A stretch of 64,000 nucleotides of DNA. It comes from a virus. Location of the stretch: positions 1 through 64,000 of IMG/VR virus record IMGVR_UViG_3300018080_008375. One strand, written 5' to 3'. Positions 1 to 64,000 of the stretch are shown in pieces. A program made the translations under genes and the position numbers. The notes beneath the pieces were generated by a model. It made no database searches. It worked only from the letters and a program-made list of their open reading frames with translations, and was not told the origin of the DNA. Numbering within the stretch: position 1 is the first letter of the stretch; the number at the start of each line of letters is the position of its first letter.

Positions 1-86
1 CCGCCAGGACAGACATGCTGGCAGTTTGCGGTTTTCGTGCCGATACACCTTGGCAGGGTTAGGCGGATCAGATAGAAGGAGAGCGG

Positions 87-542
87 ATGTACCGGGATGA
101 TCTGGAAGCGGCGCATTGCCGGATAGAGAAGCTGGAAGAAGAAAAAGGTGTTTTGGAGGTGGAGGTTAAAAAGCTCAGGGGTGGAGCAAAGCCCAAAGGT
201 CCAGGCAAAACGGTTATGCTGCTTTTGCTGGGTTTTGCGCTTGGTTTGATTTCTTCGATGATTGTATGGCGCATAAACACCGAAAGGGTCGCAAGGATCA
301 AAAGAAGCGTTGCGGCAGCCAAGCTGTTCAGCAAAAAGAAAGACTGTAGGGCAAAGGTATGCCGAGAATTATGCGCCAGTACAAGAGTGTGGGACTATGG
401 GGCTTTTGGAGACATGTACGAATCCAAGGTCCAATACGAGAGCGATGTTGCCGTCGAATGCTTGTGTCGTGGCAGGGATGTTGAGAAAACTGTCAATGTG
501 TTTCCGAAAGACATGGAGCATTGCGAGTGGATAAGGAACTAA
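87..542 (+). CDS. hypothetical membrane protein (coiled coil, TM, Cys-rich C-terminus)
   Basis: 151-aa ORF with a GGAGAG RBS and one hydrophobic segment (VMLLLLGFALGLISSMIVW). Confidence 0.7.
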   Translation: MYRDDLEAAHCRIEKLEEEKGVLEVEVKKLRGGAKPKGPGKTVMLLLLGFALGLISSMIVWRINTERVARIKRSVAAAKLFSKKKDCRAKVCRELCASTRVWDYGAFGDMYESKVQYESDVAVECLCRGRDVEKTVNVFPKDMEHCEWIRN

Positions 543-550
543 TCTCAAAC

Positions 551-1372
551 ATGGGAAGGAAGATGAAGGTAGATTTTACAAAGCGCAGCCGGGAGGACAC
601 GGCGCGCCTGGCTGCGAGGTACTGGGGCGGGTTCATCCGGAAGCACGTGTCCGGATTCGAAGTGGTGGATGGGGCGAAGCTGGAAAACCCGATGGGCGAG
701 GCGTTCTGCGGGTTCGTGGTTGAAAGCATGATCCGGAGGATAGCCGACGATCTGACTCCGGAGTTCGCGGACAGGTTCGAGCATGAACTGGCATCTGTCA
801 TCCTGAACGGGGCGGACGTCGAAGCGCACGATGGCGGGACGTTCCATCTCTGCGGGATATCCTAGGACGAACGGGGCGATTCGTTCCACTTCCACACGCA
901 CGTTGACTACCACCCCGATCGGTACCTCTTGACGGCTGTCGAGCGCGCGTGGCGGGGCGATGAAAAGAAGTTCGGGCTGGTCGGGAATGCTTTTCCGTAC
1001 AAGACGAGCATGAACATAGAGGGGAGCGGGGATCTGACGCGCGTAATGATTCGAGAAGGGTACAGCGCCGGGTCAATGATCCTCCTGGAAGTTTGGGAGG
1101 ACGGCGTTCTCGATACGAAAGTGCCCGAGTTCTCAAAGAACTCTCAGTGGCTGTGGGACCGCGGATATACGTATGTCAGCCATTTCGAGTGCCCGGATTT
1201 GGGCAACAACGGCTATTACAGCGACGGCGTCACATGGATCAGGGCTGGCCACATAAGCCTGTTGCAGCACAACAGGGCACATGAGGATTTCGTGTTGGAA
1301 ATCGAAGACGCTGAGAGTTGGCAGGGAGTAAATTGGGAGCAGGTTCGCGAAGACATTCTTGGGGACCATTAG
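551..1372 (+). pseudogene. phage hypothetical gene interrupted by an in-frame TAG (863-865)
   Basis: ORFs 521-865 and 929-1372 share a frame with one TAG between them; the sequence reads on as DERGDSFHFHTHVDYHPDRYLL...FPYKTSMNI. Confidence 0.6.
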
Positions 1373-1377
1373 TTCAG

Positions 1378-2202
1378 ATGAAAGAGTTTACGGGTCATCC
1401 AAATGTGTCCAAAGATGAGGCGATTCGTCTTCGAATCGAAGAACGCAGACCTGTATCAGAGATAGTGAAAATTCTTGGAAAACCAAAGAGCACGGTTTAT
1501 CAGTGGCTCAAGGATTACCCCCTATCCGAAACTGAATTGCTTACACGGAAAATTGATGCCGCTAAAAAGCAAGTTCGCGGCCCTAGGAAACTGAAAGGTA
1601 ATCCTTCCAAGTTCTACGCAGCGGTGGAGTTTTCAGATTTAGGGCGCAATAGGAAGGCTAAAGTTGCTGAGGCAGCTGTTTTGTTTAGGCTAGTTCTTCA
1701 TGGTTTTGATGTGTATGGGCGCGTTTTTGACGGTCAGAAAGCGGATTGGGTGGTTGAAGGACAGAAAGTCCAAGTTCGGTTTGCGCGTTGGTGTAAGTAT
1801 GGAACTCCGATTGTTAGTTTGCGATGCGGCGGTGGTTCCAGAAATCATAGGGGAAAGCGGCGTTTTGAGGATGGGGAGTTCGATGTGTTGGTGGGTTATG
1901 ATCTATATACAGATACAGCTTTTGTGTGGAGATGGGATGAACTCACACATTTACAGACGGCTGTTTCAGCTTCAGAGGAAGCAGCTGAAGCATGGCATAA
2001 GTTGAGACCCATTAGCCTAGTGAAAGATGCCAATACCACATGTGGCTCGCAAGAAAGGAAAGGCAATGCCGCTATACAAGGTGAAGCTGAAACGGTGCGT
2101 GACGCAGTTTGCGCACGTGACGGTAAGGGCGCACGACAAAGGTCAGGCTATGCTGGTGAACCAGAAGCTCCTGTTTGCTGTACCAACAAAGTGGAGCCAT
2201 GA
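1378..2202 (+). CDS. PD-(D/E)XK homing endonuclease with N-terminal HTH (group I intron-associated PDDEXK_5-like)
   Basis: HTH (SEIVKILGKPKSTVYQWL), then KAKVAEAAV...ADWVV...KVQVR...FDVLVGY; lower GC than neighbours. The tail overlaps the next gene. Confidence 0.7.
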   Translation: MKEFTGHPNVSKDEAIRLRIEERRPVSEIVKILGKPKSTVYQWLKDYPLSETELLTRKIDAAKKQVRGPRKLKGNPSKFYAAVEFSDLGRNRKAKVAEAAVLFRLVLHGFDVYGRVFDGQKADWVVEGQKVQVRFARWCKYGTPIVSLRCGGGSRNHRGKRRFEDGEFDVLVGYDLYTDTAFVWRWDELTHLQTAVSASEEAAEAWHKLRPISLVKDANTTCGSQERKGNAAIQGEAETVRDAVCARDGKGARQRSGYAGEPEAPVCCTNKVEP

Positions 2203-2425
2203 GAAGGTTGACGAACCGTACGTGTCGGAAGTTTCAGATGCCGACGATACCGACGGCGTTGATGCGGACCTGGTGATGTGCGGGCCGATGAAGAAGTTTA
2301 AGATAGAATTCAGGCAGGGGCTCAGCGGCGGGCGCAAGGCCGCTATTGAGGTGGAGGCGGAAAGTCTACAGCACGCCCATGAAATTGCCAACAACATGAA
2401 CATAATCAGGGTGCGTGAAATATAA
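2066..2425 (+). CDS. hypothetical protein, paralog of 2604-3140
   Basis: AGGAAAGG RBS; N-terminus MPLYKVKLKR...VTVRAHDK resembles MPKFKVKLTR...VVVEAHDK. Confidence 0.7.
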   Translation: MPLYKVKLKRCVTQFAHVTVRAHDKGQAMLVNQKLLFAVPTKWSHEKVDEPYVSEVSDADDTDGVDADLVMCGPMKKFKIEFRQGLSGGRKAAIEVEAESLQHAHEIANNMNIIRVREI

Positions 2426-2434
2426 GGGGCGCGG

Positions 2435-2623
2435 ATGAACGATTTGAAGCCCGAGGAGCTGGTCGAGCTTTGTGACCACTTCTACAAGAGCGGGTCGAAG
2501 CCGGAAGCCCTGGGGGCGTTCCTGGGCAGGCTCATGAGCATTCCGGGCGGCTGGCAATGCATCGGCGGGGCTGCTGATTTTCTGAGGAAGAAAGGAAAGA
2601 AAGATGCCAAAGTTCAAGGTTAA
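2435..2623 (+). CDS. hypothetical protein
   Basis: Short ORF with RBS, packed in an operon. Confidence 0.55.
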   Translation: MNDLKPEELVELCDHFYKSGSKPEALGAFLGRLMSIPGGWQCIGGAADFLRKKGKKDAKVQG

Positions 2624-3140
2624 GCTGACCAGACCCCGGAAGGAAGAAGCCGAGGTGGTGGTGGAGGCCCATGACAAGAACATGGCGCGCCAGCACGCCC
2701 TCCGGCAGATGCGCGAAGACAAGGTTGAGCCGGAGTGGAAGCCGTGCGACGAGGCAGTCGGAGGGTGTGGTTCAGTGGTCAACATCTCGTCGGTGAGGAA
2801 GAGCGACGAGGCGGGGGAGCCGGACGTGAAGGTTCCGCACCTGCCGCCGAAGGAGTTCGTGATCAGGGTAGGGTACAAGGAATACTACGAGTGCGAGGCC
2901 AACATTCTGGTGAAAGCCGAGAACATCGAAGAGGCGTGGTTGATCGCCAACAGCCTGGAGTACGAGGATCTGGACCGGTACGATTATGATGAGGTCAGGA
3001 GCGAACCGAGCGACTGCGAAGTCTATAATGTCGATCCGCTGCACAAGGACGAGGAAGACGACAAGCTGCAGCCGCTGAAGCCTGGGAAGTGGCAGAAGAC
3101 TTTTGAAAAACTAAGGAAGCGACTGGGAAAGAGGAAGTAA
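2604..3140 (+). CDS. hypothetical protein with repeated 'V.VEA...EA' domains
   Basis: 178-aa ORF with two similar beta-alpha modules. Confidence 0.7.
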   Translation: MPKFKVKLTRPRKEEAEVVVEAHDKNMARQHALRQMREDKVEPEWKPCDEAVGGCGSVVNISSVRKSDEAGEPDVKVPHLPPKEFVIRVGYKEYYECEANILVKAENIEEAWLIANSLEYEDLDRYDYDEVRSEPSDCEVYNVDPLHKDEEDDKLQPLKPGKWQKTFEKLRKRLGKRK

Positions 3141-3181
3141 TGACAAAATGATTTTTTGTTTTTTGGAGCGGGAGTGAAAAA

Positions 3182-3253
3182 GGTCCTGTCGTCTAGCGGC
3201 TAGGATACAAGGTCCTCAACCTTGAGACGGGAGTTCGATTCTCCCCAGGGTCA
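3182..3253 (+). tRNA. tRNA-Glu(CTC), C at position 33
   Basis: Acceptor GGTCCTG/CAGGGTC; anticodon arm CAAGG-TCCTCAA-CCTTG; T loop TTCGATT. Confidence 0.9.
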
Positions 3254-3330
3254 CAATAAAAACGGCTATCTATCAGTATTCTACCATTATGTTGCGTCAC
3301 ATTAAACGGTGGTTCGACGGAGGTAGAATA

Positions 3331-3996
3331 ATGAGAAAAAAGTGGACCGATAATCAGCTGGTCAAAGCAGTAGCTTCTGGATGCTGTATGGCCGACGTAC
3401 TTAGGGCTCTTAATATAGTACGGTCCGGAAATACAATGCGTCTTGTACGCAAGCACATTGACAGGCTTGGTTTAAAAACATGTCATTGGGTTCGACCAAG
3501 AAGAAAGGCTGTAAGAATATCCGACGTTCCCATAGCCGATATGTTTGTGATAAACAGCGAGTTTTCCAAGGAATCGATACGCAGGCGGGTTAAAAAGGAA
3601 AATTTGCTCCCATACGAATGCTTTGAATGCGAGTTAATAGAATGGCGCGGAAGCAAAATATCGCTCCAGTTGGATCATATTAATGGCAACAGGCGCGACA
3701 ACAGGCTGCAGAACCTTAGATGGTTATGTCCGAATTGTCATAGTCTGACGCCGACATGGGGAACTAAGTCAAGAAAGAAGGAAGATAAATATTGTGTCGA
3801 CTGCGGTTGTAAAATATCGCATAGGTCGACACGATGTCGCATTTGCGCCAATAGGTGTTTTCCAAATCAGACGAAGATAGAGTGGCCTCCTACTAGTGAG
3901 CTCGTCAGGATGGTCAAGGAAACATCATTTGTTGCCGTCGCACGCAAGCTGGGCGTATCAGATAACGCTGTTAGGAAGAGAATAAAGAATCACTAG
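3331..3996 (+). CDS. HNH homing endonuclease
   Basis: LQLDHINGNRRDNRLQNLRWLCPNCHS motif, Zn ribbon and C-terminal HTH; AT-rich; its stop overlaps the next tRNA. Confidence 0.9.
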   Translation: MRKKWTDNQLVKAVASGCCMADVLRALNIVRSGNTMRLVRKHIDRLGLKTCHWVRPRRKAVRISDVPIADMFVINSEFSKESIRRRVKKENLLPYECFECELIEWRGSKISLQLDHINGNRRDNRLQNLRWLCPNCHSLTPTWGTKSRKKEDKYCVDCGCKISHRSTRCRICANRCFPNQTKIEWPPTSELVRMVKETSFVAVARKLGVSDNAVRKRIKNH

Positions 3997-4067
3997 GGTC
4001 CGTAGTGTCAATGTAGCATCCCGGCCTCTTAAGCCGGTGGGTGGAAGTTCAAGTCTTCCCGGGCCCA
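3996..4067 (+). tRNA. tRNA-Lys(CTT)
   Basis: Acceptor GGGTCCG/CGGGCCC; anticodon arm CCGGC-CTCTTAA-GCCGG. Confidence 0.9.
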
Positions 4068-4068
4068 C

Positions 4069-4314
4069 ATGGAAAGACGATTCGTATGCCCGAACTGCAA
4101 GTGCGTCGTCCAGCCTCCCGTGGCGGAGTTCTCGGGGTGGGTGGCGAGAAGGGGCGGAATGAACTCCAAGCATGTTTTCGAGGTGTATCCGGACCCGTCA
4201 GGTCAGTTCTTTTCCATATGCTGGGATTATGGAGAAGACAGGCGCGGGTGGGGCGACACGCCGGAAGCCGCAGCCATGAGCCTCAAGCTCGGTCTGGAAG
4301 AAGGGCGGTTTTGA
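4069..4314 (+). CDS. hypothetical Zn-ribbon protein
   Basis: CPNC motif; starts right after the tRNA. Confidence 0.6.
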   Translation: MERRFVCPNCKCVVQPPVAEFSGWVARRGGMNSKHVFEVYPDPSGQFFSICWDYGEDRRGWGDTPEAAAMSLKLGLEEGRF

Positions 4315-4315
4315 C

Positions 4316-4522
4316 ATGATGGCAAAAAAGAGCAAGGACTTTCTGAAGCACTGGTTCAATGTCGGGAAGGACAGCGGAAAGAGCACGATGTTCCTGGTGC
4401 GGTCCACCCTGACCGGGAACGTCATGGCCTTCTACGACGACGAGCCGGGCGGGAGCTTTGAGACAATCGGCAGGTACGACCTGTCCAAGCCGTTCGGAAA
4501 GCAAGATGGGAAGGCGATCTGA
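4316..4522 (+). CDS. hypothetical protein, paralog of 5745-5987
   Basis: Shared pattern WFN.G...G...M.LVR ... YDL...F..Q. Confidence 0.65.
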   Translation: MMAKKSKDFLKHWFNVGKDSGKSTMFLVRSTLTGNVMAFYDDEPGGSFETIGRYDLSKPFGKQDGKAI

Positions 4523-5027
4523 CCGCGACAGGCGCGCCATGAGGGATGCCATGGGGCACTCTTTCAGGCGCAAGAGGCACGCATCCAAAAGGCTGAAGGA
4601 GAGGGCGGGTCCGTCCGTGGACTTCGACGCCTTCCGCAAGATGGTGCTGGACGACCGGGAGTTCGAGTTCGTGGTCAAGGCTGGCGGTGGATCCGATCTA
4701 TGCTACGCCGAATACGAGGGCAAGGACGTCTACTTCATCATGAAGCACGGGAGCGGCGGCAGGAGCAGGGAGATAGCGACCGTGCTGACAAAGGCGATGG
4801 CGACCGAAAGCTTCCCTAAGGCGTTTGTACACATAACGCATCCCCATCTTGAGATGCTGAAGCGCGCAAGGGAGACGGCGGGGAGAAACAGGCGGCTGGA
4901 GAGCCTGAACAGCAACCTTCTGGAAGAGAAAAAGGATCTGCAGCGCAAAATAAGCCAAATGGCAAACGAGCGCCACCGCCTGAAAGAGCTGATAGACGGC
5001 ATAAGGGTGTGGTTTAGTTTGAAATAG
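4506..5027 (+). CDS. hypothetical protein with C-terminal coiled coil
   Basis: ORF overlaps the previous stop; HA..RL.ER...IATVLT pattern is weakly RelE-like. Confidence 0.6.
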   Translation: MGRRSDRDRRAMRDAMGHSFRRKRHASKRLKERAGPSVDFDAFRKMVLDDREFEFVVKAGGGSDLCYAEYEGKDVYFIMKHGSGGRSREIATVLTKAMATESFPKAFVHITHPHLEMLKRARETAGRNRRLESLNSNLLEEKKDLQRKISQMANERHRLKELIDGIRVWFSLK

Positions 5028-5102
5028 TCGGGTGTAGCTCAATCGGAAGAGCGGCGGGCTCTGACCCCGCGTCTGTTGGAAGTTCGAACCCTCCCACCCG
5101 AG
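5028..5102 (+). tRNA. tRNA-Gln(CTG)
   Basis: Acceptor TCGGGTG/CACCCGA with G73; anticodon arm GCGGG-CTCTGAC-CCCGC. Confidence 0.88.
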
Positions 5103-5603
5103 CTTGTGATGCTGGTCATGCCATCGTGTATCTCGGCATGGCAGTTTGCGCATACTAGGGCGCATTTTTTGAGTTCTTTCTCAACTCTCGCCCATGATAG
5201 TGTTGATCCGCTACTGATGCGGAATTTTTTGGATGTCGGATCCAAGTGGTGAAAAACAAGTGCTTTTGCGCACCGTTTGTACCCGCATACTATACACTTG
5301 CCGCCTTTGTGTTTTATTGCCTTGAGTTTTTGACGGCGGCGGAACGAGGCAACTGCTTTTTTATTGCTGCTCGGTTTTTTTTTTGCTGTGCTTTCGTGCG
5401 CGCGACGATGTAAGACATGCTTTGGAGCAGTATGTTAAACTTGAGGAATATGGTTTTCCGCATAGTTTACAGGTGTTTTCCGGTTTTCGTTTGGGCGATT
5501 TTCTGTTATTGTATGATGCGGCGCATGACCTTGAGCAGAATTTCGGATTGTGCGTTTTTCGCCCGCAAGTAAGACATTTCGTCATAATAATCTCCTTTGT
5601 CAT
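5039..5603 (-). pseudogene. HNH endonuclease split by a frameshift in an A10 run
   Basis: The N-terminal Zn-finger ORF (5361-5603) joins KAVASFRRRQKLKAIKHKGGKCIVCGY...FHHLDP...CALVCANCHAEIH if the T10 run at 5375-5384 were T9. Confidence 0.8.
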
Positions 5604-5617
5604 AACATATCAGGAAT

Positions 5618-5740
5618 TCCAGGGTAGTTCAAGGGTAGAACGGGCGGCTGTGGGCATTTCTGCGGCTCAGATAATAGGGCAGGTCGGCACTGCCAATGCT
5701 ACTAACCGCCAAGTTGGGGGTTCGAGTCCTCCCCCTGGAG
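5618..5740 (+). tRNA. tRNA-Asn(GTT) with a 51-nt insertion in the anticodon
   Basis: Acceptor TCCAGGG/CCCTGGA with G73; GGCGG-CTGT[5652-5702]TAA-CCGCC; normal D and T arms. Confidence 0.85.
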
Positions 5741-5744
5741 CAAA

Positions 5745-5987
5745 ATGACGACGACAGAGCAGGCTCTCGAATGGTTCAATGAGGGCGAGGAAAAGGGCAT
5801 GGACTGGATGCTCCTGGTGCGCAACGCGCAGACATGCCATGTCATGCCGGTGTACGTGTCGCCTAACAGGAGCCTAGACAGGGAGCTGCCGAAATGGCGG
5901 AAGATCTACAGGGTGATTGCCGTGTATGATTTGAATCGAGGGTTCAGCAGGCAGTCCGATTCATGGAAGACGGACATTTGGCTGTAG
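5745..5987 (+). CDS. hypothetical protein, paralog of 4316-4522
   Basis: See paralog. Confidence 0.65.
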   Translation: MTTTEQALEWFNEGEEKGMDWMLLVRNAQTCHVMPVYVSPNRSLDRELPKWRKIYRVIAVYDLNRGFSRQSDSWKTDIWL

Positions 5988-6014
5988 AAACGAAAGTGAG
6001 AAAGAAGCAAAAGG

Positions 6015-6087
6015 CGGGGAGTAGGGCATTGGATGACCCGCTCGGTTCGGGACCGAGACCAAGCTGGTTCGATTCCAGTCTCCCCGA
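6015..6087 (+). tRNA. tRNA-Pro(CGG)
   Basis: Acceptor CGGGGAG/CTCCCCG; anticodon arm CTCGG-TTCGGGA-CCGAG. Confidence 0.9.
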
Positions 6088-6104
6088 CGGGAAAGGGAAG
6101 AAAG

Positions 6105-6437
6105 ATGGACATAGACAAGGATCTTGAAAACGCCTGTATCGTTGTTGCCGGCATCAACGAGCAAATGCGCGTTATCATGGAAGGCATTAGCAGCAAGGCT
6201 GAAGGCACGATTTTTGGCACGACGCTCCATATAGAGCATGTTCCTGGAAGCTACACGACCATCATGGCCGGCGACGAGGTAATGTGGGACTCCGAGGACG
6301 AGAACGACGAGGGCGACAGTTCGTACGAGGCGATGCGCACGCATATCGAAAAGCGGATGCGCGAGCTGCTGGCCGCCGTAAGGACCATGAATGCTGCGTT
6401 CAGGGGAAGGCAGAGAGAGCGGGCGGTGCTGCCATGA
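6105..6437 (+). CDS. hypothetical protein
   Basis: ATG after a purine-rich RBS. Confidence 0.65.
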   Translation: MDIDKDLENACIVVAGINEQMRVIMEGISSKAEGTIFGTTLHIEHVPGSYTTIMAGDEVMWDSEDENDEGDSSYEAMRTHIEKRMRELLAAVRTMNAAFRGRQRERAVLP

Positions 6438-6510
6438 GGCGTCTTCTGTGGATAGCCATGATTGGAATCGGCCTGTGGGCATCGATGCGGGCATGCGCGG
6501 AGATCGTGAT

Positions 6511-6768
6511 ATGAGTTCCACCGCTGGATTCCTGATGACGCCAAGGGACTTGGAGAACGAGTTCAACAAGGTCAAGGACCTTCTGCTTGCGCATTTGAAA
6601 GAAGAAGGATATGTTTCCGGCGAGGATGCGGAAGACCTCATGCTCACGAGGCAGGTTCTTCTGAAAAAGCCCAGTCTTATTTCGGGACTATACAACCACA
6701 TACTTGGAAAGACTGCGGATACTCGTAGGTTCATGATTGTCAAGGGGCGAGGGCAAGAAAGAGAATAA
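6511..6768 (+). CDS. hypothetical protein
   Basis: ORF in operon. Confidence 0.55.
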   Translation: MSSTAGFLMTPRDLENEFNKVKDLLLAHLKEEGYVSGEDAEDLMLTRQVLLKKPSLISGLYNHILGKTADTRRFMIVKGRGQERE

Positions 6769-6778
6769 AGAATAAGCC

Positions 6779-7387
6779 ATGCCCGTCACCGAGGAGTTTG
6801 TGAACAAGCATCGCGATGTTTTGGAGCGGCTCTCCGATCGCCAGATAGGTCGCCTGATCGGAAAGGGGTGCTGGGGGTCCGTGTTTGAGACGGATTCTCG
6901 CAGCCTGGTTGTGAAAATCACGAAGGACTGGGAAGAGGTTCGTGCGGCAAAAATTGTTGATGATCTGAGATCTTCAGGCATATTGCTCCCAGGTCTGGTC
7001 GATATCTGCGTTGCCCACAAGCTCGACGGCATAGACGACGACGGCGAGGACGTGTACGTGATCGTGCGCGAAAGGGTGAATATGCTGCCGCCGTTTGACG
7101 AGCGCCAGAAGCTGCCGCTCGAAGAGCGGCTGGTGTACGAGGACCTTGACGAGGATCTTTATGTCCTGGATGAGCGGCAGGCGTACTGCGGAGACGACGC
7201 ACTGAACGCCATGGCTTCCCTGTATTCCAGGGCTCCGCATCTGGCGGCGACCATCCTGGAGCTTGAGTCGCGCGGGCACAGGCTGGCGGACATGGACATC
7301 TCGAATGTTGGCATTGCGAGCAATAGCAGGTTCGGCGCGCCGGAGGGCAGCTTCGTAATGTTCGACATGTCGTTTTCATCCGGTTAA
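6779..7387 (+). CDS. protein kinase-like (Ser/Thr kinase or APH fold)
   Basis: Gly-rich loop IGKGCWGSVF, VVKIT Lys, catalytic LADMDISNVG and VMFD. Confidence 0.65.
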   Translation: MPVTEEFVNKHRDVLERLSDRQIGRLIGKGCWGSVFETDSRSLVVKITKDWEEVRAAKIVDDLRSSGILLPGLVDICVAHKLDGIDDDGEDVYVIVRERVNMLPPFDERQKLPLEERLVYEDLDEDLYVLDERQAYCGDDALNAMASLYSRAPHLAATILELESRGHRLADMDISNVGIASNSRFGAPEGSFVMFDMSFSSG

Positions 7388-7391
7388 TCAT

Positions 7392-7466
7392 GGCCTCGAA
7401 GGCGAAGTGGACGAGCCACCAGCCTTTCAAGCTGGCGAATAGCGGGTTCGAGTCCCGTCGAGGTCA
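7392..7466 (+). tRNA. tRNA-Glu(TTC)
   Basis: Acceptor GGCCTCG/CGAGGTC; anticodon arm CCAGC-CTTTCAA-GCTGG. Confidence 0.9.
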
Positions 7467-7479
7467 CAAAGGAAATTGC

Positions 7480-7554
7480 GGAGCCTTGGTGTAATCCGGT
7501 AGCATTTGGCGGACTGAAAATCCGCTGGTCCCGGTTCAAATCCGGGGGGCTCCA
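7480..7554 (+). tRNA. tRNA-Phe(GAA)
   Basis: Acceptor GGAGCCT/GGGCTCC; anticodon arm GCGGA-CTGAAAA-TCCGC. Confidence 0.88.
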
Positions 7555-7750
7555 CGAAAGGTGCGAAGCAAGAATGGAAAAAGAAGAGTCGGCGTATTTC
7601 GACGAACTTAAGCGACATATTCTGGATATTGAGTACAAGAAAGGCGATGTCTTGAGTTTCATGATGGGGCGTGCGCGTTTTTATTTCATGGCTCCAGGTT
7701 GTTTTTCGGCGATACGGATCATCCTGTCGCAGGGGTAGACTCGGTGTAAG

Positions 7751-7972
7751 ATGGACGAACAGGTTATCGAACTGATAGAGAAGATCGGTAGGCTGAAGCT
7801 GTTGGTGGAGAGGATCCCGGACCGAGGTCACTCCATGACCTGTCCGGCGGACGACGATACGGGACATCCGTGCCCGTGTAAGTGCGGCGCTGACAGGTTC
7901 AACAACGCCGTGGAGGATGTCAAGCTGGAGCTTGGCATAGACCGCATGTCGAAACTGTTCAAGAAGAAATAG
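7751..7972 (+). CDS. hypothetical protein (Cys/His motif)
   Basis: H...CP...C.CGAD pattern. Confidence 0.6.
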   Translation: MDEQVIELIEKIGRLKLLVERIPDRGHSMTCPADDDTGHPCPCKCGADRFNNAVEDVKLELGIDRMSKLFKKK

Positions 7973-8043
7973 GGCGGTTAACTCAGTGGAAGAGTTGTGC
8001 CTTTACACGGCATTGGTCGGGGGTTCAAATCCCTCACCGCCCA
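7972..8043 (+). tRNA. tRNA-Val(TAC)
   Basis: Acceptor GGGCGGT/ACCGCCC; anticodon arm GTGCC-TTTACAC-GGCAT. Confidence 0.9.
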
Positions 8044-8050
8044 CGGGGTA

Positions 8051-8190
8051 GCCCGGTCTGTGCACAGCCGGGTCCAAGACGGTTGCCAGAGTAATTACAT
8101 ACCTCTGCTGCCTGGTAGGTGGTCCGTAAGCGGGCTGGGGCGACAAGCTGTTTTGATCAGCAGCCCGTAGCCGAAGTCAGGTCGGTCGTC
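8051..8190 (+). ncRNA. candidate structured ncRNA after tRNA-Val(TAC)
   Basis: Nested stems GCCCGG/CCGGGT, GACGGTTG/CGGTCGTC, CAGAG/CTCTG and CGGGCTG/CAGCCCG in a gap with no plausible gene. Confidence 0.45.
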
Positions 8191-8216
8191 GCTTTTTAGA
8201 AAGAAAGGAAGCCTGG

Positions 8217-9326
8217 ATGTGCGAAGAATCTCTGGAGTTTCTCAGGGCGCTGATCAACACGCCGAGCCCTTCGGGGTTTGAGCAGAAGACCGCCGGAGTA
8301 TGGAGAAAGTACACCAAGGAGTATGCCCATGGCGTCAATGGCGATCCGCTCGGCAACTCCATAGCCGTTCTGGCGGGCACGCAGAAGAGGCAGACCAGCG
8401 AGCCGGACGCGCTGGTCAAGTTCGCATCCAACGGACCGGACATCATGCTGTGCGCCCATTTGGACGAAGTCGGCCTGATGATCCACCATGTTGATGAGGA
8501 CGGGTTTCTGTATGTGTCCCAGATTGGCGGTCTGGACCCGGCGGTTCTGCCTGGGCAGCGCATTTCTGTCCAGAACAGGCGCGGTCCGGTGCCGGGAGTC
8601 GTCAGCCGCCCGGCTACGCATCTGATGAAGGACGAGGACCAGGACGAGACGACCAAGATCCACAACCTGATAGTGGACATCGGAGCCGTCGATAAGGACG
8701 ACGCGCTGCAGCTGGTCGATATCGGCGATCCGATCGTGCTTGACCTCCGGTACGCGGAGATGGGGGGCGGGCTGATCGTAGGGCGCGGGCTGGACGACAG
8801 GGTCGGCGCATGGTGCGTCGCAGAAGCTTTGAGGGTCCTGGCCAACAGCAAGATGTTTTCGGCAAGGCTGTTCGCCGTGGCCAGTACCGGCGAGGAGAAC
8901 GGCGCCTATGGCGCCACGGCAGTGACCGACCGGATAAAGCCGCAGGCAGCATTGGCCATTGATCTGACGCACGCTACGGACACTCCTGAGGTCTCCAAGG
9001 AAAAGCACGGGGACATCAAGCTGGGCGAAGGCCCGGTGATGGCGATCGGCTCGATCACGAACCCGATCGTGAACGATCTGCTGGTCAAGGCCGCCGAGGA
9101 CAACCGCATTCCGCTACAACGCGAGGCGGCTCCGAGGTGGACCGGGACTGACGGCGATGCGATCAATATGGGCGGCGGCGGAGTCGCCACCGGGCTCGTG
9201 TCGATTCCGGCGCGCTACATGCATACGCCGGTCGAAGTCGTCAGCAAGGACGATCTTGAAAACACGGTGAAGCTGCTAGTCGCATGGTGCGAGCTTGTCA
9301 GCCCCGGCATGAGCTTTGACGTATGA
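8217..9326 (+). CDS. M42 family metallopeptidase (TET aminopeptidase-like)
   Basis: Motifs SPSGFE, AHLDEVG, GLDDRVG, GEENG, GTDGD and RYMHTPVE. Confidence 0.92.
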   Translation: MCEESLEFLRALINTPSPSGFEQKTAGVWRKYTKEYAHGVNGDPLGNSIAVLAGTQKRQTSEPDALVKFASNGPDIMLCAHLDEVGLMIHHVDEDGFLYVSQIGGLDPAVLPGQRISVQNRRGPVPGVVSRPATHLMKDEDQDETTKIHNLIVDIGAVDKDDALQLVDIGDPIVLDLRYAEMGGGLIVGRGLDDRVGAWCVAEALRVLANSKMFSARLFAVASTGEENGAYGATAVTDRIKPQAALAIDLTHATDTPEVSKEKHGDIKLGEGPVMAIGSITNPIVNDLLVKAAEDNRIPLQREAAPRWTGTDGDAINMGGGGVATGLVSIPARYMHTPVEVVSKDDLENTVKLLVAWCELVSPGMSFDV

Positions 9327-9517
9327 CGCCGGTCAAGTGTAGCCGCTGTGGCAAGGAGATGTCAAAGCCACTGTACCGGAAGATCTACTACCGCACGCGC
9401 GAATGGAGGCGCGGAAGGTTCGGCCGGCAGGAGTACAAGGCCGTTGTCAAAGAGCGCAGGATGGCGTTCTGTAGCAAGGAATGCTCAAGTGACGAACAAA
9501 TGAGCAGGGAAGGATAA
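9323..9517 (+). CDS. small Zn-binding protein
   Basis: CSRC...FCSKEC. Confidence 0.55.
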   Translation: MTPVKCSRCGKEMSKPLYRKIYYRTREWRRGRFGRQEYKAVVKERRMAFCSKECSSDEQMSREG

Positions 9518-9519
9518 AG

Positions 9520-9834
9520 ATGGCCAAGCCTGGAGACCGCATCGGTGCCATATCCCACTCGGATGGCGACACGCTTCACCTGTACGGATACGGGGAGTAT
9601 CTGGGCGAGTTCTTCCCGCCAAAGGGAACGCAGGGTCCGTTCGGCATCGACGCCTCGGAGGTCGGCTGCGAGAATCCGTGCATGCGCCTAGACAGCGGAA
9701 GGATCATCTGGGGATGCCAGTGCTGGTGGGGCTCCGAGGACAGCGTCAGAGAGAGGGCGGCGAAGTTCGACAAGGTTGTCGAGGATGAGCCGCCCGACAA
9801 CCCGGCGGTTCTTGAGTGCGACAGTTGCGGGTAG
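9520..9834 (+). CDS. hypothetical phage protein
   Basis: NPCMRLDSGRIIWGCQCWWG motif; RBS present. Confidence 0.7.
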   Translation: MAKPGDRIGAISHSDGDTLHLYGYGEYLGEFFPPKGTQGPFGIDASEVGCENPCMRLDSGRIIWGCQCWWGSEDSVRERAAKFDKVVEDEPPDNPAVLECDSCG

Positions 9835-10156
9835 AGACCTGTACAATGGAACATGCTGAAGCCGGAGAACAAGGCTGGCGACCAGTGTCCATTCTGTTTT
9901 CTCGCTGACTACGATTGCGACGGTATTCTGCGCGACGTGGCACAGGGCGACAAAGGTTGATCCCGTCGATTCCGCTGATGGGTCGGTCGGAGCTGCGCAG
10001 CCTGATTGAAGCCGGCGACGTCTCTGCGCTGATGGTCTACATCGACTATCTTGAGGGGGTTGTCAGGGATTTCAACAAGTGCGCAAGGCAGATAGCCGGC
10101 GATGTGGAGCACTACGAGCGGTATGGTCTGCCCGCAGAACTGAAAGGGGAACGGGA

Positions 10157-10657
10157 ATGAACTGCCAGAGATGCGACTCGTCCAGGATCGCCGACATGTC
10201 GGCAAAATGCTCCGACCTGTGCTTTGTGCGGGTGGGCGACTGCGACAAGGACGGATATGTCCCGGACGACATGGGCGTTGGCGGCAGCGACTACGTTGAG
10301 ATGAAGTGGTGCCTTGAATGCGGCCAGATCCAGGGCAAGTGGCCTCTGGACAAGTGCTCTATCGAGCTGCTGGAAGGAGTCAAAATGCGAAAAATGACGA
10401 AGCCGCAGAGAGAGACCCTAGTGGCGCTGGCTGACCTGAGCCCTGGTAGAACCAGACCTTGGTTAAATACGGTTGCCGTTGTATCCCAGAGGTGTAAGGA
10501 TAAGGATTATATCGGTAACAGGGGCCTTGGTCAGATGATGTGTTGGTTAGGGGTACATATTGAGACTCTTGTAGTCGATGGGTTTGTCGAAAAAAAGGGT
10601 TTCAGTCTGTTCAGAATCACCAACAGCGGCAAGAAGGCGGCGAAGAATGAAGGGTAA
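10157..10657 (+). CDS. hypothetical protein (Zn finger plus winged-helix-like C-terminus)
   Basis: CQRC...CLECGQ; C-terminus LVVDGFVEK...FRITNSG. Confidence 0.6.
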   Translation: MNCQRCDSSRIADMSAKCSDLCFVRVGDCDKDGYVPDDMGVGGSDYVEMKWCLECGQIQGKWPLDKCSIELLEGVKMRKMTKPQRETLVALADLSPGRTRPWLNTVAVVSQRCKDKDYIGNRGLGQMMCWLGVHIETLVVDGFVEKKGFSLFRITNSGKKAAKNEG

Positions 10658-10964
10658 TCCCGTATTCCGGCTGCCGGAGGGCATGCCGCGGCACAGCGTG
10701 GTCCACAACATTCTCGACCTCACAGATGACGGAAGGCGCGTGGGTCTCCACGAGCTGACGGACGGCATGAGGCTGCTGATTCTGGGAGTTATGGGCTGGG
10801 TTGATGCGCGGGTCATACCACATGAGAAGGACGGCTGTGCCGCTGCGGATGATGGCGGAAGCATTTGGTTTTTAGACTATTGCCAAGAGCGCTGCTGCTG
10901 GATATGTTACGGTGGCATCAACAAGAAAGCGCTTGGAAGGATGTCTGATGAGCAGCGGGATTGA
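10647..10964 (+). CDS. hypothetical protein
   Basis: Overlapping ORF in operon. Confidence 0.55.
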   Translation: MKGNPVFRLPEGMPRHSVVHNILDLTDDGRRVGLHELTDGMRLLILGVMGWVDARVIPHEKDGCAAADDGGSIWFLDYCQERCCWICYGGINKKALGRMSDEQRD

Positions 10965-11121
10965 CGACAGGCAGGCGACGTTCGCGGATCAAAAGCTGCT
11001 ACCCGATTTTGAGGTCGAATGATATCTGGACGGCAGGCGCGCAAGGTGGATGGTTGACCAGACCTGGTCAAAGTTTTTTGGAATCTCCATAGGTTTGAAA
11101 AAGACTTTTAGCAATACTTCT

Positions 11122-11196
11122 GGCCCTGTAGCTCAGCCCGAACAGAGCAGACGGTTCCTACCCGTCAGGTCGTAGGTTTAAATCCTACCAGGGTCA
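11122..11196 (+). tRNA. tRNA-Arg(CCT)
   Basis: Acceptor GGCCCTG/CAGGGTC; anticodon arm GACGG-TTCCTAC-CCGTC. Confidence 0.87.
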
Positions 11197-11231
11197 CTTC
11201 AGGCGGATTTTTTATACGGCGCTGTTGATTG

Positions 11232-11305
11232 AGGGGCGAGGCCATGGCGGCCGGCGTGGCTCCAAACTACGCGATTCGAAGCGGGTTCGATTCCTGCCGC
11301 CCCTG
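11232..11305 (+). tRNA. tRNA-Trp(CCA), reduced D arm
   Basis: Acceptor AGGGGCG/CGCCCCT with G73; anticodon arm CGTGG-CTCCAAA-CTACG. Confidence 0.8.
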
Positions 11306-11308
11306 CCG

Positions 11309-11400
11309 CTTCCGCCGCCGGATGCCTTCCACGAGGTCCTGGCAAGCGCGCATGTGGTTATCCGCCGGTAGCGGTTCGAATCCGCCCCTGGCGGCGGAAG
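11309..11400 (+). ncRNA. tRNA-like RNA with a T-arm and 13-bp closing stem, no standard anticodon loop
   Basis: CTTCCGCCGCCGG/CTGGCGGCGGAAG encloses GCGG-TTCGAAT-CCGC. Confidence 0.55.
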
Positions 11401-11415
11401 CATTTAGGAGGACAT

Positions 11416-11622
11416 GTGGAATTTTTATTGCTGAAGTTCGCAGATGTTACAATACACACACAAACAGGAAAAGTGGATCCTAAAGATATGTGCGCTTATC
11501 ATAAGGCAGATGTGGTAATGTTTGTGGATGATACGAATGGTCATGAAACTTATGTGCTGAAAAATAAACATGGCCAATGTGGCAAAGTTGTCCCTGTTGC
11601 TGGGCGATATAAATCGTGGTGA
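11416..11622 (+). CDS. small protein resembling the DnaB C-terminal segment
   Basis: ADVVMFV...YVLKNKHGQCGKV; AGGAGG RBS; AT-rich. Confidence 0.5.
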   Translation: MEFLLLKFADVTIHTQTGKVDPKDMCAYHKADVVMFVDDTNGHETYVLKNKHGQCGKVVPVAGRYKSW

Positions 11623-11733
11623 AAATATGATAGTTGAAATGCCGGGCGGTATGGTTATGCTGGTAATTATGGGCGTTGTGCTCATGGTTGCCATGCTGGT
11701 GTTCGACAATCTCGGAAGGAAGTAGGTTTTGTT

Positions 11734-12294
11734 ATGACTTATGCTGCTGGATGTCCGAGCTGCGGCTGTGAAGTGGACCAGGTGACTATGAGCTGTACAG
11801 GTTGTTGCTGGAAGGAGTCTTTCATAGCCTCGGCGGCCGGCGGTCTTTCCGCGGTGCCACCCGAAGAGAAAAGGCAAGTCAGGGTGGGCGCATCTGTCAT
11901 CGTGTGGGGGATGAGCGATTACGGGGTGACGGGCAAGATCCTGATTGGCAAGCGAAAGGGGTCTCATGGTGCCGGTCTATGGTCTTTGCCTGGCGGGAAG
12001 ATGGAGCACGGCGAGGAGCCGGCAAAAGCAGCCGCCAGGGAGCTGCTCGAGGAGACGGGTCTCCAGACCGAGACGAGAAGGTTTCTTCCGCATCCGTTCA
12101 ACTCGTTTGTGGATGAGCGCGGTCAGCACTGGATTACCCTGATGTTTCAGTGCTGGCTACCGGATGGTGTTGAACCAATGTTAATGGAACCCGAGAAGTG
12201 CGGGGGCTGGCAATGGGTTCACACGTCGCACTTGAGGGATTTCCCTCTTTTCCAGCCGCTAGAGATGCTGGCGCGCGCAAGAGCGTGGATATAG
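11734..12294 (+). CDS. NUDIX hydrolase (NUDT15/MutT-like)
   Basis: KRKGSHGAGLWSLPGG...AARELLEETGL and EPEKCGGWQW. Confidence 0.9.
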   Translation: MTYAAGCPSCGCEVDQVTMSCTGCCWKESFIASAAGGLSAVPPEEKRQVRVGASVIVWGMSDYGVTGKILIGKRKGSHGAGLWSLPGGKMEHGEEPAKAAARELLEETGLQTETRRFLPHPFNSFVDERGQHWITLMFQCWLPDGVEPMLMEPEKCGGWQWVHTSHLRDFPLFQPLEMLARARAWI

Positions 12295-12300
12295 ACATAG

Positions 12301-12380
12301 ACCCCCGTAGTCGGTCTCGGCTACGGACCGAGCAGCCGTAATAGGAGCTGAAAATGCAGGTTCGAGTCCTGCCGGGGGTG
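12301..12380 (+). tRNA. D-armless tRNA-Arg(ACG) with an extra arm 3' of the anticodon
   Basis: Acceptor ACCCCCG/CGGGGGT; only 8 nt (TAGTCGGT) before CTCGG-CTACGGA-CCGAG; then CAGC-CGTAATAGGA-GCTG; T arm GCAGG-TTCGAGT-CCTGC. Confidence 0.75.
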
Positions 12381-12393
12381 CTAAAGGTTGGGC

Positions 12394-12873
12394 ATGTTTC
12401 TGAATCAGAAAAGCATTCCGTACATGTGCTGCCAGATGATCACGGCGATCAACGCCAGGATTTTTCTGGGCGGGGAGCCTGAAATTGATCCGCGGTATGA
12501 CGAGGACGACCTTATTCGTCCGCCCGATTTCGGATCATGGATGTTCGAGAACCTGGTGGACATAACCAAGTGCCGGTACGGATCATGCCTGTGCGTTGAG
12601 AGGGCGTGGAGGCATCTGCGCCTGGCAGGTCAAGCCGGACCATGGTGGAGCCTTGAGTGGATCAGGCACAGGCTGGTGGAGGGTCGGCCGGTGGCGGTCA
12701 GCGGTCTGCATCCGAAAGTGGGGGGACACAGCGCTCTGGCCGTCGGCGCCGACTGGGACAGGCTGCTGCTGGTGAACTGGAACGAGGGCGAAGAGACGAC
12801 TTGGCTGCCTCACAAAAGCTTGAATGCCCGGTGGAATTACGGTCCATTTGCGGCGTTTTCGAGGCTGGATTGA
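12394..12873 (+). CDS. putative C39-like cysteine peptidase
   Basis: Q...C near the N-terminus; GRPVAV...GHSALAVG...LLLVN. Confidence 0.5.
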   Translation: MFLNQKSIPYMCCQMITAINARIFLGGEPEIDPRYDEDDLIRPPDFGSWMFENLVDITKCRYGSCLCVERAWRHLRLAGQAGPWWSLEWIRHRLVEGRPVAVSGLHPKVGGHSALAVGADWDRLLLVNWNEGEETTWLPHKSLNARWNYGPFAAFSRLD

Positions 12874-12893
12874 AACGGAAACGGAAGTGGAAG

Positions 12894-14054
12894 ATGGATG
12901 TTGAAAAGCTGAAGGAAGCGGGAATCGTATCGATACGCGACGAGCTGCTCAGGCAGCAGGCAGAGGGCAGGACGATAGCAAGGACGGAGTCTGGCGACCC
13001 CTCGTTTGATCCTCCGTTGGCGGTCAGCGCCGCGATAGCCAAGGCGCTATTCACCGGCAAGACGCACTATACGGCGGGAGCCGGCATACCGGAGCTGAGG
13101 CGCGCGGCTGCCATGAAGGTGGTCAATGAGAACTTCATCCACGGCATCAACATGGATAATGTCCTGGTAACTAATGGCGCGATGCACGGCTTGTACATAG
13201 CCTTTCAGGCCATGTTTATTTCTCCAAACAAAGGGGCGGTAGCTGTTCCGACGCCGACTTGGACGGAGACGGAAGACAATATTAGGCTTGCCGGCGGTCA
13301 GATTGCGCATTTTGATTTTCCGATCGACGACATGGAAAAGTTCGAGAGCGATGTGCGCAGGTGGAGGGGCGTTTCCAATCTGAAGGCTGTTGTGCTGAAC
13401 ACGCCTCACAACCCCACCGGGCACGTCATGTCGACGGAGCAGCTGATGCTCGTAGCCAGGCTGTGCGACGAGCTGGACCTGTGGCTCGTGAGCGACGAAG
13501 CATACGAGCACCTGACGTACAACAGGGAGCATGTGAGCCCCGCCAGGTTCATGCAGTCGGACAATCATGTCACGCTGTTTTCGTGTTCCAAGTCGTATGC
13601 CATGAGCGGGCTTCGCGTGGGTTATCTGGTTACCCCGCACAAGCCTCTCATGCGCAGGCTGCGCTATCTGACGCGCTGTACGATCAATGGCGTGAACTCA
13701 ATCGCCCAGTACGGTGCCGCGGAGGCGCTGCTGAGGACGGACCAGCAGTACAGAACCAAGATGGTCCTGGAATACAAGAAAAGGCGGAACATTTTGTATT
13801 CCGCGCTACAGAAGTGTAGTTTCCTGGAGCCGGCGGTCGAGCCCGAGGGCGCATTCTACATATGGGCTAGGATCAAGGACTTCGATCCGGACAAGGATTC
13901 CGGATGGGACACCACCGTCAGGCTTCTTGAGTCGGGCGTTGGCAGCGCGCCGGGCGAGGTGTTCGGTCCCGGCGGCAAGGGTTTCGTTAGGTTCGCATTC
14001 TCGTGCGCGACCGATCATGTGGAGAGAGCCGCCGAAAAACTGGCGGTCATGTAG
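12894..14054 (+). CDS. PLP-dependent aminotransferase class I/II (aspartate aminotransferase-like)
   Basis: Motifs LNTPHNPTG, SDEAYE, SCSKSYAMSGLRVGY, PEGAFY and VRFAF. Confidence 0.93.
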   Translation: MDVEKLKEAGIVSIRDELLRQQAEGRTIARTESGDPSFDPPLAVSAAIAKALFTGKTHYTAGAGIPELRRAAAMKVVNENFIHGINMDNVLVTNGAMHGLYIAFQAMFISPNKGAVAVPTPTWTETEDNIRLAGGQIAHFDFPIDDMEKFESDVRRWRGVSNLKAVVLNTPHNPTGHVMSTEQLMLVARLCDELDLWLVSDEAYEHLTYNREHVSPARFMQSDNHVTLFSCSKSYAMSGLRVGYLVTPHKPLMRRLRYLTRCTINGVNSIAQYGAAEALLRTDQQYRTKMVLEYKKRRNILYSALQKCSFLEPAVEPEGAFYIWARIKDFDPDKDSGWDTTVRLLESGVGSAPGEVFGPGGKGFVRFAFSCATDHVERAAEKLAVM

Positions 14055-14066
14055 GAGGAAAAGAAA

Positions 14067-14306
14067 ATGGAGAGGCGCGTCAGCTGGCTGTGGTGCGAGA
14101 TGTGCGGGCGCTACGCGATGCCCGGATGCGGAGATGATGGCAACTGCTGCCATTCTCGCATGTGGCTGCTATCAGGAACTTCAAAAGAGTTTTCGGAATG
14201 GATGAGCAGGAAAGTGGCAAAGGACAGGGCGCAGCTGGCCAGGTGTTGTGCTCATGGGCAGTTTGCCCATGGTGAGTGTCCTAAGTGTTTTGAATATCGA
14301 AAATAA
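14067..14306 (+). CDS. Cys-rich hypothetical protein
   Basis: AGGAGG RBS; multiple Cys pairs. Confidence 0.55.
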   Translation: MERRVSWLWCEMCGRYAMPGCGDDGNCCHSRMWLLSGTSKEFSEWMSRKVAKDRAQLARCCAHGQFAHGECPKCFEYRK

Positions 14307-14325
14307 AGTGCGAAGTTTCGCACAA

Positions 14326-14397
14326 TCCTCCGTGAGCTAATGGCTAGGCTGCCGGGCTTTGAACTCGGCTGTGTAGGTTCGAATCCTACCGGAGGAG
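14326..14397 (+). tRNA. tRNA-Gln(TTG)
   Basis: Acceptor TCCTCCG/CGGAGGA; anticodon arm CCGGG-CTTTGAA-CTCGG. Confidence 0.9.
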
Positions 14398-14399
14398 CT

Positions 14400-14573
14400 G
14401 GAACGCAGCGGCCGAAGGCCGCACTGCCGAGCAGCAGGGTGGGAAAATGCTCCATTGATTCTGCCCGAACGACGCCAAGGCGTGGAGCAACCGCGCATAT
14501 GCCAAGAGCGGGCGACGCTCCGTGCGGTCTGGCAAGCCGCAAGGAGCCCGTAGGCAGTTGCCAAATGCGTTCC
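14400..14573 (+). ncRNA. candidate multi-branched ncRNA between two tRNAs
   Basis: Closing stem GGAACGCA/TGCGTTCC; inner stems GCGGC/GCCGC, ACTGCC/GGCAGT and ACGC/GCGT. Confidence 0.6.
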
Positions 14574-14578
14574 TTTAT

Positions 14579-14650
14579 CTGGGTGTAGCTCAGGGGGAGA
14601 GCGCTGCGCTGGGGGCGCAGAGGCCGCAGGTTCAAAACCTGCCACCCAGA
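14579..14650 (+). tRNA. tRNA-Pro(GGG)
   Basis: Acceptor CTGGGTG/CACCCAG; anticodon arm CTGCG-CTGGGGG-CGCAG. Confidence 0.9.
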
Positions 14651-14651
14651 C

Positions 14652-14828
14652 ATGGACAGAAAGAGGCTGGAGAAGCACATCAGACTGTGCCGCAGGAACC
14701 TGCTCAGCGGGAAGGTCAAATGCTGCTTGACATGCCCGTTCGAAGAGGAAATCCTCTCGGTGTATCCGGAGCTGAAAGAGCTGTTTGACGAGAAGCGGAA
14801 GCAGCAGCGGAAGAAGGCGAAGAAATGA
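14652..14828 (+). CDS. small hypothetical protein (MDRKRLEKHIRLC...)
   Basis: 58-aa ORF below the track cutoff; ATGA overlap with the next gene. Confidence 0.55.
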   Translation: MDRKRLEKHIRLCRRNLLSGKVKCCLTCPFEEEILSVYPELKELFDEKRKQQRKKAKK

Positions 14829-15187
14829 GCGAAGAGGTTCCGAGGCAGTACACGGCGGAAGAGGTCAGGGAGCAGTTTTTTCAGTACCTGCATACCATGA
14901 TACGGTACTGGTCGAGCATAGGCGAAAGGAACGTCGAGGAGAAGATGAGCGGCTTCGTGCACAGCCTGCTGACGACATTCGACGGATGCTCCGGAGGAAT
15001 GCCGGGCTTCCTGGTCTGCCCGTCATGCCATCCGGACGACCCGGAATACCACAGGGAGAACGGCGAGAATTGGTATCCCGCCAACGAGAATGCCGAGATG
15101 GAGTGCGAGATCAGCGAAGGCCAGATGCTGCACGATGCCTGGGGAGCCTGGTGCAGAAGGCGGAACCTGTACGGCTACAAGGGGTGA
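14825..15187 (+). CDS. hypothetical phage protein
   Basis: ORF in operon. Confidence 0.7.
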   Translation: MSEEVPRQYTAEEVREQFFQYLHTMIRYWSSIGERNVEEKMSGFVHSLLTTFDGCSGGMPGFLVCPSCHPDDPEYHRENGENWYPANENAEMECEISEGQMLHDAWGAWCRRRNLYGYKG

Positions 15188-15190
15188 AGA

Positions 15191-15691
15191 ATGAAAAGAG
15201 CAAGCCACTATCCCGCCTGCTTCGACGAATACAGCACGCAGCGGCTCCCGCTTCTGGAGTTCATGGCCGCCCTGGACGGCGCATGGCGGTCGGCGCAGCT
15301 GAGGAAAGGTTTTGAGTACGAGGAGGTTGACCACCCCTCCAGAGACAGCCTTAGGGTCAAGCTGGTCAGGCACGACCGCGACCGCAGGTATTCGGAGAAG
15401 ATCACGTACGTGATTCCGGACAAGCAGGACGTGGATGCGGAAAGCGGCGACATGACCTGGTCGCTCAGGTCCCACCGGCATTACAAGGTTGTCGATGCGG
15501 CCGTGGACAGCCAGGATCTCCTGGCCATTCAGGTTGGGGAGGCGATCGAGACGAGGCTTCGCGCAGTGAAGGTCGAGGGATACGGCCAGCTGTGGACCGT
15601 TGACAAGAAGGCGCACGACGTTCTGGCAAAAGCTTCCGAATCCATAAGGCGGGGCAGAGAGGTGGTAGCCAGCATGCTTGAGGAGGAATGA
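15191..15691 (+). CDS. hypothetical protein
   Basis: ORF in operon. Confidence 0.65.
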   Translation: MKRASHYPACFDEYSTQRLPLLEFMAALDGAWRSAQLRKGFEYEEVDHPSRDSLRVKLVRHDRDRRYSEKITYVIPDKQDVDAESGDMTWSLRSHRHYKVVDAAVDSQDLLAIQVGEAIETRLRAVKVEGYGQLWTVDKKAHDVLAKASESIRRGREVVASMLEEE

Positions 15692-16215
15692 TGGGAGTTT
15701 CCATAACCGGCTACAGCCATCTTGAGCTTGCCATGGAAACCGGCGAGGAGCTGCCGGACGAAGAGCAGTTCCAGGAGGCGGACAGGAACGGGTGGCTGTT
15801 TGCAATGAACGACCAGTGCTTCGCCGCCCGGATGGACGGCTGGAAGAGCGGGTTCTACAGGACCACCAGGAAAACAAAGGAAGTCTGGGTCTGTTCAGTG
15901 TCGTACGGCACATACGGCGGATGGCGGGACGACCTGGGCAGAATGGTCGGAGCCTCTGCTTTCGGCTTTCATGGGGATTGCGAGGGCGGGCCGTTCGCAG
16001 AACTCATCTGCTTCTCCGACTGCGAGGGGGCGATAGGGCCGGATACGAGCAAGAAGCTGTACAAGGATTTCAAAAAGCACGCTGCGCAGGTCAGGAAGTT
16101 CGCCAAGATGCACCCGGACGACGAATGGTATGGCGGCTGGTATCTGAGCCTGTACAACGGCTTCAGGCGGGCATTCAAGGTCGCGTCAAAGAGCGGTCTT
16201 GTGCTGTTTCATTGA
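15688..16215 (+). CDS. hypothetical phage protein
   Basis: GPFAELICFSDCEGAIGP...KLYKDF motif. Confidence 0.75.
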   Translation: MMGVSITGYSHLELAMETGEELPDEEQFQEADRNGWLFAMNDQCFAARMDGWKSGFYRTTRKTKEVWVCSVSYGTYGGWRDDLGRMVGASAFGFHGDCEGGPFAELICFSDCEGAIGPDTSKKLYKDFKKHAAQVRKFAKMHPDDEWYGGWYLSLYNGFRRAFKVASKSGLVLFH

Positions 16216-16231
16216 CAAGAAAGTGTAGATA

Positions 16232-16546
16232 ATGCCGACCAAGAAATTTGGCGTTAATCACCCTGGGGCAGAAGCCGTTGGCGCGTTCCTTCTATTTATT
16301 GCCGCTTTGATGATCCTGACCCTGTTCGGTTTTTCCAGCAATGGGGGTGGGAATAAAGCGACCCGCATAGAGCTTCACAACCCGTACTACTTTGGTGTGC
16401 GCGCTGAGGTCAAGTGTGACTGGAATAAGAAAAGCAGGTATTACGGGTTTTATAAGAAGATCCTCGTGCCAGGCAGGGGAAAATATGTCTTGGAGGTTCC
16501 CAAGACATGCTCCAAGTGCGAGGTTTGGCCGAAAGTGGTGTGGTGA
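16232..16546 (+). CDS. hypothetical membrane-anchored protein
   Basis: N-terminal TM segment. Confidence 0.6.
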   Translation: MPTKKFGVNHPGAEAVGAFLLFIAALMILTLFGFSSNGGGNKATRIELHNPYYFGVRAEVKCDWNKKSRYYGFYKKILVPGRGKYVLEVPKTCSKCEVWPKVVW

Positions 16547-16992
16547 TGAGGCTGATCATAAGAAGATGTAACCATTGCGGAGCGAAATACACATATCAGG
16601 CGAGTGGTCGCCCAGCTGGCAAATACCGCGGAGATGGCGAGTACTGCGGAGACTGCAAGGATGTGATCGACATCACGCTGCGCAGCATCCCAAAGCGGGT
16701 CGAGAAGGTGTGGGTGGAGACCGACGAAGTTTCCGGCGCGGATCTTCTTGAGGAGCAGGAGCGCCAGGCGCGCAGATGCATGGCTGGCGGAAGGGTGTTC
16801 GGAACACCGGTCTTGGCCGGCACATACAGGCTGGAAGGCAACAAGGTTGTTGATTACCAAGACGGCACCATGGTGAAGCACAATGGCAAGGAATATGAGG
16901 TAAGATGGTGGGAGAGCCAGCCGGACGATTTCAAGGTGCGCGTGACCACGGCTAAAAATGTTAAGACGGGAGAAATTGAAGGATTGTGGTAG
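16546..16992 (+). CDS. hypothetical Zn-binding protein
   Basis: CNHC...YCGDC; TGATG overlap. Confidence 0.65.
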   Translation: MRLIIRRCNHCGAKYTYQASGRPAGKYRGDGEYCGDCKDVIDITLRSIPKRVEKVWVETDEVSGADLLEEQERQARRCMAGGRVFGTPVLAGTYRLEGNKVVDYQDGTMVKHNGKEYEVRWWESQPDDFKVRVTTAKNVKTGEIEGLW

Positions 16993-16993
16993 C

Positions 16994-17065
16994 GGGCTGG
17001 TAGTTTAACTGGGAAAATACGGCCCTTGCACGGCCGAGTCCGGGGTTCGACTCCCCGCCGGTCCA
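16994..17065 (+). tRNA. tRNA-Ala(TGC)
   Basis: Acceptor GGGCTGG/CCGGTCC with G3:U70; anticodon arm CGGCC-CTTGCAC-GGCCG. Confidence 0.9.
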
Positions 17066-17079
17066 AACAGAGGTGTAAA

Positions 17080-17388
17080 ATGAAGAAAATCAGACCGCCA
17101 GTCAGGCTGAAGAAATGGCGCACGGTGTACATAAAAGAGGAGGTTACCCCGTACATGGCGCCGGAGACGATTCCGATTAGGCTGAGCGGCGAGGCTTACG
17201 GGCATTACAGGTTCGAGGACGGGCATGTGATAACGACCTCCTCGGTCGTGGAGCTGGATCTTGACAGGCGGGTTGCCAGGACGCGGTCCGGCAGCACGTA
17301 CATCCTTGAAGATCCTGAGCCGGAATTTGTTGAATGGATGAGGAAGACTGGCCAGCAGACATCGTTCAACAAGCTGTTTCCGAACTGA
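17080..17388 (+). CDS. hypothetical phage protein
   Basis: L.G..YGH.RF.DG..I.TS...T.SGSTY.L motif. Confidence 0.7.
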   Translation: MKKIRPPVRLKKWRTVYIKEEVTPYMAPETIPIRLSGEAYGHYRFEDGHVITTSSVVELDLDRRVARTRSGSTYILEDPEPEFVEWMRKTGQQTSFNKLFPN

Positions 17389-17885
17389 TGAGTCTTGAGA
17401 TAATAGCCAACCCTATCACGGGCAAGATTCCGGTTGTAATGACGACAAGGCTGGATGCCGCGCAAGTGGTGAGGGACGGGATCATAATCGGATATGCGCG
17501 GTACATCCTTCTGGAGCGCCATCGCGGTGCTGAGGGCGTAAGCGGCGAGATGGCGCAGCTGGTTCTGCATGCCGAGGTCCTTGACGGCTGCGCAATGGAC
17601 ATACTGTACAATATGGGCGAGTTCGGCATCAGGGACCGCGAGAGCGGCAAGGAGTTCGAAAACCTGATGCTGATGCCGGCTCCGGGCATGCTGCTTTGCC
17701 ATGGGATCTGTATAATCGCGGAGCGGGTTAAATTCGTCACCCTGCTGGATGCGCGGCCCAAAAGGCCGCCGGACCCGTGGAGAATGGCGGAGTCCATCCA
17801 GGAGGCCGTCGAAACCCTAAAGACGAGTGCGGGCGATCCTGCTTCTGCAAAGGCGCTGAAAATTCTGGAGAACGTATTGAAATGA
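17388..17885 (+). CDS. hypothetical protein
   Basis: TGATG overlap. Confidence 0.6.
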   Translation: MSLEIIANPITGKIPVVMTTRLDAAQVVRDGIIIGYARYILLERHRGAEGVSGEMAQLVLHAEVLDGCAMDILYNMGEFGIRDRESGKEFENLMLMPAPGMLLCHGICIIAERVKFVTLLDARPKRPPDPWRMAESIQEAVETLKTSAGDPASAKALKILENVLK

Positions 17886-18145
17886 TAGACATAGCACAGG
17901 AAGATATCAAAGCGGTCACAGCGGCGGTGTTCAGGCATGTTCAGGGCTCGCTGAAGAGCCTGCCGGACAAGGTTGTTGGTCACAAGCTGTACGCCGAGGG
18001 GCTGATACAGGCTCTGGTCAACCTGGCGTGTCAGGTTGCGGTATCGGCGAATGTCAAGAAGCAGAACTTCTTCGACGGGGCGGCCGACATATGGAACGGC
18101 GTCGAGAAACAGAGGCGCAGCCCAAAAACAACCCTGCTGAATTGA
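17882..18145 (+). CDS. hypothetical protein
   Basis: ATGA overlap. Confidence 0.55.
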   Translation: MIDIAQEDIKAVTAAVFRHVQGSLKSLPDKVVGHKLYAEGLIQALVNLACQVAVSANVKKQNFFDGAADIWNGVEKQRRSPKTTLLN

Positions 18146-18153
18146 GGAAAATC

Positions 18154-18363
18154 ATGGGGCTGACCAGGAAAGAAGAGGCCGAAGAGGCAGCAAAGAACGC
18201 CAAGCAAGGCGAAGGATACCTTGAGGCCGCCAGGAAGGGGCTGGAGAAGGTGGGCGATCGAGAAGGGAAGAAGCTGGCGGACGACGCCGTGGACGCTGTC
18301 AGGAAGGTCCGCAGGCATATCAGGAAGAGGCAGGAGAGGGATGAAGAAGGCCGAAAAGCTTAA
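18154..18363 (+). CDS. hypothetical helical protein
   Basis: GAGG RBS. Confidence 0.55.
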   Translation: MGLTRKEEAEEAAKNAKQGEGYLEAARKGLEKVGDREGKKLADDAVDAVRKVRRHIRKRQERDEEGRKA

Positions 18364-18709
18364 GCTCAAGCGGGAATATCTGGCGGAGCAGAAGCGCAAG
18401 GAGACGGAGCCTCTGATAGATTGCCTGTCATGCAGGTGGCATAGCTGCGGCTGGCGCGAGATCCCAGGGGCGCCGTTGTGCCCGTACTACTACGACCACA
18501 CGTGCTCGAAGATGGGGCGCGTCATCTGCACTCAGACCGTCGGAGAAACCGGTCCGTCATGTATAAACGCCCCGGCGGACTGCCCGGTGCGGTTGGAAAG
18601 CAAGGAAGCTGAGGAGTTGAAGAAAAAGCGCATCAAGTTGGCAAAGAAGCAGCTGGAAAAGCTGAAGATGTACGAACCCGAGGTGAAAGACTGGAAGGAT
18701 GTGAAATGA
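18341..18709 (+). CDS. hypothetical Cys-rich protein
   Basis: GGAGAGG RBS. Confidence 0.6.
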   Translation: MKKAEKLKLKREYLAEQKRKETEPLIDCLSCRWHSCGWREIPGAPLCPYYYDHTCSKMGRVICTQTVGETGPSCINAPADCPVRLESKEAEELKKKRIKLAKKQLEKLKMYEPEVKDWKDVK

Positions 18710-18970
18710 CGACATGGCTGGAAAAGCGGACCAAGGAGGCCCTGGTCAAAAACCAGAAAGGCCTGCGCGAGCGATCCGGATCCTACATCACCGGCGACCG
18801 CCTCGTATCCTTCCTGTACCAGCTCATGCGCGACCACGTGCCGCCGGGGGGTTGTGGAAAAGTGCGTGAACGACAGCCTGACGGTGCCGGCGCACCTCAC
18901 GAACGGCTGGCTGGGGAAATACTCCGAGGACATGGCGAAGAGGCTATGCGTGGCTGAGGGAGAGAAATAA
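18706..18970 (+). pseudogene. hypothetical phage gene with an apparent extra G in a G6 run
   Basis: LVSFLYQLMRDHVPPG continues as VVEKCVND...TNGWLGKYSEDMAKRL, ending in a TAATG overlap, if G6 (18846-18851) were G5. Confidence 0.6.
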
Positions 18971-19506
18971 TGACGGAAGATGATCTTTTCCGACCGGTGC
19001 GCAACTTCCCCGAGGAAGAGGAAAGAGTCGGAACGGGACCCATATGTTTCGGAGACGACTGGCCTGGGACTTTCATACGCGGTGATGAAAGCCATTCCTT
19101 CGCAAAGGTTCTGAAAGAAGTGATCTCGGTGCTTGAGGAGCGCACGGATACATGGTCCAAAGGGTCTTCTTTCGGATACTATGTGTGGTATTTGAGGTGG
19201 GCGATGGAGCTGCTGCTTAGGAGTCATTCTCAAGATCGTCTGGACAGGGCGCGCCTGATTGCGCGCGAAATGCGTAATATCGGACTTCCCAAGGAGTTCA
19301 AAAAGTTATCAGAGGACCTGACATATTCCGTCATGGACAAGGGGGATATAACGAACTCGCTTGAGGCCAGGATCTTACGCCTGAGCGTCGTTAGGAATCC
19401 TCATGAGAATTTTCAGCTTGAGCGCGACGACGATCTTCGCCTGCTACAGAGAATATGGGGTGTTGAGCCGCGCGAGGAAGAGTGGTACCAAATAAGTTCC
19501 GGATAG
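18970..19506 (+). CDS. hypothetical phage protein
   Basis: TGPICFGDDWPGTFIRGD motif. Confidence 0.7.
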   Translation: MTEDDLFRPVRNFPEEEERVGTGPICFGDDWPGTFIRGDESHSFAKVLKEVISVLEERTDTWSKGSSFGYYVWYLRWAMELLLRSHSQDRLDRARLIAREMRNIGLPKEFKKLSEDLTYSVMDKGDITNSLEARILRLSVVRNPHENFQLERDDDLRLLQRIWGVEPREEEWYQISSG

Positions 19507-19709
19507 GAGGCGTGATGCCAAGGAGCATGATATGCGGCGTGCGCGTGGACCATGTAGAAGTGAAGCTGCCGTGCTATCTCGTAGTTGACGAACATGGCTT
19601 CACTTCCGTTTACGACACGGAAGATGCCGTCGACCGAGCCGTCCAAGGATGTAACGAGGCGGAAGAAACCGTCAATGTGCTGTATTTGAGCGAGGAAGAA
19701 TAGAAGAAC

Positions 19710-19781
19710 GGGCCGTTAGTTCAGAGGGAGAACACTACCTCGACGCGGTAGGGGTCGCAGGTTCAAATCCTGCACGGCCCA
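19710..19781 (+). tRNA. tRNA-Val(GAC), C at position 33
   Basis: Acceptor GGGCCGT/ACGGCCC; anticodon arm CTACC-TCGACGC-GGTAG. Confidence 0.88.
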
Positions 19782-19784
19782 CGA

Positions 19785-19949
19785 TGCGGGGCGCGCGTTT
19801 GCGCGCCGCCGCAGCCTTCGGGCAAAATGCCGCCCTCCCGGAGGGCTCGCGCGCTGCCAGTGAGGTCGAACCGTGGTTTTTGAGCATTCGCATACCATGG
19901 ATCGTCACGACGGCGCGCTAGCAGGACCAAGCGGATGCTCGGGCGGCAA
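19785..19949 (+). ncRNA. candidate multi-branched ncRNA between tRNA-Val and tRNA-Ala
   Basis: Stems GGCGCGC/GCGCGCC, GCC-TTCG-GGC, TGCCGCCC/GGGCGGCA, GCGCGCTG/CGGCGCGC and CCGTGGT/ACCATGG. Confidence 0.6.
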
Positions 19950-19956
19950 TGATAAT

Positions 19957-20027
19957 GGGGCCGTGGTGAAACGGGATCACACGACTTTCGCACGGTCGAA
20001 TTGCGAGTTCGATTCTCGCCGGCTCCA
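19957..20027 (+). tRNA. tRNA-Ala(CGC)
   Basis: Acceptor GGGGCCG/CGGCTCC; anticodon arm CGACT-TTCGCAC-GGTCG. Confidence 0.9.
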
Positions 20028-20029
20028 CC

Positions 20030-20176
20030 TGGACCGTAGCCTAATGACGACTGCCGAACGTCAGTCGGGGCATACACCGGCTGCCTAGTAGCTGAGCGTC
20101 ACCTCCGGGGCACCGGGGGCTTGAGAGGGCGACTTCTCTACGAAGGAAGATGCGGGTGCGAATCCCGCCGGTCCAG
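20030..20176 (+). ncRNA. tRNA-like RNA with an ~80-nt structured insertion in the D loop; best anticodon reading ACG
   Basis: Acceptor TGGACCG/CGGTCCA with G73; TAGCCTAA...GGGC D stem; CTTCT-CTACGAA-GGAAG; T arm GCGGG-TGCGAAT-CCCGC. Confidence 0.65.
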
Positions 20177-20178
20177 CA

Positions 20179-20240
20179 GGTTCTTGTGACCGGGTAGGTC
20201 TAGGGCAAGCCCAAGCGGTTCGACTCCGCAGATGGAACCA
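20179..20240 (+). ncRNA. miniature tRNA-like RNA lacking an anticodon loop
   Basis: GGTTC/GAACC-A ends; GACC-GGGTA-GGTC; GGG-CAAG-CCC; GCGG-TTCGACT-CCGC. Confidence 0.55.
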
Positions 20241-20338
20241 GGCTTCGGCAGGCAAAGTCGACTTGACTGCCGAAGCCGCCTAATCTGCTCCTACAGGGGC
20301 TTTGTCCGGTACCGGGCACCCTCTGGGGCGGATTTTTT

Positions 20339-20412
20339 GGGGACGTAGTTCAGCTGGGATGAACGTTGCGCTGGCAGCGCAAAGGTCGCGGGTTCGAACC
20401 CCGCCGTCTCCA
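20339..20412 (+). tRNA. tRNA-Ala(GGC)
   Basis: Acceptor GGGGACG/CGTCTCC; anticodon arm TTGCG-CTGGCAG-CGCAA. Confidence 0.92.
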
Positions 20413-20413
20413 C

Positions 20414-20487
20414 GGTATCCCTGGTGTAGTGGTTCTGCACGCTAGGTTGTGGCCCTGGAGGTCTCGGTTCGATCCCGTGGGGATACC
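20414..20487 (+). tRNA. tRNA-His(GTG) with encoded G-1
   Basis: G-GTATCCC/GGGATAC-C; anticodon arm CTAGG-TTGTGGC-CCTGG. Confidence 0.88.
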
Positions 20488-20489
20488 CT

Positions 20490-20621
20490 AGGGCGGCAGA
20501 TCACCGTCCCTTGATCGTCGCTGGCTCTAGGATCGGCTACGGAGATGGGTGGTATCATGCCGATGGGCTTAGCTATAACTACCCTGTAATGGCAGCGGCA
20601 ACGGCCGCGAGCGTCGGTCAT
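20490..20621 (+). ncRNA. candidate structured ncRNA between tRNA-His and tRNA-Ser
   Basis: Stems AGGGCGG/CCGTCCCT, TGATCG/CGGTCA, GTCGCTG/CAGCGGC and ATCGGC/GCCGAT; possible GGGTGGT/ACTACCC pseudoknot. Confidence 0.45.
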
Positions 20622-20625
20622 AAAT

Positions 20626-20710
20626 GGAAGGGCAACCCGATGGGTGACGGGGCTTGTTTCGAAAATAAGTGACCTTAACCGGCTTGGGGGTTCGACTCCC
20701 CCTCCTTCCG
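20626..20710 (+). tRNA. tRNA-Ser(CGA)
   Basis: Acceptor GGAAGGG/TCCTTCC with G73; anticodon arm CTTGT-TTCGAAA-ATAAG; variable arm present. Confidence 0.85.
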
Positions 20711-20840
20711 CGGGCGGCTACAGCGCTGGTGGGACAGCGTGATGGGCGGTCGCAAGCGAGTAGTTCCCACCTATCGTTTGCGGCTTGCCTCGACTGGATC
20801 ATACCCGCCGAGGCACGCTTTTAATTTTCTGGAGGGCAGA

Positions 20841-21428
20841 ATGAGAGAAACCTGTAATCACAGCTATGGTCATAGATGTACCGTGAGGGATTGCGATGGT
20901 TTAGGACATTGGGGTTTTCAGAATCATTATTTCTGCCGCAAACACTATCAGAGGCTGCTTGGGTGCGAACTTCCGGACTGCCCGAGATGCGGCAATGCCG
21001 ATGGCGTACATTGCCGATCGAAAAGCGACGGCAAGTGGGAGTGCAAGCGCTGCGGGTTTAAGTTTCAGAAGCCAGACCTAAGGAGCATGAAAGAGGAAGA
21101 TTTGGAAGAATTTGCCGACTGCGACGAGGTCAAGGAAGTCATCTGGGACATGAGGGAGAAACGCGAAGCCATGATGCGTCGCATAGACGAAAACGGGCTT
21201 CTCAGCCTTACCATGAAAGACATGAAGCGCGGCACGAAGTTTGAGAGCGCGACGCTTAATGATATAGGCTGTAGCCACAAGCCGGGCCATGCCGCAAAGC
21301 ATGTCGTCCTGTTCGATGGCAACAGGATGAAGATCCTGAAGTCATCGGGGCTTCACAAGGAAGAGGATAAGCACGGATGCAGGCGCTGCCAAAGCCAGGA
21401 CGACTGGAAGTTCGGTCCGGGAGACTGA
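20841..21428 (+). CDS. Zn-finger hypothetical protein
   Basis: GGAGG RBS; CTVRDC...CRKHYQR and CPRC...CKRC. Confidence 0.65.
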   Translation: MRETCNHSYGHRCTVRDCDGLGHWGFQNHYFCRKHYQRLLGCELPDCPRCGNADGVHCRSKSDGKWECKRCGFKFQKPDLRSMKEEDLEEFADCDEVKEVIWDMREKREAMMRRIDENGLLSLTMKDMKRGTKFESATLNDIGCSHKPGHAAKHVVLFDGNRMKILKSSGLHKEEDKHGCRRCQSQDDWKFGPGD

Positions 21429-21432
21429 TAAG

Positions 21433-21714
21433 ATGCAGATCAGGAAGACCATAGATGTTCCAGCCACGACGAGAGAGGTTGTTGAGTTTACTGTCTGCGA
21501 CCTGTGCGGTCGCAAGGAGCCTGGCGACGGCTGGAGCAAATGCTACGATGTGGAGGATGTTGAGGTTTCGTACGAGAGTGGGAGTAGATATCCCGACGGG
21601 AATTTTACGGAGACCATTTCCTACGACATCTGTCCCGACTGTTTCAAAAACAAGCTGATGCCGTGGCTGGAGAGCCAGGGGGCGAAGCACAGGAAGAAGG
21701 ATAATATTTGGTAG
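21433..21714 (+). CDS. Zn-binding hypothetical phage protein
   Basis: CDLCG...DICPDCF. Confidence 0.7.
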   Translation: MQIRKTIDVPATTREVVEFTVCDLCGRKEPGDGWSKCYDVEDVEVSYESGSRYPDGNFTETISYDICPDCFKNKLMPWLESQGAKHRKKDNIW

Positions 21715-21722
21715 AGTGTTCA

Positions 21723-21800
21723 GGGGGCGCGGTCCAGTCAGGAGTGGACGCTGGCCTGTCAAGCCAGAGACCGCGGGTTCAAATCCCGCCGTCCCCGCCA
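21723..21800 (+). tRNA. tRNA-Asp(GTC), CCA encoded
   Basis: Acceptor GGGGGCG/CGTCCCC-GCCA; anticodon arm CTGGC-CTGTCAA-GCCAG. Confidence 0.92.
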
Positions 21801-22045
21801 GGGTGTTTGGCTCAGGGATCCATGAGCCAGGCATAAAACATGCGGATGGATACAGCAAGCAACTCCGGCCAGGTCTTAGCCGGAACTCTGCCGACAGATG
21901 CCTGCGGATATCCGGGGACCTGAGGATTCCATGGGTCGCAACGATTCTGCATGCCCTGCTCTGCGCGCCTGGGTCTATGCAGCCTATGAGGGTCTTTGGG
22001 GAGCATTTGCGTTTCTCGAAGTGATTCCTATGGCGCGCAGTGTTT

Positions 22046-22129
22046 GGAGGGTGAACAGGAAATGGCTCCTGGCCCGGCTGCTAACCGGTGCGCACTTAAC
22101 GGTGTGGGATTCGAGTTCTCCGCCCTCCG
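22046..22129 (+). tRNA. tRNA-Ser(GCT)
   Basis: Acceptor GGAGGGT/GCCCTCC with G73; CCGG-CTGCTAA-CCGG; long variable arm. Confidence 0.82.
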
Positions 22130-22141
22130 CAAGGAGATGCC

Positions 22142-22324
22142 ATGTACGAACACAAAGTGATAGAAACGGTAGCCAAAGCGGATGATATAGAGGCTACAAT
22201 AAAGGAGCACAAGACGTCAGACGAGTGGCATGTTACAGGATTCCAGATCTATCAGGATACGGCAACCGCCATCATCATTCTTGAGCACATGTTTTCTCAT
22301 CGTGACGAAGAAGAATGGACATGA
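22142..22324 (+). CDS. small hypothetical protein
   Basis: AAGGAG RBS. Confidence 0.55.
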   Translation: MYEHKVIETVAKADDIEATIKEHKTSDEWHVTGFQIYQDTATAIIILEHMFSHRDEEEWT

Positions 22325-22533
22325 TAGTTGTTTCCTGGGTGCAATGGGAAAAGGAACTGAAAAGAATCCTGGTGGAGGAATACAGCTACGACAGGAGCGC
22401 AGTGTACAGGGCCGACTGGTCCTGTATGAGAATGTATTTTGATGCCGGCGACTCTCCGGCGGACGCCATATTCAACGACATAAATGGCGGCATGGAGATC
22501 AGGCATGAGAAAAATAAGCGTAATGGAGGGTAA
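22321..22533 (+). CDS. small hypothetical protein
   Basis: ATGA overlap. Confidence 0.5.
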   Translation: MIVVSWVQWEKELKRILVEEYSYDRSAVYRADWSCMRMYFDAGDSPADAIFNDINGGMEIRHEKNKRNGG

Positions 22534-22609
22534 ACAGGAATGGGTTTCCTGGCCCGGTTGGAAGCCGGTGCGTGCTTAGCGGCATGGGATTCGAGTTCTC
22601 TGCCCTCCG
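22525..22609 (+). tRNA. tRNA-Ser(GGA)
   Basis: Near copy of 22046-22129 with CCGG-TTGGAAG-CCGG. Confidence 0.82.
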
Positions 22610-22698
22610 CGCAAAACCGCGCAAACAGCGCGCAAAAGCGCGCCTATAACTACACAGAATCAGACATGTTCTTTTGCGCGCAGCAAAGAAAGGACCGC

Positions 22699-23403
22699 AT
22701 GGAAGAGACCAGGGATGTTCTGTCGCATCGGATTCCCGAACTGTCGGAGACAATGTCTCCAGACGAGGCGAAGATTCTCATAGAGTACAACGGCAGGGAC
22801 GCAGCGCGCGACACGACATGGGCGCGCATTGCGCAGAGGTTCATGGGCAGGCGCCCGAAGCGCGTTCTGGACATAGGGGGAGGTCCGGCGTCGGTGGGGG
22901 TGCAGTTTGCGCTGACGTTCCCGGAGACCGAGGTCGTGTCCGTGGACGCATGCCCGATGATGACCGGCGCCGCCAGGTCGCTCGTAAGCGCGATGGGCGT
23001 CTCCGACAGGGTCCGCCCGGTCCTGGCAAAGCTGCCGCGCGAAAAGTTCGGCAGCAGGTTCAACAGCTTCGACCTAGTGTTTTCCCGCTCCGTGCTGCAT
23101 CATTTCAGAAGCGCCCCGGGCTTCTGGAGGACCGTAAGGAAATACCTCATGCCGGGCGGGAAATTCCTGGTGTACGACATGGCAAGACCGGCTACGAGGG
23201 CGGCGGCGTGGCAGCTTGTCGGCGCAAACTTCGCCGGAGACGACTGTCCGGAATCATTCAGGAATTCCTACTTCCGCTCGTTCCTGGCCGCATACAGGAC
23301 ATACGAGGTGTCGGACCAGCTCGAAAGATGCGGGCTGGACAGCGGAACAAGGATCATGAAAACAGGGACTTCGCACATGCTGATAGCTGGCGGGGTCGGC
23401 TAA
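22699..23403 (+). CDS. class I SAM-dependent methyltransferase
   Basis: Motifs RVLDIGGGPA, FDLVFSRSVLHH and LMPGGKFLVYDMARP. Confidence 0.88.
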   Translation: MEETRDVLSHRIPELSETMSPDEAKILIEYNGRDAARDTTWARIAQRFMGRRPKRVLDIGGGPASVGVQFALTFPETEVVSVDACPMMTGAARSLVSAMGVSDRVRPVLAKLPREKFGSRFNSFDLVFSRSVLHHFRSAPGFWRTVRKYLMPGGKFLVYDMARPATRAAAWQLVGANFAGDDCPESFRNSYFRSFLAAYRTYEVSDQLERCGLDSGTRIMKTGTSHMLIAGGVG

Positions 23404-23442
23404 GCGTCTAAAATCTATCAATTTTAGCATATCCATATGTGT

Positions 23443-23513
23443 GCGTGCGTCGTATAATGGTAGTATGCGACCTTGCCATGGTCGAGATACGGGTTCAATT
23501 CCCGTCGCACGCT
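23443..23513 (+). tRNA. tRNA-Gly(GCC)
   Basis: Acceptor GCGTGCG/CGCACGC with U73; anticodon arm CGACC-TTGCCAT-GGTCG. Confidence 0.93.
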
Positions 23514-23517
23514 CTCT

Positions 23518-23590
23518 GCGCCTATGGTGTTTAACGGCAGCATACCAGACTTCCAATCTGGTGGTGAGGGTTCGAATCCCTCTGGGCGCT
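23518..23590 (+). tRNA. tRNA-Gly(TCC)
   Basis: Acceptor GCGCCTA/TGGGCGC; anticodon arm CCAGA-CTTCCAA-TCTGG. Confidence 0.93.
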
Positions 23591-23625
23591 CCTGTGGACC
23601 TGTCCGGTCCGAAGGAGGTGTTCCG

Positions 23626-24168
23626 ATGTCATACAAAGGTGTAATCATAGAATGTGTCAGGGAAGTGTTTCATGGTCTCAAGGCCGACAAGCAGTCCGTA
23701 AGCCATAACGACATGTACCGTGGTCTGTGCAGTATGATCGAGTGGACCAGGCAGTTCAAAAGGCAGCCCGGTGCGATACAGCTTTCCAAAGTGATGAGCG
23801 ACATGGAGTGGGCCAAAGAATACTCCACCGTGAAGTTCGGTTTGCCGAGGCAGAGCGGTCATACGGGCATGATCAGCAGGCTGCTGGATCTGGGCCGCAT
23901 GAACGGCGGGGGAGAAAATCCGTTTCTCGAACGCGCAGTGGTGATGTTTCCGAACGTAGACATGGCCATCGCCGCCGAGTTCTCGCCCGGATGGAGCTGG
24001 GTCGGGACGGCCAACATGAAGAGCCGCGACAAGTTCCGCGGTCAGGTTGTCAAGGCCGTGGTTGTCGACGCTGCTCCAGTGTTGTCGAAGAAGGAGACCA
24101 ACAAGATATATCGGATGTTTGCTGAAATGTCCAAGGATCCTGAGTTTGTGTTTGTGTTTCTCGGATAG
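23626..24168 (+). CDS. degenerate P-loop protein (terminase/helicase ATPase-like)
   Basis: LPRQSGHT (Walker A with K->H) and RGQ...AVVVDAA; AAGGAGG RBS. Confidence 0.5.
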   Translation: MSYKGVIIECVREVFHGLKADKQSVSHNDMYRGLCSMIEWTRQFKRQPGAIQLSKVMSDMEWAKEYSTVKFGLPRQSGHTGMISRLLDLGRMNGGGENPFLERAVVMFPNVDMAIAAEFSPGWSWVGTANMKSRDKFRGQVVKAVVVDAAPVLSKKETNKIYRMFAEMSKDPEFVFVFLG

Positions 24169-24194
24169 GAATTTTTCTCTGGAGGTGTCCCGCC

Positions 24195-24719
24195 ATGACT
24201 GGATGGGAGACCGCGCTGCTGCTGTTGGTGGTCGCGCTCGTTGCCGGGGCAGGCGTTTTCCTGCTCGTCAGGCACCTGAAGCGAAAGAAGGAAGAGAAAG
24301 AGAAATACGACCTTGTCACCAAGCACGGCATAAAGGTGATGAGGAGCCCTATGATGTCGGGTCTTGCCTCCGCCGAAATCGAAGAGTGGACGGAAGATGC
24401 CATGTCCTTCTGGGTCGAGAAAAAGGGCTGGAGCCGCGAGAAGATGCTCAAGGCAATTGCCAAGGTGCGCGTCGAGATGTTTGACGAGAAGTATATCGAG
24501 CATGATGGCATCAAGTACAACGGCACGTTTTGGCCGACATCGTTCCTGATGGAGATCACGACGAAGCCGAAGTTCGAGGGCAAGCGCACGCCGATACAGC
24601 GGGTGTGGTCGCTGTTCAGGCACGAGCTCAGCCATGTCATCGTCGGCCAGGTCGGCGGAATAAAGTACGACAATGACACGCACCATGCCCTGTTCAGGGA
24701 GATGGGTCTGGGGGCGTAG
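24195..24719 (+). CDS. membrane-anchored zincin-like metalloprotease
   Basis: N-terminal TM; LFRHELSHVI and a downstream H. Confidence 0.6.
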   Translation: MTGWETALLLLVVALVAGAGVFLLVRHLKRKKEEKEKYDLVTKHGIKVMRSPMMSGLASAEIEEWTEDAMSFWVEKKGWSREKMLKAIAKVRVEMFDEKYIEHDGIKYNGTFWPTSFLMEITTKPKFEGKRTPIQRVWSLFRHELSHVIVGQVGGIKYDNDTHHALFREMGLGA

Positions 24720-24767
24720 TTGGTCAGGCTTCTATGGATGTAGAATAACAAGCGGAGGAGAAAGGGG

Positions 24768-26411
24768 ATGAGCATCTCCGATACAATACGCAGCAAGATG
24801 AAAGCCAAGGCCGAACGCGCTCTGGGAAACCTCCCGTACAGGATCCATGAGGAGCGGCGCGGCATTTCAATTCAAGGTCGCCTAGCCAGCGAGTTTGTGG
24901 GCGTGACCGATTGCAAAGAACTCGGAAAAACAGTCAATGAGATTTTGCAGAAAGAGCGTTTGCTTGAAGAAATTGTCAGATCCGCAGAGAAGAATGACGA
25001 TTTTCGCATATCCCTGTCCCCGACCGAAGCCCGCGTCATATCCGTGCATGGAGGGGCTGAAATAGTATTTTCCCGCGGCTTTGTGTGGTTTCCAGACAAT
25101 CGGTCCCAGGAAGTGACGCCGAGCTGGATGGCGGACATGGCGGATGCGATAAAGGGCGGGGGGCATGAACCGGAACCGGAACCTGAACCGGAGCGCGGCA
25201 GCTTTTCTGCAGAGGAACTGCATGAGGCTGCCAGGTTTCTGTGCGACCATGGCAGTGCGTCTTTGCCGGACAGCGTTCGCCAGGAGGACATCCGGCCTTT
25301 CCTGGATCATCTCCTTCCGGAAGACAAGGTTGTTAGGGAAGTTCAACATCAAGGCGGAAGGGTGTTTTTGGAAGTTGTCCCAAGGTTTCCTCCAGATACA
25401 GCATATGATAAGGAGGTTGATGGGACATGGGTGCATGTGAACAACAGGCTGACGATTGGATGGCTGAAAAAACACGGATTGAAAGAATACATTAGGCAGT
25501 TTTATGGTTTTCGCGATGTATGCGTGACCCAGCCTGTTGATGCCCAGGTAACGACAGCCAGGGTTCCCATAGCTTTTTTGCTTAGGGGCAAGGTTGAATA
25601 CCTGTTCGATTATGATGTCCATTCTTCCCGCGATCCTTGGACTGGCAGGAATTTCATGCCTCCCGGCGCTCCTTTGTCTGAAGGAAAATCGGAAGGATGG
25701 CTGAACCCCTCCATGTCCAAAATCATTGCCGTTATAACGCCCCACGACTGGGTTGCCGAGCAGGCGGAAAGCTTGGGATTCAAAGTGTACAGGAATCTGG
25801 AGTCTTTTGACTCTCATTGGAAGACAAGGGCTTCTTTGGTGCTTGAAACCTTGGGAACGGACAGGCCGGACTTTGGCGAAAGTTTTGAAACTTTCAGGGT
25901 GGAACCGCGGCGCCCATTGTTTGGAAGAGACAGGAGAAGGAGGGGGAGTTTTCTGCGCCACCTCCCAAGGCTGACTGAATGGATGGAGGAGCATGGAATA
26001 CAGCTTCCGGCTCTTGACATGCTCAATCCAGACTACGGCATCATCATGGCTGTTCCTGACAGCGCGCCCGACCCGCTTGGCGATCCCGCTCTTAAAGAGG
26101 ATAGGAAAAAGGTTCGCATTGTTCCTGCTCGTTTGCCAACCATTAACGAATATTTTCTCAAGGGTCAGCTTTCTTCCAAAGATGTTGCAATGGTGCGGGC
26201 GAAAGGGGAGCCCATCAGGAATGATGGCAGAAAGGTACTGACGACGCCCAAGGGATACAAAATACTCTGTAGCTTGCGACCGTCATGGTGCGGGCGCTCG
26301 CCTGTTGAGAGAGTGGCATCTTTGGCACAGTTCATGGACAATGCGGGAATGTACGAGATTGCGAATGCGATCGATAGGCTTGTTGATGCCATGGCAGAAG
26401 CCCAGGCATAG
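24768..26411 (+). CDS. large hypothetical protein with a C-terminal 'LA..LD..G....A..ID' motif
   Basis: 547-aa ORF with an EPEPEPEPE linker. Confidence 0.75.
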   Translation: MSISDTIRSKMKAKAERALGNLPYRIHEERRGISIQGRLASEFVGVTDCKELGKTVNEILQKERLLEEIVRSAEKNDDFRISLSPTEARVISVHGGAEIVFSRGFVWFPDNRSQEVTPSWMADMADAIKGGGHEPEPEPEPERGSFSAEELHEAARFLCDHGSASLPDSVRQEDIRPFLDHLLPEDKVVREVQHQGGRVFLEVVPRFPPDTAYDKEVDGTWVHVNNRLTIGWLKKHGLKEYIRQFYGFRDVCVTQPVDAQVTTARVPIAFLLRGKVEYLFDYDVHSSRDPWTGRNFMPPGAPLSEGKSEGWLNPSMSKIIAVITPHDWVAEQAESLGFKVYRNLESFDSHWKTRASLVLETLGTDRPDFGESFETFRVEPRRPLFGRDRRRRGSFLRHLPRLTEWMEEHGIQLPALDMLNPDYGIIMAVPDSAPDPLGDPALKEDRKKVRIVPARLPTINEYFLKGQLSSKDVAMVRAKGEPIRNDGRKVLTTPKGYKILCSLRPSWCGRSPVERVASLAQFMDNAGMYEIANAIDRLVDAMAEAQA

Positions 26412-26503
26412 CCTCGGCGATGCGATAGCCAGGCGGTCTCTCGTGCCCGGCGAGGGGTACATCCACGGCAAGAAGTCCCGAAGCGGAGAAAGGATGCGCA
26501 GAC

Positions 26504-26797
26504 ATGAATGTGTTTCGATGGCTGGTTGAGAGAATCAGGGGCGGCAGAGTCGAAAGCGACGAGCAGGACAAGCTCGAGCAAGTCTTTTCCGACGCGATGA
26601 AATATAGGCTGGCGAACAGAAAAGTGGCATCGAACAAAGCTCTCGTCAGGTTCCTTGAAAGCGAGTTTGTGTCGCCGTCTTTCGTCCCGGAGCTTGTCAG
26701 AATGATAGGCGAGGATGGTTTGACATTCTCTGAGCGCGAGCTTATAACGCGCGTGACGGACCGTATCGCCCGCGCTTGGAAAACTGAGCCACGGTAG
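26504..26797 (+). CDS. hypothetical protein
   Basis: ORF whose stop lies inside the tRNA 5' end. Confidence 0.55.
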   Translation: MNVFRWLVERIRGGRVESDEQDKLEQVFSDAMKYRLANRKVASNKALVRFLESEFVSPSFVPELVRMIGEDGLTFSERELITRVTDRIARAWKTEPR

Positions 26798-26862
26798 CCC
26801 AATCGGCAGGAGGCACGGGTCTTAGGCACCTGACAGTGTGAGTTCGAATCTCACCCGTGGTA
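26788..26862 (+). tRNA. tRNA-Leu(TAG), short variable loop
   Basis: Acceptor GCCACGG/CCGTGGT; anticodon arm CGGGT-CTTAGGC-ACCTG. Confidence 0.88.
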
Positions 26863-26865
26863 TAC

Positions 26866-26942
26866 GCCGCCGTAGCCCAATTTGGTAGAGGCGCTAGTTT
26901 CAAAAACTAGGACTGATGAAGGTTCGAATCCTTCCGGCGGCA
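26866..26942 (+). tRNA. tRNA-Leu(CAA), short variable loop
   Basis: Acceptor GCCGCCG/CGGCGGC; anticodon arm CTAGT-TTCAAAA-ACTAG. Confidence 0.9.
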
Positions 26943-26952
26943 TAGGAGCAAC

Positions 26953-27387
26953 ATGTCTGAAATTCGCAAGTTCCCTTTGCTTTCAGAAAGAGGCTGGCGC
27001 GGCTATCCCCATCGGACCGTCCCTTGGGCTCCCAGATGGATTCCGTGGCCCATTGTCGAGGCGGCGTGGAGGGAATATGACAGGTGCGGTCATGGCAGCC
27101 AGAGCCTTGAGAGGGTTGCCGAGCGCGGCGGCTTCAGCATTGGCGAAATAGACGCGCTGCTTGCCGGCGGCGGGCGGTACAAGCTGCTGGGTCGGCCGGG
27201 ACAGATGGAGCAGTTCGCGGACGAGGAGCACGAGGCGGTTCGGACAGGAGGAGAGGAGCCCTGCCCGGTGTGCGGCCTGGAGTTTTGGCGGCATCCGCCA
27301 TGTCCGTTGTATCTGAGCTATATCGGCGAGCCGAACGGTCTGCCGTATTTGCGTCGCTGCTGCGACGGAAGGTTGCTGAAGCTATGA
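26953..27387 (+). CDS. hypothetical phage protein
   Basis: HGSQSLERVAERGG motif plus C-terminal CPVC...HP...CDGRLLKL. Confidence 0.7.
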   Translation: MSEIRKFPLLSERGWRGYPHRTVPWAPRWIPWPIVEAAWREYDRCGHGSQSLERVAERGGFSIGEIDALLAGGGRYKLLGRPGQMEQFADEEHEAVRTGGEEPCPVCGLEFWRHPPCPLYLSYIGEPNGLPYLRRCCDGRLLKL

Positions 27388-27440
27388 GAGATGGAGATTA
27401 TGGAGGGCTTTGCAACGAAAATGTGAACATGTCGATTTGG

Positions 27441-27512
27441 GGCGGTAGGGGGGACTGGTGTCCCCGAGCGGCTCATATCCGCTTTAAACCAGTTCAATTC
27501 TGGATACCGCCA
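27441..27512 (+). tRNA. tRNA-Met(CAT) (Met or Ile2 uncertain)
   Basis: Acceptor GGCGGTA/TACCGCC; anticodon arm AGCGG-CTCATAT-CCGCT. Confidence 0.8.
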
Positions 27513-27528
27513 CGAAAGGAAGTTTACC

Positions 27529-27837
27529 ATGCTGAATGAGAAAGTGACGATTGACGACGCAATCGGGTTCCTGAACTCGCTCGTCGAAGTGGATGCGGAT
27601 GCTGTCACGAGGCTTGTAGATGCTCGCGTACAGTGTAACCAGGAAATGGCCGACCACGAGTCTGTCCAGGTCCAGGCATACGACGGAGACGAAAATTACA
27701 GCGTTGGCATACTTGGTGTGCTTAACGGTCTTTTTGGAACATTTGATTGTGGACCCGCGGAAGGATGGGGTCCGATAACCGCCCTTTTCAACGAGGACGG
27801 ATCCGTAAAGGAGTTCGTCCTGACAGAAAACGGGTAG
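27529..27837 (+). CDS. hypothetical phage protein
   Basis: RVQCN..MADH..VQV...VGILGVLNGLFG motif. Confidence 0.7.
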   Translation: MLNEKVTIDDAIGFLNSLVEVDADAVTRLVDARVQCNQEMADHESVQVQAYDGDENYSVGILGVLNGLFGTFDCGPAEGWGPITALFNEDGSVKEFVLTENG

Positions 27838-27853
27838 ACGAAAGGAGCATGGT

Positions 27854-28318
27854 TTGAAGTCAGTATATCTTTGCGGACCTATCACGGGGCTTTCCTACAA
27901 GGGAACGACGGACTGGCGGAAGTATGTGGCCAGGCATCTTGCGGCGGACATCGTTCCACTGTCGCCCATGCGCGGCAAGGCGTACCTGAAGAAGGAAAAG
28001 GACATAGCGCATTCGTACGACAAGTCGCCGCTGAGCACCGCCAAGGCAATCACTACGCGCGACAGAAACGACGTCATGAACTGCGATGTCATGCTTGTCA
28101 ATTTCCTTGGCGCGAAAGTCGTCTCCGTGGGATCAGTGGTGGAGTTCGGATGGGCTGACGCTTTCCGCAAGCCCGTTGTGCTGGTTTCGGAGAAGGACAA
28201 TATTCACAGGCACCCCATCACGGACGAGATTGTCGGATTCCATGTGGACAATCTCGATGAGGGTATCAAGATCGTCAACTGCATTATGAGCGACGAGTTC
28301 GCCAAGAAGAGCCAATAA
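27854..28318 (+). CDS. nucleoside 2-deoxyribosyltransferase-like
   Basis: Motifs VYLCGPI, RD..DV..CD and GSVVEFGWA...KPV. Confidence 0.85.
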   Translation: MKSVYLCGPITGLSYKGTTDWRKYVARHLAADIVPLSPMRGKAYLKKEKDIAHSYDKSPLSTAKAITTRDRNDVMNCDVMLVNFLGAKVVSVGSVVEFGWADAFRKPVVLVSEKDNIHRHPITDEIVGFHVDNLDEGIKIVNCIMSDEFAKKSQ

Positions 28319-28357
28319 GGGAAGAATCCGGAACGGTCCGGAAGAAAGAGGAAGAAA

Positions 28358-28807
28358 ATGGAAATTGTGAAAGACGCAAGCAACAAGGAGAGGCAGCCCA
28401 TTTTTGCGCACTTCGTCATTCGCAAGCAGCCTGATCTGGCGCTTCCGAACGATCGCGACAGATCTGTGGTTGGAAATGCGACGGTGGCTATGGTGGACGA
28501 CGGCATCGGCACGCACTACGGCGTGTCATTCTGCTCGCCGTCCGACCAGTTTTGCAGGAAGGTCGGGAGAAGCCAGGCTGTGAAGCGGCTCAGGGTCCAC
28601 ATGCTGCGCCTGGCGAACGGGCTGGATAAGTCGAAGTTTGCCGGAACCTTTGACAACAGGCTGGAGGCCGACGATGTAAAATCCAGACTTTCTGGATGCA
28701 ACTCAGCCCTTGCTTCAATTCTTAACAGGGACGAGCGCCCGAGCTGGTTGCCTGAGAGGTTTACATGCGATTTCCGCGGAAGAAATCGTGGCGGAAAGGC
28801 GAAATGA
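28358..28807 (+). CDS. hypothetical phage protein
   Basis: GVSFCSPSDQFCRKVGRSQA motif. Confidence 0.7.
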   Translation: MEIVKDASNKERQPIFAHFVIRKQPDLALPNDRDRSVVGNATVAMVDDGIGTHYGVSFCSPSDQFCRKVGRSQAVKRLRVHMLRLANGLDKSKFAGTFDNRLEADDVKSRLSGCNSALASILNRDERPSWLPERFTCDFRGRNRGGKAK

Positions 28808-29040
28808 GCCTGTCCGAAAAGCTGGGCCTGGACCCCGCCGTATACGGTCATTTGCCATATTTCCGGAAGAAAGATCAGGCTAAGCGGAATAAGATGGGCG
28901 GTCAGGTATGCGGTGACTGCTACGAGGCGTTAGTCATGGACAGTGACGAAGCCGCAGGGCTTGAGCCGGTTCCGACTGGCGATCCGGACTTGAGGTTTCC
29001 CGGCTGCGAGTGCGAAGTGCCGTGGCCAGACGATTGCTAG
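28804..29040 (+). CDS. small hypothetical protein
   Basis: ATGA overlap. Confidence 0.5.
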   Translation: MSLSEKLGLDPAVYGHLPYFRKKDQAKRNKMGGQVCGDCYEALVMDSDEAAGLEPVPTGDPDLRFPGCECEVPWPDDC

Positions 29041-29273
29041 AATAGCGCAGCAAACGTGGCGGGATCCATTCCGCCGTCGAGAGAGCGAAATAACGCCAGT
29101 TCGTGGAGCACAGGCGAACTTGCCTATGCCGCCAAAAGGAGATTTGACTGCCTCCCTAGCACGAAGGTTAGGCGGCATTGGATCAAGTCCATACCCTTCG
29201 AGGACAGCCGATGGCTGTGAAGCGGGCACCGAATAGCGTTGTCGGGGGTAGAGTCCCGATGCTGCGCACATTC
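29040..29273 (+). ncRNA. candidate ~230-nt multi-branched ncRNA upstream of tRNA-Leu
   Basis: Closing GCGCAGCA/TGCTGCGC; hairpins GGCGGGAT/ATTCCGCC, GTTCG/CGAAC, ATGCCGCC/GGCGGCAT, ACAGCC/GGCTGT and TCGGG/CCCGA. Confidence 0.6.
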
Positions 29274-29293
29274 ACAGCATGGAAGACAGAGCT

Positions 29294-29367
29294 GCTGCGG
29301 TAGCCCAACCGGCAGAGGCACTAGCCCGAGGCGCTAGCCAGTGAGGGTTCGAATCCCTCCCGCAGCA
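29294..29367 (+). tRNA. tRNA-Leu(GAG), C33, short variable loop
   Basis: Acceptor GCTGCGG/CCGCAGC; anticodon arm CTAGC-CCGAGGC-GCTAG. Confidence 0.87.
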
Positions 29368-29396
29368 CACCAGATCAAAGTAAGGCTGTGTACAAG

Positions 29397-29978
29397 ATGA
29401 GCAAGAAGAAGGCAAGCAGCAAGAGGGAGAGGTTTCGGAATATATATGCGCTGATGCTGAAAACCGGATACATCGAGAGTGCAAGCAACCATATGTTTGT
29501 CGCGTTCAATCCGAAAGGTTTCAAGTCCGTCAATGATGCGCTGGCAGACTTGGCGGAGATGTTCCAAAGGGCGATCCTGGCGGAGTGGCAGTATATCAAG
29601 AGGATATGCTGCGAAAAGGCTCCAGAAGGGTCTTCATACTGCCCGACATGCGGCAGGAGGATCTGGGAGGGCCTGATGCAAGTTGATGAGGAGACTTTTA
29701 CGAGCAAGGTATTGAACTTTGTAGGCGGCGTCATAGACGGTACGCACGATACATGGCAGGAACTTCACGACGGCGGATGGGAAATCGGCTGGAACGCGCT
29801 TAAGAGAATCGGGAAGAAGTCCGTGGTGGCAATTGGTGAAAATTCCGAAAAGTACATGTATCATGCCATGACCGGCGATTTCTCCAAGAACAAACCTGAA
29901 GGCATATGCTACAATCCGTATAGACCGTCCTCCAAAATGTGGTGCGAGATACACGGCAGGAAGGTTAGGCTGTACTGA
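29397..29978 (+). CDS. hypothetical protein with Zn ribbon
   Basis: CC...YCPTCG. Confidence 0.65.
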   Translation: MSKKKASSKRERFRNIYALMLKTGYIESASNHMFVAFNPKGFKSVNDALADLAEMFQRAILAEWQYIKRICCEKAPEGSSYCPTCGRRIWEGLMQVDEETFTSKVLNFVGGVIDGTHDTWQELHDGGWEIGWNALKRIGKKSVVAIGENSEKYMYHAMTGDFSKNKPEGICYNPYRPSSKMWCEIHGRKVRLY

Positions 29979-29997
29979 GGGGCTACAGAATATGAGA

Positions 29998-30118
29998 AAA
30001 TATTTTGTAATAACCTTATGACGGCGCCTTGTAATTTCGGATGTTTGCCGCGGATATTTCGGAATATTGCGAATAATCTGGTAAAATGCGGTCGTTTACG
30101 AGCAAATATTTTGTAATA
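29998..30118. repeat. 15-bp direct repeat AAATATTTTGTAATA x2 in an AT-rich intergenic region
   Basis: Copies at 29998-30012 and 30104-30118. Confidence 0.75.
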
Positions 30119-30129
30119 CGGGTGCGTTG

Positions 30130-30200
30130 GCCCCTGTAGTTCAACGGCAGAATATCTCACTTGTAATGAGAAGATCTCGGTTCAAATCCGAGCGGGGGCT
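30130..30200 (+). tRNA. tRNA-Thr(TGT)
   Basis: Acceptor GCCCCTG/CGGGGGC; anticodon arm TCTCA-CTTGTAA-TGAGA. Confidence 0.92.
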
Positions 30201-30205
30201 TGGCT

Positions 30206-30277
30206 GCCGGCTGAGGCGGGGTGGTCCCGCACTCCCTTCGTACGGGGGCTCTTGAGGTTCGATTCCTCCTGCCGGCT
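30206..30277 (+). tRNA. tRNA-Thr(CGT), atypical
   Basis: Acceptor GCCGGC/GCCGGC; anticodon arm CTCCC-TTCGTAC-GGGGG. Confidence 0.78.
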
Positions 30278-30278
30278 T

Positions 30279-31124
30279 TTATGCGCGTGTGAATCTCGGG
30301 CAATTGAGACACATTTGTGGAAATTGTTTGGTTTGAAACAATCTTTTTCTAAAGTCCACATATGGCTCTGAATTCCAGATGTCCAGCGTTTTCGAATCGA
30401 AGATGTTTCCGAAAGACTGCTTTGCGTTGTAGTCGAAGCAGCATGGCAGCACATCGCCATTGATGAAGATGATCATTCTAAGCCTTGCTTCGCAGGTTCT
30501 TACCGCTTCGTAGATTTGGTCGGCGTTGCGGCAGACGGGTCTTTGGTATTCCGGAAGCGTCGTTTGCTGTAGGTTGTTTGCGAAGAACAGGGCTTTCGTA
30601 ATTTTGGGCATAATGCCTAGCTCCCGGCAGAGCGATGCGAAGTCCGCAAGCTGGTGCTCGTTGTGTTTGAACACTGTGAACTGCCCGTAGATTTTTGTGG
30701 AGACATTGTACTTCTGTAGCAGTTCGATGTTGGACAGGACTTTATTGTAGTCTCCGGACCGCCTGGCAACTTGGTACATTTCGGGCGTTGTGGCATCAAG
30801 CGGAACCGCCAAGGAATCTAGTTTGGTTTCCATAAGGGCTTTGGGGTCGGGGATCCTGTTGGCATTTGTCGACAGGTGGACTTTTGAGAACTGCTTGGTG
30901 TAGGCAATGATGTCTATGATGTCCGGATTCAGGAGCGGTTCGCCCCATACGAACGGCGCGACAAGCCTGGCGTATGGTCGTATTTTTTCCGCTACTGCAA
31001 CATACCGGTCGAACGGCATGAATGCGTTTTTCCTGGTTATGAGATTTGCGCCCACCGGGCATTCGGGGCAGGACAGGTTACAGACCGACGATGTTTCCAC
31101 ATAGAAGATGAACGGGTTAGCCAT
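30279..31124 (-). CDS. radical SAM protein with SPASM/twitch domain
   Basis: CNLSCPEC, WGEPLLNP and C...NGDVLPCCFD...GNI...C..C. Confidence 0.9.
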   Translation of the reverse strand: MANPFIFYVETSSVCNLSCPECPVGANLITRKNAFMPFDRYVAVAEKIRPYARLVAPFVWGEPLLNPDIIDIIAYTKQFSKVHLSTNANRIPDPKALMETKLDSLAVPLDATTPEMYQVARRSGDYNKVLSNIELLQKYNVSTKIYGQFTVFKHNEHQLADFASLCRELGIMPKITKALFFANNLQQTTLPEYQRPVCRNADQIYEAVRTCEARLRMIIFINGDVLPCCFDYNAKQSFGNIFDSKTLDIWNSEPYVDFRKRLFQTKQFPQMCLNCPRFTRA

Positions 31125-31938
31125 ATTTTAGGCGCCTCCTTGTTGGCCATGTGATTGTGAGAATCAGATTTTTCTTCTGTTTGCTTAGCCTTTCCCAAGG
31201 CGGAATGGGTCTTTTCACTCGAACGGGTGTTTTGTTGTGTTTTATGTTTACGAGCTTTATTACATCTTCGAATGAAGGAAGTTCCAGGTCCAGGAATTTG
31301 AACAGTTCTTCAAGTCTTGCCCCGCGGATCATTTCTTCGAACTTGTAGATAAATACTTTTTCTTTGGGGATTGAGTCGAGCTGGCGGAGTGCTTCGTCGT
31401 TTACCAGCTTCCAGGACCATGCGCATTTTTGAAGCTTAGTCATTTTGCCCCACTGTTGCTCCGTCGGTTCATTTTCCAGTCGTTCGCAAATGTTTGTTTC
31501 AGCATCTTTTGTTATGACGCTTTTAGGCAGCATCCAGAACGGCACTTTTTTGATGCGCAAGAATATTTGTTCGTCGTATGTTCCGGAATTGAACATGGAC
31601 ACAATTTGTCTCATAGGATTTCTGGTCAGGTAGACAAACTTGGCGTCTGGATAGTGCTTGTGGAGAGCTGAGGCAAAAAATGTAAGGATTCCGTTAATTT
31701 CCCCAAATCTATATCCGTCGTTCAAGGTTTTGCTGATCATATGGCGTCTCTCTTCATACGCCACATTGTCGGATTCCAGACCAGCGTAGACGGAGCGGTA
31801 CTTGTCGAACAGGGAAAACCTGGAATATCCGTCGCGCCGCTCGTGTTGACAGTCTACATCATTTGGAAGGTTCAGGAGTTTTGCTAGAAGATGCGTGCCT
31901 CCATAACCATGTCCGATGCCAAAAAAGATGTTGCTCAT
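31117..31938 (-). CDS. sulfotransferase-family P-loop protein
   Basis: GHGYGGTHLLAKLLN, HE, YPDAKFVYLTRNP...SM and YKFEE. Confidence 0.75.
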   Translation of the reverse strand: MSNIFFGIGHGYGGTHLLAKLLNLPNDVDCQHERRDGYSRFSLFDKYRSVYAGLESDNVAYEERRHMISKTLNDGYRFGEINGILTFFASALHKHYPDAKFVYLTRNPMRQIVSMFNSGTYDEQIFLRIKKVPFWMLPKSVITKDAETNICERLENEPTEQQWGKMTKLQKCAWSWKLVNDEALRQLDSIPKEKVFIYKFEEMIRGARLEELFKFLDLELPSFEDVIKLVNIKHNKTPVRVKRPIPPWERLSKQKKNLILTITWPTRRRLKYG

Positions 31939-32035
31939 ATACAGACACCATCCGAGAGCTTGTTGTGGACCACTGATTTTTCCTCCTATAAAGATGCGTG
32001 ATTATTAGTATAACGATTTTTCAAAGGAGGCTGTT

Positions 32036-32314
32036 ATGAAGCGTGGTGAAATCAGATATCTTGAATGCGCATGCACATCGTCCGAGCATGTGGTTAGGGT
32101 TTGTATAGAGGACGACGAGTTTTATCCTATGTTTATCAGTGTTCAGCTTTCCGGAGGGTCGTTTTTCAGGCGCTTATGGGAGGCCGTAAGGCATTTGTTA
32201 GGATATGATTGCAAATACGGTCACTGGGATGAAGTGCTGCTGAACAGGGACGGCATTCGCCGCCTACAGCTTCTGTGCCGGAAAGCCCTTGAAAATGAGC
32301 ATATAGGCTCTTGA
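32036..32314 (+). CDS. hypothetical phage protein
   Basis: C.C...EH...FFRRLW...GHWDE; AAGGAGG RBS. Confidence 0.7.
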   Translation: MKRGEIRYLECACTSSEHVVRVCIEDDEFYPMFISVQLSGGSFFRRLWEAVRHLLGYDCKYGHWDEVLLNRDGIRRLQLLCRKALENEHIGS

Positions 32315-32362
32315 CAGGGCTTGCTTTCTGGGATAATTTGTTTCAAAGGAAATTTGAAAGAC

Positions 32363-33013
32363 ATGAAACCAGACATTTCTACAATCAAGAAACTTCGCGC
32401 CCAGACGGGCGCCGGATATGCCGACTGTAGGGCGGCGCTGAGGGATTCCGGCGGCAACATAGAAGCCGCGGAGAAGGCGCTTGAGGCGGTCGGACTGTTG
32501 AAGGTGAAAGAAAAATTCGGACGGGAGGCAAGCGCGGGCGCTGTTCATGCGTATGTACACGCCGGTGACCGGATCGCGGCAATGGTCGAACTGCGGTGCG
32601 AAACCGATTTTGCCGCCAGGACCGAGGAGTTCAAGGTTGCCGCACATGACATCGCCATGCAGGTTGCGGCGATGAAGCACAAATGGGTGACCGAAGGCGA
32701 CATTCCGCTTGAAGCGCTTGTATACGACGAGAAGGACCCTGTTGGAAAGTGCCTTCTGACGCAGCCGTTTATCAAGGACCAGAGCAGGCTGGTCGGCGAC
32801 ATGCTGGCGGACCTGTCCGCGAAGCTGGGAGAGAACTGTCGCATTGAGCGGGCATGCCGATGGGAAGTGGGAGAAGATCCGGATGAGGGGGAGGCTGATC
32901 AGAACGACGGTCCGCAGGGGGACCTGCGCGCCAGAATGAAGGTCTGGGCGATGTTGTTTATAGCTGTTTCACTGTTTGTTTTGGGAGTTGCCGTCGGAGG
33001 TGCGCTATGCTGA
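32363..33013 (+). CDS. tsf: elongation factor Ts (short form) with a C-terminal TM segment
   Basis: IKKLRAQTGAGYADCRAAL, MVELRCETDFAAR, DIAMQVAA, LLTQPFIKD and LGENCRIER. Confidence 0.9.
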   Translation: MKPDISTIKKLRAQTGAGYADCRAALRDSGGNIEAAEKALEAVGLLKVKEKFGREASAGAVHAYVHAGDRIAAMVELRCETDFAARTEEFKVAAHDIAMQVAAMKHKWVTEGDIPLEALVYDEKDPVGKCLLTQPFIKDQSRLVGDMLADLSAKLGENCRIERACRWEVGEDPDEGEADQNDGPQGDLRARMKVWAMLFIAVSLFVLGVAVGGALC

Positions 33014-33402
33014 AGTTTTTCGGAAACATTGTGCTGGCAGCCGTAATAGCGATTGCCGCTTTTGTTGTGTGTGCCGGCTTCCTGGTGGCGTCAGGTATTG
33101 TTTCAGACTGGCTCGATGCCACTCAATCCAGCGCTGCTTTGGCGGACAGGCTTTCCAAAACCGATGCGTCCAGATGGACCAGAGTAAAGAACGGAAAGGG
33201 CTTCTTGCTGCGCAGGCACCACATCATGCTGTGGTGCTCGTTTCCGTATTTCGGGTCGTTGACACCGGAAGATATCGGCATGGCTCCAGCGGAGCGGTGG
33301 AAGCTGTACAAGCTGTGCGGGAGGCTCGACAGGCAGCTCGCGCCCCTGCCCAAGTTCGATCCTGCTGCTAACATGCTTAAAAATATAGACCGAGGCCCCT
33401 GA
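33007..33402 (+). CDS. hypothetical membrane protein
   Basis: N-terminal TM. Confidence 0.55.
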   Translation: MLKFFGNIVLAAVIAIAAFVVCAGFLVASGIVSDWLDATQSSAALADRLSKTDASRWTRVKNGKGFLLRRHHIMLWCSFPYFGSLTPEDIGMAPAERWKLYKLCGRLDRQLAPLPKFDPAANMLKNIDRGP

Positions 33403-33467
33403 GGTCCACATGGCTGGGATGCTGCCTTGGTACGGCAGAGGGACAGATTCGATTCCTGTCGGGGGCT
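33395..33467 (+). tRNA. tRNA-Thr(GGT), atypical
   Basis: Acceptor GCCCCTG/CGGGGGC; anticodon arm CTGCC-TTGGTAC-GGCAG. Confidence 0.8.
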
Positions 33468-33471
33468 CGTG

Positions 33472-33732
33472 ATGGCTAGGAACAAATTTTACACGCAATG
33501 TCGCCTTCGGCGACCGGTGAAGGGCAGATCAGGGCATTTTCAGGAGATGGTATCGTGGATTCCGTCCGACAAGGCCCAGGTCGGCAAAACGGTGAGACTG
33601 AAGGAGTGGCCGGGCGATACCGAATGGTCCGAAGGGTGGGAAGTTCTTGAATCCTGGAGCAAGCTCGCAGGGGACAGGGCTGAGGCAGCTGCTGTGGATT
33701 ATCTTCACCAGAGGGAGCAGAGTGACGCATGA
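33472..33732 (+). CDS. hypothetical phage protein
   Basis: YTQCRL...SWIP...A.VGK.V.LK...W.V motif. Confidence 0.65.
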   Translation: MARNKFYTQCRLRRPVKGRSGHFQEMVSWIPSDKAQVGKTVRLKEWPGDTEWSEGWEVLESWSKLAGDRAEAAAVDYLHQREQSDA

Positions 33733-34211
33733 ATACGGTGTTCTATCCGGAAAATCCGGTCGACGGAGAACTCAAGTCGCTGTTTCTCGCCGGACCCACC
33801 GAGAGGGGAAATGCCGGGTCGAAAATTACGGCGTGGAGAAAGTCGGCAATCAGCTATTTGCAGGTTAGCGGCTTTGCCGGAAATGTGTTCGTTCCCGAAT
33901 TCCGACCCGGAGCAAACATGAGAGGGATGTGCCCGGGATCCGCTGACCAGAGGGACTGGGAAGGGGATTTTCTGGAGGCGGCGGACTGTATAGTCTTCTG
34001 GGTGCCTCGTAACCTTGGCAACATGCCAGGCTTCACCACAAATATTGAATGGGGAATGTGGTGCGATTCCGGCAAGGCGGTGTTGGGATATCCGCCGTAC
34101 GCTCCGAAAATGAGCCATATGAGGCATTATGCCGATCAGCTTGGCGTTCCCGTGGCGCATACGCTTGGCGAGACCCTTGATTGTGCTATGCTTGTGATCA
34201 GCGGTCTGTAG
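33729..34211 (+). CDS. nucleoside 2-deoxyribosyltransferase-like (type 2)
   Basis: SLFLAGPT, WE...L..AD.I.FW.PR and GFTTNIEWG. Confidence 0.85.
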   Translation: MNTVFYPENPVDGELKSLFLAGPTERGNAGSKITAWRKSAISYLQVSGFAGNVFVPEFRPGANMRGMCPGSADQRDWEGDFLEAADCIVFWVPRNLGNMPGFTTNIEWGMWCDSGKAVLGYPPYAPKMSHMRHYADQLGVPVAHTLGETLDCAMLVISGL

Positions 34212-34233
34212 AAACAGGAAGGAAGGAAAAAGA

Positions 34234-34605
34234 ATGAATAAAGAATTCGTGATCATGACCGTATTGTCATTTGTGGCGCTGGCTGCATGCGTTACATCTG
34301 CTGTGATCGGTTTTATACAGCCTAGCTATTTGATGGCTGGGCTGGGATGGTGTGTTTCTGCCATGTGGGTTCTGCTGTCTTGGACCGGAGGTCCGCTGCT
34401 GAATCACCTGGTTGAAAGGCAGGAGAGGGTTCTGGCCGAAAGGCTGCGGGAACTATTCACTGACGGAAATCCCGTTTCAATGGACAACGATCCTGTGGAG
34501 ATGGGCGATGTCAATGCGCCTGTCAGAAGGATCGGCATGACGGTCGACGAGGCGGTGGAGAATGCGCACAAGTTGATCAAAAAGAACGGCAAGGACAAGA
34601 ATTAG
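34234..34605 (+). CDS. hypothetical two-TM membrane protein
   Basis: Two hydrophobic helices. Confidence 0.6.
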   Translation: MNKEFVIMTVLSFVALAACVTSAVIGFIQPSYLMAGLGWCVSAMWVLLSWTGGPLLNHLVERQERVLAERLRELFTDGNPVSMDNDPVEMGDVNAPVRRIGMTVDEAVENAHKLIKKNGKDKN

Positions 34606-34614
34606 CATATTTTT

Positions 34615-34960
34615 GGGGGTGAATTTGGTTTCGACGTGTACGATTGCGGCATAGGCTGCAGGCAGGAGGGTCGCTGGGACCTCCCTAATCCAACAGCGAA
34701 AAGCAAACGCGAACGAACAGTTTGCAATGGCCGCATAGGCCCGCCGGAGATGCTGCCCAGCCTGTCGGCGGCTTCTCCGGTGCGATGATGGCGGGCTAGC
34801 TGACGGAGGATCGTAGCCTCTCCAGAAGCGAAGCAACAGGCTGCGGACATCCCGGACAGAACCTGCCGGTGGGTGCTGCCTGGATGTATAAAACATCGGA
34901 CAAGCCTGTAGACGCCATGCCAAGGCGTGTGCGGACGGGGTTTCGATACCCCCACCTCCA
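34615..34960 (+). ncRNA. ssrA: tmRNA
   Basis: 5' GGGGGTGAATTTGGTTTCGAC; 3' GACGGGGTTTCGATACCCCCACCTCCA; tag ORF (AN)ANEQFAMAA-TAG. Confidence 0.93.
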
Positions 34961-34972
34961 CAAGTGATTGAT

Positions 34973-35863
34973 ATGACAGAAAAAACAAAAATAGTCTGGG
35001 ACATGGAAACCGGCGATCCGGACGACTATCTGACCCTGCTGCTCCTGTGCGGGCATCCGCGCGTGGACCTGAGGGCAGTCACCATCACGCCCGGAACGCC
35101 GCAGCAGGTCGGGCTCGTTAGGCATGCCCTGAAAGAGTTCAGCCTGGACATTCCTGTCGGGGCATACAACATCGGGCACGAGAAGCAGTGCGTGTCCAAA
35201 TGGCACTACAGGGCGTACGGGAACATTTCGGAATCTCTCGATGCCGAAGAGGGGTGGGTAGTTCTGACGCAGGCGCTGGGTCCGGATGTGACGCTGCTGA
35301 CCGGAGCTCCCCTGAAGAACCTTGGAAAGGCGCTATGGAATGATGCGCTGCCGGTCACCGGCAGGTGGGTAGCCCAGGGCGGCTTTGCCGGCGATGGCGT
35401 GGTTCCTGGCGAGTGGCAGCTGGAGAAGTTCAGGGGCATGGACGCCTGTCCGACCTACAACTTCAACGGCGATCCGAGAAGCGCCTCGGCGGCACTGACA
35501 TGCCAGAACATTAAACAGATTCGCTTGGTGTCGAAGAATGTGTGCCATGGCGTGGCGTACGACCGCAAAGTACACGAGCGTGTGGCGGCGGTCAAGAACA
35601 GGAGCCTGTCCATGAGCCTGATTCACAGGGGCATGGACCTGTATCTAAAGAAGCGCCCGCAGGGCAAGCTGTTCCACGATCCGCTCGCCGCGTGCTGCGC
35701 CATAGACCCGGAGATAGGCAGGTGGTCCGAGCCGGTAGCCATGTTCAGGCGCAAGGGCAAGTGGGGTGCCAGGCTCGTATCCAAAGACAACCCGTATCAG
35801 AAATGCAGGATAATCATGCGTTATGACCATGAGCGGTTTCTGGGCGTTCTGACGGAAGTGTAG
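34973..35863 (+). CDS. inosine/uridine-preferring nucleoside hydrolase family protein
   Basis: WDMETGDPDD, TGAPLKNL, TYNFNGD and FHDPLAA. Confidence 0.85.
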   Translation: MTEKTKIVWDMETGDPDDYLTLLLLCGHPRVDLRAVTITPGTPQQVGLVRHALKEFSLDIPVGAYNIGHEKQCVSKWHYRAYGNISESLDAEEGWVVLTQALGPDVTLLTGAPLKNLGKALWNDALPVTGRWVAQGGFAGDGVVPGEWQLEKFRGMDACPTYNFNGDPRSASAALTCQNIKQIRLVSKNVCHGVAYDRKVHERVAAVKNRSLSMSLIHRGMDLYLKKRPQGKLFHDPLAACCAIDPEIGRWSEPVAMFRRKGKWGARLVSKDNPYQKCRIIMRYDHERFLGVLTEV

Positions 35864-35875
35864 AAAGGAAAGCGA

Positions 35876-36439
35876 ATGAAGTATATGCTTGCAGTGGACC
35901 TGGAGACTACCGGGCTGAATCCGAGGCATCATGAGATCACGCAGATAGGCGCGATCCTGCTGGACAGGGAGTTGAAGGAACTCGGCGAGTTCGAGACGCT
36001 TGTTAAGATCGACTATCCGGAGCGCGGGCTTGAGGGCGGCTTTGATGTGTTCAAATACACCGGTATTACGCAGGACAGTCTCAAAGACGCTCCGACGCTG
36101 AAGAAGTCCCTGCGCGCCATGGAGGTGTTCGTTAGGTCCAAGATCGGCGGGTTTAGCCTGGAAAGCGTGGCGGTGTTCGGCCAGAACCCGCGCTTCGATG
36201 TCGGCTTCCTGGAGGAGGCGTACAGGAGCCTCGGATGGAAGTTTCCGTTCGATTTCCATGTCATCGGCCTTGAGAGTGCGTATGTGTTCTATAGCCTCAA
36301 GAAGAACGGAACGCTGCCGGTCGGTCTCCGCCTGAAGGACATCTGTAAGAAGGCGGGAATCAAGAATGCGCAGGAGCACAATGCCATAGCAGACATTCGT
36401 GCTACAGTCGATTCGCTCAGGGCGCTTTTGGAAAAGTAG
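35876..36439 (+). CDS. DEDDh 3'-5' exonuclease
   Basis: VDLETTGL, GQNPRFD and HNAIAD. Confidence 0.9.
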   Translation: MKYMLAVDLETTGLNPRHHEITQIGAILLDRELKELGEFETLVKIDYPERGLEGGFDVFKYTGITQDSLKDAPTLKKSLRAMEVFVRSKIGGFSLESVAVFGQNPRFDVGFLEEAYRSLGWKFPFDFHVIGLESAYVFYSLKKNGTLPVGLRLKDICKKAGIKNAQEHNAIADIRATVDSLRALLEK

Positions 36440-36474
36440 GGTGCTGAAATTGGGGTGATGAAAGGAGTTGTTCC

Positions 36475-36900
36475 ATGGAAGTTTTTTTGCTTATCGTTGT
36501 CGTAGCGATTGCTTTGCTGCTGATGTTTCTGCCGCATTCCGGCAAGAAGAAGTGGGCCGAGTCGCATAGGAGGGGGTTGGAGGAACAATATGCTCCCTGG
36601 TCGGCACCACAGGAAGAAAAGGAGCCGGAGGACCTACGGGCAGACTCCGATTTGGAGCCGTCAGAAGGTTTCTGTAACGGTACGCGCGTCGTCGCGCAGG
36701 CAGTGTTTCGAGTTGCCAAGACGACCCGTGGATGGGCTTTGTTCGACGGAAAGAAGACTATCCTCACGCGCAAGAAGAAGCGTGATGCCGTGGCTGAGGC
36801 AAGAAGCGTTGCCAATGCGCGTCAACCGTCACGGCTGGAGATCTACAAGGCGGACGGAGAGTGCCAGGTGTCGCACGAATACGGAAAGAGCAAGGGGTAG
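36475..36900 (+). CDS. membrane-anchored DUF2188-like protein
   Basis: N-terminal TM; KRDAVAEAR..A....SRLEIYKADG...HEYG. Confidence 0.6.
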   Translation: MEVFLLIVVVAIALLLMFLPHSGKKKWAESHRRGLEEQYAPWSAPQEEKEPEDLRADSDLEPSEGFCNGTRVVAQAVFRVAKTTRGWALFDGKKTILTRKKKRDAVAEARSVANARQPSRLEIYKADGECQVSHEYGKSKG

Positions 36901-37004
36901 CGCAAGTGCTGGGGCTGGCAGGTGCGCAATGCTAATGGTTTTGTGTTTTTGTGCGCGTGGTTTTGAGTTTCTCGACCACGGCTTTTATCTAGGAGGTTGT
37001 TTCA

Positions 37005-37244
37005 ATGTCACAGAGCATTACATGGGACGACACGGCTGTCGGATGGGTTTACAACACCGGCATGTGGGGCGATTTGCTGAACGAAATGCTCGATGACGAA
37101 GACGAGGAGAGCGGGAAACCTTCTGAAGAAGCCGAGCCTGAAAACAACGGCAACCGCGAACTGTGCTGGTGGTGCGGAAGGCGCACTGAAGTGCGCGCTT
37201 TGTTCACCGGAACATGCCGCATTTGCTCGTCGTGTAACAAATAA
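37005..37244 (+). CDS. small Zn-ribbon protein
   Basis: CWWCG...CSSC; AGGAGG RBS. Confidence 0.6.
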   Translation: MSQSITWDDTAVGWVYNTGMWGDLLNEMLDDEDEESGKPSEEAEPENNGNRELCWWCGRRTEVRALFTGTCRICSSCNK

Positions 37245-37318
37245 GGCTCCGTGTGCTAACTGGCATAGCATCTCGATTTAAAATCGAGCGTTTGGGGGTT
37301 CGAATCCCTCCGGGGCCA
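37245..37318 (+). tRNA. tRNA-Leu(TAA), short variable loop
   Basis: Acceptor GGCTCCG/CGGGGCC; anticodon arm CTCGA-TTTAAAA-TCGAG. Confidence 0.85.
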
Positions 37319-37329
37319 TCGGAGGAAAG

Positions 37330-37587
37330 ATGGACGAAAACAGAATGGGAAATTACAACCGGGAGAAGAGTAGCCCGAGCGCCAAACAGTTGCTGCGGCA
37401 GCTGAGAGAGATGAAAACGCTGTTCAGGCGCGAGAGGGACACGGTGCGCAAGAACATCGCCCTGCTGACGGCGAACATGGGAGAGTTCGCCGTCGCCATT
37501 GACGCCGCCCTGGAAAAGACCAAAGGCAGCCTGGAAGAGCTGCGGGCGTACAGGAAGGCGATGGAGCGGAGGTCGGACAGGAAATGA
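37330..37587 (+). CDS. coiled-coil hypothetical protein
   Basis: GGAGG RBS. Confidence 0.6.
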   Translation: MDENRMGNYNREKSSPSAKQLLRQLREMKTLFRRERDTVRKNIALLTANMGEFAVAIDAALEKTKGSLEELRAYRKAMERRSDRK

Positions 37588-37624
37588 CTTGGGACTACCA
37601 GCACTGGAACTAGGGAGATGCGAT

Positions 37625-38128
37625 ATGGAGCGGACACTGCTCTTGAGCCAATCGTACGAGCCGATTGCGACCATATCCTGGCAGAGGGCCATATGCCTGC
37701 TGATGCTGGGCAAGGTGGAGATAGTCGAGGAGTACGACCGCAGCGTGCGCTCCGTGTCGGTGGTTTTCAAGATGCCGGCCGTCGTGCGCCTGGTGAATGC
37801 TTTCAGGCGCCACAAGAAGGGCGTCAAGTTCAGCAAGCAGAATGTTTTTGCGCGGGACAGGTGGAAATGCCAGTATTGCGGCATCAAGAAACCAGCAACT
37901 GAACTCACATATGACCATGTTGTTCCAAGGTCTCGAGGTGGCAAGACATGCTGGGAGAACATTGTCACGTCGTGCTCGGAATGTAATTCCAAGAAGGGCA
38001 ACAGGACTCCGCAGCAGGCCGGAATGAGGCTGAAGAGGGTTCCGGTCAGGCCTGACTGGGTGCCCGTGTTCGCCGTGCAGGTGAGCCGCGACATGCCCGA
38101 TGCGTGGCGCAACTACTGCTGGAGTTAG
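37625..38128 (+). CDS. HNH endonuclease (McrA-like HNH_5 type)
   Basis: TLLLSQSYEP...FARDRWKCQYCG...TYDHVVPRSRGG..WENIVTSCSECN. Confidence 0.9.
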   Translation: MERTLLLSQSYEPIATISWQRAICLLMLGKVEIVEEYDRSVRSVSVVFKMPAVVRLVNAFRRHKKGVKFSKQNVFARDRWKCQYCGIKKPATELTYDHVVPRSRGGKTCWENIVTSCSECNSKKGNRTPQQAGMRLKRVPVRPDWVPVFAVQVSRDMPDAWRNYCWS

Positions 38129-38196
38129 TTTTTTACTAGCATTTTCTACCAATATTCCTGTATGTACACACATATGGAATATTGGAGGTTCGAATC

Positions 38197-38931
38197 GTGA
38201 AGGGTCAAACCAAGTATGAAAAGGAAATTGTAGAAAATGCTGTTCAAAACGCGCGATCTTTAAGAGAAGCCATTGAGAATCTTGGTCTAAAACCCAACAA
38301 TGGCAACTACAGGTTTATTTCTGCAAAAGTAAGGCTGTACGGCATATCCATAGAGCATTTTGTAAGACACGCAACGCGTGGGTGTACGGCACACAATAGC
38401 CAAGCAATAAGGAATGTTCGAAACCAGTTGCGATGGACGGATGATGAGTTGTTCAGAAAATCGTCTGTATATGTTTCTGGTTCGAGACTGAGAAAACGTT
38501 TGTTGGAAAAGGGGTGGGAATACAAGTGTGCCATATGCGGGCATGATCCCATATGGAACGGGAAAAAGCTTACTTTACAAGTAGATCATATCAACGGAGA
38601 TAGCATTGATAACAGGTTGGAAAATCTGAGGTTTTTGTGTCCGAACTGCCATTCCCAAACGGCAACTTTCGGGAACAACAAAAATCGTGCTACAAAGCCT
38701 GAGAAAACCTGTAACATATGTGGTCGACCTGTCCATTACAAAAACAAAAGCGGACGGTGTCGAGGCTGTAGCAACAGACTTAGTGGTTGTCAGCGGCGTG
38801 GGCAAAACACAAAAATAAAATGGCCGCCGCACGCACGGCTTTTGAAAATGGTCGAAAAAACTTCATTTTCGGCTGTCGGAAGAAAGCTTGGTGTTTCTGA
38901 TAATGCAGTTCGCAAGCATCTTAAAATATGA
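38197..38931 (+). CDS. HNH homing endonuclease, paralog of 3331-3996
   Basis: LQVDHINGDSIDNRLENLRFLCPNCHSQT; shared tail RKLGVSDNAVRK. Confidence 0.9.
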   Translation: MKGQTKYEKEIVENAVQNARSLREAIENLGLKPNNGNYRFISAKVRLYGISIEHFVRHATRGCTAHNSQAIRNVRNQLRWTDDELFRKSSVYVSGSRLRKRLLEKGWEYKCAICGHDPIWNGKKLTLQVDHINGDSIDNRLENLRFLCPNCHSQTATFGNNKNRATKPEKTCNICGRPVHYKNKSGRCRGCSNRLSGCQRRGQNTKIKWPPHARLLKMVEKTSFSAVGRKLGVSDNAVRKHLKI

Positions 38932-38933
38932 GA

Positions 38934-39007
<74 letters not shown>

Positions 39008-39124
39008 CAGATAGGGTCCTGGCGCGGACCCTGGCGCAGTTTGCGTACATGGCTTTTTGCGGAGCTAGCCTGCCGGGGCGTTGTACCGGATCGTTTCATC
39101 CGCCCATGCTTTCATACGCGCCAT

Positions 39125-39205
39125 GGAGGGTGCCGCCAAGGTGGCAACGCCGGCTTGAACCCGGTGGGGGCTTGGTCGCTCGGGGTTCGATTCCTCCACC
39201 CTCCG
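39125..39205 (+). tRNA. tRNA-Ser(TGA)
   Basis: Acceptor GGAGGGT/ACCCTCC with G73; anticodon arm GCCGG-CTTGAAC-CCGGT; variable arm present. Confidence 0.83.
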
Positions 39206-39393
39206 CCCGAGGAGAAAGACATGAAGGAAGCCAGATGCCCCGTGTGCGGGAGAACATGGGAGCTGTCCGTCCGCTCCAAAGACGACAAGCTCCCCCAATG
39301 CGGGTGTTTTGACCTGATGTCGGGCGTATGCTGGACATGCTGTCTCCTACACAGCATGTCATGTCCCGCAGAGGCATCCGAAAGGGAAGAACA

Positions 39394-39939
39394 ATGAGTT
39401 CCGTAGTTCGCCTGGTTCTTGACGGACCGGCAAAGCCGGACAGCGGTGTTGATATTCTTCTGGAGGCTTTCAGGCGCTGGCCGAGGGACCTGGAATCCGA
39501 CTACATGCTAGTCTACATGATCACTCCCGGCGGCTTTATGGAGTTTCCCCTGCCAGACTCGTGGAGCGGTTGCTGCGGCTGCCACGACCTGAACATCTTC
39601 AGTCCGAGAGCGAAGGCGAACAGGAAGCCTGGGTCGCCCAGAAGCAGGCGGGCGATAGAGATGAAGTCCAAGGTGTCATGGAAGGAGCCGGACGTTGTGC
39701 TGCACCACCCCCACGCCACGGACACGCCCATGGCATGGCAGCTCGGATGGTCGGGGCTGGTGAAAGAATTCGAGCCCGTTGTGTGCGCTTCTGCCATAGG
39801 ATACTACTCGTACGAGCATTCGACTCCCAGGTGCACGCTCAAGAGCGTGCTCGACGGAACGCATCCGGGGACCGAGGTGTGCGACATCGTGATCGACACG
39901 TCTCCATACCGGTCCAGACCCGGAATGTACATGAGATAG
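39394..39939 (+). CDS. hypothetical protein, possibly a shortened carbon-nitrogen hydrolase fold
   Basis: TPGGF...CHDLNIFSPR...VLHHPH; short for the fold. Confidence 0.5.
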   Translation: MSSVVRLVLDGPAKPDSGVDILLEAFRRWPRDLESDYMLVYMITPGGFMEFPLPDSWSGCCGCHDLNIFSPRAKANRKPGSPRSRRAIEMKSKVSWKEPDVVLHHPHATDTPMAWQLGWSGLVKEFEPVVCASAIGYYSYEHSTPRCTLKSVLDGTHPGTEVCDIVIDTSPYRSRPGMYMR

Positions 39940-39949
39940 CGGAGCCCAG

Positions 39950-40609
39950 ATGAGAGATCCGGAGAGAATACCAGTAATATTGAGCAGGATCGAGGAGATC
40001 TGGAAGAAGAATCCGGACATGCGCCTCGGACAGCTGCTTTCAAACCCGTTTGTAGATCTAACGCCGCTGTTCTATTCGGAGGACGATGCCTTGGTGGGAC
40101 GGCTTGAGGACCTGTATGTCCGCGGAAAGCAGCTGGAGAAAAGCCACAGGTGGTGGATGGAAAGGATTCGCACTCCGAAGATAGGGGCGGCCGGCATTGT
40201 CGAAAGCAACCGCGGAAACCTGCTTGTGATAGAGCGCGGAAATCCCCCGCTCGGTTTCGCATTTCCAGGAGGATTCGTGGATATGGGCGAGACGGTTGCC
40301 GAGGCAGCCAGGCGCGAGGTTTTGGAGGAAACCGGCATCAGGACACTTCCTGCCTGCGCCGGCCTGTTGCGCTTGTCATCAAGGCCTTCCGACCATCCCG
40401 CGGATCATTTTGTTACTGTGTTCATGGTGATGTATGCTTTGGGCGAAAGCGATCCGCAAGCTGGAGACGATGCCTTGGACGCATGGTGGATGAGCCCTGA
40501 CAACTGCATGTCGTCGATAGGGGAGTTTGCGCCTGTGTACGGAGATGCTCTGAGGATGTATATGGGCTGGACTAAAAGCGGTCGTCCGAGGCTTCCAGAG
40601 GCGGCATAG
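39950..40609 (+). CDS. NUDIX hydrolase with N-terminal MRDPERI domain
   Basis: FPGGFVDMGETVAEAARREVLEETG and AGDDA. Confidence 0.88.
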   Translation: MRDPERIPVILSRIEEIWKKNPDMRLGQLLSNPFVDLTPLFYSEDDALVGRLEDLYVRGKQLEKSHRWWMERIRTPKIGAAGIVESNRGNLLVIERGNPPLGFAFPGGFVDMGETVAEAARREVLEETGIRTLPACAGLLRLSSRPSDHPADHFVTVFMVMYALGESDPQAGDDALDAWWMSPDNCMSSIGEFAPVYGDALRMYMGWTKSGRPRLPEAA

Positions 40610-40617
40610 GAGGATAC

Positions 40618-41076
40618 ATGGGAAACAAGCCGTGGTACGGAGACTGGCACCTGCTGTACGAGCTTAGCAACAGCGGGGGACCGTATCCCTCCCCGCCCGC
40701 GCCGGGCGCCAAGGCGGTCCCGTTCGGATTCGAGGTTCCGAAGCATCCGTGGCCCGAGTGGCTGGACGGCAACTACAAGGTCCTGTCCAACCCGGCGTAC
40801 AGGTCGTCGTACGACAGCAGCTCAGCGAGCGGCTCGATCGGAATATACAGCTTCGAGATCCGGGTGGTCCTCAAGGACGGCGTGAGCGAGGAAGCGGCCG
40901 TCGAGCGCCTGTACGCGTCGGGATGCGACGACGCACTGTTTGCCGTGTGCGACGGGGGCGTCAGGCTCGATTTCGACAGGGAAGCCGATTCTTTAAGCGA
41001 GGCGCTGGATTCGGCCTGCGCCGATATCATGAAATCCGGCGTTGCGCTGATGTGCGGCAGCAAAAAGATACGATAG
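40618..41076 (+). CDS. hypothetical protein
   Basis: LYASGCDDAL...LDFDREA.S...A motif. Confidence 0.65.
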   Translation: MGNKPWYGDWHLLYELSNSGGPYPSPPAPGAKAVPFGFEVPKHPWPEWLDGNYKVLSNPAYRSSYDSSSASGSIGIYSFEIRVVLKDGVSEEAAVERLYASGCDDALFAVCDGGVRLDFDREADSLSEALDSACADIMKSGVALMCGSKKIR

Positions 41077-41087
41077 GAGGTTTCAAA

Positions 41088-41811
41088 ATGACAAACACAA
41101 GGAGGTCTCTTTGACAAGGCTCTTGTCGAGATAAGGGCCGCAGAAGGTGGAGACGACGCGAAGCTGCTTGTCTCGGACCTGTTCCAAGTCTACATGAAGT
41201 GGTGCCGCCGCCGCGGCTTCGAGGCTGACATGTCGTTCAGCGCCGAGGCTGGAGGCGGTTTTTCTTTGGTTGAATTCGTGGTGTCCGGAGACGGCGCGCG
41301 CGATGCGTTCATGAACGAAGCCGGAGGCCACAGGTTCCAGAGGGTGCCGCCAACAGAAAAGCGAGGAAGGAGACAGACATCCACGGTGACGGTGGCAGTC
41401 CTGCCGATAGCGTCCGAGACAGAAATGAGAATAGACCAGTCAGAGTTGTCATGGGAGGTGAAGCGCGGGAATGGAGCCGGAGGCCAGCATCGCAATGTTA
41501 CCGAAAGCGCCGTTAGGGTGACGCATGTTTCTACAGGCATTTCAGCCACATGCCAAGACGAGCGGTCCCAGCACCGCAACAAGAAGAGGGCGCTTGAGAT
41601 ACTGCGCGCCAGGCTTTTTGACAAGGTGGAATCGGAATCCGCAGCTGAGGAAAATGCCAGGAGAAAGAAGCAGGTTGGGTCAGGAATGCGCGGGGACAAG
41701 ATCAGGACCTACCGCTACCAGGACGGAAGGGCGGTGGATCACAGGACTGGCAGGAAGGTGAGGCTGGAAGATGTTTTGTCTGGAAACCTGGATGTTTTTC
41801 GAAAGGGCTAG
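41088..41811 (+). CDS. class I peptide chain release factor (PxT type, no domain 1), expressed via a +1 frameshift at 41109-41115
   Basis: MTNTRRSL-TGA, then +1 frame DKALVEIRAAEGGDDAK...HRFQRVPPTEKRGRRQTS...GAGGQHRNVTESAVR...KIRTY. Confidence 0.9.
41100..41115 (+). promoter_or_regulatory. prfB-type programmed +1 frameshift signal
   Basis: AGGAGG-TCT-CTT-TGA-C matches the internal SD, 3-nt spacer and CTT TGA C cassette of bacterial prfB. Confidence 0.88.
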
Positions 41812-42971
41812 TTGTCCACTTTTTTGCCGGATCTCCACTGATAGCATGACCAGTACTTCGCCTTTGTCTTGTCTTTGGCGGATTCGCTGTCGCATTTGTG
41901 CCGAGAACGGAAATTTCTCCTGCGTTCCGGGTCGTCGCGCCTGATTTCCATTTCCGGGTCGCCAAACTGTATTTTGCGCACCTTCTTGGTTTTCGGGTCC
42001 TTTACAAAGACATGAAACTTTTTCTTGTTTCCTGGCGGGTTGCGAACCGGGTCGTTCAGCTTGATCTTTTTTCCTTGGTATTCGGCAGCCGACACATGTA
42101 GGCTGCTCTTTTTGGGTTTGGAGAATTCCTGGATCTTCCTGAACGATGCCTCGAATTCTTTTTCCATATCGATGATGGCTTGTTTTTTGTCGGTAATTTC
42201 TTGTTCAAGTTCTTCCCATCTGGGAGAGAGCCTGGAGCGTATCTCCTGGATCTCTTTGGCGCGCGGGTTTTTTCTCTCTATGCGCAGCATGCGCGCGTAT
42301 TCGGGACGCATTTTTTCCCTTTCGATGTTGAGCGTTTTCAGCTCCTGCCTGGCTCTTGGAATCATCTCCTCGCTAAGCTGGCGGGCGGCGTCTATTTCGC
42401 GCTCGAGCCTTGACCCCTTGGCCATTTTGGCGATGTCGGATATTTTCCAGGCGGCGTAGTGAAGCTCGTTGTCGAATGCGTGGAACGGCTTGAGGCCTTT
42501 TGACATGACATAGTTTATGAACGACTCCTTGTCCGTGAAGCCTAGGAGGCGCGTGGCGGCATAGGTGGTCGTGTATATCTTTTCTCCATTTCGGGTGTTG
42601 CGCTGGACAAAATCGCGCAGGCGCCCTGACACAGAGCGCGGAAGCTCTGAGAGGGGCATCTTGTACAGCTCCTCTTCCACGAGTTTGACCTCGTGAGGGG
42701 ACAGCGGTTCGCCTCGGTTCATTTTCTCTTTTAATTCCGCAGCTCTCCTGGCACATTTTGGACATTGCGACATATTGGGCGGAATTTCTTTTCCGCATAT
42801 GCGGCATGATGGTCTTTTTTCAGGTTTTTTTTCTTTGCGTTTTGTTTTGTGTGCGGACATCGGTCTGTCCGGGCAGTTTGGGCAGGTTGAAAGGTTTGCG
42901 GAAAACTTTCCGCCGCATTTCGGGCAGATGCGCCATCTGCCGGCTCGTTTGAACATGGGGCGTGTTGTCAT
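41808..42971 (-). CDS. hypothetical protein (Zn ribbons plus C-terminal phage domain)
   Basis: CPKC/CRIC motifs; C-terminus KKFHVFVKDP...FGDP...RRNFRSRHKC...YWSC. Confidence 0.75.
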   Translation of the reverse strand: MTTRPMFKRAGRWRICPKCGGKFSANLSTCPNCPDRPMSAHKTKRKEKKPEKRPSCRICGKEIPPNMSQCPKCARRAAELKEKMNRGEPLSPHEVKLVEEELYKMPLSELPRSVSGRLRDFVQRNTRNGEKIYTTTYAATRLLGFTDKESFINYVMSKGLKPFHAFDNELHYAAWKISDIAKMAKGSRLEREIDAARQLSEEMIPRARQELKTLNIEREKMRPEYARMLRIERKNPRAKEIQEIRSRLSPRWEELEQEITDKKQAIIDMEKEFEASFRKIQEFSKPKKSSLHVSAAEYQGKKIKLNDPVRNPPGNKKKFHVFVKDPKTKKVRKIQFGDPEMEIRRDDPERRRNFRSRHKCDSESAKDKTKAKYWSCYQWRSGKKVDN

Positions 42972-43045
42972 GTCGCACTCCTACTGATGGTCAGTTATAT
43001 CTATTCGTGATTATTGATAGAATTTTGCCTAACAAGGATGGGACA

Positions 43046-43813
43046 ATGCTGTTCAAAGAGTTTGATGCGCGGATGCGCGTATACGAGACGGCGCACGACC
43101 AATGTGTTCTTCCTGGGGTATACATGGTTGCACGCCTTGATGGAAGGTGTTTTACGCGCCTTACAAAGGTACAAAGGTTTGAGAGGCCGTTTGACGTCGA
43201 TTTTCGCGACCATATGGTCGCCGTTGCGTGCCACTTGATGCGCTGTGGATTCAACGCAACATACGCTTACATACAGAGCGACGAAATTTCGCTGCTATTT
43301 GATTTGGCAGAAAACACTTTCGGTCGCAAGCTGCGCAAGTTAAATTCCGTGCTGGCAGGGGAGGCAAGCGCTAAGTTCACAAAATGCCTCGGCGGAGGGG
43401 ACATGGGAGTGTTCGATTGCCGCATTTCCCAGCTGCCGCGCACAGGCGATGTGGTTGATTACTTTCGCTGGAGGCAGGAGGACGCTTATCGCAATGCGCT
43501 ACATGGTCACTGCTATTGGATGCTTCGCGGCGATGGCAGGAGTGCTTCCGAAGCTACGAGCTTGTTAAGCGGCAGTTCGTCCTCCGACAAGCAAGAGCTG
43601 CTGTTTTCCAATGGGACGAACTTCAACGGCATTCCATTGTGGCATAAGCGCGGAACTGGGATATATTGGGAAACATACAAGAAGAAAGCTGCCAATCCAG
43701 TTACCGGCGACAAAGTGGATGTCGAGCGCAGGCGCATTAGAGTTGATTTTGAGTTGCCGATACATGATGAATATGCGTTGTTCGTGCGCCGTCTGATCGG
43801 CGTTTTGACATGA
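43046..43813 (+). CDS. Thg1-like protein (tRNA-His guanylyltransferase / 3'-5' polymerase)
   Basis: ARLDGRCFTRLT, YIQSDEISL, FDCR, DYFRWRQEDAYRN and KRG. Confidence 0.93.
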   Translation: MLFKEFDARMRVYETAHDQCVLPGVYMVARLDGRCFTRLTKVQRFERPFDVDFRDHMVAVACHLMRCGFNATYAYIQSDEISLLFDLAENTFGRKLRKLNSVLAGEASAKFTKCLGGGDMGVFDCRISQLPRTGDVVDYFRWRQEDAYRNALHGHCYWMLRGDGRSASEATSLLSGSSSSDKQELLFSNGTNFNGIPLWHKRGTGIYWETYKKKAANPVTGDKVDVERRRIRVDFELPIHDEYALFVRRLIGVLT

Positions 43814-43831
43814 AGGAGGGTTAGGGGATTG

Positions 43832-44365
43832 ATGGAAGTTCACTGGATAGCCGCTATTTCCGCCATCTTGCCCATGGCGTTTCTGCAGAGCGTCATACAC
43901 CAGCTGTCGCACGGACTGGCAATGCGGATTGGATGGAAGTGGGGGTTTAAAATACATCCGCTCCCATCCAAGGGGGCGTCTGGCGTTGTATGGCCGCATG
44001 TGACATACAGGATGTGTAGTAAATCGTGCGATCTGGACATGTTCGGAAAGGCTATCGCATCTATTGCGCCAAAAATAGCGAATGTCGTCTTGGTCATGGC
44101 ATCTGGCATTGCCATAACTCAGTTGCTTAATCCAACGCTTCTGACCCTTCTGCTCATGTTCGCCTTGGCGAACACAGTCGACTTCATGTCTGCGTTGTCA
44201 ATATTTCGCAAAAGCGGCACTTCGGACATATGGAGGTTTTCCAACTACACCGGAATCGAAACCAGTCATGTAAGATGGTTCGTGGCTGCAATTTCATTTT
44301 TGCTGCTGCTGCTAGTTGTCGTGTCTTTTTTCGGTCGGGTGCTTCCACAGACGGGAATATTATGA
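43832..44365 (+). CDS. multi-TM protein, degenerate M50-like (HQLSH)
   Basis: Hydrophobic helices; HExxH with E->Q. Confidence 0.55.
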   Translation: MEVHWIAAISAILPMAFLQSVIHQLSHGLAMRIGWKWGFKIHPLPSKGASGVVWPHVTYRMCSKSCDLDMFGKAIASIAPKIANVVLVMASGIAITQLLNPTLLTLLLMFALANTVDFMSALSIFRKSGTSDIWRFSNYTGIETSHVRWFVAAISFLLLLLVVVSFFGRVLPQTGIL

Positions 44366-45471
44366 ATCGCATCATTAGGTCGAGAGTGCGCGGCGCCATT
44401 GTCGGAACGGCGATAGGCGATGCGCTCGGGATGCCCGCGGAGGGCATGACGCCACAAGCCATAGCCCAGATGTACGGTCGCCTTCGTTCTTTTGCGAATC
44501 CTAAAGGGGGGACCTGGGCGCATACACATCATCAGCTTGGGCGAGGGCAGTGGACGGACGACACGCAGCTTATGCTCGCCATTGGCGAATCGCTTTTGGC
44601 AAAGAAGCATGTCGATTTCCGGGACATCGCGGACAGGCATATATCCGCGATGGCGGAAAAGCGCGGATGGGGCGGATCGACGGTCACCGGCGTTTCCAAG
44701 ATACGCGCCGGAGTGAATTGGTGGAACTCCGCCAAGCCGGAAGGCGCAGGCAACGGAACGCCCATGAAGATTGCGGCTGTCGGAGCGGTTGCCGGATTAG
44801 GTTTCCTCAAGCCGTTTGACATGGCGTCGACGGTGATCAACATTTCTCGCATGACGCACGGCGACCCGCGGTCTGCGATAGCCGGCATCATCCAGGCTGA
44901 AGCCATCGCCATTGCAATCAAGGGAGGACCAGCGGCCCTCCGCTTGTATCTTGCCCAAGCCGATCAGAGAGCCGAAAGCTGGGAGCGCTGCGTCGGCTCG
45001 CAGGCTCCGCTTCTCAGCGCCAATATGTCTGCCGGTCAGAGTATCATCATGCGCGGCGGCGATCTTGAAAACCTTAGGTCCGCGCTGCGAGCCGGATGCT
45101 TCGTGGTGCAGTCGTTCCCATTCACAATTTCGGCCGTTCTCCTGATGTTCGACCTGCCGCCCGACGAATGCCTGTCCAGGATCGTCGAGCAGGGGGGCGA
45201 TACCGACACTACCGGCGCCATGGCTGGCGCGGTGCTTGGGGCGGCGCATGGCATGGCGTCGTTCCCGGCGCGGCTCAGGCGCGGACTTGAGGGCTATAAA
45301 AGGCTTATTGCTCTTGCTGACGGACTGTGCGCGATGACGGACATGTCGGAGCGTCCATGCGTAAGCGGGAAGTCGTTTTCCAGACCAAAGATTTCCTTTT
45401 CGCGCGGCAACGAAAAGCCAAAGACCTGCCAGCCTTTGGCTGACCTGGCGTTGTCAGCGGAGGGGATGTGA
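44362..45471 (+). CDS. ADP-ribosylglycohydrolase
   Basis: GTAIGDALG, WTDDTQ, GNGTPM, THGDP and GGDTDTTGAMAG. Confidence 0.92.
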   Translation: MNRIIRSRVRGAIVGTAIGDALGMPAEGMTPQAIAQMYGRLRSFANPKGGTWAHTHHQLGRGQWTDDTQLMLAIGESLLAKKHVDFRDIADRHISAMAEKRGWGGSTVTGVSKIRAGVNWWNSAKPEGAGNGTPMKIAAVGAVAGLGFLKPFDMASTVINISRMTHGDPRSAIAGIIQAEAIAIAIKGGPAALRLYLAQADQRAESWERCVGSQAPLLSANMSAGQSIIMRGGDLENLRSALRAGCFVVQSFPFTISAVLLMFDLPPDECLSRIVEQGGDTDTTGAMAGAVLGAAHGMASFPARLRRGLEGYKRLIALADGLCAMTDMSERPCVSGKSFSRPKISFSRGNEKPKTCQPLADLALSAEGM

Positions 45472-46274
45472 TGTACCATTACGATCTTCAGCTCAAGCGC
45501 GGCGGCAATCTCGTATGTATGGAATGGTCGCGCGAAAATGAAAGGTACGAAGAGCGCATCCTGGATAGCGAGGAGATTCCGTTTCACCTCACGAGCACAT
45601 TGTGCACCGAGCGTGGGGCGACATTGCGCGACATCCTGCGCGTGACCGGAAGGCACCCTGAAATTTTTGCCGCAGTGACCGACTGTCCGGCGTTACAGAT
45701 GTTCGTGGACGAGGCTTTCGAGGACAGGGGCGAGGACGAGTGCTGCTGCGGCAGCCTGATGGCGCTGGAGCTGGGATGGGTTGCGTTGGCGGACGCTGAG
45801 AACGGGGAGATCGTGCTTTACGAGCATATGAATTTTCAAGGAAGGGCGCACGACGGAGACGCCATAGGTTTGGAATTTTCGCATGTCGGCGACCTGGCCG
45901 ATGTGCCGATAGAGATAGACGACACCATGATGGTTCGGGAGGGCAGCAATGCCGAAAACATACTGTTTTCGGCAAGAAGGCCAATGACGCTCGAAGAGGT
46001 TGCCAGAGGCATCGTGGGCGAGCTGGCGTTTTTCGGAACGCCGGAAAACAGGGCGAAAGAGGCGGAAGGCTTGAAAAGAGCGGTTGAGGAGGTTGACTCG
46101 GGCTCCGCCAAGCTATATAGTTTGGAAGAGGTAATGAGCAGGATTGAGGCAAGGGCTGATGGGGAAAAGCGTAAGTTTCCGTGCCGCAAGTGCGGGAAAG
46201 ATTCGCGCTGCGCTTGCTTCGGCAAGCCTGCCGACATTTGCCACGAATGCTTTACAAAAATGGAGGAAGACTGA
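45468..46274 (+). CDS. hypothetical protein
   Basis: 268-aa ORF with a C-terminal Zn finger. Confidence 0.7.
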   Translation: MMYHYDLQLKRGGNLVCMEWSRENERYEERILDSEEIPFHLTSTLCTERGATLRDILRVTGRHPEIFAAVTDCPALQMFVDEAFEDRGEDECCCGSLMALELGWVALADAENGEIVLYEHMNFQGRAHDGDAIGLEFSHVGDLADVPIEIDDTMMVREGSNAENILFSARRPMTLEEVARGIVGELAFFGTPENRAKEAEGLKRAVEEVDSGSAKLYSLEEVMSRIEARADGEKRKFPCRKCGKDSRCACFGKPADICHECFTKMEED

Positions 46275-46756
46275 TGAGCAACAAGGAAAAGACAGAAGGG
46301 TTGGGAATCAAAGAAACTTTCGATGTACTGCTGGTGGACGCCATCAAAGCGAACGACACGAAGACAAAAAATTTTATTAGGCAGATGCGCGCCAAGGTGT
46401 CCGAGCACTGCCTGGCAAACAACCTTCCGCGAGACTCGGCTGACCAGGATATCTGGCTCAAGGTCATGAGCGTTTACAAAAAGTCTATCGCAAAGGCGTT
46501 GGAACTGATGGAACGCCGCGGGGCGGGAGACAGCGAACTGGCTGAAGAGTACAAGTTCGAGGTGGATTTCTGTAACAAGTACCTGCCCAGGCCGCTCGGC
46601 TATGACGAAGTGCTTGGGCTTGTCAAGCAGGCTGTGTCAGATATCGGTCCAAACGCAAAGGTTGGTCAGGTTGTGGGCGTTGTGGTGAATGGTTCCGTAC
46701 CTGGCACCGTAGATGCTGTTCTGGCAAAAAGGGCGGCAACGGAAATTCTAGGCTGA
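46274..46756 (+). CDS. GatB/YqeY-domain protein
   Basis: DAIKAND...EYKFEVDFCNKYLPRPL...GQVVG pattern. Confidence 0.7.
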   Translation: MSNKEKTEGLGIKETFDVLLVDAIKANDTKTKNFIRQMRAKVSEHCLANNLPRDSADQDIWLKVMSVYKKSIAKALELMERRGAGDSELAEEYKFEVDFCNKYLPRPLGYDEVLGLVKQAVSDIGPNAKVGQVVGVVVNGSVPGTVDAVLAKRAATEILG

Positions 46757-47226
46757 TGGGCGACGAGCTTACTCGTAAAGAAGCGAAGAGGGTAAGGGCT
46801 TTCCGCAAGGAGCTTGAGCACTGGAAAGAGATCCTTATGATGGATCCTCTTTGGGACATACGCTTATCGGTCGTCAGCGACGACAGTAAAGCGTTCAGCA
46901 AGTCGGCCGTCGAGCGAAGTGGCAAAAAATTCATTAAGAGATCGTTCTGCGATTTATCCAAGACGGAATACTATTCCGGCGACATAGGGCTAGCCAGAAG
47001 TGCGCTGTCCGTTCCGGAATCCGAAGCCGAGCATATGAGGCGTGACACGATGTCGCACGAGATGATCCACTTCCTGACCGCAGACTATCATCGGGCAGCC
47101 CTGGCGGCCGCTGGAGGCGACCAGAGGGTGATAAACGAGCTGGCATACAGGTACGAACAGCTGGTTGTGCGCATTGCCGCGATAGTCTGTGCCTTGGATG
47201 CCGAAATACGCGACGAGGGCAAGTAA
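46756..47226 (+). CDS. HExxH metallopeptidase-like protein
   Basis: TMSHEMIH...E. Confidence 0.55.
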   Translation: MGDELTRKEAKRVRAFRKELEHWKEILMMDPLWDIRLSVVSDDSKAFSKSAVERSGKKFIKRSFCDLSKTEYYSGDIGLARSALSVPESEAEHMRRDTMSHEMIHFLTADYHRAALAAAGGDQRVINELAYRYEQLVVRIAAIVCALDAEIRDEGK

Positions 47227-47900
47227 TGGACGACCATCCGATATATAGTTTGCGCCAGGCGTGCTATGACTGTCGCGACTGTCCGCTGGGAAACCGTCTT
47301 GTGAATGGCTTGGATCCGCATGTGTTCGCGGGCGGAAACATACATGCCAGCATAATGTTCGTGGGCGAGGCTCCGGGAGCGGAGGAGGTCAGGCAGAAAA
47401 GACCTTTGGTGGGGCGGTCCGGATGGTTTTATGAGAACCACATACTTGCCGGAGCAGGTTTGTTCAGACGCAGTGTATATACCACCAATGCTGTGTTATG
47501 TCGACCCGACGAGAAAAACCGCACGCCGAATTCGTCGGAAATAGACGCATGCCGCAGGCATTTGGACGCCCAGGTGCTATTTGTGAGACCCAAGCTGATT
47601 GTGACTCTCGGTAACGCGCCGCTGTACGCCCTGTGCGGAATAGGCGGCATAACCAAGTATCGCGGAAAGCTCCGCAACTCGAACCCATGGTCTGACGGAA
47701 GCATTACCAAGGTGTTTCCGATGTTCCATCCGGCATACTGCCTGAGGGGGAGCGGTCTGAAGGAGACCAAGGAGGACTACGAGGCGCTGGGCAGGATGGC
47801 GCTGGAGTTCGAGCAAAGCATAGCCGGCAAAGAGGACGTCAGGTGCGTGCAGGAGTTGTACCGGGTCGCAGAGGAAGGCAAAGGCAATGGGAGAGCATGA
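47226..47900 (+). CDS. uracil-DNA glycosylase family 4
   Basis: C..C.L, FVGEAPG.EE, TNAVLCRP and MFHPAY. Confidence 0.92.
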   Translation: MDDHPIYSLRQACYDCRDCPLGNRLVNGLDPHVFAGGNIHASIMFVGEAPGAEEVRQKRPLVGRSGWFYENHILAGAGLFRRSVYTTNAVLCRPDEKNRTPNSSEIDACRRHLDAQVLFVRPKLIVTLGNAPLYALCGIGGITKYRGKLRNSNPWSDGSITKVFPMFHPAYCLRGSGLKETKEDYEALGRMALEFEQSIAGKEDVRCVQELYRVAEEGKGNGRA

Positions 47901-48303
47901 TCAAAAAAGCGGAAAATTTGTTGTAAAGGTTTCTGGTGACAAACAAAAGTTTGCTACAGGGGCGCAGCGCGACCGGCAAGAAGGCAAGGGAAGGTATGAC
48001 TTGGTGAGCATATTTGCTTTGAGAGAAATTGCGCATGTTTATGAAGCCGGAAGCCTTGCGTATGGCGAGCGCAATTGGGAAAAGGGCATGAATCTCAGCA
48101 GATTTTTGGACAGCGCACTTCGTCACACTTTTCAGGTGATAGAGGGCAAGCGGGATGAAAATCATGCTGCGCAAGCCGCCTGGAATCTCATGGCTTTTAT
48201 TCATACGCGCGAAATGATAAGCCGCGGCATTCTTCCAAAGAGCTTGGACGACCTTCCGGACTATATGCCAAAATCTGTAGACGAGGATGAAGGGTGCGGA
48301 TGA
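47887..48303 (+). CDS. dATP/dGTP diphosphohydrolase domain protein (DUF5664-like)
   Basis: GAQRD...GKGRYDL...YGERNWEKG...SALRH...HAAQAAWN. Confidence 0.85.
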   Translation: MGEHDQKSGKFVVKVSGDKQKFATGAQRDRQEGKGRYDLVSIFALREIAHVYEAGSLAYGERNWEKGMNLSRFLDSALRHTFQVIEGKRDENHAAQAAWNLMAFIHTREMISRGILPKSLDDLPDYMPKSVDEDEGCG

Positions 48304-48512
48304 TGTATGTTTTCTTTATACTTGTGGTGGCCTATGTATACGCATGTGCTCTTGCTACAATGTGGTTTTATGACAAGCGGTGGTGGGGAAAAAGTAAAAG
48401 GGGTAGAGCCAGGCTTAGGCTTTGTGTCCATTTGTTTTCGCCATCTCTTCCATGATTTTTCTATTTTGCTGGCTCAAAAGGAATATTTCCGACGCTTTCG
48501 GTAAAGAATGAC

Positions 48513-48902
48513 ATGGGATATGTTCAGTACATCATAGTCCGCAAGGACCTGGTTACGGAGATGGGAATTGGAAAGACGGCCGCCCAGGTAGCCCATGCGT
48601 CGTTGGGCGCGATCCTGGACAAGGGGAAGCTGGTTGACGACCCCGCAGTGCGCGGGTGGCTGACCGGAGCTTTCACCAAACTGGTGGTGTACGCCAAGAC
48701 CAGGCAGAAGCTCTTGAATCTTATAGGGAAATGCCGTGAAGCAGAACTCCGTGTTAAGCCGATTTACGATGCGTGCCGCACCAAGTTGGAACCGGAGGAG
48801 CCTGACGGCACCACGCTGACTTGCGTGGGGCTGTCTCCAGTGCGCGCCGATGAGGTGCCAAAGTTTCTCAAAAAGCTCAGGTTACTGGATGGTGAAAAAT
48901 GA
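48513..48902 (+). CDS. peptidyl-tRNA hydrolase Pth2 (archaeal/eukaryotic type)
   Basis: QYIIVRKDL..MGIGKTAAQVAHAS, KLVV, DACRT and T.TCVG. Confidence 0.88.
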   Translation: MGYVQYIIVRKDLVTEMGIGKTAAQVAHASLGAILDKGKLVDDPAVRGWLTGAFTKLVVYAKTRQKLLNLIGKCREAELRVKPIYDACRTKLEPEEPDGTTLTCVGLSPVRADEVPKFLKKLRLLDGEK

Positions 48903-49564
48903 ATGACAGCGAAAGACCAAGGTGGGACGACACATTTTTGAACATTGCGAGGGAGATTGCCAGGAGGTCCAAGGACCCGTCCACCAAAGTTGGATGCGTC
49001 ATTGTCGGTCCGGACAATGAGGTCCGCTCAGTCGGGTACAACTGTTTTCCCAGAGGCATTCGCGACAGTGAGTCAAGGCTTAACGACAGAAGGGAAAAGC
49101 TCCTCTTTGTTGAGCATTCCGAAAGAAACGCCGTGTACAATGCTGCTAGGGCGGGCATTTCTCTAAAGGGCTGTAGGATATACCTTCCTTGGCTTCCGTG
49201 TTCCGACTGTGCCAGGGCTATAATACAGTCCGGAATAGTAGAGGTTGTTACTGACAATCCCAATGTGCCAGCCAGGTGGCGCAGGGATTTTGCCGTATCG
49301 CTGACGATGTTACATGAGGCTGGCGTGCTGATCAGACGGCCCGGAGGCCGGCCTGTAAATATCTGCGCAGTTATGGGGCGAGCATGGGTAGGCAAAACTA
49401 TAAAAACGCGCGATGGAGAAAAGCGTACGATCAAGTATGTTTATTTTAACGCTAGTGGCGAGATTATTGTGTCGTTCAAAGAAGTTGCCCTGCTTGAAAC
49501 AGCCAGGTCTTTCGCCGACGTCGAGCGGCGCATTGTCGAACCGGAGGCGGCTATTGTCCCTTGA
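48899..49564 (+). CDS. dCMP deaminase with C-terminal extension
   Basis: RSKDPSTKVG, HSERNA and PCSDCARAIIQSGI. Confidence 0.9.
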   Translation: MNDSERPRWDDTFLNIAREIARRSKDPSTKVGCVIVGPDNEVRSVGYNCFPRGIRDSESRLNDRREKLLFVEHSERNAVYNAARAGISLKGCRIYLPWLPCSDCARAIIQSGIVEVVTDNPNVPARWRRDFAVSLTMLHEAGVLIRRPGGRPVNICAVMGRAWVGKTIKTRDGEKRTIKYVYFNASGEIIVSFKEVALLETARSFADVERRIVEPEAAIVP

Positions 49565-49580
49565 AAAGGGTGTGAGATGA

Positions 49581-49931
49581 ATGCGCGTTGTTTTGTGTCT
49601 CGGATGCTGGGGAGCTGTTCATGGCGACGGATTCGTCATGTGCCCCGGCGTTTCCAATGAAATATTGGATATAACTGGCGGAACAAAGAGGAATGCGGAT
49701 ATAGTTGACCATCTGGACTCGCATTACGGTTTGTTCGACAAGCCGCTGCTCAACAATGTGCACACTGCTCTGTTCGGGCTGAAGGAGAAGTTCAGCACGG
49801 CGTCCAGCCCGCTGTTCGGAGAAAAAGAGTTCCGAAGGCTGGAGCGGTTCTGCGTGGCGCATGCAAAATGCGGCCTGTTCCTGCGGCTTGAGATGAAAGG
49901 AAACGGGGATGAAGAAGGTCCTGGTGGTTGA
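49581..49931 (+). CDS. hypothetical protein
   Basis: ORF in operon. Confidence 0.55.
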   Translation: MRVVLCLGCWGAVHGDGFVMCPGVSNEILDITGGTKRNADIVDHLDSHYGLFDKPLLNNVHTALFGLKEKFSTASSPLFGEKEFRRLERFCVAHAKCGLFLRLEMKGNGDEEGPGG

Positions 49932-50403
49932 TATTGACGGAACCATGGTTGACAACGATCACAAGGTCAGGGAGTTGTCGGACAGGTTCGGAAAAGGTCC
50001 GAACCATTGGGATGAGAAAATGTGCGACGAGTTCTTCTCCGAGTGGTTCTATCCGTTTGCCGGCGCTTTGCTTCTGCCACAGACGGCGAAGCGGATGGGG
50101 GCGGAGTTTGTCTTTCTGACAGGAAGGTCCGAATGCTACAGGGGGCAGACGGAGCAGATGCTCGACAACGATTTTAAACTCGACTGCGACCGGACCCCCC
50201 TGTTCATGAGGTCCGACGGAGACCGGCGGCCGAGCCATGTCGCCAAGACGGAGCTTGCCGAGCGGACCGTGGTGCCGATATACAGGGACAGCGTGCTCGT
50301 GTTCCTGGACGACGACGAAGCGTGCCTTGGGGAGTACAACAAATACGGGGTCGCCCTGAAGGCACCAAGATGCTGGGACGCCTTGGCATTCTGGACGGAC
50401 TGA
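49909..50403 (+). CDS. HAD phosphatase (PNKP phosphatase-like)
   Basis: VDIDGT, LTGRSE, LFMR..GD.R...K and FLDD. Confidence 0.85.
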   Translation: MKKVLVVDIDGTMVDNDHKVRELSDRFGKGPNHWDEKMCDEFFSEWFYPFAGALLLPQTAKRMGAEFVFLTGRSECYRGQTEQMLDNDFKLDCDRTPLFMRSDGDRRPSHVAKTELAERTVVPIYRDSVLVFLDDDEACLGEYNKYGVALKAPRCWDALAFWTD

Positions 50404-50413
50404 GAGGGAGCAG

Positions 50414-50767
50414 ATGCAGTCAAAGCTGACAGACAGAAACATAGATGTCAAAAACATCACAAAAGCCGTTGTAAAGGAGCTGGGACTGCTTGCCGCCCAG
50501 CAGGACGGCAGCCTTACGCTGATCAACAAGCTGCAAGCCATGTCCTCGGATGGTCTTGAGCATCTGGACAGCCGCGAAGCTGTCATGCAGCTGACGCATG
50601 CTGTCGGCAACCTGTCGTTTGACACCCTTGGCAACAGGGTTAGCGAGCGAATGATCGCTCCGGTGGCCATATGGCTGCTAAGGCTGTGCTCGGCCAACAG
50701 CATCAGGTTCGAGAATGTCCTGAAGGTTACGAGGGATTGCCTGGGGAGCAAAAAAGTGTCGACCTGA
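50414..50767 (+). CDS. hypothetical protein
   Basis: GGGAG RBS. Confidence 0.6.
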   Translation: MQSKLTDRNIDVKNITKAVVKELGLLAAQQDGSLTLINKLQAMSSDGLEHLDSREAVMQLTHAVGNLSFDTLGNRVSERMIAPVAIWLLRLCSANSIRFENVLKVTRDCLGSKKVST

Positions 50768-50871
50768 GCGTCCCGGCACAATGGTAATGGGTACGGCCTC
50801 CTGGAGCCGGACCAGGGAATAACCCGGATTTGTGGTTGACGCGTAGCTGTCCGGGAGGCCCATCCAAAAAC

Positions 50872-51105
50872 ATGAACAAACACGCCGACTTCCTGATTGC
50901 CTTGGCGGACGCCCTCGACGAGGAGGGCGAATTCGAAAAGGCCGACATAATCGACAAGGATTTCGAGGAGTTTTTGAAGCTTCTCGAAAGCGGCGAGCTT
51001 GTGTTCGACGAGCAGTTCTCCGGAGGCGCAAGGGACCCGAGGGGTCCCTATAGTTCCTGGGGGCGTACCGACACGCCAGTCTTCGGAATATCCGGACCGC
51101 AGTAG
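50872..51105 (+). CDS. small protein with LIALADALDEEGEFEKADIID motif
   Basis: Motif shared with the C-terminus of 24768-26411. Confidence 0.6.
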   Translation: MNKHADFLIALADALDEEGEFEKADIIDKDFEEFLKLLESGELVFDEQFSGGARDPRGPYSSWGRTDTPVFGISGPQ

Positions 51106-51147
51106 AAAGACCATCCCGCCTTCATGGCGGTCCGTGAAAGACAACCA

Positions 51148-51918
51148 ATGAAAATTTGTGCAATAGACGAAGTGGGCTGTGCTTCCCTATCTGGGCCGGT
51201 ATTCGTCTGCGCTGTCATAGTAGACAGTTGCGTGAAGCCCGTCCCTGGTATCGCTGATTCCAAGCAGCTTACAAAGAAGAAGCGTGAAGTCCTATTCCCA
51301 GCTATTGAAGAAGCTGTGGACGACTTCGCGTACGGAGCGGCAGGTCCGAGAAAGATTGAGGAGCTGAACATCCACCACGCCAAGCTCCTGGCCATGAGGC
51401 AGGCCGTCGAGAAGCTTCTTGCGCGCGGTCACCATCCGAAGCGCACCATAGTCGATGGCGGCTTCACGGTGCCGGGACTGCCCCTCTACATCAACCAGGA
51501 AGCCGTACCGAAAGCCGACAGGGACTTTTGGGAGGTTTCTGCCGCATCAATATTGGCCAAGGTCACGCGCGACCGCCTGATGGCCAACCTCGCTTCCCGC
51601 CCTGGTCTGGGGCATTACGATTGGGAGAACAACGCCGGATACTACACCGCCAAGCACCGGGACGGCATCGTTCTTCACGGACTCACCGCATACCACAGAA
51701 AAACATTCGACATGGTGAAATACTGCGCGTTTCTGCGCGCGGAATACAAGGAATGCCTTGAAAAAGGCGACCCCGAGGAATACTTTGAGGAGGAGTCCCG
51801 CAGGATCGAGCGTTTCGGAAGCGGTCCGTACTGCGGCTACAGGGCCTGGAAGCGCGGGGAGTTCAACACCTGGAAGCCGGTAATGGCAGGGAGCGAAGAC
51901 AATGAAGAAGAAATCTAG
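51148..51918 (+). CDS. rnhB: ribonuclease HII
   Basis: IDEVGCASLSGP, DSKQL, VDG, KAD, SAASILAKVTRD and GY.T..H. Confidence 0.92.
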   Translation: MKICAIDEVGCASLSGPVFVCAVIVDSCVKPVPGIADSKQLTKKKREVLFPAIEEAVDDFAYGAAGPRKIEELNIHHAKLLAMRQAVEKLLARGHHPKRTIVDGGFTVPGLPLYINQEAVPKADRDFWEVSAASILAKVTRDRLMANLASRPGLGHYDWENNAGYYTAKHRDGIVLHGLTAYHRKTFDMVKYCAFLRAEYKECLEKGDPEEYFEEESRRIERFGSGPYCGYRAWKRGEFNTWKPVMAGSEDNEEEI

Positions 51919-53032
51919 TATTGTTGCGGCTCTTTTGGTCGCGCTTTTTCTGGCGTCTTGCGCCGTCGTTGTCCGCATGGGCGTCTGGGACGAGTACGAG
52001 CGACAGGCAGCCGCCAACCCCGAGATGACATGTACGCCCAGCATGTTTGGCGAGGCGTGGCACAGGCTGAAATCAGACCACCTGACCAAGATGACGGACG
52101 CTCAGCTCATGAGGGGTGCCATGGGCGGTCTTGAGAGGGCGGCGGAGAAGTCGGTGGAGATGACTGACCGAGCCCTGTACAATCCGTCCGCCAACGCGTT
52201 TCTCGATATTCTGCGTGTCATCAGCTTTGAGGCGTCGACATACGAGGCGCTGTGCTATTCTTCGATCAGGGGGATGCTGAAAGCCGCCCAGGACAGGTAC
52301 TCTTATCTGGTGGAGGCCAGGCTGGGCAGGCAGTGGCTTGAAGACTCGCTCGGTGGCAAATGGATCGCCGGCAAGACCGAGCGGTCCATTCCATCCTGTA
52401 GCATGAAGCATGGCGTGCCGTACTGCTGGATACCCGCTTTCGGCGCAGGAATGGCGGACATGCTGGCAGACAGAATGCGCAGCACTTTCGGCGTGTGGCC
52501 GGGAGCCATCATAATCGACCTGCGGTCCAACGGCGGCGGCTTCATAGAGTCGGCGGCGGCGGTGGCGAGCAGGTTCTGGCTAGGCAGGAAAACCTCCGCG
52601 TACCTTGTCGGTCGCAAGGTGACAAGGGCTACGAACGGCGGGGTCATCGCGGTGAGCGGAAAGTATCGCAGGCCGCTCCTCAGAAGTTCGCGCACGGTCG
52701 TGCTGGTGGACGGGAACACCATGTCAGCAGCCGAGATGCTTGCTGCCGCGCTCAGGGCGTACGGCATGGCGACTCTGGTTGGGCGGACCACCGGCGGCAA
52801 GGGGGAAATCCAGACCCCCGAGTTTATCGAGGGGGCCGTGATGGTACATACGACGATGCGCTTTCTGGACCCCCTCTACAACGAGGTTGGGGGCACGGGC
52901 GTCCGGCCGCACGTGCGGTCCGTTCTGAGGCTGGGCGACCTTCAGTTCTACGGGCATGACAGTCAGTTGGCTGAGGCAGCCAAGATACTCAGTGATGGAC
53001 ATCAAGATAATCTCGAACGGCAAGGAGCATGA
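51902..53032 (+). CDS. S41 C-terminal processing protease (no PDZ), lipoprotein signal
   Basis: IIDLRSNGGG, TMSAAE and TGGKG.IQ; LFLASC lipobox-like. Confidence 0.85.
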   Translation: MKKKSSIVAALLVALFLASCAVVVRMGVWDEYERQAAANPEMTCTPSMFGEAWHRLKSDHLTKMTDAQLMRGAMGGLERAAEKSVEMTDRALYNPSANAFLDILRVISFEASTYEALCYSSIRGMLKAAQDRYSYLVEARLGRQWLEDSLGGKWIAGKTERSIPSCSMKHGVPYCWIPAFGAGMADMLADRMRSTFGVWPGAIIIDLRSNGGGFIESAAAVASRFWLGRKTSAYLVGRKVTRATNGGVIAVSGKYRRPLLRSSRTVVLVDGNTMSAAEMLAAALRAYGMATLVGRTTGGKGEIQTPEFIEGAVMVHTTMRFLDPLYNEVGGTGVRPHVRSVLRLGDLQFYGHDSQLAEAAKILSDGHQDNLERQGA

Positions 53033-53288
53033 GGCAAAAGCCGTTCCGGTGTCTGACCTGGAAAATCAGATGGTGGTGATCAGAGCCAGGTCGGCGGAGG
53101 ACGCAGAAAAGATACAGGAGGCGCTGGAAGACATTGAGGTGCTGAACAGCTGCAACAATGTCAGTTTTCTGATCCTGGATGGAAAAATCGAGATCGAAAC
53201 CGTCCGTCCGACGGACTTCAGGTCAATCCCGAAGCCGGTCTTGCGCAAAAGGCTGTCCAGGGCATGGCAGGTGTTGAAAGGATATTGA
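52995..53288 (+). CDS. hypothetical protein
   Basis: ORF in operon. Confidence 0.5.
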   Translation: MDIKIISNGKEHEAKAVPVSDLENQMVVIRARSAEDAEKIQEALEDIEVLNSCNNVSFLILDGKIEIETVRPTDFRSIPKPVLRKRLSRAWQVLKGY

Positions 53289-53289
53289 A

Positions 53290-54240
53290 ATGGTCGGAAT
53301 CAAGATAGTCGAGCCGCACGCTGAAATCATCACCCCGCGTTTTTGGCCCGATTGGAAGCAGGGAAGCCTGCGCATGATCGAGGAGTGCGGAAGGGTCAGC
53401 CACAAATCCGAGGGGCGCATCAAGGCAGACTCGGCAGAGCCGTTCATCGACAAGGTGGCGCTAGGCATGGGGCACGAATCAATTATTGAGCATGCGAACT
53501 TCACCGTGTGCTTTGTAGGTTCGAGATCCATGAGCCACCAGCTTGTTAGGCACAGGCTGGCCGCTTATACCCAGGCCTCACAAAGGTATTGCGATTATTC
53601 GTCCGAAAAGAAGTTTAATGATATCCTCCAAGTAATCATGCCGCCCACCATCCTTGGATCGAAGATCCTGTGGGGCAAAACCGTGACGGTAAATGGCGAT
53701 AACCTGGTCATCTCTGGGAATGATGGCAAGGACGCTCCTCTTCTTTCCTATTTGTCCGAAAGGTTTTCGGATGAGTGGGCGCGCGGTGGGTATGACTGGT
53801 GCCACGATCAGATTAGATCATACCAGTCGTACAGGCGCGAGCGCGTTCGTGGAGTTCCGTCCGAAGATGCCCGGTCGCACCTGACGAACGCCTGCAAAAC
53901 CGAGGTATACACGACCTACAACCTGCGCACCTGGAGGCATGTTCTGGAGATTCGCACGGACAGCCACGCCCAGTGGGAGATTCGCATGATCATGAACCAG
54001 GCGCTTGATTTCTTCATGGAGCATGTTCCGTTCATGTTCGACGACATCGGCAAGCGCGTAACCTTCAGGCCCAAGGAGTTGAGGGTGCTACAGGATCTTT
54101 TCAACTCGTGCTATATCCAGCTGTCCGGCAAAAGCCACAAGGATCTGGGGCTTTCCAAGACGGAATTCAAAACTTTGGAAAAGAAGATCTCCAAGGCGGT
54201 TGTGGCAGCCGGAGAATGTCGCTGGCCGGGACCGTTTTAG
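53290..54240 (+). CDS. thyX: flavin-dependent thymidylate synthase
   Basis: GHESIIEH, SHQLVRHR...QASQRY, EDAR and AQWEIR. Confidence 0.93.
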   Translation: MVGIKIVEPHAEIITPRFWPDWKQGSLRMIEECGRVSHKSEGRIKADSAEPFIDKVALGMGHESIIEHANFTVCFVGSRSMSHQLVRHRLAAYTQASQRYCDYSSEKKFNDILQVIMPPTILGSKILWGKTVTVNGDNLVISGNDGKDAPLLSYLSERFSDEWARGGYDWCHDQIRSYQSYRRERVRGVPSEDARSHLTNACKTEVYTTYNLRTWRHVLEIRTDSHAQWEIRMIMNQALDFFMEHVPFMFDDIGKRVTFRPKELRVLQDLFNSCYIQLSGKSHKDLGLSKTEFKTLEKKISKAVVAAGECRWPGPF

Positions 54241-54250
54241 GAAGCGCTGG

Positions 54251-54859
54251 ATGATTAAGATCTACACCTTGGATGGTCCTCTGAATGTTGACAGGACCGA
54301 CGAGCTCATAAAGATGCTTGAGAGCGTGCGTTTCCATCCTGAGATGGGAAAGTCACTGGACCATGCCCTCTCCGTACAGAGGGTGGTGTTCTACCTGAAG
54401 AATCCGGCCATGTGGTGGCGCGACCAAGGGGTCGGAATACTGGAGCGCAGGCTTGCCGGCGCAAGGAACCATGTGGGCGATCTTCTTGAGCACGAGGACA
54501 TGAGGGACAGCATATTCTACGGGCGGCTCCGGAATGCGCTAAAAGCGACCGCCGACCTGCTGCGGAATCCCGCCCCCAGGGCATGGGACACGTCCTCGGA
54601 CAGCGATGTGCTGAGATGCCCGCTATGCCTCGCGAGAGTGCCGGGCTGTAACCCTTGGAGGACGGACAAGGACACCGTCGAACCCATGAACGCCTTCGCC
54701 GTTCATGCGGACAGCATCTACAGCTGCGGCGTCGCTTACCAGTGTCCCGGATGCCATGCCATGCATTCGGCGGTCAACATGGATGGCAAGCCGCCGGCAA
54801 AGACCTACAAGCCGGGCGAGAAGCGCGACGAGGTTGTGCTGATGCCAGTGGAAGGGTGA
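54251..54859 (+). CDS. hypothetical Zn-binding protein
   Basis: CPLC...CPGC. Confidence 0.6.
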   Translation: MIKIYTLDGPLNVDRTDELIKMLESVRFHPEMGKSLDHALSVQRVVFYLKNPAMWWRDQGVGILERRLAGARNHVGDLLEHEDMRDSIFYGRLRNALKATADLLRNPAPRAWDTSSDSDVLRCPLCLARVPGCNPWRTDKDTVEPMNAFAVHADSIYSCGVAYQCPGCHAMHSAVNMDGKPPAKTYKPGEKRDEVVLMPVEG

Positions 54860-54862
54860 ATT

Positions 54863-55471
54863 ATGGCACGCGAAAAACACACGAAATGCGACAGGTGCGA
54901 CAGGTGCGGGTTCGGCCTGGAGGACGGTCGGTCCGTACAGTGGTTCAGTAAGGACGGCTCGCTGATAGAGACGGTGTGCGAGGAGTGCGATTCGGACGAG
55001 AGGAAGCTGGAGTACCGCAAGACCGGTCGCATCACCAGCAGGCTGCATTTGGACGCCGTCGTAAGGCGCGGCATAACCAGGGAAAACTGCCGCATCGACA
55101 GGACTTACCAGGCTGTGCTGGACGACATGGAGAAGGTTGGGGAGGTCGCCAAAGGCTTCAACAAGAATGTGTGGCTGTCCGGCCTGCGGAAAAGGTACAT
55201 GGATGCCAAGGAGAACGGGCACAGCGCCAAGGCGGGCACCACGAAGTTCATGGTGTTCTGTATGGCTGGCAGGATACTGCTGACATTCGAGCGCGAGGGA
55301 GGGGACTACCTGACGCTCATAACGTCCGACGAGGAGCCGCCGCGCGGTCTGGGGGTGCAGGGCATCGGATGCCGCGAGTATGTTGCCAGGGACATGATTT
55401 GTGATGTGTCCGTGGCATGGGAGGTTGGAAAGTTGGATTTTAAGCCTGATTCTGAGGTCAGTCTTATCTGA
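54863..55471 (+). CDS. hypothetical protein
   Basis: CDRC...VCEEC. Confidence 0.6.
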   Translation: MAREKHTKCDRCDRCGFGLEDGRSVQWFSKDGSLIETVCEECDSDERKLEYRKTGRITSRLHLDAVVRRGITRENCRIDRTYQAVLDDMEKVGEVAKGFNKNVWLSGLRKRYMDAKENGHSAKAGTTKFMVFCMAGRILLTFEREGGDYLTLITSDEEPPRGLGVQGIGCREYVARDMICDVSVAWEVGKLDFKPDSEVSLI

Positions 55472-55785
55472 TGGGCAAATCCTGGGCGGATGCCGCCATT
55501 GATAAACTGGCTGGCGGCGAATCGGCGGATATCAGGCCGCATGGTAATTCCATGAAGGGAAAGGTCGAGAGCGGGCAGCAGGTAACGGTATCCCCGTGCG
55601 ACGAGAGCGGGCTGGCTGCCGGCGACATGGTGCTCGTGCGCGTGAAGGGGCGCGTGTACCTTCATCTTGTCAAAGCCGTTCGCGAAGGCAAGGACGGAAA
55701 AAGGAGGTTTCAGATAGGCAACAATTGCGGTGGTATAAACGGCTGGGTTGGAGCCAAGGCGATCTACGGAAAAATGGAGGGATGA
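55471..55785 (+). CDS. S24/S26 peptidase-like protein
   Basis: GNSM...GD.VL...YLHLV...GNN.G.INGW...IYGK. Confidence 0.7.
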   Translation: MGKSWADAAIDKLAGGESADIRPHGNSMKGKVESGQQVTVSPCDESGLAAGDMVLVRVKGRVYLHLVKAVREGKDGKRRFQIGNNCGGINGWVGAKAIYGKMEG

Positions 55786-55862
55786 TCCATAGGGGTTGGT
55801 GCCGGATACGGTCCGGGAGCCGCTGCGGCGGTTCAGGGGTTCGATTCCCCTTCCCTCCGCCA
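55776..55862 (+). tRNA. Ser-type tRNA body carrying an ACG anticodon, CCA encoded
   Basis: Acceptor GGAGGGA/TCCCTCC-GCCA; CCGGA-TACGG-TCCGG; long arm GAGCCGC/GCGGTTC; T arm AGGGG-TTCGATT-CCCCT. Confidence 0.75.
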
Positions 55863-55871
55863 ATCGGGTCA

Positions 55872-56221
55872 TGATGGTCCGAAAAATGGCCCAAAAGGAA
55901 ACAATAATGCCGTACACGGAAAGGATCAAGAAGATAGCTCGGGCGGCGTACCACGGTCTTATTGACAAGGAGTGCGGTCCCGAATGGCTCATCGAATGCA
56001 TGACCGATCGTTATTGGGACGACATGGTACTTTGGAAAGAGAATGGCGTGGATCCCCCGCCTGACAGGCATGAGGCAATGGTGGCGATAGGATGCATGCT
56101 GCGCGACGGAAGGCTTGTCGCGGACGAGGAAGGAATGCTGTGGGCTCCGGCCTACTATCCCAACACTGTGGCGGATATCCGCAAGCGCAAGAGGCGCCCG
56201 AGGCGCAAATTTGAATGGTGA
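55872..56221 (+). CDS. hypothetical protein
   Basis: ORF following the tRNA; start uncertain. Confidence 0.5.
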
Positions 56222-56224
56222 TTC

Positions 56225-56755
56225 ATGGAATGGTTTACTTCTGATACGCATTTCGGTGCTCAGCGTACGCTGGAGCTGAGCAGGCGACCCTTCGATTCCG
56301 TGGCGTGCATGGACTGGACCATCGTGCGGAACTGGAACAGTATTGTGGGGCGCTCGGATACGGTCTATCATCTCGGAGATTTTGGCAACTGGTCCATGCT
56401 GGGCTATCTCAACGGCAACATTATCCTTCTTCCAGGAAATTATGACGAGCCGATAGACGTATACCGGTCCGGAGTCAGGACGATCAAGAGCGGTCATGTC
56501 CAGTGGTTCAACGACGTGCGGCTCAAGATGGTGCATGATCCGCTGTCGGCCAAAAAGAGTCTGCCGGAGCAGTCGACGATGGATGAGGACCCGTTCTATC
56601 TGTTCGGTCACATACACAAGCTGCAAATGGTGAAGGAGAACGGTCTCAACGTGGGCGTGGACTGTCACAACTTCTGCCCCATAGACTTGGATACGGTACT
56701 GTTTTATCGCAATGCCATCATCAATCATTACGACGAGAACGTGTTTTGCCCATGA
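56225..56755 (+). CDS. calcineurin-like metallophosphoesterase
   Basis: FTSDTHFG, HLGDF, GNYD, GHIH and NVGVD. Confidence 0.9.
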   Translation: MEWFTSDTHFGAQRTLELSRRPFDSVACMDWTIVRNWNSIVGRSDTVYHLGDFGNWSMLGYLNGNIILLPGNYDEPIDVYRSGVRTIKSGHVQWFNDVRLKMVHDPLSAKKSLPEQSTMDEDPFYLFGHIHKLQMVKENGLNVGVDCHNFCPIDLDTVLFYRNAIINHYDENVFCP

Positions 56756-57615
56756 GAAATGCGACAGTGAAGATCATGAAGTTTCTGGTTGTCCTGGCTG
56801 TGCTCCTGTATTCCGTGAGCGCATCGGCGGAATTCACGCCGTTCTTTTTCATACAGCTGTCGGATCCGCAGTTTGGATGCCACGGCAAATCCCTGGAGAA
56901 GGAGACGAGAAACGCCGAGCTGGTCGTCAAGGTCATGAACAAGCTCGGACCTAGGTTTGTCGTTATCACCGGCGACCTCGTCCACGCTTTTCCTGGCCAC
57001 AAAGGGAGGAAGGAGCAGGTCAGGCGCTTCTGGAAGGTGTTCTCCAAGCTTGAGCGCCCGCTGTACCTGGTGCCCGGCAACCACGATGTCGGAAACTATC
57101 CCACGGCGCGGAGCATAGCGCAGTACAAGCGCGAGTTCAGGACCAAGGACAGGTACGTTTTCACGGAGAGCGGCGTGAAGTTCATGGCGCTCAACTCAAG
57201 CCTCATATGGATGAACAGGGGCGCTGAGTCCAAGAGGCACGAGAGGTGGATGAAGAAGAACATCGACGATGTGCGGCTGGTATTCCAGCACCACCAATGG
57301 TTCATCTATAGTCCGCACGAAAAGAATGGGTATTTCAATCTGCCCAAAAGAAAGAGGTGTTGGCTGCGGGTTTTCGGCAATGCCGGCGTTGATGCCGTTC
57401 TGGCAGGTCATTTTCATCACAACATAGCACAGACCATTGACCATACATGGGTGATATCAACATCGTCTTTGTCGTGCCCTCTGAAGCGGCGCGGTCTGGA
57501 CAGCAAGAGGAGAGTGTACAAGCCCGGTTTCAGGGTTGTGACTGTGCGCCGTGACGGCATGGAGCACATGTTCTACGATCTGTGGAACTATCCGGAGGAA
57601 AGTGATTTCATATGA
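56752..57615 (+). CDS. secreted metallophosphoesterase (CPPED1-like)
   Basis: Signal peptide; SDPQFG, TGDLV, PGNHD and AGHFH. Confidence 0.88.
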   Translation: MRNATVKIMKFLVVLAVLLYSVSASAEFTPFFFIQLSDPQFGCHGKSLEKETRNAELVVKVMNKLGPRFVVITGDLVHAFPGHKGRKEQVRRFWKVFSKLERPLYLVPGNHDVGNYPTARSIAQYKREFRTKDRYVFTESGVKFMALNSSLIWMNRGAESKRHERWMKKNIDDVRLVFQHHQWFIYSPHEKNGYFNLPKRKRCWLRVFGNAGVDAVLAGHFHHNIAQTIDHTWVISTSSLSCPLKRRGLDSKRRVYKPGFRVVTVRRDGMEHMFYDLWNYPEESDFI

Positions 57616-58070
57616 GTGATATCAAGAGAATGTGCGTCGGATTTGCGTTTGACAAGGAAACGCACGATCGAGTCCTAATGATTAGGAAAAACAGACCAGA
57701 ATGGCAGAAGGGCAAGCTCAATGGAGTGGGCGGGCATATAGAGGATGGGGAGAAGGAGCATGATGCTATGGCGCGCGAGTTTATGGAGGAGACCGGCTTG
57801 TCCGTGCCCGCTGAAAATTGGCAGCTTTTTGTCACCATGGCGGGAAAAGGGTGGGTCCTGTACACCTTCTGTGCTGAAATCAGCTATAAGAATATGCTGG
57901 GTGCTAGGACGACGACAGACGAGGGGGTTGATGTGTGGCTTCTGGAAAGCCTTTTGTTGGGTGGAACAGCTCGGGAGTGTGTACCGAACTCGGCATGGTT
58001 ATTGCCTATGGCGCGCGACTTCCTGACTAACAAATACGGTCCCATGTATGCCAGGGTGTATTATGGATGA
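57612..58070 (+). CDS. NUDIX hydrolase
   Basis: KNRPEWQKGKLNGVGGHIE...AMAREFMEETG. Confidence 0.88.
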   Translation: MSDIKRMCVGFAFDKETHDRVLMIRKNRPEWQKGKLNGVGGHIEDGEKEHDAMAREFMEETGLSVPAENWQLFVTMAGKGWVLYTFCAEISYKNMLGARTTTDEGVDVWLLESLLLGGTARECVPNSAWLLPMARDFLTNKYGPMYARVYYG

Positions 58071-58341
58071 AAAAAAGATGCGAAAATGGAGCGAAATCAG
58101 GAAGTCGATAGCTGAGGCGGAACGGCAGGGGTTGTACGAGCTTTCTGAGCACGCCACATGTGACTTGGATATATGGGACCGGGAGTTCGTATGCTCCATA
58201 TGCGGAAAGCCCTTGGTTTCAGATAAGCACAATCCGTTCTGCTCCGAGAGATGCCGGATGGTGGACCTTTACAACTGGCTCAACGACGAATACTCCTTGC
58301 CTGTCGCAGAGCACAAGGAATGGAGCGGAGAGGATGTCTGA
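58063..58341 (+). CDS. yacG: YacG-like DNA gyrase inhibitor (N-terminally extended)
   Basis: CSICGKP...PFCSERCRMVDLYNWLNDEYSLP matches the YacG signature CxxC..PFCSxRCxxxDLxxW..EY. Confidence 0.8.
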   Translation: MDEKKMRKWSEIRKSIAEAERQGLYELSEHATCDLDIWDREFVCSICGKPLVSDKHNPFCSERCRMVDLYNWLNDEYSLPVAEHKEWSGEDV

Positions 58342-58699
58342 CGCCAAATGTCCGGATTGCTGGAAAAGCGCGGTCGTCACCAGCACGGTTGACCGCCTGC
58401 AGAAGCAGCTCAAGCTTCTGGCGGACAGGGGATACGGCGACCGCGACCGCCTGTTCCGCAAAATGGTCGAGGAGTTCGGAGAATACGCGGAGGCAATAGA
58501 GTACTACAACGGATCCACCAGGAAAAAGAAGAAGCTAGGGGGCCTGGATCCGGTGGCGAAGCTGCGCGAGGAGGTGGCGGACATGCTGATGATCACCTTG
58601 GCGCTCGCCAAGGTTGAGGGCATGGACATCGTCAGGGCGTGCGACATGGCGGCGTCAAAGCTGGAGCAGCGGACGAAGGAGCACAATGAGCGCAAGTAG
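58334..58699 (+). CDS. MazG-like NTP pyrophosphohydrolase
   Basis: KMVEEFGEYAEAI...LREEVADML. Confidence 0.85.
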   Translation: MSDAKCPDCWKSAVVTSTVDRLQKQLKLLADRGYGDRDRLFRKMVEEFGEYAEAIEYYNGSTRKKKKLGGLDPVAKLREEVADMLMITLALAKVEGMDIVRACDMAASKLEQRTKEHNERK

Positions 58700-59918
58700 C
58701 AAGAGGTTCGTCAGCCTGTTTTCGGGAGCCGGAGGCCTGGACCTGGGCTTCATGGCCGAGGGGTGGTCCCCGGTGATGATGGTTGACAACTGGGATCCTG
58801 CGGTGCGGACGCTGGAGGCCAACCATTCGAAGGCGCTCGTGGTGAACTGGGACCTGGCGACTGTGTCTGGGAGCCTGATCAAGGACGCCGCGGAGAGCCA
58901 GGGGGTCGGGTTTTACGAGGTCGATTGCGTAATGGGCGGGCCGCCGTGCCAGCCATTCTCCCGCCTCAACCAGAACCAGCTGTTCGATGGCGGGGAAAAC
59001 ACGGAAACGAACATGAACGATCCGAGGCGCAGCCTGTTCATGTCTTTCATCAGGATTGTCAGGCTGATCAAGCCGAAGTTCGTCGTGATGGAGAATGTGT
59101 TTGACCTCGCCAACCGAAGGCTGGGAGGAAGCGGGCCGGAGAAGGACCGCATGATCGTCGGAGTGATAGCCGAGCAGTTCGAAAACGCCGGATACAATGT
59201 CTCGTTCGGGGTTCTCATAGCCGCGCAGTACGACGTTCCCCAAATGCGCAAGAGGCTGGTTTTCATCGGTGCGCGCAAGAACCTTGGAGTGACGCCGTCA
59301 ATGCCGGAACCTGTGACGCTAAGGACATCGGTGGCGACGGAGTTTTCCAGAATACAGCCACATCACCCGAATCAGGACAGAAAAAAGCATACGAAAACAT
59401 GGGTTGAGCGGGCGCGGCATGTTCCGAAAGGCGGGTACTACAATGATCTGCCGCTTGAGCACAAGGTACTGAAGCCGGTCGACCTGGATTTTGTCGGCTC
59501 CTATGACGGTCAGGCGCGGCACTACGCTATCAGTCGCAAAGACGGGTCATGGGACGAGTTCAAGTGGGACCTCCGCAGGGAGATTGCCGTGTTCTCCGGC
59601 AGGTACGAGGGGTGGGAGCTGGGCATGGCGCAGCTTGAGTGCGACACGGATGGATGCCAGATATACCGGGTGATGCCGCGCATGGGGACGTACCTGCGGC
59701 GCATCAGGTGGGGTATTTCCCATACGGTCACGCGCAATCCCCTGATCCACCCCGACGAGCATCGGGAGATCACCGTGCGGGAGAAGGCAGCCATACAGAC
59801 GTTTCCACCTGAATACGAGTTCGTTGGCAAGCTCCAGGACCAGCATGTCCTGGTGGGAAATGCGGTTCCAGTCAACCTCGGGCGTTCGATTGCCAGGCAC
59901 GTGGGAGGGATGCTCTGA
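58686..59918 (+). CDS. C5 DNA cytosine methyltransferase
   Basis: SLFSGAGG, GGPPCQPFS, MENV, Q.RKR and VGNAVP. Confidence 0.93.
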   Translation: MSASSKRFVSLFSGAGGLDLGFMAEGWSPVMMVDNWDPAVRTLEANHSKALVVNWDLATVSGSLIKDAAESQGVGFYEVDCVMGGPPCQPFSRLNQNQLFDGGENTETNMNDPRRSLFMSFIRIVRLIKPKFVVMENVFDLANRRLGGSGPEKDRMIVGVIAEQFENAGYNVSFGVLIAAQYDVPQMRKRLVFIGARKNLGVTPSMPEPVTLRTSVATEFSRIQPHHPNQDRKKHTKTWVERARHVPKGGYYNDLPLEHKVLKPVDLDFVGSYDGQARHYAISRKDGSWDEFKWDLRREIAVFSGRYEGWELGMAQLECDTDGCQIYRVMPRMGTYLRRIRWGISHTVTRNPLIHPDEHREITVREKAAIQTFPPEYEFVGKLQDQHVLVGNAVPVNLGRSIARHVGGML

Positions 59919-60814
59919 TGTATGAAACGACAAACCTTCTTGTGCGGCTGTGTAACATAGCGGATGAGGGTCGCAGGATGCCGTCGGCCAACATGTCACT
60001 TCCCCTATTCAGAAGGGGAGAGAGTCTTGAAAAAGAACTGGGGAGATTGTCCGTCCGCCCGGAGCGTCCGGACTACGATCCGGTTGCCTACATATCCGAA
60101 AACTCCAGTCCAATAGACCTGATATGCTCCGGATCAGACGCGGAGGAGATGAAGGCTCTGCGTGGCAGCCCGAGAATGATAGCGTGGAACAGCAGCCATA
60201 TCGTCCCGATGGTTGGTCTGGACTACCCAAGCCTTACGAAGCGTGCGGCGGAGTCGTGCTCGGAATGGCCAAAGCCGTTTCTGATAAACTCTTTGGAAGG
60301 CGGGGTTCTGTGGTCCGTGTACGGGGAGACGTTTCTGGCCGCCTCCAGGTCGGACGCAGTGCCGGTGTCGATGGTGAAGAGGGCGCTGGAGAAGCTCATC
60401 AGGCAGCATGGACTGGAGGCTATCAGGCGCGAGATTGTTTCGAAATGCGGTGCTGGCGCATGGGAGTCCTACAGGAAAGACATTTTCCTGCTGCCGAAAA
60501 AGAATACCCTCGGGGAGCTTGCGCGCTTTTCCGCGGGCGGCAGCACCAGGGTGAGGATGCGCGCCATGACCGAGGAAGAGTCCATGTCCAGCAGGTTTGC
60601 CGGCAAGTTTAAAAAGATGTTCGGCATGAAGGGCGGATGGCTGGCATGCGCAATGGTTCCGGAAAGGATATATTCCATGTATCCGCAGAAGGACAAGGAG
60701 CGCCTAGTTTCCTATATCGACCGCAGGGGTGTGCGATTCAGGTGGTGTCGCATCAGGGGAAAGATACATGCGGCCATCGCCGTTTTGGGGAGTTGTAAAG
60801 GAGAGTGCGCATGA
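59918..60814 (+). CDS. hypothetical protein
   Basis: 298-aa ORF between the two methyltransferases; TGATG overlap. Confidence 0.65.
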   Translation: MYETTNLLVRLCNIADEGRRMPSANMSLPLFRRGESLEKELGRLSVRPERPDYDPVAYISENSSPIDLICSGSDAEEMKALRGSPRMIAWNSSHIVPMVGLDYPSLTKRAAESCSEWPKPFLINSLEGGVLWSVYGETFLAASRSDAVPVSMVKRALEKLIRQHGLEAIRREIVSKCGAGAWESYRKDIFLLPKKNTLGELARFSAGGSTRVRMRAMTEEESMSSRFAGKFKKMFGMKGGWLACAMVPERIYSMYPQKDKERLVSYIDRRGVRFRWCRIRGKIHAAIAVLGSCKGECA

Positions 60815-61796
60815 GGATAGTTTCCTTGTTTTCCGGATGCGGCGGTCTGGATTTGGGATTCAAGCGCGCCGGCTTCAAGATCGTCTGGGCAAACGAGTTC
60901 GACAGGTCGATCATACCCACCTTCAGGAAGCAGTTTTCGAAAACGGAACTCGATTCCAGGAGCATATCGGATATAGATATTTCCGACATTCCCGATGCTG
61001 ACGGGATAGTCGGAGGTCCTCCATGCCAGTCCTGGAGCGAGTTCGGGTCAAAGCGCGGCATCGACGACGATAGGGGAAAGCTGTTCCTGAGGTATGTAGA
61101 TATCATAGAAGAGAAGAGACCGAAATTTTTCCTGGCGGAGAACGTTTCCGGAATACTTGCCAAGAGGCATTACGATGCGCTGGACAGGATACTCGCCAGC
61201 CTGTCCTCGGAATACGAGGTTCGGATGGAACTTCTGAACGCCGCGGATTTCGGCGTGCCGCAGGACAGGGAGCGCGTCATTTTCATCGGATACAGGCGCG
61301 ACCTGAAAAGGGCGTTCGACTTCTCCGGAGTCAGGAGGACCAAGAGGACGACCCTGCGCGACGCCATCTGGGACCTGCGCAAGTCGGCTGTGCCGGCTGC
61401 CGTTGTCGGCGGGCGGAGGAATCGCGCAAACGCGTCGTTGGCGGTTCCCAATCACGAATACTTCAAGGGCACGTACTCGCCGCACTACATGTCGCGCAAC
61501 CGTGTGCGCGGATGGGACGAGCGCTCCTTCACGATCCAAGCGGGGGCGCGCCACGCCCCTATGCATCCGCAGGCCCCAAAGATGGTCAGCGTCGGAAAGG
61601 ACAAGTTTGCGTTCGACGGCGACGAATCGCTGTACCGCAGGCTTTCCGTGAGGGAATGCGCCAGGGTGCAGACGTTTCCGGACAGTTTTGTGTTTGTTTA
61701 CGATGATGTCGCATGCGGGTACAAGATGGTTGGGAATGCCGTCCCAGTTAGGATGGCCAAGGCTCTTGCGGGGGCGATAAAGAGGGATTTTTCCTG

Positions 61797-61797
<1 letters not shown>
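60811..61797 (+). CDS. C5 DNA cytosine methyltransferase, M.HaeIII-like
   Basis: GGPPCQSWSE.GS.RGIDD.RGKLF, MSRNRVR.W.E..FTIQA and HPQAPKM recall the HaeIII-type (GGCC) family. Confidence 0.9.

Positions 61798-64000
<2,203 letters not shown>

Follow-up and report, generated by a model that had tools for sequence, protein, structure and literature searches.

A tRNA-shaped insert in a phage tRNA-Asn gene: very probable member of a widespread mini-intron family that tRNA-processing enzymes may splice

To our knowledge, bacteria and their viruses are thought to have self-splicing tRNA introns only. Group I introns possess a catalytic core (P3-P9) and usually measure 200 nt or more; their 5' exon ends in U and the intron itself ends in G. 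In collaborative homing, as in cyanophage psbA with F-CphI, an ORF-less group I intron is associated with a free-standing homing endonuclease. In archaea, introns of the bulge-helix-bulge type are short and are removed by proteins, and some of them, in the tRNA-Asn genes of Thermoplasmata and related archaea, lie between positions 35 and 36. Two further systems involve tRNA-like RNAs or tRNA halves: RNase P and RNase Z cut tRNA-like elements from longer RNAs, such as the MALAT1 mascRNA and the transcripts subject to mitochondrial tRNA punctuation, and in the anticodon-loop repair of phage T4 a nick made by PrrC is healed by Pnkp and sealed by Rnl1.

In the paper on Lak megaphages, 'enigmatic' short introns are reported in tRNA genes (Devoto et al. 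2019, PMC6784885), and this is the closest published description of the element presented here. Those introns are likewise short anticodon-loop inserts in phage tRNAs, their splicing route is not known there, and the intron of a tRNA-Thr was noted as being tRNA-like itself (PMC6784885). They differ in that the tRNA-Tyr example, of about 93 nt, was placed at 37/38 by the eukaryote mode of tRNAscan, whereas the insert described below has 51 nt and lies at 35/36; the text of that paper offers no family, geometric rule, enzyme model or nuclease partner, and the likeness is one of description only. Full-text searches of the literature found no paper on this tRNA-Asn mini-intron family, its geometry or its splicing route.

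The window, i.e. the whole stretch of 64,000 nucleotides that was analysed, corresponds to the first 64 kb of the 99,821-bp IMG/VR virus record IMGVR_UViG_3300018080_008375. The completeness of the record was estimated by CheckV at about 25%, and the phage genome is therefore probably several hundred kb long. The record has a GC content of 51-58% and a constant strand skew. On its + strand the window carries 31 tRNA genes and one tmRNA gene, the latter indicating a bacterial host. No tRNA-Asn was reported in the window by ARAGORN in default mode (no intron search), while ARAGORN -i called a tRNA-Asn(gtt) at 5618-5741 with a 51-nt intron ('gctgt-Intron-taacc'). The Rfam tRNA model spans 5618-5740 end to end with 47.3 bits (gathering score 29) and a single 54-nt insertion in the anticodon loop. 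The features of the split gene and of the neighbouring HNH gene, with the evidence for each in brackets, are as follows.

5039..5603, - strand: HNH endonuclease gene, in two frames (sequence, Pfam, homologues beside intron-bearing tRNA-Asn genes elsewhere)
5603-5361, - strand: zinc-finger N-terminal part of the HNH gene, two CxxC...FCSxxC repeats (sequence)
5341-5039, - strand: HNH domain, ...FHHLDP...CANCHAEIH (Pfam HNH 17 bits, below the cut-off)
5618..5651, + strand: 5' exon of tRNA-Asn(GUU), comprising the acceptor 5' strand, D arm, anticodon stem 5' strand and loop positions C32 U33 G34 U35 (ARAGORN -i, Rfam, sequence)
5652..5702, + strand: 51-nt mini-intron, like a tRNA minus its anticodon arm (ARAGORN -i, Rfam, fold, register score)
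5652..5658, + strand: acceptor-like 5' strand GGGCATT, in which G1 stands opposite A50 as a mismatch and nt 2-7 pair with 5695-5700 (folds, alignment)
5659..5671, + strand: D-arm-like hairpin with a 4-bp stem TCTG/CAGA and a loop CGGCT containing GG (MFE folds; the likeness to a D arm is putative)
5672-5677, + strand: connector of 6 nt (intron layout)
5678..5694, + strand: T-arm-like hairpin GGCAG/CTGCC (5 bp) with a 7-nt loop GTCGGCA, abutting the acceptor-like 3' strand (folds, register score)
5695..5701, + strand: acceptor-like 3' strand AATGCTA (folds, alignment)
5702, + strand: discriminator-like C, the final intron base, C51 (register score, alignment)
5703..5740, + strand: 3' exon, comprising U36 A37 A38, the anticodon stem 3' strand, variable loop, T arm, acceptor 3' strand and discriminator G, CCA not being encoded (sequence, ARAGORN -i)

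The insertion thus separates U35 from U36 in a tRNA-Asn(GUU) that is otherwise intact, with 7/7 bp in the acceptor stem, 4 bp in the D stem, 5 bp in the anticodon stem, 5 bp in the T stem around the loop TTCGAGT, and G73, a discriminator G being the identity base for AsnRS. CTGT joined to TAA is the sole cut that gives back a 7-nt loop with GTT, and the splice junction cannot slide because the exon ends in T and the intron in C, and because the intron starts with G and the following exon with T. A sequence-only reading of this DNA had already recognised a tRNA-Asn with a 51-nt insertion inside the anticodon and a loop CTGTTAA restored by removal of 5652-5702; the ARAGORN -i call, the Rfam score and the uniqueness of the cut bear it out on both points. 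ARAGORN called no other tRNA-Asn in the 99.8-kb record.

Folded alone, the insert adopts exactly the shape of a tRNA minus its anticodon arm, with identical MFE and centroid structures. Its ends had been described as pairing and enclosing small stems, and the MFE folds of the precursor and of the insert alone indeed contain GGCATT/AATGCT and two hairpins. Compared to shuffled sequences the folding energy is unremarkable (z -0.75 for the precursor and -0.63 for the insert alone), so that energy is no evidence for an intron. A scan of the whole record for the mini-tRNA shape gave 376 matches against about 280 in shuffles and was too unspecific.

Several other readings were considered and rejected. 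A bulge-helix-bulge intron needs two 3-nt bulges and a 4-bp helix, and inspection places the two sites of the window one position apart across the helix; the absence of a clear bulge-helix-bulge, noticed earlier, is confirmed by the MFE fold, which has a 5x5 internal loop, then a 6-bp helix, and no 3-4-3 motif. The archaeal introns, which resemble the insert in their shortness and for some in their 35/36 location, have a 3' end that pairs with the 5' exon ('aga...ccgccg' type) and no T-loop hairpin, unlike the window; the setting differs as well, as the tmRNA of the window points to a bacterial host and EndA was not found in the record, which covers about 25% of the genome. By inspection, excision by RNase III would require a 3' overhang of 2 nt where the sites give 1 nt, and the helix is short and interrupted. 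Finally, a repeat search found no second copy of the 51-nt insert in the 99.8-kb record, and the reading as a multi-copy MITE was discarded on the basis of this single copy.

Close relatives of the window were sought in viral contigs with exact exon and intron patterns and with the neighbouring protein, and no match was obtained; in a phage collection the sole match was an unrelated tRNA. The 80-aa ORF downstream of the split gene has one identical copy, on a 254,806-bp contig. A looser search pattern combined a tRNA-Asn D arm, CTGT, 30-60 nt, TAA and a T arm, and hits were also filtered on the anticodon stem, leaving the acceptor stem and the discriminator outside the pattern. As CTGT...TAA was imposed, the restored anticodon loop of the hits was built into the search, and independent evidence comes from the remaining tRNA features only. 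The pattern retrieved one true case in viral contigs (L005/G001, a phage fragment with 34% GC and a 44-nt insert at the same site), at least 120 stretches in metagenomes and 94 stretches, mostly archaeal, in species genomes. Three groups of hits were removed. The first comprised tRNA-Asn genes in tandem, which the pattern picks up as artefacts; the second, introns that begin with 'ta' and slide to 37/38, the canonical site in archaea; and the third, archaeal introns with a fixed 35/36 position and a 3' end paired to the 5' exon (bulge-helix-bulge, e.g. in Thermoplasmata). What remained, among the matches listed, were about 38 distinct introns fixed at 35/36 in phage-type tRNA arrays, the window included.

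Members of this group occupy the same site in tRNA-Asn genes of phage tRNA arrays and measure about 34-58 nt. Among the matches listed, the arrays hold up to 22 tRNAs per locus, and one of them (L013) also has a tmRNA. Exon acceptor stems are paired 7/7 in nearly all loci, across many unrelated sequences, T stems are paired 5/5, and 36 of the 38 split genes have a G discriminator, again among the matches listed. To judge from these sequences, the exons of the split tRNA-Asn genes are under selection, because acceptor stems and discriminator are conserved although they were outside the search pattern. In several arrays an intron-less tRNA-Asn accompanies the split copy, which therefore need not be essential. 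ARAGORN also calls short introns in Phe, Gly, Gln and other tRNAs of these arrays, which suggests that the phenomenon is wider than tRNA-Asn.

The introns of the family have no common primary sequence apart from a T-loop, and share a layout. A helix starts from intron nt 1 or 2 and is followed by a variable linker, often AAAGGTA or a small hairpin; then come, in all members, a hairpin of 3-5 bp with a 7-nt loop, the 3' strand of the first helix directly next to it, and a short tail. The consensus of the loop, T[TG]CRANT, is that of a T-loop. This layout was quantified by a register score, in which intron nt 1-7 are compared with the 7 nt following a hairpin of 5 bp with a 7-nt loop and the 5 stem pairs are added (maximum 12); how far the 3' splice site lies from the loop played no part in the scoring. 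Among the matches listed, 34 distinct introns score at least 9/12, and the distance from the loop end to the 3' splice site is 16 nt in 26 of these 34 and 13 nt in five. In a tRNA, 12 bp are stacked between the T loop and the 5' end, position 73 (the discriminator, after which RNase Z cuts) lies 13 nt past the T loop, and position 76 (the end of CCA) lies 16 nt past it; the splice-site distances of the introns match the equivalents of positions 73 and 76. Only 7 of 42 archaeal 37/38 introns, used as a control, reach 9/12, with scattered distances.

The family alignment of the matches listed gives a similar picture. In-register cells are paired in 82%, compared to 28-48% when the strands are slid by 1-3 nt, and most stack positions show 4-6 pair types. 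Intron position +1 is G in 30 of 38 introns among the matches listed, and a G1.A72 mismatch is kept in 25 of 38. The tails of the distance-16 class are mostly purine-rich and not CCA. In terms of sequence, the mini-intron has the character of a selected design and not of debris, because at least 31 unrelated sequences have, at this site, an acceptor/T-type stack of 12 positions that keeps exact register with both splice sites.

The intron of the window scores 11/12, at a distance of 13 nt from the 7-nt loop to the 3' splice site. Shuffled versions of it reach 11/12 in 872 of 200,000 cases, and in 40 of 200,000 do so also at a distance of 13 or 16. Its loop GTCGGCA fits the consensus at positions 55-57 and deviates at 54 and 58; as judged by this difference it is treated as a divergent member of the family, and the same G54/G58 variant occurs in the intron of one other locus (L105). 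Comparison with relatives, which had been proposed for this insert, thus retrieved no close kin, yet the design recurs in at least 31 distinct metagenome introns at U35/U36. We consider it very likely that the insert at 5652-5702 is a real member of a conserved, widespread and barely described family of tRNA-shaped mini-introns.

Cultured phages carry members of the family as well. Agrobacterium phage Atu_ph07 has a 46-nt intron at NC_042013.1 323904-324023, in an unannotated locus; its genome paper reports tRNAs for all amino acids but Asn and Thr (PMC6102473). The split gene is the only tRNA-Asn seen in the part of the Atu_ph07 genome that was covered. Sinorhizobium phage phiM12 has another 46-nt member at NC_027204.1 94960-95080, annotated as a pseudo 'tRNA-OTHER' in RefSeq, and matching hits place a member of the phiM12 type in phiM7 and phiM19. 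One metagenome locus (L021) matched phiM12 only through the exon and the start of the intron, and the member from L013 matched no cultured phage. The complete genomes of Atu_ph07 and phiM12 each encode an Rnl1-type ligase (PF09511, 105.7 and 90.1 bits, respectively) and a PF09414 ligase. Genes for Rnl1 and Rnl2 are common in T4-like and jumbo phages, for which reason ligases in two of two genomes lend weak support to a role in splicing.

An HNH gene lying just upstream had been noticed earlier, and it was found between the tRNA-Gln and the split tRNA-Asn as a minus-strand gene (5603-5039) with one frame change. The frame switch occurs at an A10 run (5375-5384) and could be decay, an assembly error or slippage; the C-terminal codons overlap the tRNA-Gln gene (5028-5103) in antisense. 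In eight metagenome loci among the matches listed, a homologue of the HNH domain (40-54% identity, E 1e-17 to 1e-27) is encoded 4-278 nt away from the split tRNA-Asn, in varying orientations, and in phiM12 an annotated HNH gene, AB690_gp346, adjoins the split gene (44.6% identity to the HNH domain of the window, E 3e-23). As a linkage the association is well supported; it is frequent in the family but not universal. No HNH gene was found near the intron in Atu_ph07. In one array (L057) an HNH ORF occupies the spacer between an intron-less Asn gene and the split gene, while in two related arrays (L104 and L121) the intron-less and split Asn genes are 7 nt apart and the HNH is absent, a presence/absence pattern typical of free-standing homing endonuclease genes. 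By analogy with such genes, the association suggests that the HNH endonuclease is a homing partner of the mini-intron; a free-standing partner is a better reading of this gene than an ORF that once lay inside the intron.

The best explanation, in our view, is that the insert is a genuine intron of a functional tRNA-Asn gene, excised by RNase P and RNase Z, sealed by an Rnl1-type ligase and spread together with the HNH gene, and we give this account as a whole about an even chance of being right. The specific RNase P/RNase Z/Rnl1 route is evenly poised in the same way, while it is likely, by whatever enzymes, that the insert is excised and the tRNA rejoined. As to the cuts, bacterial RNase P favours a U(-1)|G(+1) context and gauges about 12 bp from the T-loop elbow, and on CCA-less precursors RNase Z cuts directly past the discriminator, with U next. 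The 5' site of the intron is U(-1)|G(+1), and together with the acceptor/T-type stack these bases would constitute RNase P substrate features in the intron; the 3' site of the window is a discriminator-like C followed by UAA. RNase P would take the intron for a tRNA and cut its 5' end at U35|G1, leaving a 3'-OH on U35. RNase Z would cut past the discriminator-like C51, ahead of U36, leaving a 5'-phosphate on U36. The exon halves would be kept together by the tRNA's own stems, and an ATP-dependent ligase of the T4 Rnl1 type would seal the 3'-OH/5'-phosphate nick in the anticodon loop. Since 3'-OH and 5'-phosphate are the ends that RNase P and RNase Z produce, the nick would be a substrate for an Rnl1-type enzyme without end healing; RtcB would be a misfit because it needs a 3'-phosphate.

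Elements of this scheme have counterparts in known systems. As in the mascRNA and in mitochondrial punctuation, an embedded tRNA-shaped fold would serve as the signal for both cuts, but the flanks are not rejoined there, whereas those of the window are tRNA halves that need ligation. As in T4, a phage ligase would seal a break in the anticodon loop, and Rnl1-family genes are present in both complete intron-bearing genomes; the T4 pathway is a damage repair with end healing, whereas no healing would be required for the ends proposed here and ligation would belong to normal maturation. The insert resembles group I introns and their collaborative homing in interrupting an anticodon loop past a U and in having a homing-type nuclease gene beside, not inside, the intron. 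It differs from group I introns in having no catalytic core, terminal G or Rfam match, so that other enzymes must excise it.

With regard to spread, the free-standing HNH endonuclease would cut intron-less tRNA-Asn genes in competing phages; the intron, which breaks up the anticodon region, would shield its own gene from the HNH and would be copied across during repair. This cooperation between HNH and intron is suggested by the analogy with the collaborative homing of group I introns. Tentatively, at somewhat less than an even chance, such elements would form a third mechanistic class of tRNA introns: mobile tRNA mimics without a catalytic core or a dedicated endonuclease, which borrow RNase P and RNase Z, rely on a phage Rnl1 and are spread by an HNH endonuclease.

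The main weakness of the RNase P/RNase Z model is the distance-16 majority, which is unexplained by a canonical RNase Z cut past position 73, and a different enzyme may define the 3' sites across the whole family. RNase Z itself is versatile to some degree: some RNase Zs cut past position 76 of CCA-containing precursors, and archaeal RNase Zs also process pre-tRNAs without a D, T or anticodon arm (PMC7479834). A serious rival remains, because most distance-16 tails are purine-rich and not CCA: a real intron might be cut by a dedicated endonuclease, of phage or host, that reads the tRNA-like fold or the loop/helix junctions, and be joined by RtcB if the ends are a cyclic phosphate and a 5'-OH, or else by an Rnl-type ligase. 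Such an enzyme would account for 3' sites that lie mostly at the equivalent of position 76 behind non-CCA tails, where canonical RNase Z fails, and for the conservation of the G1.A72 mismatch in 25 of 38 introns among the matches listed; moreover, in the alignment the distance-16 tail can pair with C32-U35, which would make the two cuts symmetric at the 3' ends of a 4-position helix, and the record does encode other tRNA-handling genes, e.g. a Thg1-like protein. However, the spacings of 13 and 16 are those of two natural tRNA 3' ends and not one fixed cross-helix distance, and the only candidate endonuclease that recurs with the intron is the HNH, itself absent near the intron in Atu_ph07, L104 and L121. 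Pfam searches of 20 larger ORFs of the record gave Thg1-like, ADP-ribosylglycohydrolase, RNase HII and other families with ligase absent, and RtcB, tRNA_int_endo (PF01974, the EndA family), RNA_ligase and RNA_lig_T4_1 were all missing from the 99.8-kb record, i.e. from about 25% of the genome; the search for RtcB, an RNA ligase or a splicing endonuclease that had been recommended for this DNA was thus negative over that portion, which makes it uninformative for the genome as a whole. Overall we regard a dedicated endonuclease as unlikely, at about one chance in a handful.

Less probable still is a scheme in which RNase P and RNase Z release the mini-tRNA and the tRNA-Asn halves are never rejoined, the product serving for instance as a decoy for host tRNA-targeting nucleases or as a regulator, with no Asn decoding. 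By default these enzymes would cut and not ligate, the geometry of the T-loop is strongly conserved, and in several arrays an intron-less tRNA-Asn stands next to the split copy; but the lack of a common primary sequence besides the T-loop is more in keeping with a signal for processing than with an RNA aimed at a specific target, the exons keep G73 and complete cloverleaves over a wide divergence, the Atu_ph07 paper reports no Asn tRNA (PMC6102473), and in the 99.8-kb record none other was called. The linkage to the HNH gene, the pseudo label of the phiM12 gene in RefSeq and the frame shift in the window's own HNH gene could also be taken to mean a dead tRNA, whose insert is a scar of, or an immunity device against, cutting by the neighbouring HNH and whose RNA has no function. 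This we judge quite improbable, given that a scar would neither hold 12 stacked positions in register with the two junctions across 31 or more unrelated sequences nor preserve compensatory changes in the exon stems. As for a degenerate remnant of a self-splicing group I intron, it is effectively refuted, even though the 5' exon ends in U and true group I introns are present in phage tRNA genes nearby, as in the neighbouring tRNA of L005/G001 (Rfam Intron_gpI, 62.5 bits; L007 6342-6533). The insert of the window has 51 nt, ends in C rather than G, gives no Rfam Intron_gpI match at E<=10 (5560-5800), and follows a conserved design unrelated to the group I core.

The sequence-only reading had rightly stressed the final C of the insert and a length too small for a group I intron, as shown by its 51 nt, the C at 5702 and the fixed junction. 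Of the three identities it then offered, a protein-spliced mini-intron comes closest to the account favoured here, although RNase P, an RNA-protein enzyme, and RNase Z are likelier cutters than a splicing endonuclease acting with RtcB. The suggestion of a relic of an intron does not agree with a compact, in-register design found at the same site in at least 31 unrelated sequences. An anticodon-masked tRNA is less likely, because the exons keep the identity features of tRNA-Asn across a wide divergence and because the Atu_ph07 paper reports no Asn tRNA, the split gene being the sole one seen.

The 'enigmatic' phage tRNA inserts, reported once, now become testable through a family confined to one site, a geometric rule, an enzyme prediction and a candidate homing partner. 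Culturable carriers are at hand in phiM12 with Sinorhizobium and in Atu_ph07 with Agrobacterium. Standard annotation misses the split genes or labels them as pseudogenes, so that phage tRNA sets are undercounted, as illustrated by the publication of Atu_ph07 without a tRNA-Asn. If the proposed mechanism is true, phage RNA ligases would gain a routine job in splicing besides damage repair, and a selfish insert would have become nearly harmless by borrowing the cell's own tRNA-processing enzymes.

Short introns at position 35/36 of tRNA-Asn also occur in cultured phages, where the genes were overlooked or marked as pseudo-tRNAs. The published genome of the Agrobacterium phage Atu_ph07 is described as being without tRNA-Asn and tRNA-Thr (PMC6102473). 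It does carry an unannotated tRNA-Asn (NC_042013.1, 323904-324023, minus strand), which is interrupted by a 46-nt intron. The Sinorhizobium phage phiM12 has a second 'tRNA-OTHER' pseudo-feature of 91 nt immediately upstream of tRNA-Cys (NC_027204.1, 96296-96386; locus L232, 2831-2921). ARAGORN gave no resolved tRNA for this stretch, which could represent a further tRNA that is interrupted or otherwise unusual.

Introns of 30-36 nt are fixed at the same position of tRNA-Asn in many Thermoplasmata and other archaeal genomes (species-genome loci L131-L224, for example L134, L157 and L165). They form a separate class of bulge-helix-bulge style, in which base pairing links the 3' end of the intron (…ccgccg) to the 5' exon.

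Within the phage arrays, the insert in tRNA-Asn has company. In G001, a phage fragment of 34% GC, the tRNA gene at L007 6318-6601, which adjoins the tRNA-Asn with the 44-nt intron, holds a genuine group I intron at 6342-6533 (Rfam Intron_gpI, 62.5 bits), so that a single array contains introns of both types. Among the matches listed, ARAGORN predicted further short inserts in other tRNAs of family arrays (L057, L042, L097, L104, L121, L151, L195 and other family loci), including the following.

Phe(gaa), predicted insert of 30 nt
Gly(tcc), predicted insert of 54 nt
Gln(ttg), predicted insert of 63 nt
Glu(ttc), predicted insert of 51 nt

Longer inserts of about 190-290 nt, predicted by the same program in tRNAs of these arrays, may be group I introns.

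Besides the split tRNA-Asn and its adjoining HNH gene, the window carries other genes, among them the following three.

3289-3996, plus strand, second endonuclease, distinct from the HNH gene at 5603-5039 (Pfam HNH_3, 27.6 bits, with a C-terminal HTH)
5745-5987, plus strand, 80-aa ORF beginning 4 nt past the split tRNA-Asn
42962-43813, plus strand, Thg1-like tRNA 3'-5' nucleotidyltransferase (Pfam Thg1, 107 bits; Thg1C, 62.8 bits)

A Thg1-like protein is also encoded by Atu_ph07 (gp227; PMC6102473). An identical copy of the 80-aa ORF was found in the protein collection on a contig of 254,806 bp, which shows that there is a longer assembly, either of the window phage or of one almost identical to it.

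In the HNH gene (5603-5039, minus strand), the zinc-finger part and the HNH part read in separate frames, and the switch coincides exactly with an A10 run on the minus strand at 5375-5384. Possible causes are decay, an assembly error in the homopolymer, or slippage during transcription or translation.

An intron-less tRNA-Asn adjoins the split copy at several loci (L057, 5008-5081; L104, 445-518; L042, 5537-5610; and similar). This companion is atypical, with a short D loop, a T loop reading GTGCGAG or GTGCGAT and a different anticodon stem, whereas the split tRNA-Asn beside it has a canonical bacterial-type body. Judged from these sequences, such a pairing would fit a nuclease aimed at the canonical sequence. 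The second endonuclease gene of the window is itself adjoined by a tRNA gene (tRNA-Lys, 3996-4068), a relative of its product lies beside the group I intron-bearing tRNA of G001 (L007, 6649-7362), and further homologues are found in L021 and L119. Homing-type nucleases appear to crowd phage tRNA arrays.

What the first reader, a model, noticed from the sequence alone, without database searches (positions are those of the whole stretch)
12301..12380. D-armless tRNA-Arg(ACG) with a D-loop-like hairpin on the other side of the anticodon arm
Seen: acceptor, anticodon and T arms are perfect, but only 8 nt link the acceptor to the anticodon stem. A hairpin CAGC-CGTAATAGGA-GCTG sits in the variable position, and its loop resembles a D loop (TAA..GGA). 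Known: D-armless tRNAs are typical of mitochondria, not bacteria, and ArgRS uses D-loop A20. Inference: the displaced arm may supply the GG/T-loop contact and A20 in a rearranged topology.
Basis: partly seen in the sequence, partly recalled or inferred. Interest (0 to 1): 0.8.

Follow-up and report, generated by a model that had tools for sequence, protein, structure and literature searches.

The report
Rewired, non-cloverleaf phage arginine tRNA
This 80-base gene of a huge phage is very probably a working arginine tRNA (anticodon ACG) whose D-arm is not lost but threaded in a different order around the anticodon arm, a conserved phage design that tRNA finders miss and that I found in no paper.

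Summary
Window 12301-12380 has perfect acceptor, anticodon and T arms, only 8 nt before the anticodon stem, and a D-loop-like motif after it. ARAGORN and Rfam's tRNA model do not call it.

The reading is half right. It is an Arg(ACG) tRNA with its D-loop moved behind the anticodon arm, but it is not D-armless and the proposed local hairpin is not conserved.

Two pattern scans of IMG/VR gave 72 ACG-type and 79 further distinct relatives, all with Arg anticodons. In an 80-sequence alignment, five "linker" bases (12310-12314) pair with 12336-12338 and 12347-12348, on either side of the D-loop-like motif:
- This helix is 91% paired, against 72% in shuffles, with many double changes.
- The energy-minimum cloverleaf (anticodon AAU) is only 40% paired.

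A covariance model built without the window scores it at 85 bits; ordinary tRNAs reach at most 33. RNAalifold finds the same layout unaided.

Against: for this one sequence the rewired fold is 7-10 kcal/mol above the computed minimum. There are no expression or charging data.

This scan has seen the same class before on other phage DNA. I found no published description.

The parts
12301..12307 (+). Acceptor stem, 5' strand
   Evidence: 7/7 pairs with 12373-12379. The family columns are 99% paired and all 7 pairs covary.
12308..12309 (+). U8 A9, invariant in the family
   Evidence: Invariant in 80/80 sequences. RNAalifold pairs them with 12349-12350 (U.G, A-U), but these columns never vary, so this cannot be tested.
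12310..12314 (+). 5' strand of the D-stem-like helix
   Evidence: Pairs G12310-C12348, U12311.G12347, C12312-G12338, G12313-C12337 and G12314-C12336. The family columns are 91.3% paired against 71.5% in shuffles (0/500), and 25-40% when slid.
12316..12332 (+). Anticodon arm: 5-bp stem and 7-nt loop, anticodon ACG at 12323-12325
   Evidence: 5/5 pairs. The family stem is 94.5% paired and all 5 pairs covary. All family anticodons are arginine ones.
12336..12338 (+). 3' strand of the D-stem-like helix, first part, just after the anticodon arm
   Evidence: Columns 38-40 of A1. Pair 13-39 reads GC 64, AU 12, CG 3, GU 1, with 0 unpaired.
12339..12346 (+). D-loop-like segment (U-A-A-U-A-G-G-A), an 8-nt bulge in the D-like helix. 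GG at 12344-12345; A20-like A at 12346.
   Evidence: The motif is conserved. The U before it and the A after GG occur in 72/72 ACG-type relatives without being forced by the pattern.
12347..12348 (+). 3' strand of the D-stem-like helix, second part, after the D-loop-like segment
   Evidence: Pair 10-50 reads GC 49, AU 27, CG 2, GU 1, UA 1, with 0 unpaired. Pair 11-49 reads CG 51, UA 12, AU 7, UG 3, GC 1, with 6 unpaired.
12349..12355 (+). Conserved A-rich connector (U-G-A-A-A-A-U) to the T stem
   Evidence: Invariant or nearly invariant columns in A1. Its role is inferred only.
12356..12372 (+). T arm (5-bp stem, TTCGAGT loop)
   Evidence: 5/5 pairs; family 98.8% paired.
12373..12380 (+). Acceptor stem 3' strand and discriminator G; no encoded CCA
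   Evidence: Most other tRNA genes of this phage also lack an encoded CCA.

Best explanation
Window 12301-12380 encodes a functional tRNA-Arg(ACG) of a phage-borne, non-cloverleaf tRNA class.

Layout:
- Acceptor, anticodon and T arms are canonical.
- There is no D hairpin. Five bases right after U8-A9 (12310-12314) form a 5-bp helix with a split partner strand: 12336-12338 directly after the anticodon arm, and 12347-12348 after an 8-nt D-loop-like bulge.
- The anticodon hairpin therefore sits nested inside the helix that replaces the D stem. All pairs are nested and there is no pseudoknot.

Inferred, not shown:
- This helix stacks on the anticodon stem as a D stem does.
- The bulged GG (12344-12345) docks on the T loop to make the elbow.
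- The following A (12346) serves as the A20 identity element for host ArgRS, together with C35 and G36.
- Host RNase P, CCA-adding enzyme and TadA (A34 to inosine) mature the RNA.
- It then reads CGU, CGC and CGA, about 43% of this phage's arginine codons.
For: **Family**
- Two IMG/VR pattern scans gave 72 distinct ACG-type sequences and 79 further distinct sequences with the same layout.
- Their anticodons are UCU, UCG, ACG and CCU, apart from two unclear loops (L226, L256). All are arginine anticodons with C35.

**Pairing across the family**
- The D-like helix is 91.3% paired against 71.5 +/- 1.1 in shuffles (0/500). Its covariation score is 0.596 against 0.215, and slid controls give 25-40%.
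- Pairs 10-50 and 11-49 each show five pair types.
- RNAalifold predicts the same topology unaided.
- A model built from 79 relatives without the window scores the window at 85.2 bits, full length, with no non-standard pair. The next hits are ordinary tRNAs at 33 bits or less.

**Signs of function**
- All five D-like pairs and all three canonical stems are intact in the window.
- The A after GG is 72/72 and CCA is encoded in 57/72 relatives.
- Members sit in tRNA arrays. In the complete genome of Vibrio phage vB_VpS_PG07 the member lies 7 nt from tRNA-Ile. It is the only Arg tRNA among 19 calls in the 45 kb examined around its tRNA cluster.
- In 36 of 44 arrays no canonical Arg tRNA with the same anticodon lies in the fetched stretch.
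- This phage record has no canonical ACG tRNA but uses CGC 649, CGU 140 and CGA 119 times in a crude ORF set.
Against: - For this single sequence the nearest-neighbour energy of the rewired fold is -26.7 to -30.6 kcal/mol.
- Only 30 of 80 relatives show any of the five pairs in their own minimum-energy fold.
- Pair 14-38 is unpaired in 29 of 80 relatives.
- There are no expression, processing, charging or editing data for any member.
- The window copy is the only ACG member with G37. It has no encoded CCA, and no CCA-adding enzyme, ArgRS or TadA was found in the 99.8-kb fragment.
- 8 of 44 arrays also carry a canonical Arg tRNA with the same anticodon, so the class is not simply a replacement.
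- The sequences are related, and they were collected with patterns that fix the D-loop motif and the T loop.
- The three-dimensional claims are inference.
Confidence: 0.72

Rival explanations
1. This is a D-armless tRNA-Arg(ACG) with an unpaired 8-nt connector. A local hairpin (12333-12336 with 12347-12350) in the variable position presents the D-loop-like loop.
For: The 4 bp exist in the window. Their computed energy (-29.8) is similar to that of the rewired fold. The two outer pairs fall on conserved U/A and U/G columns.
Against: Across 80 relatives the helix is 67.5% paired against 67.9% in shuffles (330/500), and its covariation score is 0.115 against 0.114. The inner pairs are unpaired in 61/80 and 31/80. 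The same bases, 12347-12348, covary with 12310-12311 instead.
Confidence: 0.05
2. The minimum-energy cloverleaf. It has a long D-like stem (12311-12316 with 12326-12331) and an anticodon arm made of the 12333-12350 hairpin. The anticodon would be AAU, or an 8-nt loop would make it a frameshift-type reader.
For: This is the RNAfold minimum, -37.2 kcal/mol, z -3.6. ARAGORN in relaxed mitochondrial mode draws this shape. In Vibrio phage PG07, ARAGORN makes a similar miscall, Arg(ccg).
Against: Its D-like stem is only 39.8% paired in the family. Its 'anticodon loop' is the motif that stays constant while the real anticodon changes among four Arg anticodons. The 16-20/28-32 stem that it destroys covaries at all 5 pairs.
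Confidence: 0.03
3. The same rewired fold, but not a decoder. It would be a tRNA-Arg look-alike kept as a decoy or sponge for a host tRNA-cutting defence or a tRNA-binding protein, or as some other regulatory RNA.
For: 8 of 44 arrays also hold a canonical Arg tRNA with the same anticodon. This phage carries two other odd ACG-bearing tRNA-like genes, at 20030-20176 and 55776-55862. Phage tRNAs are known to counter tRNA-targeting defences (PMC10264068).
Against: The class keeps all four Arg anticodons, standard anticodon loops, the A20-like base, canonical acceptor and T arms, and often an encoded CCA. That is what a charged, ribosome-used tRNA needs. In most arrays it is the only gene for its anticodon.
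Confidence: 0.15
4. A decaying relic: a broken tRNA-Arg gene with a deleted D-arm and a chance insertion.
For: Standard finders reject it. The same phage has other damaged-looking tRNA-like genes.
Against: Every stem is perfect. It aligns without gaps to a model of 79 independent relatives at 85 bits. The supposedly damaged parts are the most conserved and covarying parts of the family.
Confidence: 0.04

Closest known systems
Canonical class I bacterial and phage tRNA-Arg(ACG) (Rfam RF00005), for example the ordinary phage copy at L027 found
   Same: It has a 7-bp acceptor stem and a 5-bp T stem with a GTTCGA-type loop. The anticodon arm has a 5-bp stem and the loop C-U-A-C-G-R-A. The D-loop-type motif carries GG followed by A. 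The total length is close, at 80 against about 74.
   Different: There is no D hairpin between position 9 and the anticodon arm. The D-stem partner strand and the D-loop motif lie after the anticodon arm, so the anticodon hairpin is nested inside the D-like helix. RF00005 gives no match at E up to 10.
Mitochondrial D-armless tRNAs (for example nematode and mammalian mt-tRNA-Ser; review PMC7609411)
   Same: No D hairpin, and a short stretch between the acceptor and anticodon stems.
   Different: In those tRNAs the connector is an unpaired replacement loop, and the D-loop/T-loop contact is lost or loosened. Here the connector pairs and covaries, a full D-loop-type motif with GG is kept, and the T arm is fully canonical. 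ARAGORN's mitochondrial mode does not call it at default settings.
Class II tRNAs and tRNA-Sec (long variable arm)
   Same: About 23 nt lie between the anticodon stem and the T stem. The weak Rfam tRNA-Sec match (17.5 bits, gathering score 47) aligns that region as a variable arm.
   Different: The variable-arm hairpin is not conserved. The acceptor/T arrangement is 7/5, not 8/5. There is no D arm, and the anticodon is Arg.
Allo-tRNAs and other non-canonical cloverleaves from metagenomes (PMC5389517)
   Same: They are natural tRNAs, some from phages, that depart from the standard secondary structure and were found by sequence mining.
   Different: Allo-tRNAs change the acceptor/T stem lengths (8/4, 9/3) but keep the cloverleaf order of arms. 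Here the stem lengths are standard and the order of the strands is changed.

Membership tests
Canonical cloverleaf tRNA (Rfam RF00005) | Acceptor stem 7 bp, T arm 5 bp with a T-loop consensus | tested here: met
   family columns 99% and 98.8% paired.
Canonical cloverleaf tRNA (Rfam RF00005) | D hairpin (stem 10-13/22-25 closing the D loop) between position 9 and the anticodon arm | tested here: not met
   Only 8 nt lie there, and they pair with bases beyond the anticodon arm.
Canonical cloverleaf tRNA (Rfam RF00005) | Score at or above the RF00005 gathering threshold (29 bits) | tested here: not met
   No RF00005 match at E up to 10 in 12200-12480. ARAGORN makes no call at default settings.
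Rewired-D-arm phage tRNA-Arg class (unpublished; defined by the alignment made here) | 12-13 nt between the acceptor stem and the anticodon loop, U8-A9 kept, and the U-A-A-Y-N-G-G-A motif after the anticodon arm | tested here: met
Rewired-D-arm phage tRNA-Arg class (unpublished; defined by the alignment made here) | Five nested pairs between positions 10-14 and the bases that flank the D-loop-like motif | tested here: met
   5 of 5 are formed in the window; family statistics are.
Rewired-D-arm phage tRNA-Arg class (unpublished; defined by the alignment made here) | Arginine anticodon with C35 in a standard 7-nt loop | tested here: met
   ACG at 12323-12325; family anticodon tally.
Rewired-D-arm phage tRNA-Arg class (unpublished; defined by the alignment made here) | High score with a covariance model built without the window | tested here: met
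   85.2 bits, E 1.6e-19, model positions 1-80.
Rewired-D-arm phage tRNA-Arg class (unpublished; defined by the alignment made here) | Matured, arginylated and used in translation | not testable with these tools
   No expression or biochemical data are at hand.
Mitochondrial-type D-armless tRNA | Unpaired D-replacement connector and loss of the D-loop/T-loop motif pair | tested here: not met
   The connector covaries with downstream bases, and the GG motif and T loop are conserved.
Class II tRNA / tRNA-Sec | Conserved variable-arm hairpin; for Sec an 8/5 acceptor/T arrangement, a 6-bp D stem and a UCA anticodon | tested here: not met
   The hairpin has no covariation. The tRNA-Sec model scores 17.5 bits against a gathering score of 47.

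The most novel reading that the evidence does not exclude
A whole class of phage tRNAs builds the L-shape with a permuted strand order. It is charged by the host ArgRS and used on the ribosome. The rewiring is selected because it lets the phage's arginine tRNA escape a host (or phage-encoded) nuclease or modifier that recognises the normal D-arm of tRNA-Arg. This would explain why some arrays keep both a canonical and a rewired copy.
Probability: 0.2. Interest if true: 0.92.

Novelty: new variant of a known kind. Interest (0 to 1): 0.8.

Why it matters
The cloverleaf order of arms is treated as universal for cytoplasmic tRNAs of bacteria and their viruses. A conserved, covarying class with every tRNA part present but joined in a different order would have three consequences:
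- It would show that the tRNA core tolerates a change of chain topology.
- Phage tRNA repertoires would be under-counted. ARAGORN called nothing in 71 of 80 members, and the member in Microbacterium phage Pumpernickel is unannotated in a record that annotates its other tRNAs.
- Synthetase recognition (A20 in a bulge instead of a hairpin loop), RNase P, EF-Tu and ribosome tolerance, and phage-host conflicts over tRNA-Arg would gain a natural test case.

Cultured phages that carry members (Vibrio phage vB_VpS_PG07, Microbacterium phage Pumpernickel) make this directly testable.

Tried and rejected
**Searches that found nothing**
- BLAST of 11000-14500 against cultured phages gave no match.
- Synteny searches with the neighbouring NUDIX and aminotransferase proteins in IMG/VR found no relative. 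This phage has no close relative in the collections searched.
- A metagenome scan for near copies gave one moderately similar member, L299.

**Uninformative searches**
- An exact T-arm plus acceptor search returned mostly ordinary tRNA-Arg genes.
- Relaxed ARAGORN runs gave two mutually inconsistent folds, Leu(gag) and an 8-nt loop, neither supported by the family.

**Readings rejected**
- The tRNA-Sec reading scores 17.5 bits against a gathering score of 47.
- An intron or permuted-gene reading fails, because no single excision can move the D-loop motif in front of the anticodon arm.

**Phage-encoded partners looked for**
- No ArgRS and no CCA-adding enzyme were found in the fragment.
- The one deaminase, at 48899-49564, looks like a dCMP deaminase, not TadA.

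**Not resolved**
- The extra pairs 8-52 and 9-51 proposed by RNAalifold fall on invariant columns. They cannot be told apart from the alternative 33-52 and 34-51.

**Literature**
- Six full-text searches and the review of non-canonical tRNAs (PMC7609411) gave no description of this layout. Subscription journals were not covered.

Full report
**What is there**

The window is the first 64 kb of a 99.8-kb IMG/VR virus record that CheckV rates about 25% complete, so it is a fragment of a huge phage. ARAGORN finds 31 tRNA genes and a tmRNA, all on the + strand.

The finding lies in a 93-nt gap. Upstream is a NUDIX-hydrolase ORF that ends at 12294. Downstream is the next ORF, followed by a class I/II aminotransferase.

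- The acceptor stem is perfect, 12301-12307 with 12373-12379.
- The anticodon arm, 12316-12332, has a 5-bp stem and a 7-nt loop with U33 and ACG.
- The T arm, 12356-12372, is perfect.
- Only 8 nt lie between the acceptor and anticodon stems.
- A 23-nt stretch after the anticodon arm holds a D-loop-like A-A-U-A-G-G-A.

ARAGORN at default settings and Rfam's tRNA model do not call it. The best Rfam match is tRNA-Sec at 17.5 bits, against a gathering score of 47.

**Three competing folds for the middle**

2. The RNAfold minimum (-37.2 kcal/mol). This is a cloverleaf-like shape that destroys the ACG arm and presents AAU.
3. A rewired fold, in which the connector pairs with bases beyond the anticodon arm.

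One sequence cannot decide between them, so I looked for relatives.

**Relatives**

Neighbour-protein and BLAST searches found no close relative of this phage.

The first IMG/VR pattern fixed only the ACG loop, a loose D-loop motif and the T loop. Of these, 72 distinct sequences, the window's own included, have a 7-bp acceptor stem and only 12-13 nt before the anticodon loop.

The second pattern put no constraint on the anticodon. It gave 79 further distinct sequences with the window's exact layout. Their anticodons are UCU, UCG, ACG and CCU, apart from two unclear loops. All four are arginine anticodons with C35.

In the ACG set, three features appeared without being forced by the pattern:
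- The A after GG is present in 72 of 72.
- The U before the motif is present in 72 of 72.
- CCA is encoded in 57 of 72.

**Which fold the family supports**

I aligned the window with the 79 second-scan sequences (A1) and counted pairs for each fold.

| Fold or helix | Cells paired | Shuffle control | Covariation score |
|---|---|---|---|
| Rewired D-like helix (columns 10-50, 11-49, 12-40, 13-39, 14-38) | 91.3% | 71.5 +/- 1.1% (0/500 as high) | 0.596 vs 0.215 |
| D-like stem of the minimum-energy fold | 39.8% | not run for this stem alone | not run |

Further details:
- When the partners of the rewired helix are slid by 1-3 columns, pairing drops to 25-40%.
- Pair 10-50 reads GC 49, AU 27, CG 2, GU 1, UA 1, with none unpaired.
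- Pair 11-49 reads CG 51, UA 12, AU 7, UG 3, GC 1.
- Pair 13-39 reads GC 64, AU 12, CG 3, GU 1.
- The ACG-type anticodon stem covaries at all five pairs.
- RNAalifold, given no structure, returns the rewired topology.
- In the 63 ACG-type sequences with a 12-nt connector, a shorter version of the same helix holds. The two core pairs are 63/63 and 62/63 paired, each with four pair types.

**Membership of the window copy**

A covariance model built from the 79 relatives without the window scores 12301-12380 at 85.2 bits, E 1.6e-19. The match is full length, with no non-standard pair. The next hits in the window are ordinary tRNAs at 33 bits or less.

In window coordinates the D-like helix is:
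- G12310-C12348
- U12311.G12347
- C12312-G12338
- G12313-C12337
- G12314-C12336

The segment 12339-12346 is an 8-nt bulge on the 3' strand. The anticodon hairpin is nested inside the helix. Everything is nested, and I see no need for a pseudoknot.

**Function (inferred)**

These features are what a charged, ribosome-used tRNA needs:
- Only arginine anticodons occur, in standard anticodon loops.
- The A20-like base is conserved.
- The acceptor and T arms are canonical.
- CCA is often encoded.

Members also sit in tRNA arrays. In the complete genome of Vibrio phage vB_VpS_PG07, the member scores 81.6 bits and lies 7 nt from tRNA-Ile. It is the only Arg tRNA among 19 calls in the 45 kb examined around the tRNA cluster, and ARAGORN misreads it as Arg(ccg).

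In Microbacterium phage Pumpernickel a member fills an 84-nt unannotated gap in a record that does annotate its other tRNAs.

Of 44 members in arrays, 36 have no canonical Arg tRNA with the same anticodon in the fetched stretch, and 8 do.

This phage record has no canonical ACG tRNA. CGC, CGU and CGA make up about 43% of Arg codons in a crude ORF set.

The stacking of the D-like helix on the anticodon stem, the GG contact with the T loop, recognition of A12346 by ArgRS and editing by host TadA are inferences from textbook tRNA knowledge. None was shown here.

**Caveats**

- For this sequence the rewired fold is 7-10 kcal/mol above the computed minimum. Nearest-neighbour models ignore tertiary contacts and penalise the bulge, and only 30 of 80 relatives show any of the five pairs in their own minimum.
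- Pair 14-38 is often unpaired.
- The window copy is the only ACG member with G37, and it has no encoded CCA.
- No ArgRS, CCA-adding enzyme or TadA was found in the fragment. The deaminase at 48899-49564 is dCMP-deaminase-like.
- No expression or charging data exist for any member.

**Distribution and novelty**

The same pattern hits only 37 places in one genome for each of 185,579 prokaryote species. About 16 of these have the family layout, mostly on MAG contigs. The class is therefore mainly phage-borne.

ARAGORN calls nothing in 71 of 80 members.

Six full-text searches and a review of non-canonical tRNAs gave no description of this layout.

Earlier notes of this scan describe the same class on other phage DNA. 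I tested the claim independently here and agree with the nested, non-pseudoknot version.

Noticed in passing
window 26788-26862, 26866-26942, 29294-29368, 37245-37318: All four phage tRNAs with leucine anticodons (UAG, CAA, GAG, UAA) are 74-77 nt with 5-7-nt variable loops. That makes them class I in shape, without the long variable arm of bacterial tRNA-Leu. Vibrio phage PG07's two tRNA-Leu calls are also 77 nt.
   Followed up: no
window 20030-20176 and 55776-55862: There are two more ACG-bearing odd tRNA-like genes in the same phage. One has about 80 extra bases in the D region. The other has a serine-type body with a long variable arm and encoded CCA. Neither matches the rewired-class model, scoring 16 and 15 bits.
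   Followed up: partly
window 5618-5740: A tRNA-shaped gene with perfect acceptor and T arms and a long insert in the anticodon region, missed by ARAGORN. Earlier notes read it as tRNA-Asn with a mini-intron.
   Followed up: no
window 48899-49564 (+): A 221-aa zinc deaminase (dCMP_cyt_deam_1, 73 bits). Its best NCBIfam similarities are to ComEB and an anti-phage dCTP deaminase, both far below their cut-offs. It is not TadA-like.
   Followed up: partly
window 11734-12294 and 12657-14054 (+): The rewired tRNA gene is flanked by a NUDIX hydrolase and a class I/II aminotransferase. Neither has close relatives in IMG/VR by the peptide-pattern search.
   Followed up: partly
L301:19747-19829 (Vibrio phage vB_VpS_PG07, NC_048041): ARAGORN calls this rewired ACG member 'tRNA-Arg(ccg)'. 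It does so by folding the D-loop-like motif as an anticodon loop. Some published phage tRNA tables may therefore carry wrong anticodons for this class.
   Followed up: partly
L301:9561-9642 (-): A second, weak match (31 bits) of the rewired-class model in Vibrio phage PG07, outside any ARAGORN call. It may be another non-standard tRNA-like gene.
   Followed up: no

Follow-up and report, generated by a model that had tools for sequence, protein, structure and literature searches.

A tRNA-derived, non-canonical RNA element with extra sequence at the D-loop position in the tRNA operon of a huge phage

tRNA-like genes of phage tRNA clusters and the present locus

tRNA-like RNAs without an assigned use are a long-standing observation in the tRNA clusters of phages, with RNAC and RNAD of T4 as the classic cases. 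tRNA genes may also be broken by introns; bacterial group I tRNA introns lie in anticodon loops, and archaeal bulge-helix-bulge (BHB) introns can occupy the D loop. Where the T4 tRNA cluster ends, rnaD (119 nt) is located 1 nt behind tRNA-Arg, and rnaC (139 nt) follows 6 nt further. At its 3' end, rnaC carries a canonical T arm, CCGGG-TTCGAAT-CCCGG, and an imperfect acceptor-like helix (5/7 pairs) closes around a long interior. Both RNAs (RNAC, species 1; RNAD, species 2) are late and stable, and their function has remained unknown after 50 years (PMC3014915, PMC9697503). As reported for Xanthomonas phage XacN1, approximately 29 tRNA-like sequences are present in each 66-kb terminal repeat, with one pseudogene, and two of the tRNA calls have a CUA anticodon and no identifiable target (PMC5852040).

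The element described here spans 147 nt at positions 20030-20176 (+) of a 64-kb window, i.e., the whole stretch of DNA that was analysed, which begins at the start of a 99.8-kb source record in IMG/VR. Since CheckV rated the completeness of this record at ~25%, the record covers only part of a huge phage genome of ~400 kb. The GC content is ~55%, and the genes are strongly biased to the + strand. ARAGORN called 31 tRNA genes and a tmRNA, all on the + strand between 3 and 56 kb, whereas Rfam called 24 tRNAs and the tmRNA; neither gave a call at 20030-20176. The tmRNA, found by both programs at 34615-34961, is canonical. The immediate surroundings of the element comprise the following units:

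19957-20029 (+): canonical tRNA-Ala(CGC), called by ARAGORN and matched by the Rfam tRNA model with 57.3 bits
20030-20176 (+): the 147-nt element
20179-20240 (+): mini tRNA-like unit of 62 nt with D and T arms and without an anticodon loop, from sequence and fold

The 3' end of tRNA-Ala(CGC) (A73 C C) directly abuts the element with a spacer of 0 nt, and the mini unit begins 2 nt downstream of it; a structured spacer, a second tRNA-Ala and, after 1 nt, tRNA-His complete the operon order. The tight spacing around the element matches that between true tandem tRNAs of the same genome.

In position and size, the element resembles RNAC and RNAD of T4, as it is a small RNA gene of about 120-150 nt just behind a tRNA in a tRNA cluster. 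With rnaC it also shares an acceptor-like closing helix and a T arm, although this likeness is a functional analogy and not membership in a curated family. Unlike in rnaC, the acceptor is perfect and a canonical Arg-type anticodon loop is present, whereas rnaC has no anticodon-type arm beside its T arm. No shared sequence was noticed, and while rnaC is kept in 740 phage records, the element has no known relative. The island itself, in which some 30 tRNA genes, non-canonical members among them, occupy about 60 kb at an end of the genome, is similar to that of the jumbo phage XacN1. Nevertheless, there is no DnaE kinship between the two phages, and the best DnaE matches among isolated phages are ~32% identical.

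All homologue searches came back empty or with chance matches. Megablast of the region 19000-22000 and tblastn of the neighbouring ORF against 50,697 phage records returned no match, and the neighbour proteins had no relatives in IMG/VR. The adjacent 229-aa ORF, compared with 5.8 billion proteins, matched only itself, on two contigs, the longer of which is 254,806 bp. DnaE relatives at 54-57% identity yielded neither a tRNA nor a match to the element. A gapped pattern of the element ends had one chance match among JGI metagenome contigs (L128), the pattern of anticodon arm plus T loop had eight chance matches in viral contigs, a tmRNA-tag pattern had zero matches in viral contigs, and the scans of GTDB genomes for the element gave zero matches and one chance match.

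Outer shell of the element and its tRNA ancestry

The outer shell of the element is built as in a tRNA. Element positions are converted to window coordinates by adding 20029.

20030-20036 (+): acceptor 5' strand UGGACCG, 7/7 pairs with 20169-20175, pair probability 0.7-1.0
20037-20042 (+): U8 A9 followed by the D-stem 5' strand GCCU (20039-20042), from sequence
20127-20130 (+): GGGC, 3' strand of the D stem if read as a cloverleaf, formed only in the constrained fold at -60.2 kcal/mol
20133-20149 (+): anticodon-type arm CUUCU-CUACGAA-GGAAG with a 5-bp stem, a 7-nt loop, U33, a purine at 37, and ACG at 20140-20142
20150-20151 (+): variable region AU, 2 nt, from sequence; too short for the ARAGORN tRNA model
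20152-20168 (+): T arm GCGGG-UGCGAAU-CCCGC with a 5-bp stem, from sequence; G replaces U at position 55
20169-20176 (+): acceptor 3' strand CGGUCCA and discriminator G73, from sequence; CA follows G73

The acceptor stem is formed by the pairs U1-A72, G2-C71, G3-C70, A4-U69, C5-G68, C6-G67, and G7-C66. Its type, U1-A72/G73, is that of the Gln and Asn tRNAs of the same phage. The anticodon loop CUACGAA is identical to the canonical loop of tRNA-Arg(ACG), as in E. coli tRNA-Arg2. The likeness to that tRNA extends to the 5-bp anticodon and T stems, the 7-bp acceptor, U8, A14, and the purine discriminator, and the 7-nt T loop is of the canonical U-N-C-R-A type. The D loop of 84 nt lacks G18 G19, compared to 8-11 nt in tRNA-Arg2 and 7-11 nt with G18 G19 in canonical tRNAs generally, and the variable region has 2 nt instead of at least 4. 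Moreover, the element differs from tRNA-Arg2 in G55 and in a gap of 2 nt separating the D stem from the anticodon stem. The distance from the D stem to the T stem is 21 nt, as opposed to 22-23 nt in a normal class I tRNA, and the core is thus 1-2 nt short in any register.

All the features that the initial annotation had read from this stretch were borne out by the letters, among them a Gln-like acceptor (TGG.../...CCA, G73), here a perfect 7-bp helix, a T arm, a best anticodon arm reading ACG with a 2-nt variable region (20133-20149), and a weaker register centred on CUA, which is present as CUCUACG. It had also stated that the window has no canonical tRNA-Arg(ACG), and indeed neither ARAGORN nor Rfam called one.

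The identical 17-nt T arm was found in at least 119 stretches of viral-contig DNA. Its carriers are canonical tRNAs (Tyr, Pro, Leu, Ala, Arg, Met, and others) and about 55 tmRNAs. As this word is common in both tmRNAs and tRNAs, it is not diagnostic; G55 in the T loop is not a defect. Perfectly closed tRNA-like units of 95-136 nt that share the T arm but are otherwise unrelated were also observed on other viral contigs (L054:3844-3979, L103, and L037).

The significance of the shell was assessed with a scan of both strands of the record. A match required a T[TG]CRANN loop closed by a 5-bp stem and, after this stem, 7 nt forming a perfect helix with a 7-mer located no more than 260 nt upstream. 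In the 99.8-kb record, this combination of T arm and perfect 7-bp closure occurred 29 times on the + strand and 0 times on the - strand, while the T-arm motif by itself occurred 33 and 3 times, respectively. All 29 matches are tRNAs or tRNA look-alikes. Three of them are longer alternative upstream closures of the T arms of called tRNAs (21678, 23404, and 23439); the remaining ones are ARAGORN tRNAs, save for 5618-5739, 12301-12379, and 20030-20175. For an anticodon-type arm (five pairs and a 7-nt loop with U33 and purine 37) whose end lies 2-6 nt upstream of the T stem, the background frequency was 71 in 20000 shuffled interiors and 0.64% of genome positions. Arms with a perfect stem and a CUACGRA loop are present only twice in the record, at 20133 and 12316.

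Because the closure, the T arm, and the anticodon arm are well beyond chance, the element is tRNA-derived beyond reasonable doubt. The earlier description of the locus as a tRNA-like RNA is thereby upheld by the strand-specific closure, the rarity of the anticodon-type arm in shuffled interiors, and the 0-nt spacing to the preceding tRNA. The element is not a canonical tRNA. The Rfam tRNA model (RF00005) had no match at 20030-20176, either at the gathering score (29 bits) or at E <= 10, and ARAGORN made no call for the element at default settings. Under the relaxed -ps setting with an intron allowed, ARAGORN returned only a poor Ser(UGA) model.

The D-loop insert: predicted fold, possible source, and excision

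The D-loop region contains about 75-85 extra nucleotides, depicted below with the hairpins of the minimum free energy (MFE) fold and with the candidate inserted block discussed further on.

20043-20126 (+): extra sequence at the D-loop position, 84 nt, from the MFE fold and pair probabilities
20048-20067 (+): hairpin CGACUG/CAGUCG, MFE fold
20077-20096 (+): hairpin CCGGCUGC-CUA-GUAGCUG(A)G, MFE fold
20102-20119 (+): hairpin CCUCCGG-GGCA-CCGGGGG, MFE fold
20123-20138 (+): hairpin GAGAGG-GCGA-CUUCUC, MFE fold, starting inside the 84-nt extra sequence
20049-20120 (+): candidate inserted block (element positions 20-91), from the gapped alignment to the ACG element at 12301-12380

In the sequence, the complementary segments TGACG/CGTCA are found at 20045-20049 and 20059-20063, and CCTCCGG/CCGGGGG at 20102-20108 and 20113-20119. 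The interior (positions 8-122) folds at -43.2 kcal/mol, compared to -38.3 +/- 3.5 kcal/mol for dinucleotide shuffles (z = -1.41), and 50 of 500 shuffles folded as well as the real interior. The interior hairpins are thus not beyond chance, since a GC-rich sequence of such length readily forms them. The folding z-score of the whole element, -2.2 to -2.3, stems from the acceptor stem and the T arm. No Rfam family matched the insert at E <= 10 in a search of 19800-20400.

The MFE fold of the element has a predicted energy of -65.1 kcal/mol, and the cloverleaf with the ACG arm, at -60.2 kcal/mol, lies 4.9 kcal/mol higher. In the MFE fold, the 5' strand of the ACG arm is bound up in the GAGAGG-GCGA-CUUCUC hairpin. 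The GCCU segment finds an equally good partner in a nearer GGGC (20068-20071), with P ~0.97, and its pairing as a D stem to 20127-20130 has P ~0; pair probabilities for the cloverleaf D stem and the ACG arm are 0-0.01. As far as the energy model goes, the predicted preference for the MFE fold weakens the cloverleaf reading. We must also note that a masked ACG arm is weak evidence, because free-energy folding ignores tertiary contacts and modifications. Two proposals of the initial annotation therefore survive in part. Both strands of its D stem GCCT/GGGC are present, whereas the predicted ensemble favours the nearer partner; the extra nucleotides and hairpins of its ~80-nt structured D-loop domain are there as well, although their fold is no better than that of shuffled sequence.

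A possible source of the insert was suggested by alignment. Positions 20-91 are collinear, in a gapped local alignment, with almost the whole of the D-armless ACG element at 12301-12380, with 49 of 64 aligned positions identical and 12 gap columns (z = 4.45 against dinucleotide shuffles, 0/400). Among 34 tRNA and tRNA-like genes, 12301-12380 was a clear outlier, the runner-up reaching z = 2.2. With the insert as the query, 12301 narrowly outscored every other non-self locus of the record, whichever of three scoring schemes was applied. With 12301 as the query and a genome-window null, two unrelated loci scored equally high. Whichever of the two, the insert or 12301-12380, served as the query, nhmmer detected no similarity at E <= 100. 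When 12301 was turned into a covariance model, only the 3' part of the element was matched, with 14.3 bits and E 0.18, and under lenient gap scores the alignment extended into unrelated flanks. Taken at somewhat less than even odds, the insert may be a decayed paralogue copy of 12301-12380.

The origin of the outer frame was sought among the tRNAs of the phage. Local alignment was suggestive of the adjacent tRNA-Ala(CGC), but this candidate was rejected, as split alignment across all tRNAs had no clear winner (Leu-CAA 41, Ala-GGC 41, Val-GAC 39, and Ala-CGC 36). No parent of the frame stands out among the phage's tRNAs.

The initial annotation had also proposed a D-loop intron, and the searches for one lent it no support. 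The element is like intron-bearing tRNA genes in that an otherwise tRNA-like gene is broken by extra sequence. Unlike group I tRNA introns, its insert lies in the D region, has no core, and, at 72-84 nt, is too short; no group I signature was matched by Rfam in 19800-20400, including at E <= 10, and the lone intron-type Rfam match was a group II fragment of 10.8 bits, at chance level. Unlike archaeal BHB introns, it has no BHB motif and resides in a bacterial-type context with a tmRNA. The two BHB-like matches that were detected overlap the T arm and the acceptor, and shuffled sequences contained 1.16 such matches on average. Genes for the tRNA-splicing endonuclease (EndA, PF01974) and RtcB (PF01139) are absent from the 99.8-kb record, which covers ~25% of the genome. 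In the tRNA-Asn gene at 5618-5740, an insert of 51 nt separates anticodon positions 35 and 36, with the rest of the gene intact. The D-loop insert has no similarity to it, and a common insert family was hence rejected.

Excision was also simulated by deleting intervals in silico. In the ARAGORN deletion scan, 43 of 1395 variants were called as tRNAs. Removal of any of 35 intervals in the D region led to a call, always in the CUCUACG register with the anticodon CUA, which ARAGORN picks because it does not accept the 2-nt variable region. Under the same scan, at least one call was obtained for 86 of 200 shuffled interiors, and as many calls as for the element for 13 of 200; the call rate per deletion variant of shuffled interiors was ~0.8%. 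The scan as a whole is therefore not discriminating, given that 86/200 shuffled interiors were called too. Excising positions 20-91 leaves 76 nt, which ARAGORN calls as a tRNA in the CUA register and for which the RNAfold MFE structure is a cloverleaf. In this form, the D loop is AAUGACUUGAGA, without GG (no G18 G19), and the variable region is still 2 nt.

Interpretation and biological meaning

The frame that best fits the element is tRNA-Arg(ACG) on a U1-A72/G73 acceptor. We consider it somewhat more probable than not, at roughly 0.55, that the element gives rise to a co-transcribed, RNase P/Z-processed, non-decoding tRNA-like RNA. Bacterial RNase P recognises the stacked helix of acceptor and T arm. 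The element would be co-transcribed with its operon neighbours, and RNase P would be expected to cut at U1, a cut that would also free the 3' end of tRNA-Ala(CGC). Trimming of the 3' end after G73 would then leave a stable tRNA-like RNA of 147 nt, which would probably not take part in decoding, in view of a D region ~10 times the normal size, a variable region of only 2 nt, and a predicted ground state in which the ACG arm is masked. Being non-decoding, it would be either a relic serving as processing punctuation or a look-alike of the T4 RNAC kind. How the insert arose is only suggested by the alignment described above, i.e., a copy of the 12301-12380 paralogue may have landed in the D loop. 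A gene that is functional apart from a recent disruption would show an intact acceptor, T arm, and anticodon arm as well. The same intact parts would likewise be expected if the insert were removed by a new mechanism, as the tRNA-Asn gene at 5618-5740 hints.

Several other readings assign the RNA a more specific role. It could be a functional tRNA mimic whose shell would provide for processing and stability, while the ACG arm on display, the interior hairpins, or both would serve as a decoy or sponge for a hypothetical host factor directed at tRNA-Arg (e.g., an anticodon nuclease, TadA, or ArgRS). In favour of this idea we counted the known ability of phage tRNAs to counteract defence systems that cut tRNAs. 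Moreover, ACG recurs on three non-canonical elements in the 64-kb window (12301, 20030, and 55776, the last an odd 87-nt serine-type gene and the only ARAGORN ACG call in the window) with no canonical tRNA-Arg(ACG) beside them; the outer helices are perfect around an apparently unconstrained interior, and CGC is heavily used, being the second most used Arg codon with 24.5 per 1000. We regard a mimic as unlikely but worth keeping in view, as the ACG arm is predicted to be masked and the interior is no more structured than chance. The demand for CGC decoding would equally suit a true tRNA-Arg(ACG) that decodes CGU, CGC, and CGA, its insert being tolerated or removed by protein-dependent or undescribed splicing. 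The canonical CUACGAA loop, the intact acceptor, T arm, and anticodon stem, and the 76-nt cloverleaf of the excised form are consistent with such a tRNA, and since tRNA-Asn is otherwise intact despite its insert, the phage may be able to remove inserts. This account is nonetheless improbable in our estimate, given that the group I signature, the BHB motif, EndA, and RtcB are all absent (the two genes from the 99.8-kb record), the D-loop and tRNA-Asn inserts have no sequence in common, and the excised core is still 1-2 nt short with its 2-nt variable region and its D loop without G18 G19, and is accepted by ARAGORN in the CUA register only. We find it similarly improbable that the phage keeps a small set of RNAs with the ACG arm on three scaffolds (D-armless 12301, D-loop-expanded 20030, and serine-type 55776) as decoys or resistant substitutes against a host factor that targets or requires tRNA-Arg(ACG), or else that both the D-loop and the tRNA-Asn inserts are taken out by an undescribed protein-dependent splicing.

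The initial annotation had also named, as a less likely option, an amber suppressor. Such a tRNA-Gln(CUA) of the supE kind would combine the Gln-like acceptor, of Gln/Asn type for this phage, with CUA in the canonically spaced register. ARAGORN indeed read the anticodon as CUA in the 35 single-deletion variants and after removal of positions 20-91, and the two CUA tRNAs of XacN1 without a known target offer a precedent (PMC5852040). In our analysis, this proposal lost most of its ground and is now very improbable. The CUA register (CUA at 20138-20140) has three Watson-Crick pairs plus G.A and A.G mismatches and C37, and ARAGORN calls were obtained from 86/200 shuffled interiors as well. An inner CUA (20085-20087) follows C33 and forms a triloop in the predicted structure. 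Furthermore, TAG ends 39 of 120 likely genes, and none of these genes looks interrupted by TAG. Least credible of all is a small second tmRNA-like RNA, a reading prompted by a T arm identical to that of many tmRNAs and by a frame that reads ...GHTPAA, similar to a degradation tag, with its final AA followed by two stop codons (UAG UAG, 20086-20091). The acceptor has G3-C70 (A3-U70 in the shifted register) instead of the alanine identity element G3.U70, the permuted-tmRNA model scored 14.2 bits against a threshold of 47, helix 2 and the pseudoknot are absent, and the phage already has its canonical tmRNA. A Y RNA-like element (YrlA, RF02553) was rejected, as the match reached 16.4 bits where 69 are required, lay largely on the preceding tRNA-Ala, and was accompanied by no TROVE/Ro match in the 99.8-kb record; attP-core and minus-strand readings were rejected as well.

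The non-decoding tRNA-like RNA that we favour belongs to a class of genes that standard tRNA finders miss. In this huge phage, one slot of the operon keeps a perfectly closed tRNA shell around ~80 nt that are either foreign or duplicated, and the element is one of several aberrant tRNA genes within 64 kb. If the shell is under selection, the locus would be a tractable case for distinguishing punctuation, a decoy in tRNA-directed conflict, and a novel splicing substrate. If it is a mere relic, it would document the growth and decay of tRNA islands in huge phages and would warn against counting such loci as tRNAs or suppressors. Its importance would rise if the aberrant tRNA genes of this phage share one mechanism.

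Interior and immediate neighbourhood of the 147-nt element

The interior of the tRNA-like element (20030-20176, + strand) contains the word UCACCUCC at window positions 20099-20106. This word matches exactly the core of the 16S rRNA 3' tail, the anti-Shine-Dalgarno sequence; the identity was noted post hoc. It is mostly hidden within the predicted hairpin CCUCCGG/CCGGGGG. Three further features of the neighbourhood were compared with shuffled sequences by folding free energy (fold z; negative values are more stable than shuffles).

19783-19956, spacer of 174 nt between tRNA-Val and tRNA-Ala(CGC)
20179-20240, mini tRNA-like unit of 62 nt, beginning 2 nt past the element
20241-20338, spacer upstream of tRNA-Ala(GGC)

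The mini unit is closed by GGUUC/GAACC and has a D arm (GACC-GGGUA-GGUC) and a 4-bp T arm with the loop UUCGACU; the anticodon arm is replaced by the stub GGG-CAAG-CCC. Its fold z was only -1.18. A very strong structure was predicted for the adjoining spacer 20241-20338, with a fold z of -6.15 and none of 500 shuffles equally stable. An 11-bp hairpin with perfect pairing, GGCUUCGGCAG...CUGCCGAAGCC, lies in this spacer, whose last bases are a run of U; a simple terminator scan did not pick the spacer up. The spacer 19783-19956 was also more stable than its shuffles (z = -2.81).

Unusual tRNA genes and codon usage of the record

5618-5740, tRNA-Asn gene interrupted by a 51-nt insert, otherwise intact
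12301-12380, tRNA-like gene of 79 nt without a D arm

The tRNA-Asn gene has U1-A72, G73, and good D, anticodon and T stems. The insert splits the loop CUGU-UAA between anticodon positions 35 and 36. Neither a group I nor a bulge-helix-bulge signature was found in this gene, and the insert showed no similarity to the D-region insert of the 147-nt element.

The D-armless gene combines a perfect acceptor stem and T arm with an ACG-bearing arm, CUCGG-CUACGGA-CCGAG, and a second hairpin, CAGC-CGUAAUAGGA-GCUG, followed by 5 nt. Its geometry may be read in reverse, since covariance-model alignment to tRNA-Glu places the second hairpin at the usual anticodon-arm position and the ACG hairpin at that of the D arm.

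Across the whole 99.8-kb record, the most frequent arginine codon is AGG (29.8 per 1000), which is matched by the phage tRNA-Arg(CCU). CGC ranks second (24.5 per 1000) and lacks a canonical ACG tRNA. The stop codons of 120 likely genes are TGA (64), TAG (39) and TAA (17).

The T arm in other viral contigs

Three unrelated viral contigs carry tRNA-like units that share the T arm GCGGG-UGCGAAU-CCCGC with the element. All have a perfect 7-bp closure and are ARAGORN-negative.

L054:3844-3979, 136 nt
L103:5559-5656, 98 nt
L037:4577-4671, 95 nt

The 136-nt unit resembles the element in its T arm and perfect 7-bp closure, and has nothing else in common with it. In the viral contigs L002-L120, the loop UGCGAAU, with G at position 55, is frequent in tmRNAs with ANDxxFALAA-type tags. 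It is also frequent in a recurrent tRNA-Tyr(GUA), present on many contigs and probably located at sites of prophage attachment.

Follow-up and report, generated by a model that had tools for sequence, protein, structure and literature searches.

Elongation factor Ts (EF-Ts) is regarded as a soluble housekeeping factor. Why, then, should a viral gene for this protein end in what looks like a membrane-spanning segment, and what would a virus gain from fixing a nucleotide-exchange factor to a membrane? The gene in question occupies positions 32363..33013 (+ strand, stop codon included) of the 64,000-nucleotide stretch of DNA that we analysed (the window), which in turn belongs to an IMG/VR virus record of 99.8 kb (IMGVR_UViG_3300018080_008375) estimated by CheckV to be about 25% complete. 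The sequence-only reading of this locus had described a short EF-Ts with an intact TDFA loop, followed in frame by an acidic linker and a hydrophobic tail, and had asked whether the tail recurs in close homologs or stems from a lost stop codon or an assembly error. Our analysis suggests that a lineage of huge phages tethers a component of the translation apparatus to the membrane of the host.

The open reading frame runs from the ATG at 32363 to the TGA at 33011-33013 and encodes a protein of 216 aa, P0001; a TTG 14 codons upstream of the ATG is a possible start, though the homologs start at the position of this ATG. Its identification draws on the open reading frame list, translation, Pfam, PDB, an AF2 model and Foldseek. 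P0001 matches the Pfam family PF00889 (EF_TS) with 56.4 bits (E 4.1e-15, cut-off 27), and the match was also found on the genome frame. Its best solved match is the EF-Ts of Thermus thermophilus in complex with EF-Tu (1AIP, E 4.6e-31), and the HMMER alignment places query residues 5-122 on chain residues 4-121 and query residues 130-170 on chain residues 155-195. The AF2 model, for which 66 homologs were supplied, has a mean pLDDT of 90, and Foldseek puts chains H and C of 1AIP on top (probability 1.00, target-normalised TM-score 0.74-0.76); the EF-Ts of E. coli, M. tuberculosis and mitochondria come next. PHROGs and the phage GenBank collection yielded nothing close and informative for P0001, and the public annotations of its tailed relatives read only "elongation factor Ts."

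On the basis of the model, the alignment and the fold search, residues 1-54 (32363..32524, + strand) make up an N-terminal UBA-like (TS-N) domain and its connecting helix; in EF-Ts, this three-helix domain touches the G domain of EF-Tu. The AF2 model has helices at 5-15, 19-28 and 33-51 with pLDDT above 90, the alignment shows that the conserved K9, L11, R12, T15, A17, G18, C22, A25 and L26 are kept, and UBA-domain structures are among the fold-search matches. Since the Pfam models EF-Ts_N (18.5 vs 33.2) and UBA (14.1 vs 22.4) score below their cut-offs in P0001, the TS-N call is one of structure and alignment. Residues 55-170 (32525..32872, + strand) form an EF-Ts core of the subdomain N type, as judged from the HMMER alignment to 1AIP and from the AF2 strands at 58-65, 71-79, 139-143 and 160-168. 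The TDFA loop within it (T81-D82-F83-A84, 32603..32614, + strand) is intact in the alignment, so that the short EF-Ts of the sequence-only reading stands as described. D82 and F83 are invariant across the 66 EF-Ts that we aligned and across 17/17 representatives of the tailed proteins described below. This loop is the counterpart of the Asp80/Phe81 loop of E. coli EF-Ts, which, as established by the 1EFU and 1AIP complexes, pushes into the nucleotide site of EF-Tu.

Of the positions that are conserved throughout EF-Ts, the alignment shows almost all to be retained in the tailed clade: in the N-terminal domain the nine residues named above, and in the core G59, Y64, H66, E76, C79, T81, D82, F83, A85, L131, Q134, K138, D139, E157, R163 and R166. 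Most tailed members have diverged in the inter-domain helix (residues 40-56), where cellular EF-Ts conserve G44, K50/K51 and R54, and P0001 is the most canonical member of the clade at this helix. Such divergence could alter the handling of EF-Tu. The pattern of conservation as a whole fits a protein that would still dock on EF-Tu in the usual way; kinetics are beyond the reach of such a pattern. By every feature that could be tested, P0001 is a member of the EF-Ts family, and the anchor is its new part.

A flexible linker (residues 171-193; 32873..32941, + strand) follows the core and was delimited from a drop in pLDDT and from a table of linkers. It is 23 aa long and consists of an acidic stretch with a net charge of -5, followed by the basic patch LRARMK; residues 171-187 (EDPDEGEADQNDGPQGD) bear out the in-frame acidic linker that had been claimed. 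In the AF2 model, the pLDDT falls here to 56-63, and residues 169-183 have no predicted secondary structure. The tail itself (residues 194-216, VWAMLFIAVSLFVLGVAVGGALC; 32942..33010, + strand) is assigned as a C-terminal transmembrane anchor from hydropathy, the AF2 helix and the homologs. The hydrophobic tail had originally been placed at 32936-33013, and it is found there; the start at 32936 adds M192-K193. The 23 residues of the tail are uncharged, and the last of them, Cys216, is the end of the protein, with 0 residues beyond. The 19-residue Kyte-Doolittle (KD) maximum is 2.53 in the tail, compared with 0.66 anywhere in residues 1-170, and at this level (19-mer KD ≤0.66) residues 1-170 contain neither a signal peptide nor a second hydrophobic segment. 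A single helix at 184-215 covers the tail in the model. LRARMK lies just before the tail helix, a charge distribution that fits the positive-inside rule with the N-terminal domain in the cytoplasm. For P0001 and its relatives alike, the transmembrane assignment is a Kyte-Doolittle hydropathy computation, from which we infer membrane insertion.

P0001 is one of at least 44 distinct tailed EF-Ts proteins. Eight others were present among its first 120 homologs, seven more came from searching 1.84 billion cluster representatives with a profile, and a second search with the alignment of the tailed proteins brought the number to 43, to which one protein read from a viral contig was added. All 44 share one plan: an EF-Ts core, a linker, 1-4 Lys/Arg (counted in the last 8 residues ahead of the uncharged run), a hydrophobic uncharged run of 17-28 aa, and then 0-8 residues. 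The linker is 15-49 aa long in the 20 tailed proteins measured, the KD of the tails ranges from 2.1 to 3.3 across the family, and Lys/Arg number 102 in the 8 residues before the run vs 11 after it, summed over the 44 proteins. Because the tails share this plan and yet are only about 15% identical on average over their last 22 residues, selection acts on hydrophobicity and charge placement, not on sequence. Cysteine is found within the last four residues of 20 of the 44 tails, whereas it makes up 0.7% of the residues inside the run and 2.4% of those in the cores. As had been suggested at the outset, we looked for the tail in close homologs, and it is conserved through the whole clade. No tail was found in the EF-Ts open reading frames at the 80 best loci of cellular species-representative genomes, nor at the 80 best metagenome loci (0/80 in each case), and the tail is thus absent from the cellular proteins sampled, in keeping with the statement of the sequence-only reading that cellular EF-Ts is soluble. 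We also considered RWEVG as a marker of the tailed clade and rejected it, since ordinary 200 aa EF-Ts have RWEVG too. P0289, encoded on a 461 kb contig, had no match in the viral collection.

We placed the tail in a phylogenetic context with a maximum-likelihood tree of 66 EF-Ts sequences, from which the tail columns fell out automatically, being filled in under 30% of the rows. One clade (SH-aLRT 96) unites the 17 tailed representatives with 3 untailed huge-phage proteins, and on the other side of this branch are all cellular sequences together with nine other phage EF-Ts. The three untailed phage proteins are nested among the tailed ones, so the simplest history would be one gain of the tail and three losses; on the evidence of the tree, the untailed members look like secondary losses. 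The tail is thus dispensable in some settings, since three related phages do without it. For two of them, the loss can be read directly from the sequence. In a 340 kb phage (L173), residues 1-186 correspond to the EF-Ts of a 442 kb phage (L003) at 66% identity, and residues 181-218 correspond, again at 66%, to the last 38 residues of the dephospho-CoA kinase (CoaE C-terminus) encoded downstream of EF-Ts in L003; as read from these alignments, one deletion removed the tail and most of the kinase gene and left a fusion. In a 316 kb phage (L171), EF-Ts ends at a TAA right after ...RWEIGE, and behind this TAA, in the same frame, stand an ATG and 28 further codons, which encode a hydrophobic run preceded by a short linker and an Arg. 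Read-through of the TAA found no support, as the 316 kb record contains no tRNA with the anticodon TTA; the sequence is thus most simply explained by a nonsense mutation or a split of the gene. One tailed sub-clade retains the helical insert of the Thermus EF-Ts. The nearest cellular sequences in the first tree were the mini EF-Ts of Dehalococcoidia (SH-aLRT 80), an affinity that is weak there and dissolves in the second tree; this sisterhood being so unstable, we rejected the tree as a guide to donor or host, neither of which can be named from it.

The element that carries P0001 is a phage. All members of the tailed clade with visible context are on viral records of 300-442 kb, except for the window's own 99.8 kb fragment; for the 42 tailed members from metagenomes, it is their placement in the tree that points to a phage origin. 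The nearest viral relative, L003, is located on a record of 441,904 bp that is rated as 100% complete; the EF-Ts there has 210 aa and a tail unlike that of P0001, and the gene downstream of it differs from that of the window. A large terminase scores above the Pfam cut-off in the 442 kb and 340 kb records. The window itself contains 31 tRNA genes and a tmRNA gene, and the EF-Ts gene is embedded in this tRNA island, with tRNAs, nucleoside-metabolism genes and RNases as its neighbours. Nearby are a tRNA-Thr(GGT) gene, which is one of the 31 (33395..33468, + strand; ARAGORN, Rfam tRNA), and, 1.6 kb downstream of EF-Ts, the tmRNA gene (34615..34963, + strand) with the tag ANEQFAMAA, detected by ARAGORN and by Rfam RF00023 at 107.9 bits vs a gathering score of 47. 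Directly upstream, a small Cys-rich protein of 92 aa is encoded (32036..32314, + strand); a PHROG match assigns it to phrog_23381, a virus-only family, and the atlas clusters of this protein are 89-100% viral. The 442 kb and 340 kb phages have a homolog of it immediately before EF-Ts, whereas that of the 316 kb phage lies at another place in the genome.

On the downstream side, the open reading frame list gives a frame of 131 aa with an N-terminal TM segment (33007..33402, + strand), the ATG of which overlaps the EF-Ts stop (ATGCTGA). It has no Pfam or PHROG match and is absent from four related phage records. We therefore rejected it as a conserved membrane partner, as it is also unrelated to the small EamA-like open reading frame upstream of the EF-Ts gene of L003. 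No other tail-anchored translation protein was found in the 99.8 kb record; the other tail-anchored candidates there are two minus-strand open reading frames that overlap plus-strand ones and are probably spurious. Promoter and terminator scans gave nothing above shuffled controls. An EF-Tu GTPase domain was detected neither in the complete 442 kb relative nor in the window's 99.8 kb record (about 25% complete), and the phage EF-Ts would therefore have to work on host EF-Tu.

Short EF-Ts of the Thermus type function as dimers (PDB 1TFE, 1AIP). Our homodimer prediction for P0001 scored 0.58, compared with 0.01 for the best control; 20 of 30 proteins solved as one-chain pairs reach this mark, as does 1 of 23 solved as single chains. 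Because P0001 resembles a dimer that has already been solved (1TFE, 1AIP), this pass may reflect likeness to the Thermus dimer and is to be read as likeness, not as binding. The contact agreement among three runs is at least 93%, with a partner pLDDT of at least 73, and the modelled interface consists of the sheet at 57-78 and 162-170 together with the tails at 200-216. P0001 itself probably forms such dimers. In the model, both C-termini can leave the dimer on one side, which would suit a two-helix anchor, and residues 215-216 of the two copies touch. Given this modelled contact and the cysteine within the last four residues of 20/44 tails, a disulfide between the tail cysteines on the outer face of the membrane would be a reasonable possibility.

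Based on these findings, we propose that P0001, as a dimer held by its tails, serves as an exchange factor on the cytoplasmic side of the membrane, recharging host EF-Tu and favouring translation near the membrane; we give this reading a probability of roughly 0.55. According to this proposal, a huge-phage lineage would have converted a short EF-Ts of the Thermus type into a protein anchored by its tail in the inner membrane. Residues 1-170 would adopt the usual EF-Ts fold and remain cytoplasmic, and the C-terminus would lie just across the membrane, as is suggested by the positive-inside rule and by the lack of a signal peptide. From this domain, the flexible linker of 15-49 residues with its terminal basic patch would lead to a single transmembrane helix; since the helix finishes at the C-terminus, almost nothing would be exposed outside. 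Homodimerisation through the same β-sheet as in Thermus EF-Ts would set the two tail helices side by side, and a terminal cysteine on the outer face may staple them. Host EF-Tu-GDP would then be recharged to EF-Tu-GTP at the membrane surface, and during infection translation near the membrane would be favoured, alongside the phage tRNAs and tmRNA. The functional side of the sequence-only reading, in which EF-Tu is concentrated or sequestered at the membrane and phage translation is localised, is thus plausible: the residues that engage EF-Tu are conserved, and the complete 442 kb relative lacks an EF-Tu gene. The tether may serve a local boost of elongation or sequestration, and we favour the former, given that the genes around EF-Ts enlarge the capacity for translation and that its catalytic loop does not vary.

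The main rival to this proposal, which we consider rather unlikely, is that the same architecture serves as a trap or decoy: the anchored EF-Ts would hold host EF-Tu at the membrane and thereby throttle host translation, or would shield EF-Tu or divert it from defence or toxin systems. Phage-exclusion systems, Lit among them, attack EF-Tu, and certain CdiA toxins depend on EF-Tu together with EF-Ts, both of which speak for such a role, and the inter-domain helix that is diverged in the clade might alter the kinetics of release. The catalytic TDF loop, however, is invariant, and the gene island otherwise adds translation capacity (31 tRNAs and a tmRNA). Moreover, EF-Tu far outnumbers any plausible phage membrane protein, and GTP/GDP rapidly split the EF-Tu-EF-Ts complex. 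Stoichiometric sequestration would therefore be hard to achieve. The alternatives that follow are progressively less likely. The anchor might target EF-Ts to a phage-specific place or time and not to the cytoplasmic membrane in general, for instance to a vesicle or compartment of the infection that is enclosed by a membrane, or to the virion, with which it would reach the next cell. The restriction of the tail to a huge-phage clade would agree with this, as would the many envelope-associated proteins of huge phages, in a report of which EF-Ts is not mentioned (bioRxiv 10.64898/2026.10.24.761521); but no structural or compartment genes are indicated in the locus, and we regard such targeting as improbable.

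Whether the tail is a membrane anchor at all can also be asked. The hydrophobic helix might instead be a protein-protein element, either a dimerisation helix or a substitute for the amphipathic C-terminal module that packs on EF-Tu. It sits where this module follows ...RFE[VL]GEG... in ordinary EF-Ts, and the tails contact each other in the dimer model. The segment is, however, uniformly hydrophobic and not amphipathic (KD 2.1-3.3), its 17-28 aa are of membrane-spanning length with K/R before and almost nothing after, and a specific protein interface should be conserved, whereas the tails are 15% identical. These properties leave the idea of a soluble helix with very little probability. An artefact is effectively refuted as the origin of the tail. 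A lost stop, a frameshift or a mis-assembly could have fused a short EF-Ts to downstream sequence: the downstream frame also opens with a hydrophobic segment and overlaps the stop, and the relative L173 really is a deletion-fusion. Against this, the same architecture is present in 44 homologs from independent samples, and two contigs, one of them 254,806 bp long and the other shorter, are recorded as encoding a protein identical to P0001. We also extended 138 ordinary tsf genes past their stops; 38 extensions reached at least 35 aa, and none contained a 19-mer above KD 2.2, so that read-through never yielded such a tail in this set. In addition, the complete 442 kb phage has a tail in front of a different downstream gene. 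The lost stop codon and the assembly error that the sequence-only reading had allowed for can accordingly be set aside.

We thus return to the anchored exchange factor that recharges host EF-Tu. If it works as proposed, the tail-anchored family, which has at least 44 members and is confined to huge phages as far as context shows, would be the first sign that phages control where elongation-factor recycling occurs: control of EF-Tu recycling would then be a matter of location, not merely of amount. The vague idea that huge phages intercept translation would be turned, through an anchored EF-Ts, into specific experiments. The natural variants that have lost the tail, the deletion-fusion of L173 and the in-frame stop of L171, would be ready-made comparisons, and P0001 itself would offer a small tool, supplied by nature, with which EF-Tu activity could be fixed to membranes. 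More speculatively, a disulfide-stapled anchored dimer may create a zone of fast EF-Tu recycling near the inner membrane, a viral and prokaryotic counterpart of the ER-anchored eEF1B described below, and stop variants like that of L171 may shift the balance between soluble and anchored forms; we put forward this spatial control of translation only tentatively, as something possible rather than probable.

Among known proteins, the EF-Ts of T. thermophilus (196 aa; 1AIP, with the dimerisation domain in 1TFE) is the best match to P0001, at 36% identity and a TM-score of 0.76. Both are short forms that lack the subdomain C, the coiled coil and the C-terminal module of the E. coli type, both have the same TDF loop, and the predicted homodimer of P0001 uses the same β-sheet. 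P0001 differs from it in missing about 33 residues of the helical insert and in having gained a 46-residue linker plus TM tail; the Thermus protein is soluble, unlike the tail-anchored design of P0001. The disulfide of the Thermus dimer is formed by an internal cysteine, Cys190, with which a Cys of P0001 aligns, whereas other clade members have none there. The mini EF-Ts of Dehalococcoidia/Chloroflexota (167-175 aa) have the highest core identity, 47-53%, and the helical insert is deleted in them as in P0001, the Dehalococcoidia forms with this deletion being 167-171 aa long; they stop, however, right after ...RFE[VL]GE, without linker or tail. The other phage EF-Ts in our set, outside the tailed clade, are either soluble full-length proteins (L004, L174-L180) or core-only minis of 92-141 aa (L005-L009, L184-L187). 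Huge phages have been reported to encode the elongation factors G, Tu and Ts, and the authors proposed that these factors keep translation efficient while the infection proceeds (Al-Shayeb et al. 2020, PMC7162821). The tRNA island and tmRNA of the window fit that picture, in which no membrane anchor is mentioned.

Tail anchoring of proteins that engage the translation machinery has a bacterial precedent. [quoted passage not shown] Like P0001, they are built from one anchor at the C-terminus and an N-terminal part on the cytoplasmic side, with which they contact the translation machinery; they bind the 50S subunit and inactivate ribosomes, whereas EF-Ts acts on EF-Tu instead. The Pfam scan of P0001 gives only EF_TS, EF-Ts_N and UBA and does not place it in the YqjD/ElaB/YgaM family; the likeness is architectural. 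These proteins show that tail anchoring of translation-related factors works in bacteria. In the literature that we searched (full text, with EF-Ts paired with transmembrane or tail-anchored), no description of an anchored EF-Ts was found. Besides YqjD, ElaB and YgaM, the closest working analogue is eEF1B, the exchange factor of the EF-Tu homologue eEF1A, which is anchored at the ER through kinectin (Life Sci Alliance 2026, PMC13231004). eEF1B is non-homologous to EF-Ts and is anchored indirectly, via a partner protein; the anchor of P0001, by contrast, is encoded by a virus and lies within the same polypeptide as the EF-Ts domain.

Two of the three untailed members of the tailed clade have loci that indicate how the tail could be lost. 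At L171 (9986-10663, on a 316 kb IMG/VR record), a TAA closes the frame of EF-Ts immediately 3' of ...RWEIGE; past this stop, an in-frame ATG and 28 codons encode a linker, one Arg and a hydrophobic tail MNDPSNYRDWAYYIIMILLIFTIVSFCSI. Judged from its sequence, L171 thus appears to be the tail-anchored gene in a split or nonsense form, and no tRNA with anticodon TTA occurs in its 316 kb record. At L173 (9959-10624, in an IMG/VR record of 340 kb), residues 1-186 of EF-Ts are joined in frame to the final ~38 residues of dephospho-CoA kinase, whose gene lies downstream of EF-Ts in the syntenic 442 kb phage. L173 is a natural deletion-fusion that has lost the tail together with most of coaE.

Where the tail is present, cysteine is often placed near its end: it occurs within the final four residues in 20 of the 44 homologs' tails, against a frequency of 0.7% inside the hydrophobic run of these C-termini. 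In the window the codon is that of Cys216 (33008-33010). The terminal cysteine may form an outer-face disulfide joining both tails of a dimer.

On its upstream side, the EF-Ts gene is adjoined by a gene for a small Cys-rich protein with a YLECxCTSxEH motif (32036-32314; phrog_23381, a virus-only family with no assigned function), an adjacency found in three related huge phages. Downstream lies an ORF (33007-33402) whose 131-aa product carries an N-terminal TM segment. The ATG of this ORF overlaps the stop of EF-Ts (ATGCTGA), and its final 8 bases lie inside a tRNA-Thr(GGT) starting at 33395; this ORF had no family match and is not kept in relatives. The window contains 31 tRNA genes (3182-55862), every one on the + strand, and a tmRNA (34615-34963; tag ANEQFAMAA); in G003, a tRNA island likewise adjoins EF-Ts. 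Two nucleoside 2-deoxyribosyltransferase-like genes, an inosine-uridine nucleoside hydrolase and an RNase T-like exonuclease (27854-28318, 33729-34211, 34964-35863 and 35876-36439) flank EF-Ts. An RNase T-like gene is also present a few genes downstream of EF-Ts at L003, the tailed locus of the 442 kb phage, and L173 has a homologous 356-aa ORF. Divergent to the EF-Ts module are a gene for a radical SAM/SPASM protein and one for a sulfotransferase-like protein (30279-31938, - strand).

In records of 44-578 kb from other huge phages there are EF-Ts-like proteins that consist of the core alone and measure about 92-141 aa (L005:3550-3933, L006:10025-10303, L007:9974-10306, L008:9890-10288, L009:9974-10306 and L184-L187). 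These retain the C-x-TDFAA[RK]T loop without the N-terminal domain and often have adjacent tRNA arrays. They are another reduced EF-Ts form, distinct from the tailed one. ARAGORN identified CTA-anticodon (amber-reading) tRNAs at L005:7386-7459 and L006:14890-15046, a hint of TAG reassignment or suppression in these two phages. Also ranking high in the profile search were proteins of 600-1,130 aa with two EF-Ts stretches each (P0121-P0136); all lack a hydrophobic C-terminal tail, and they presumably resemble the plastid-type EF-Ts polyproteins.
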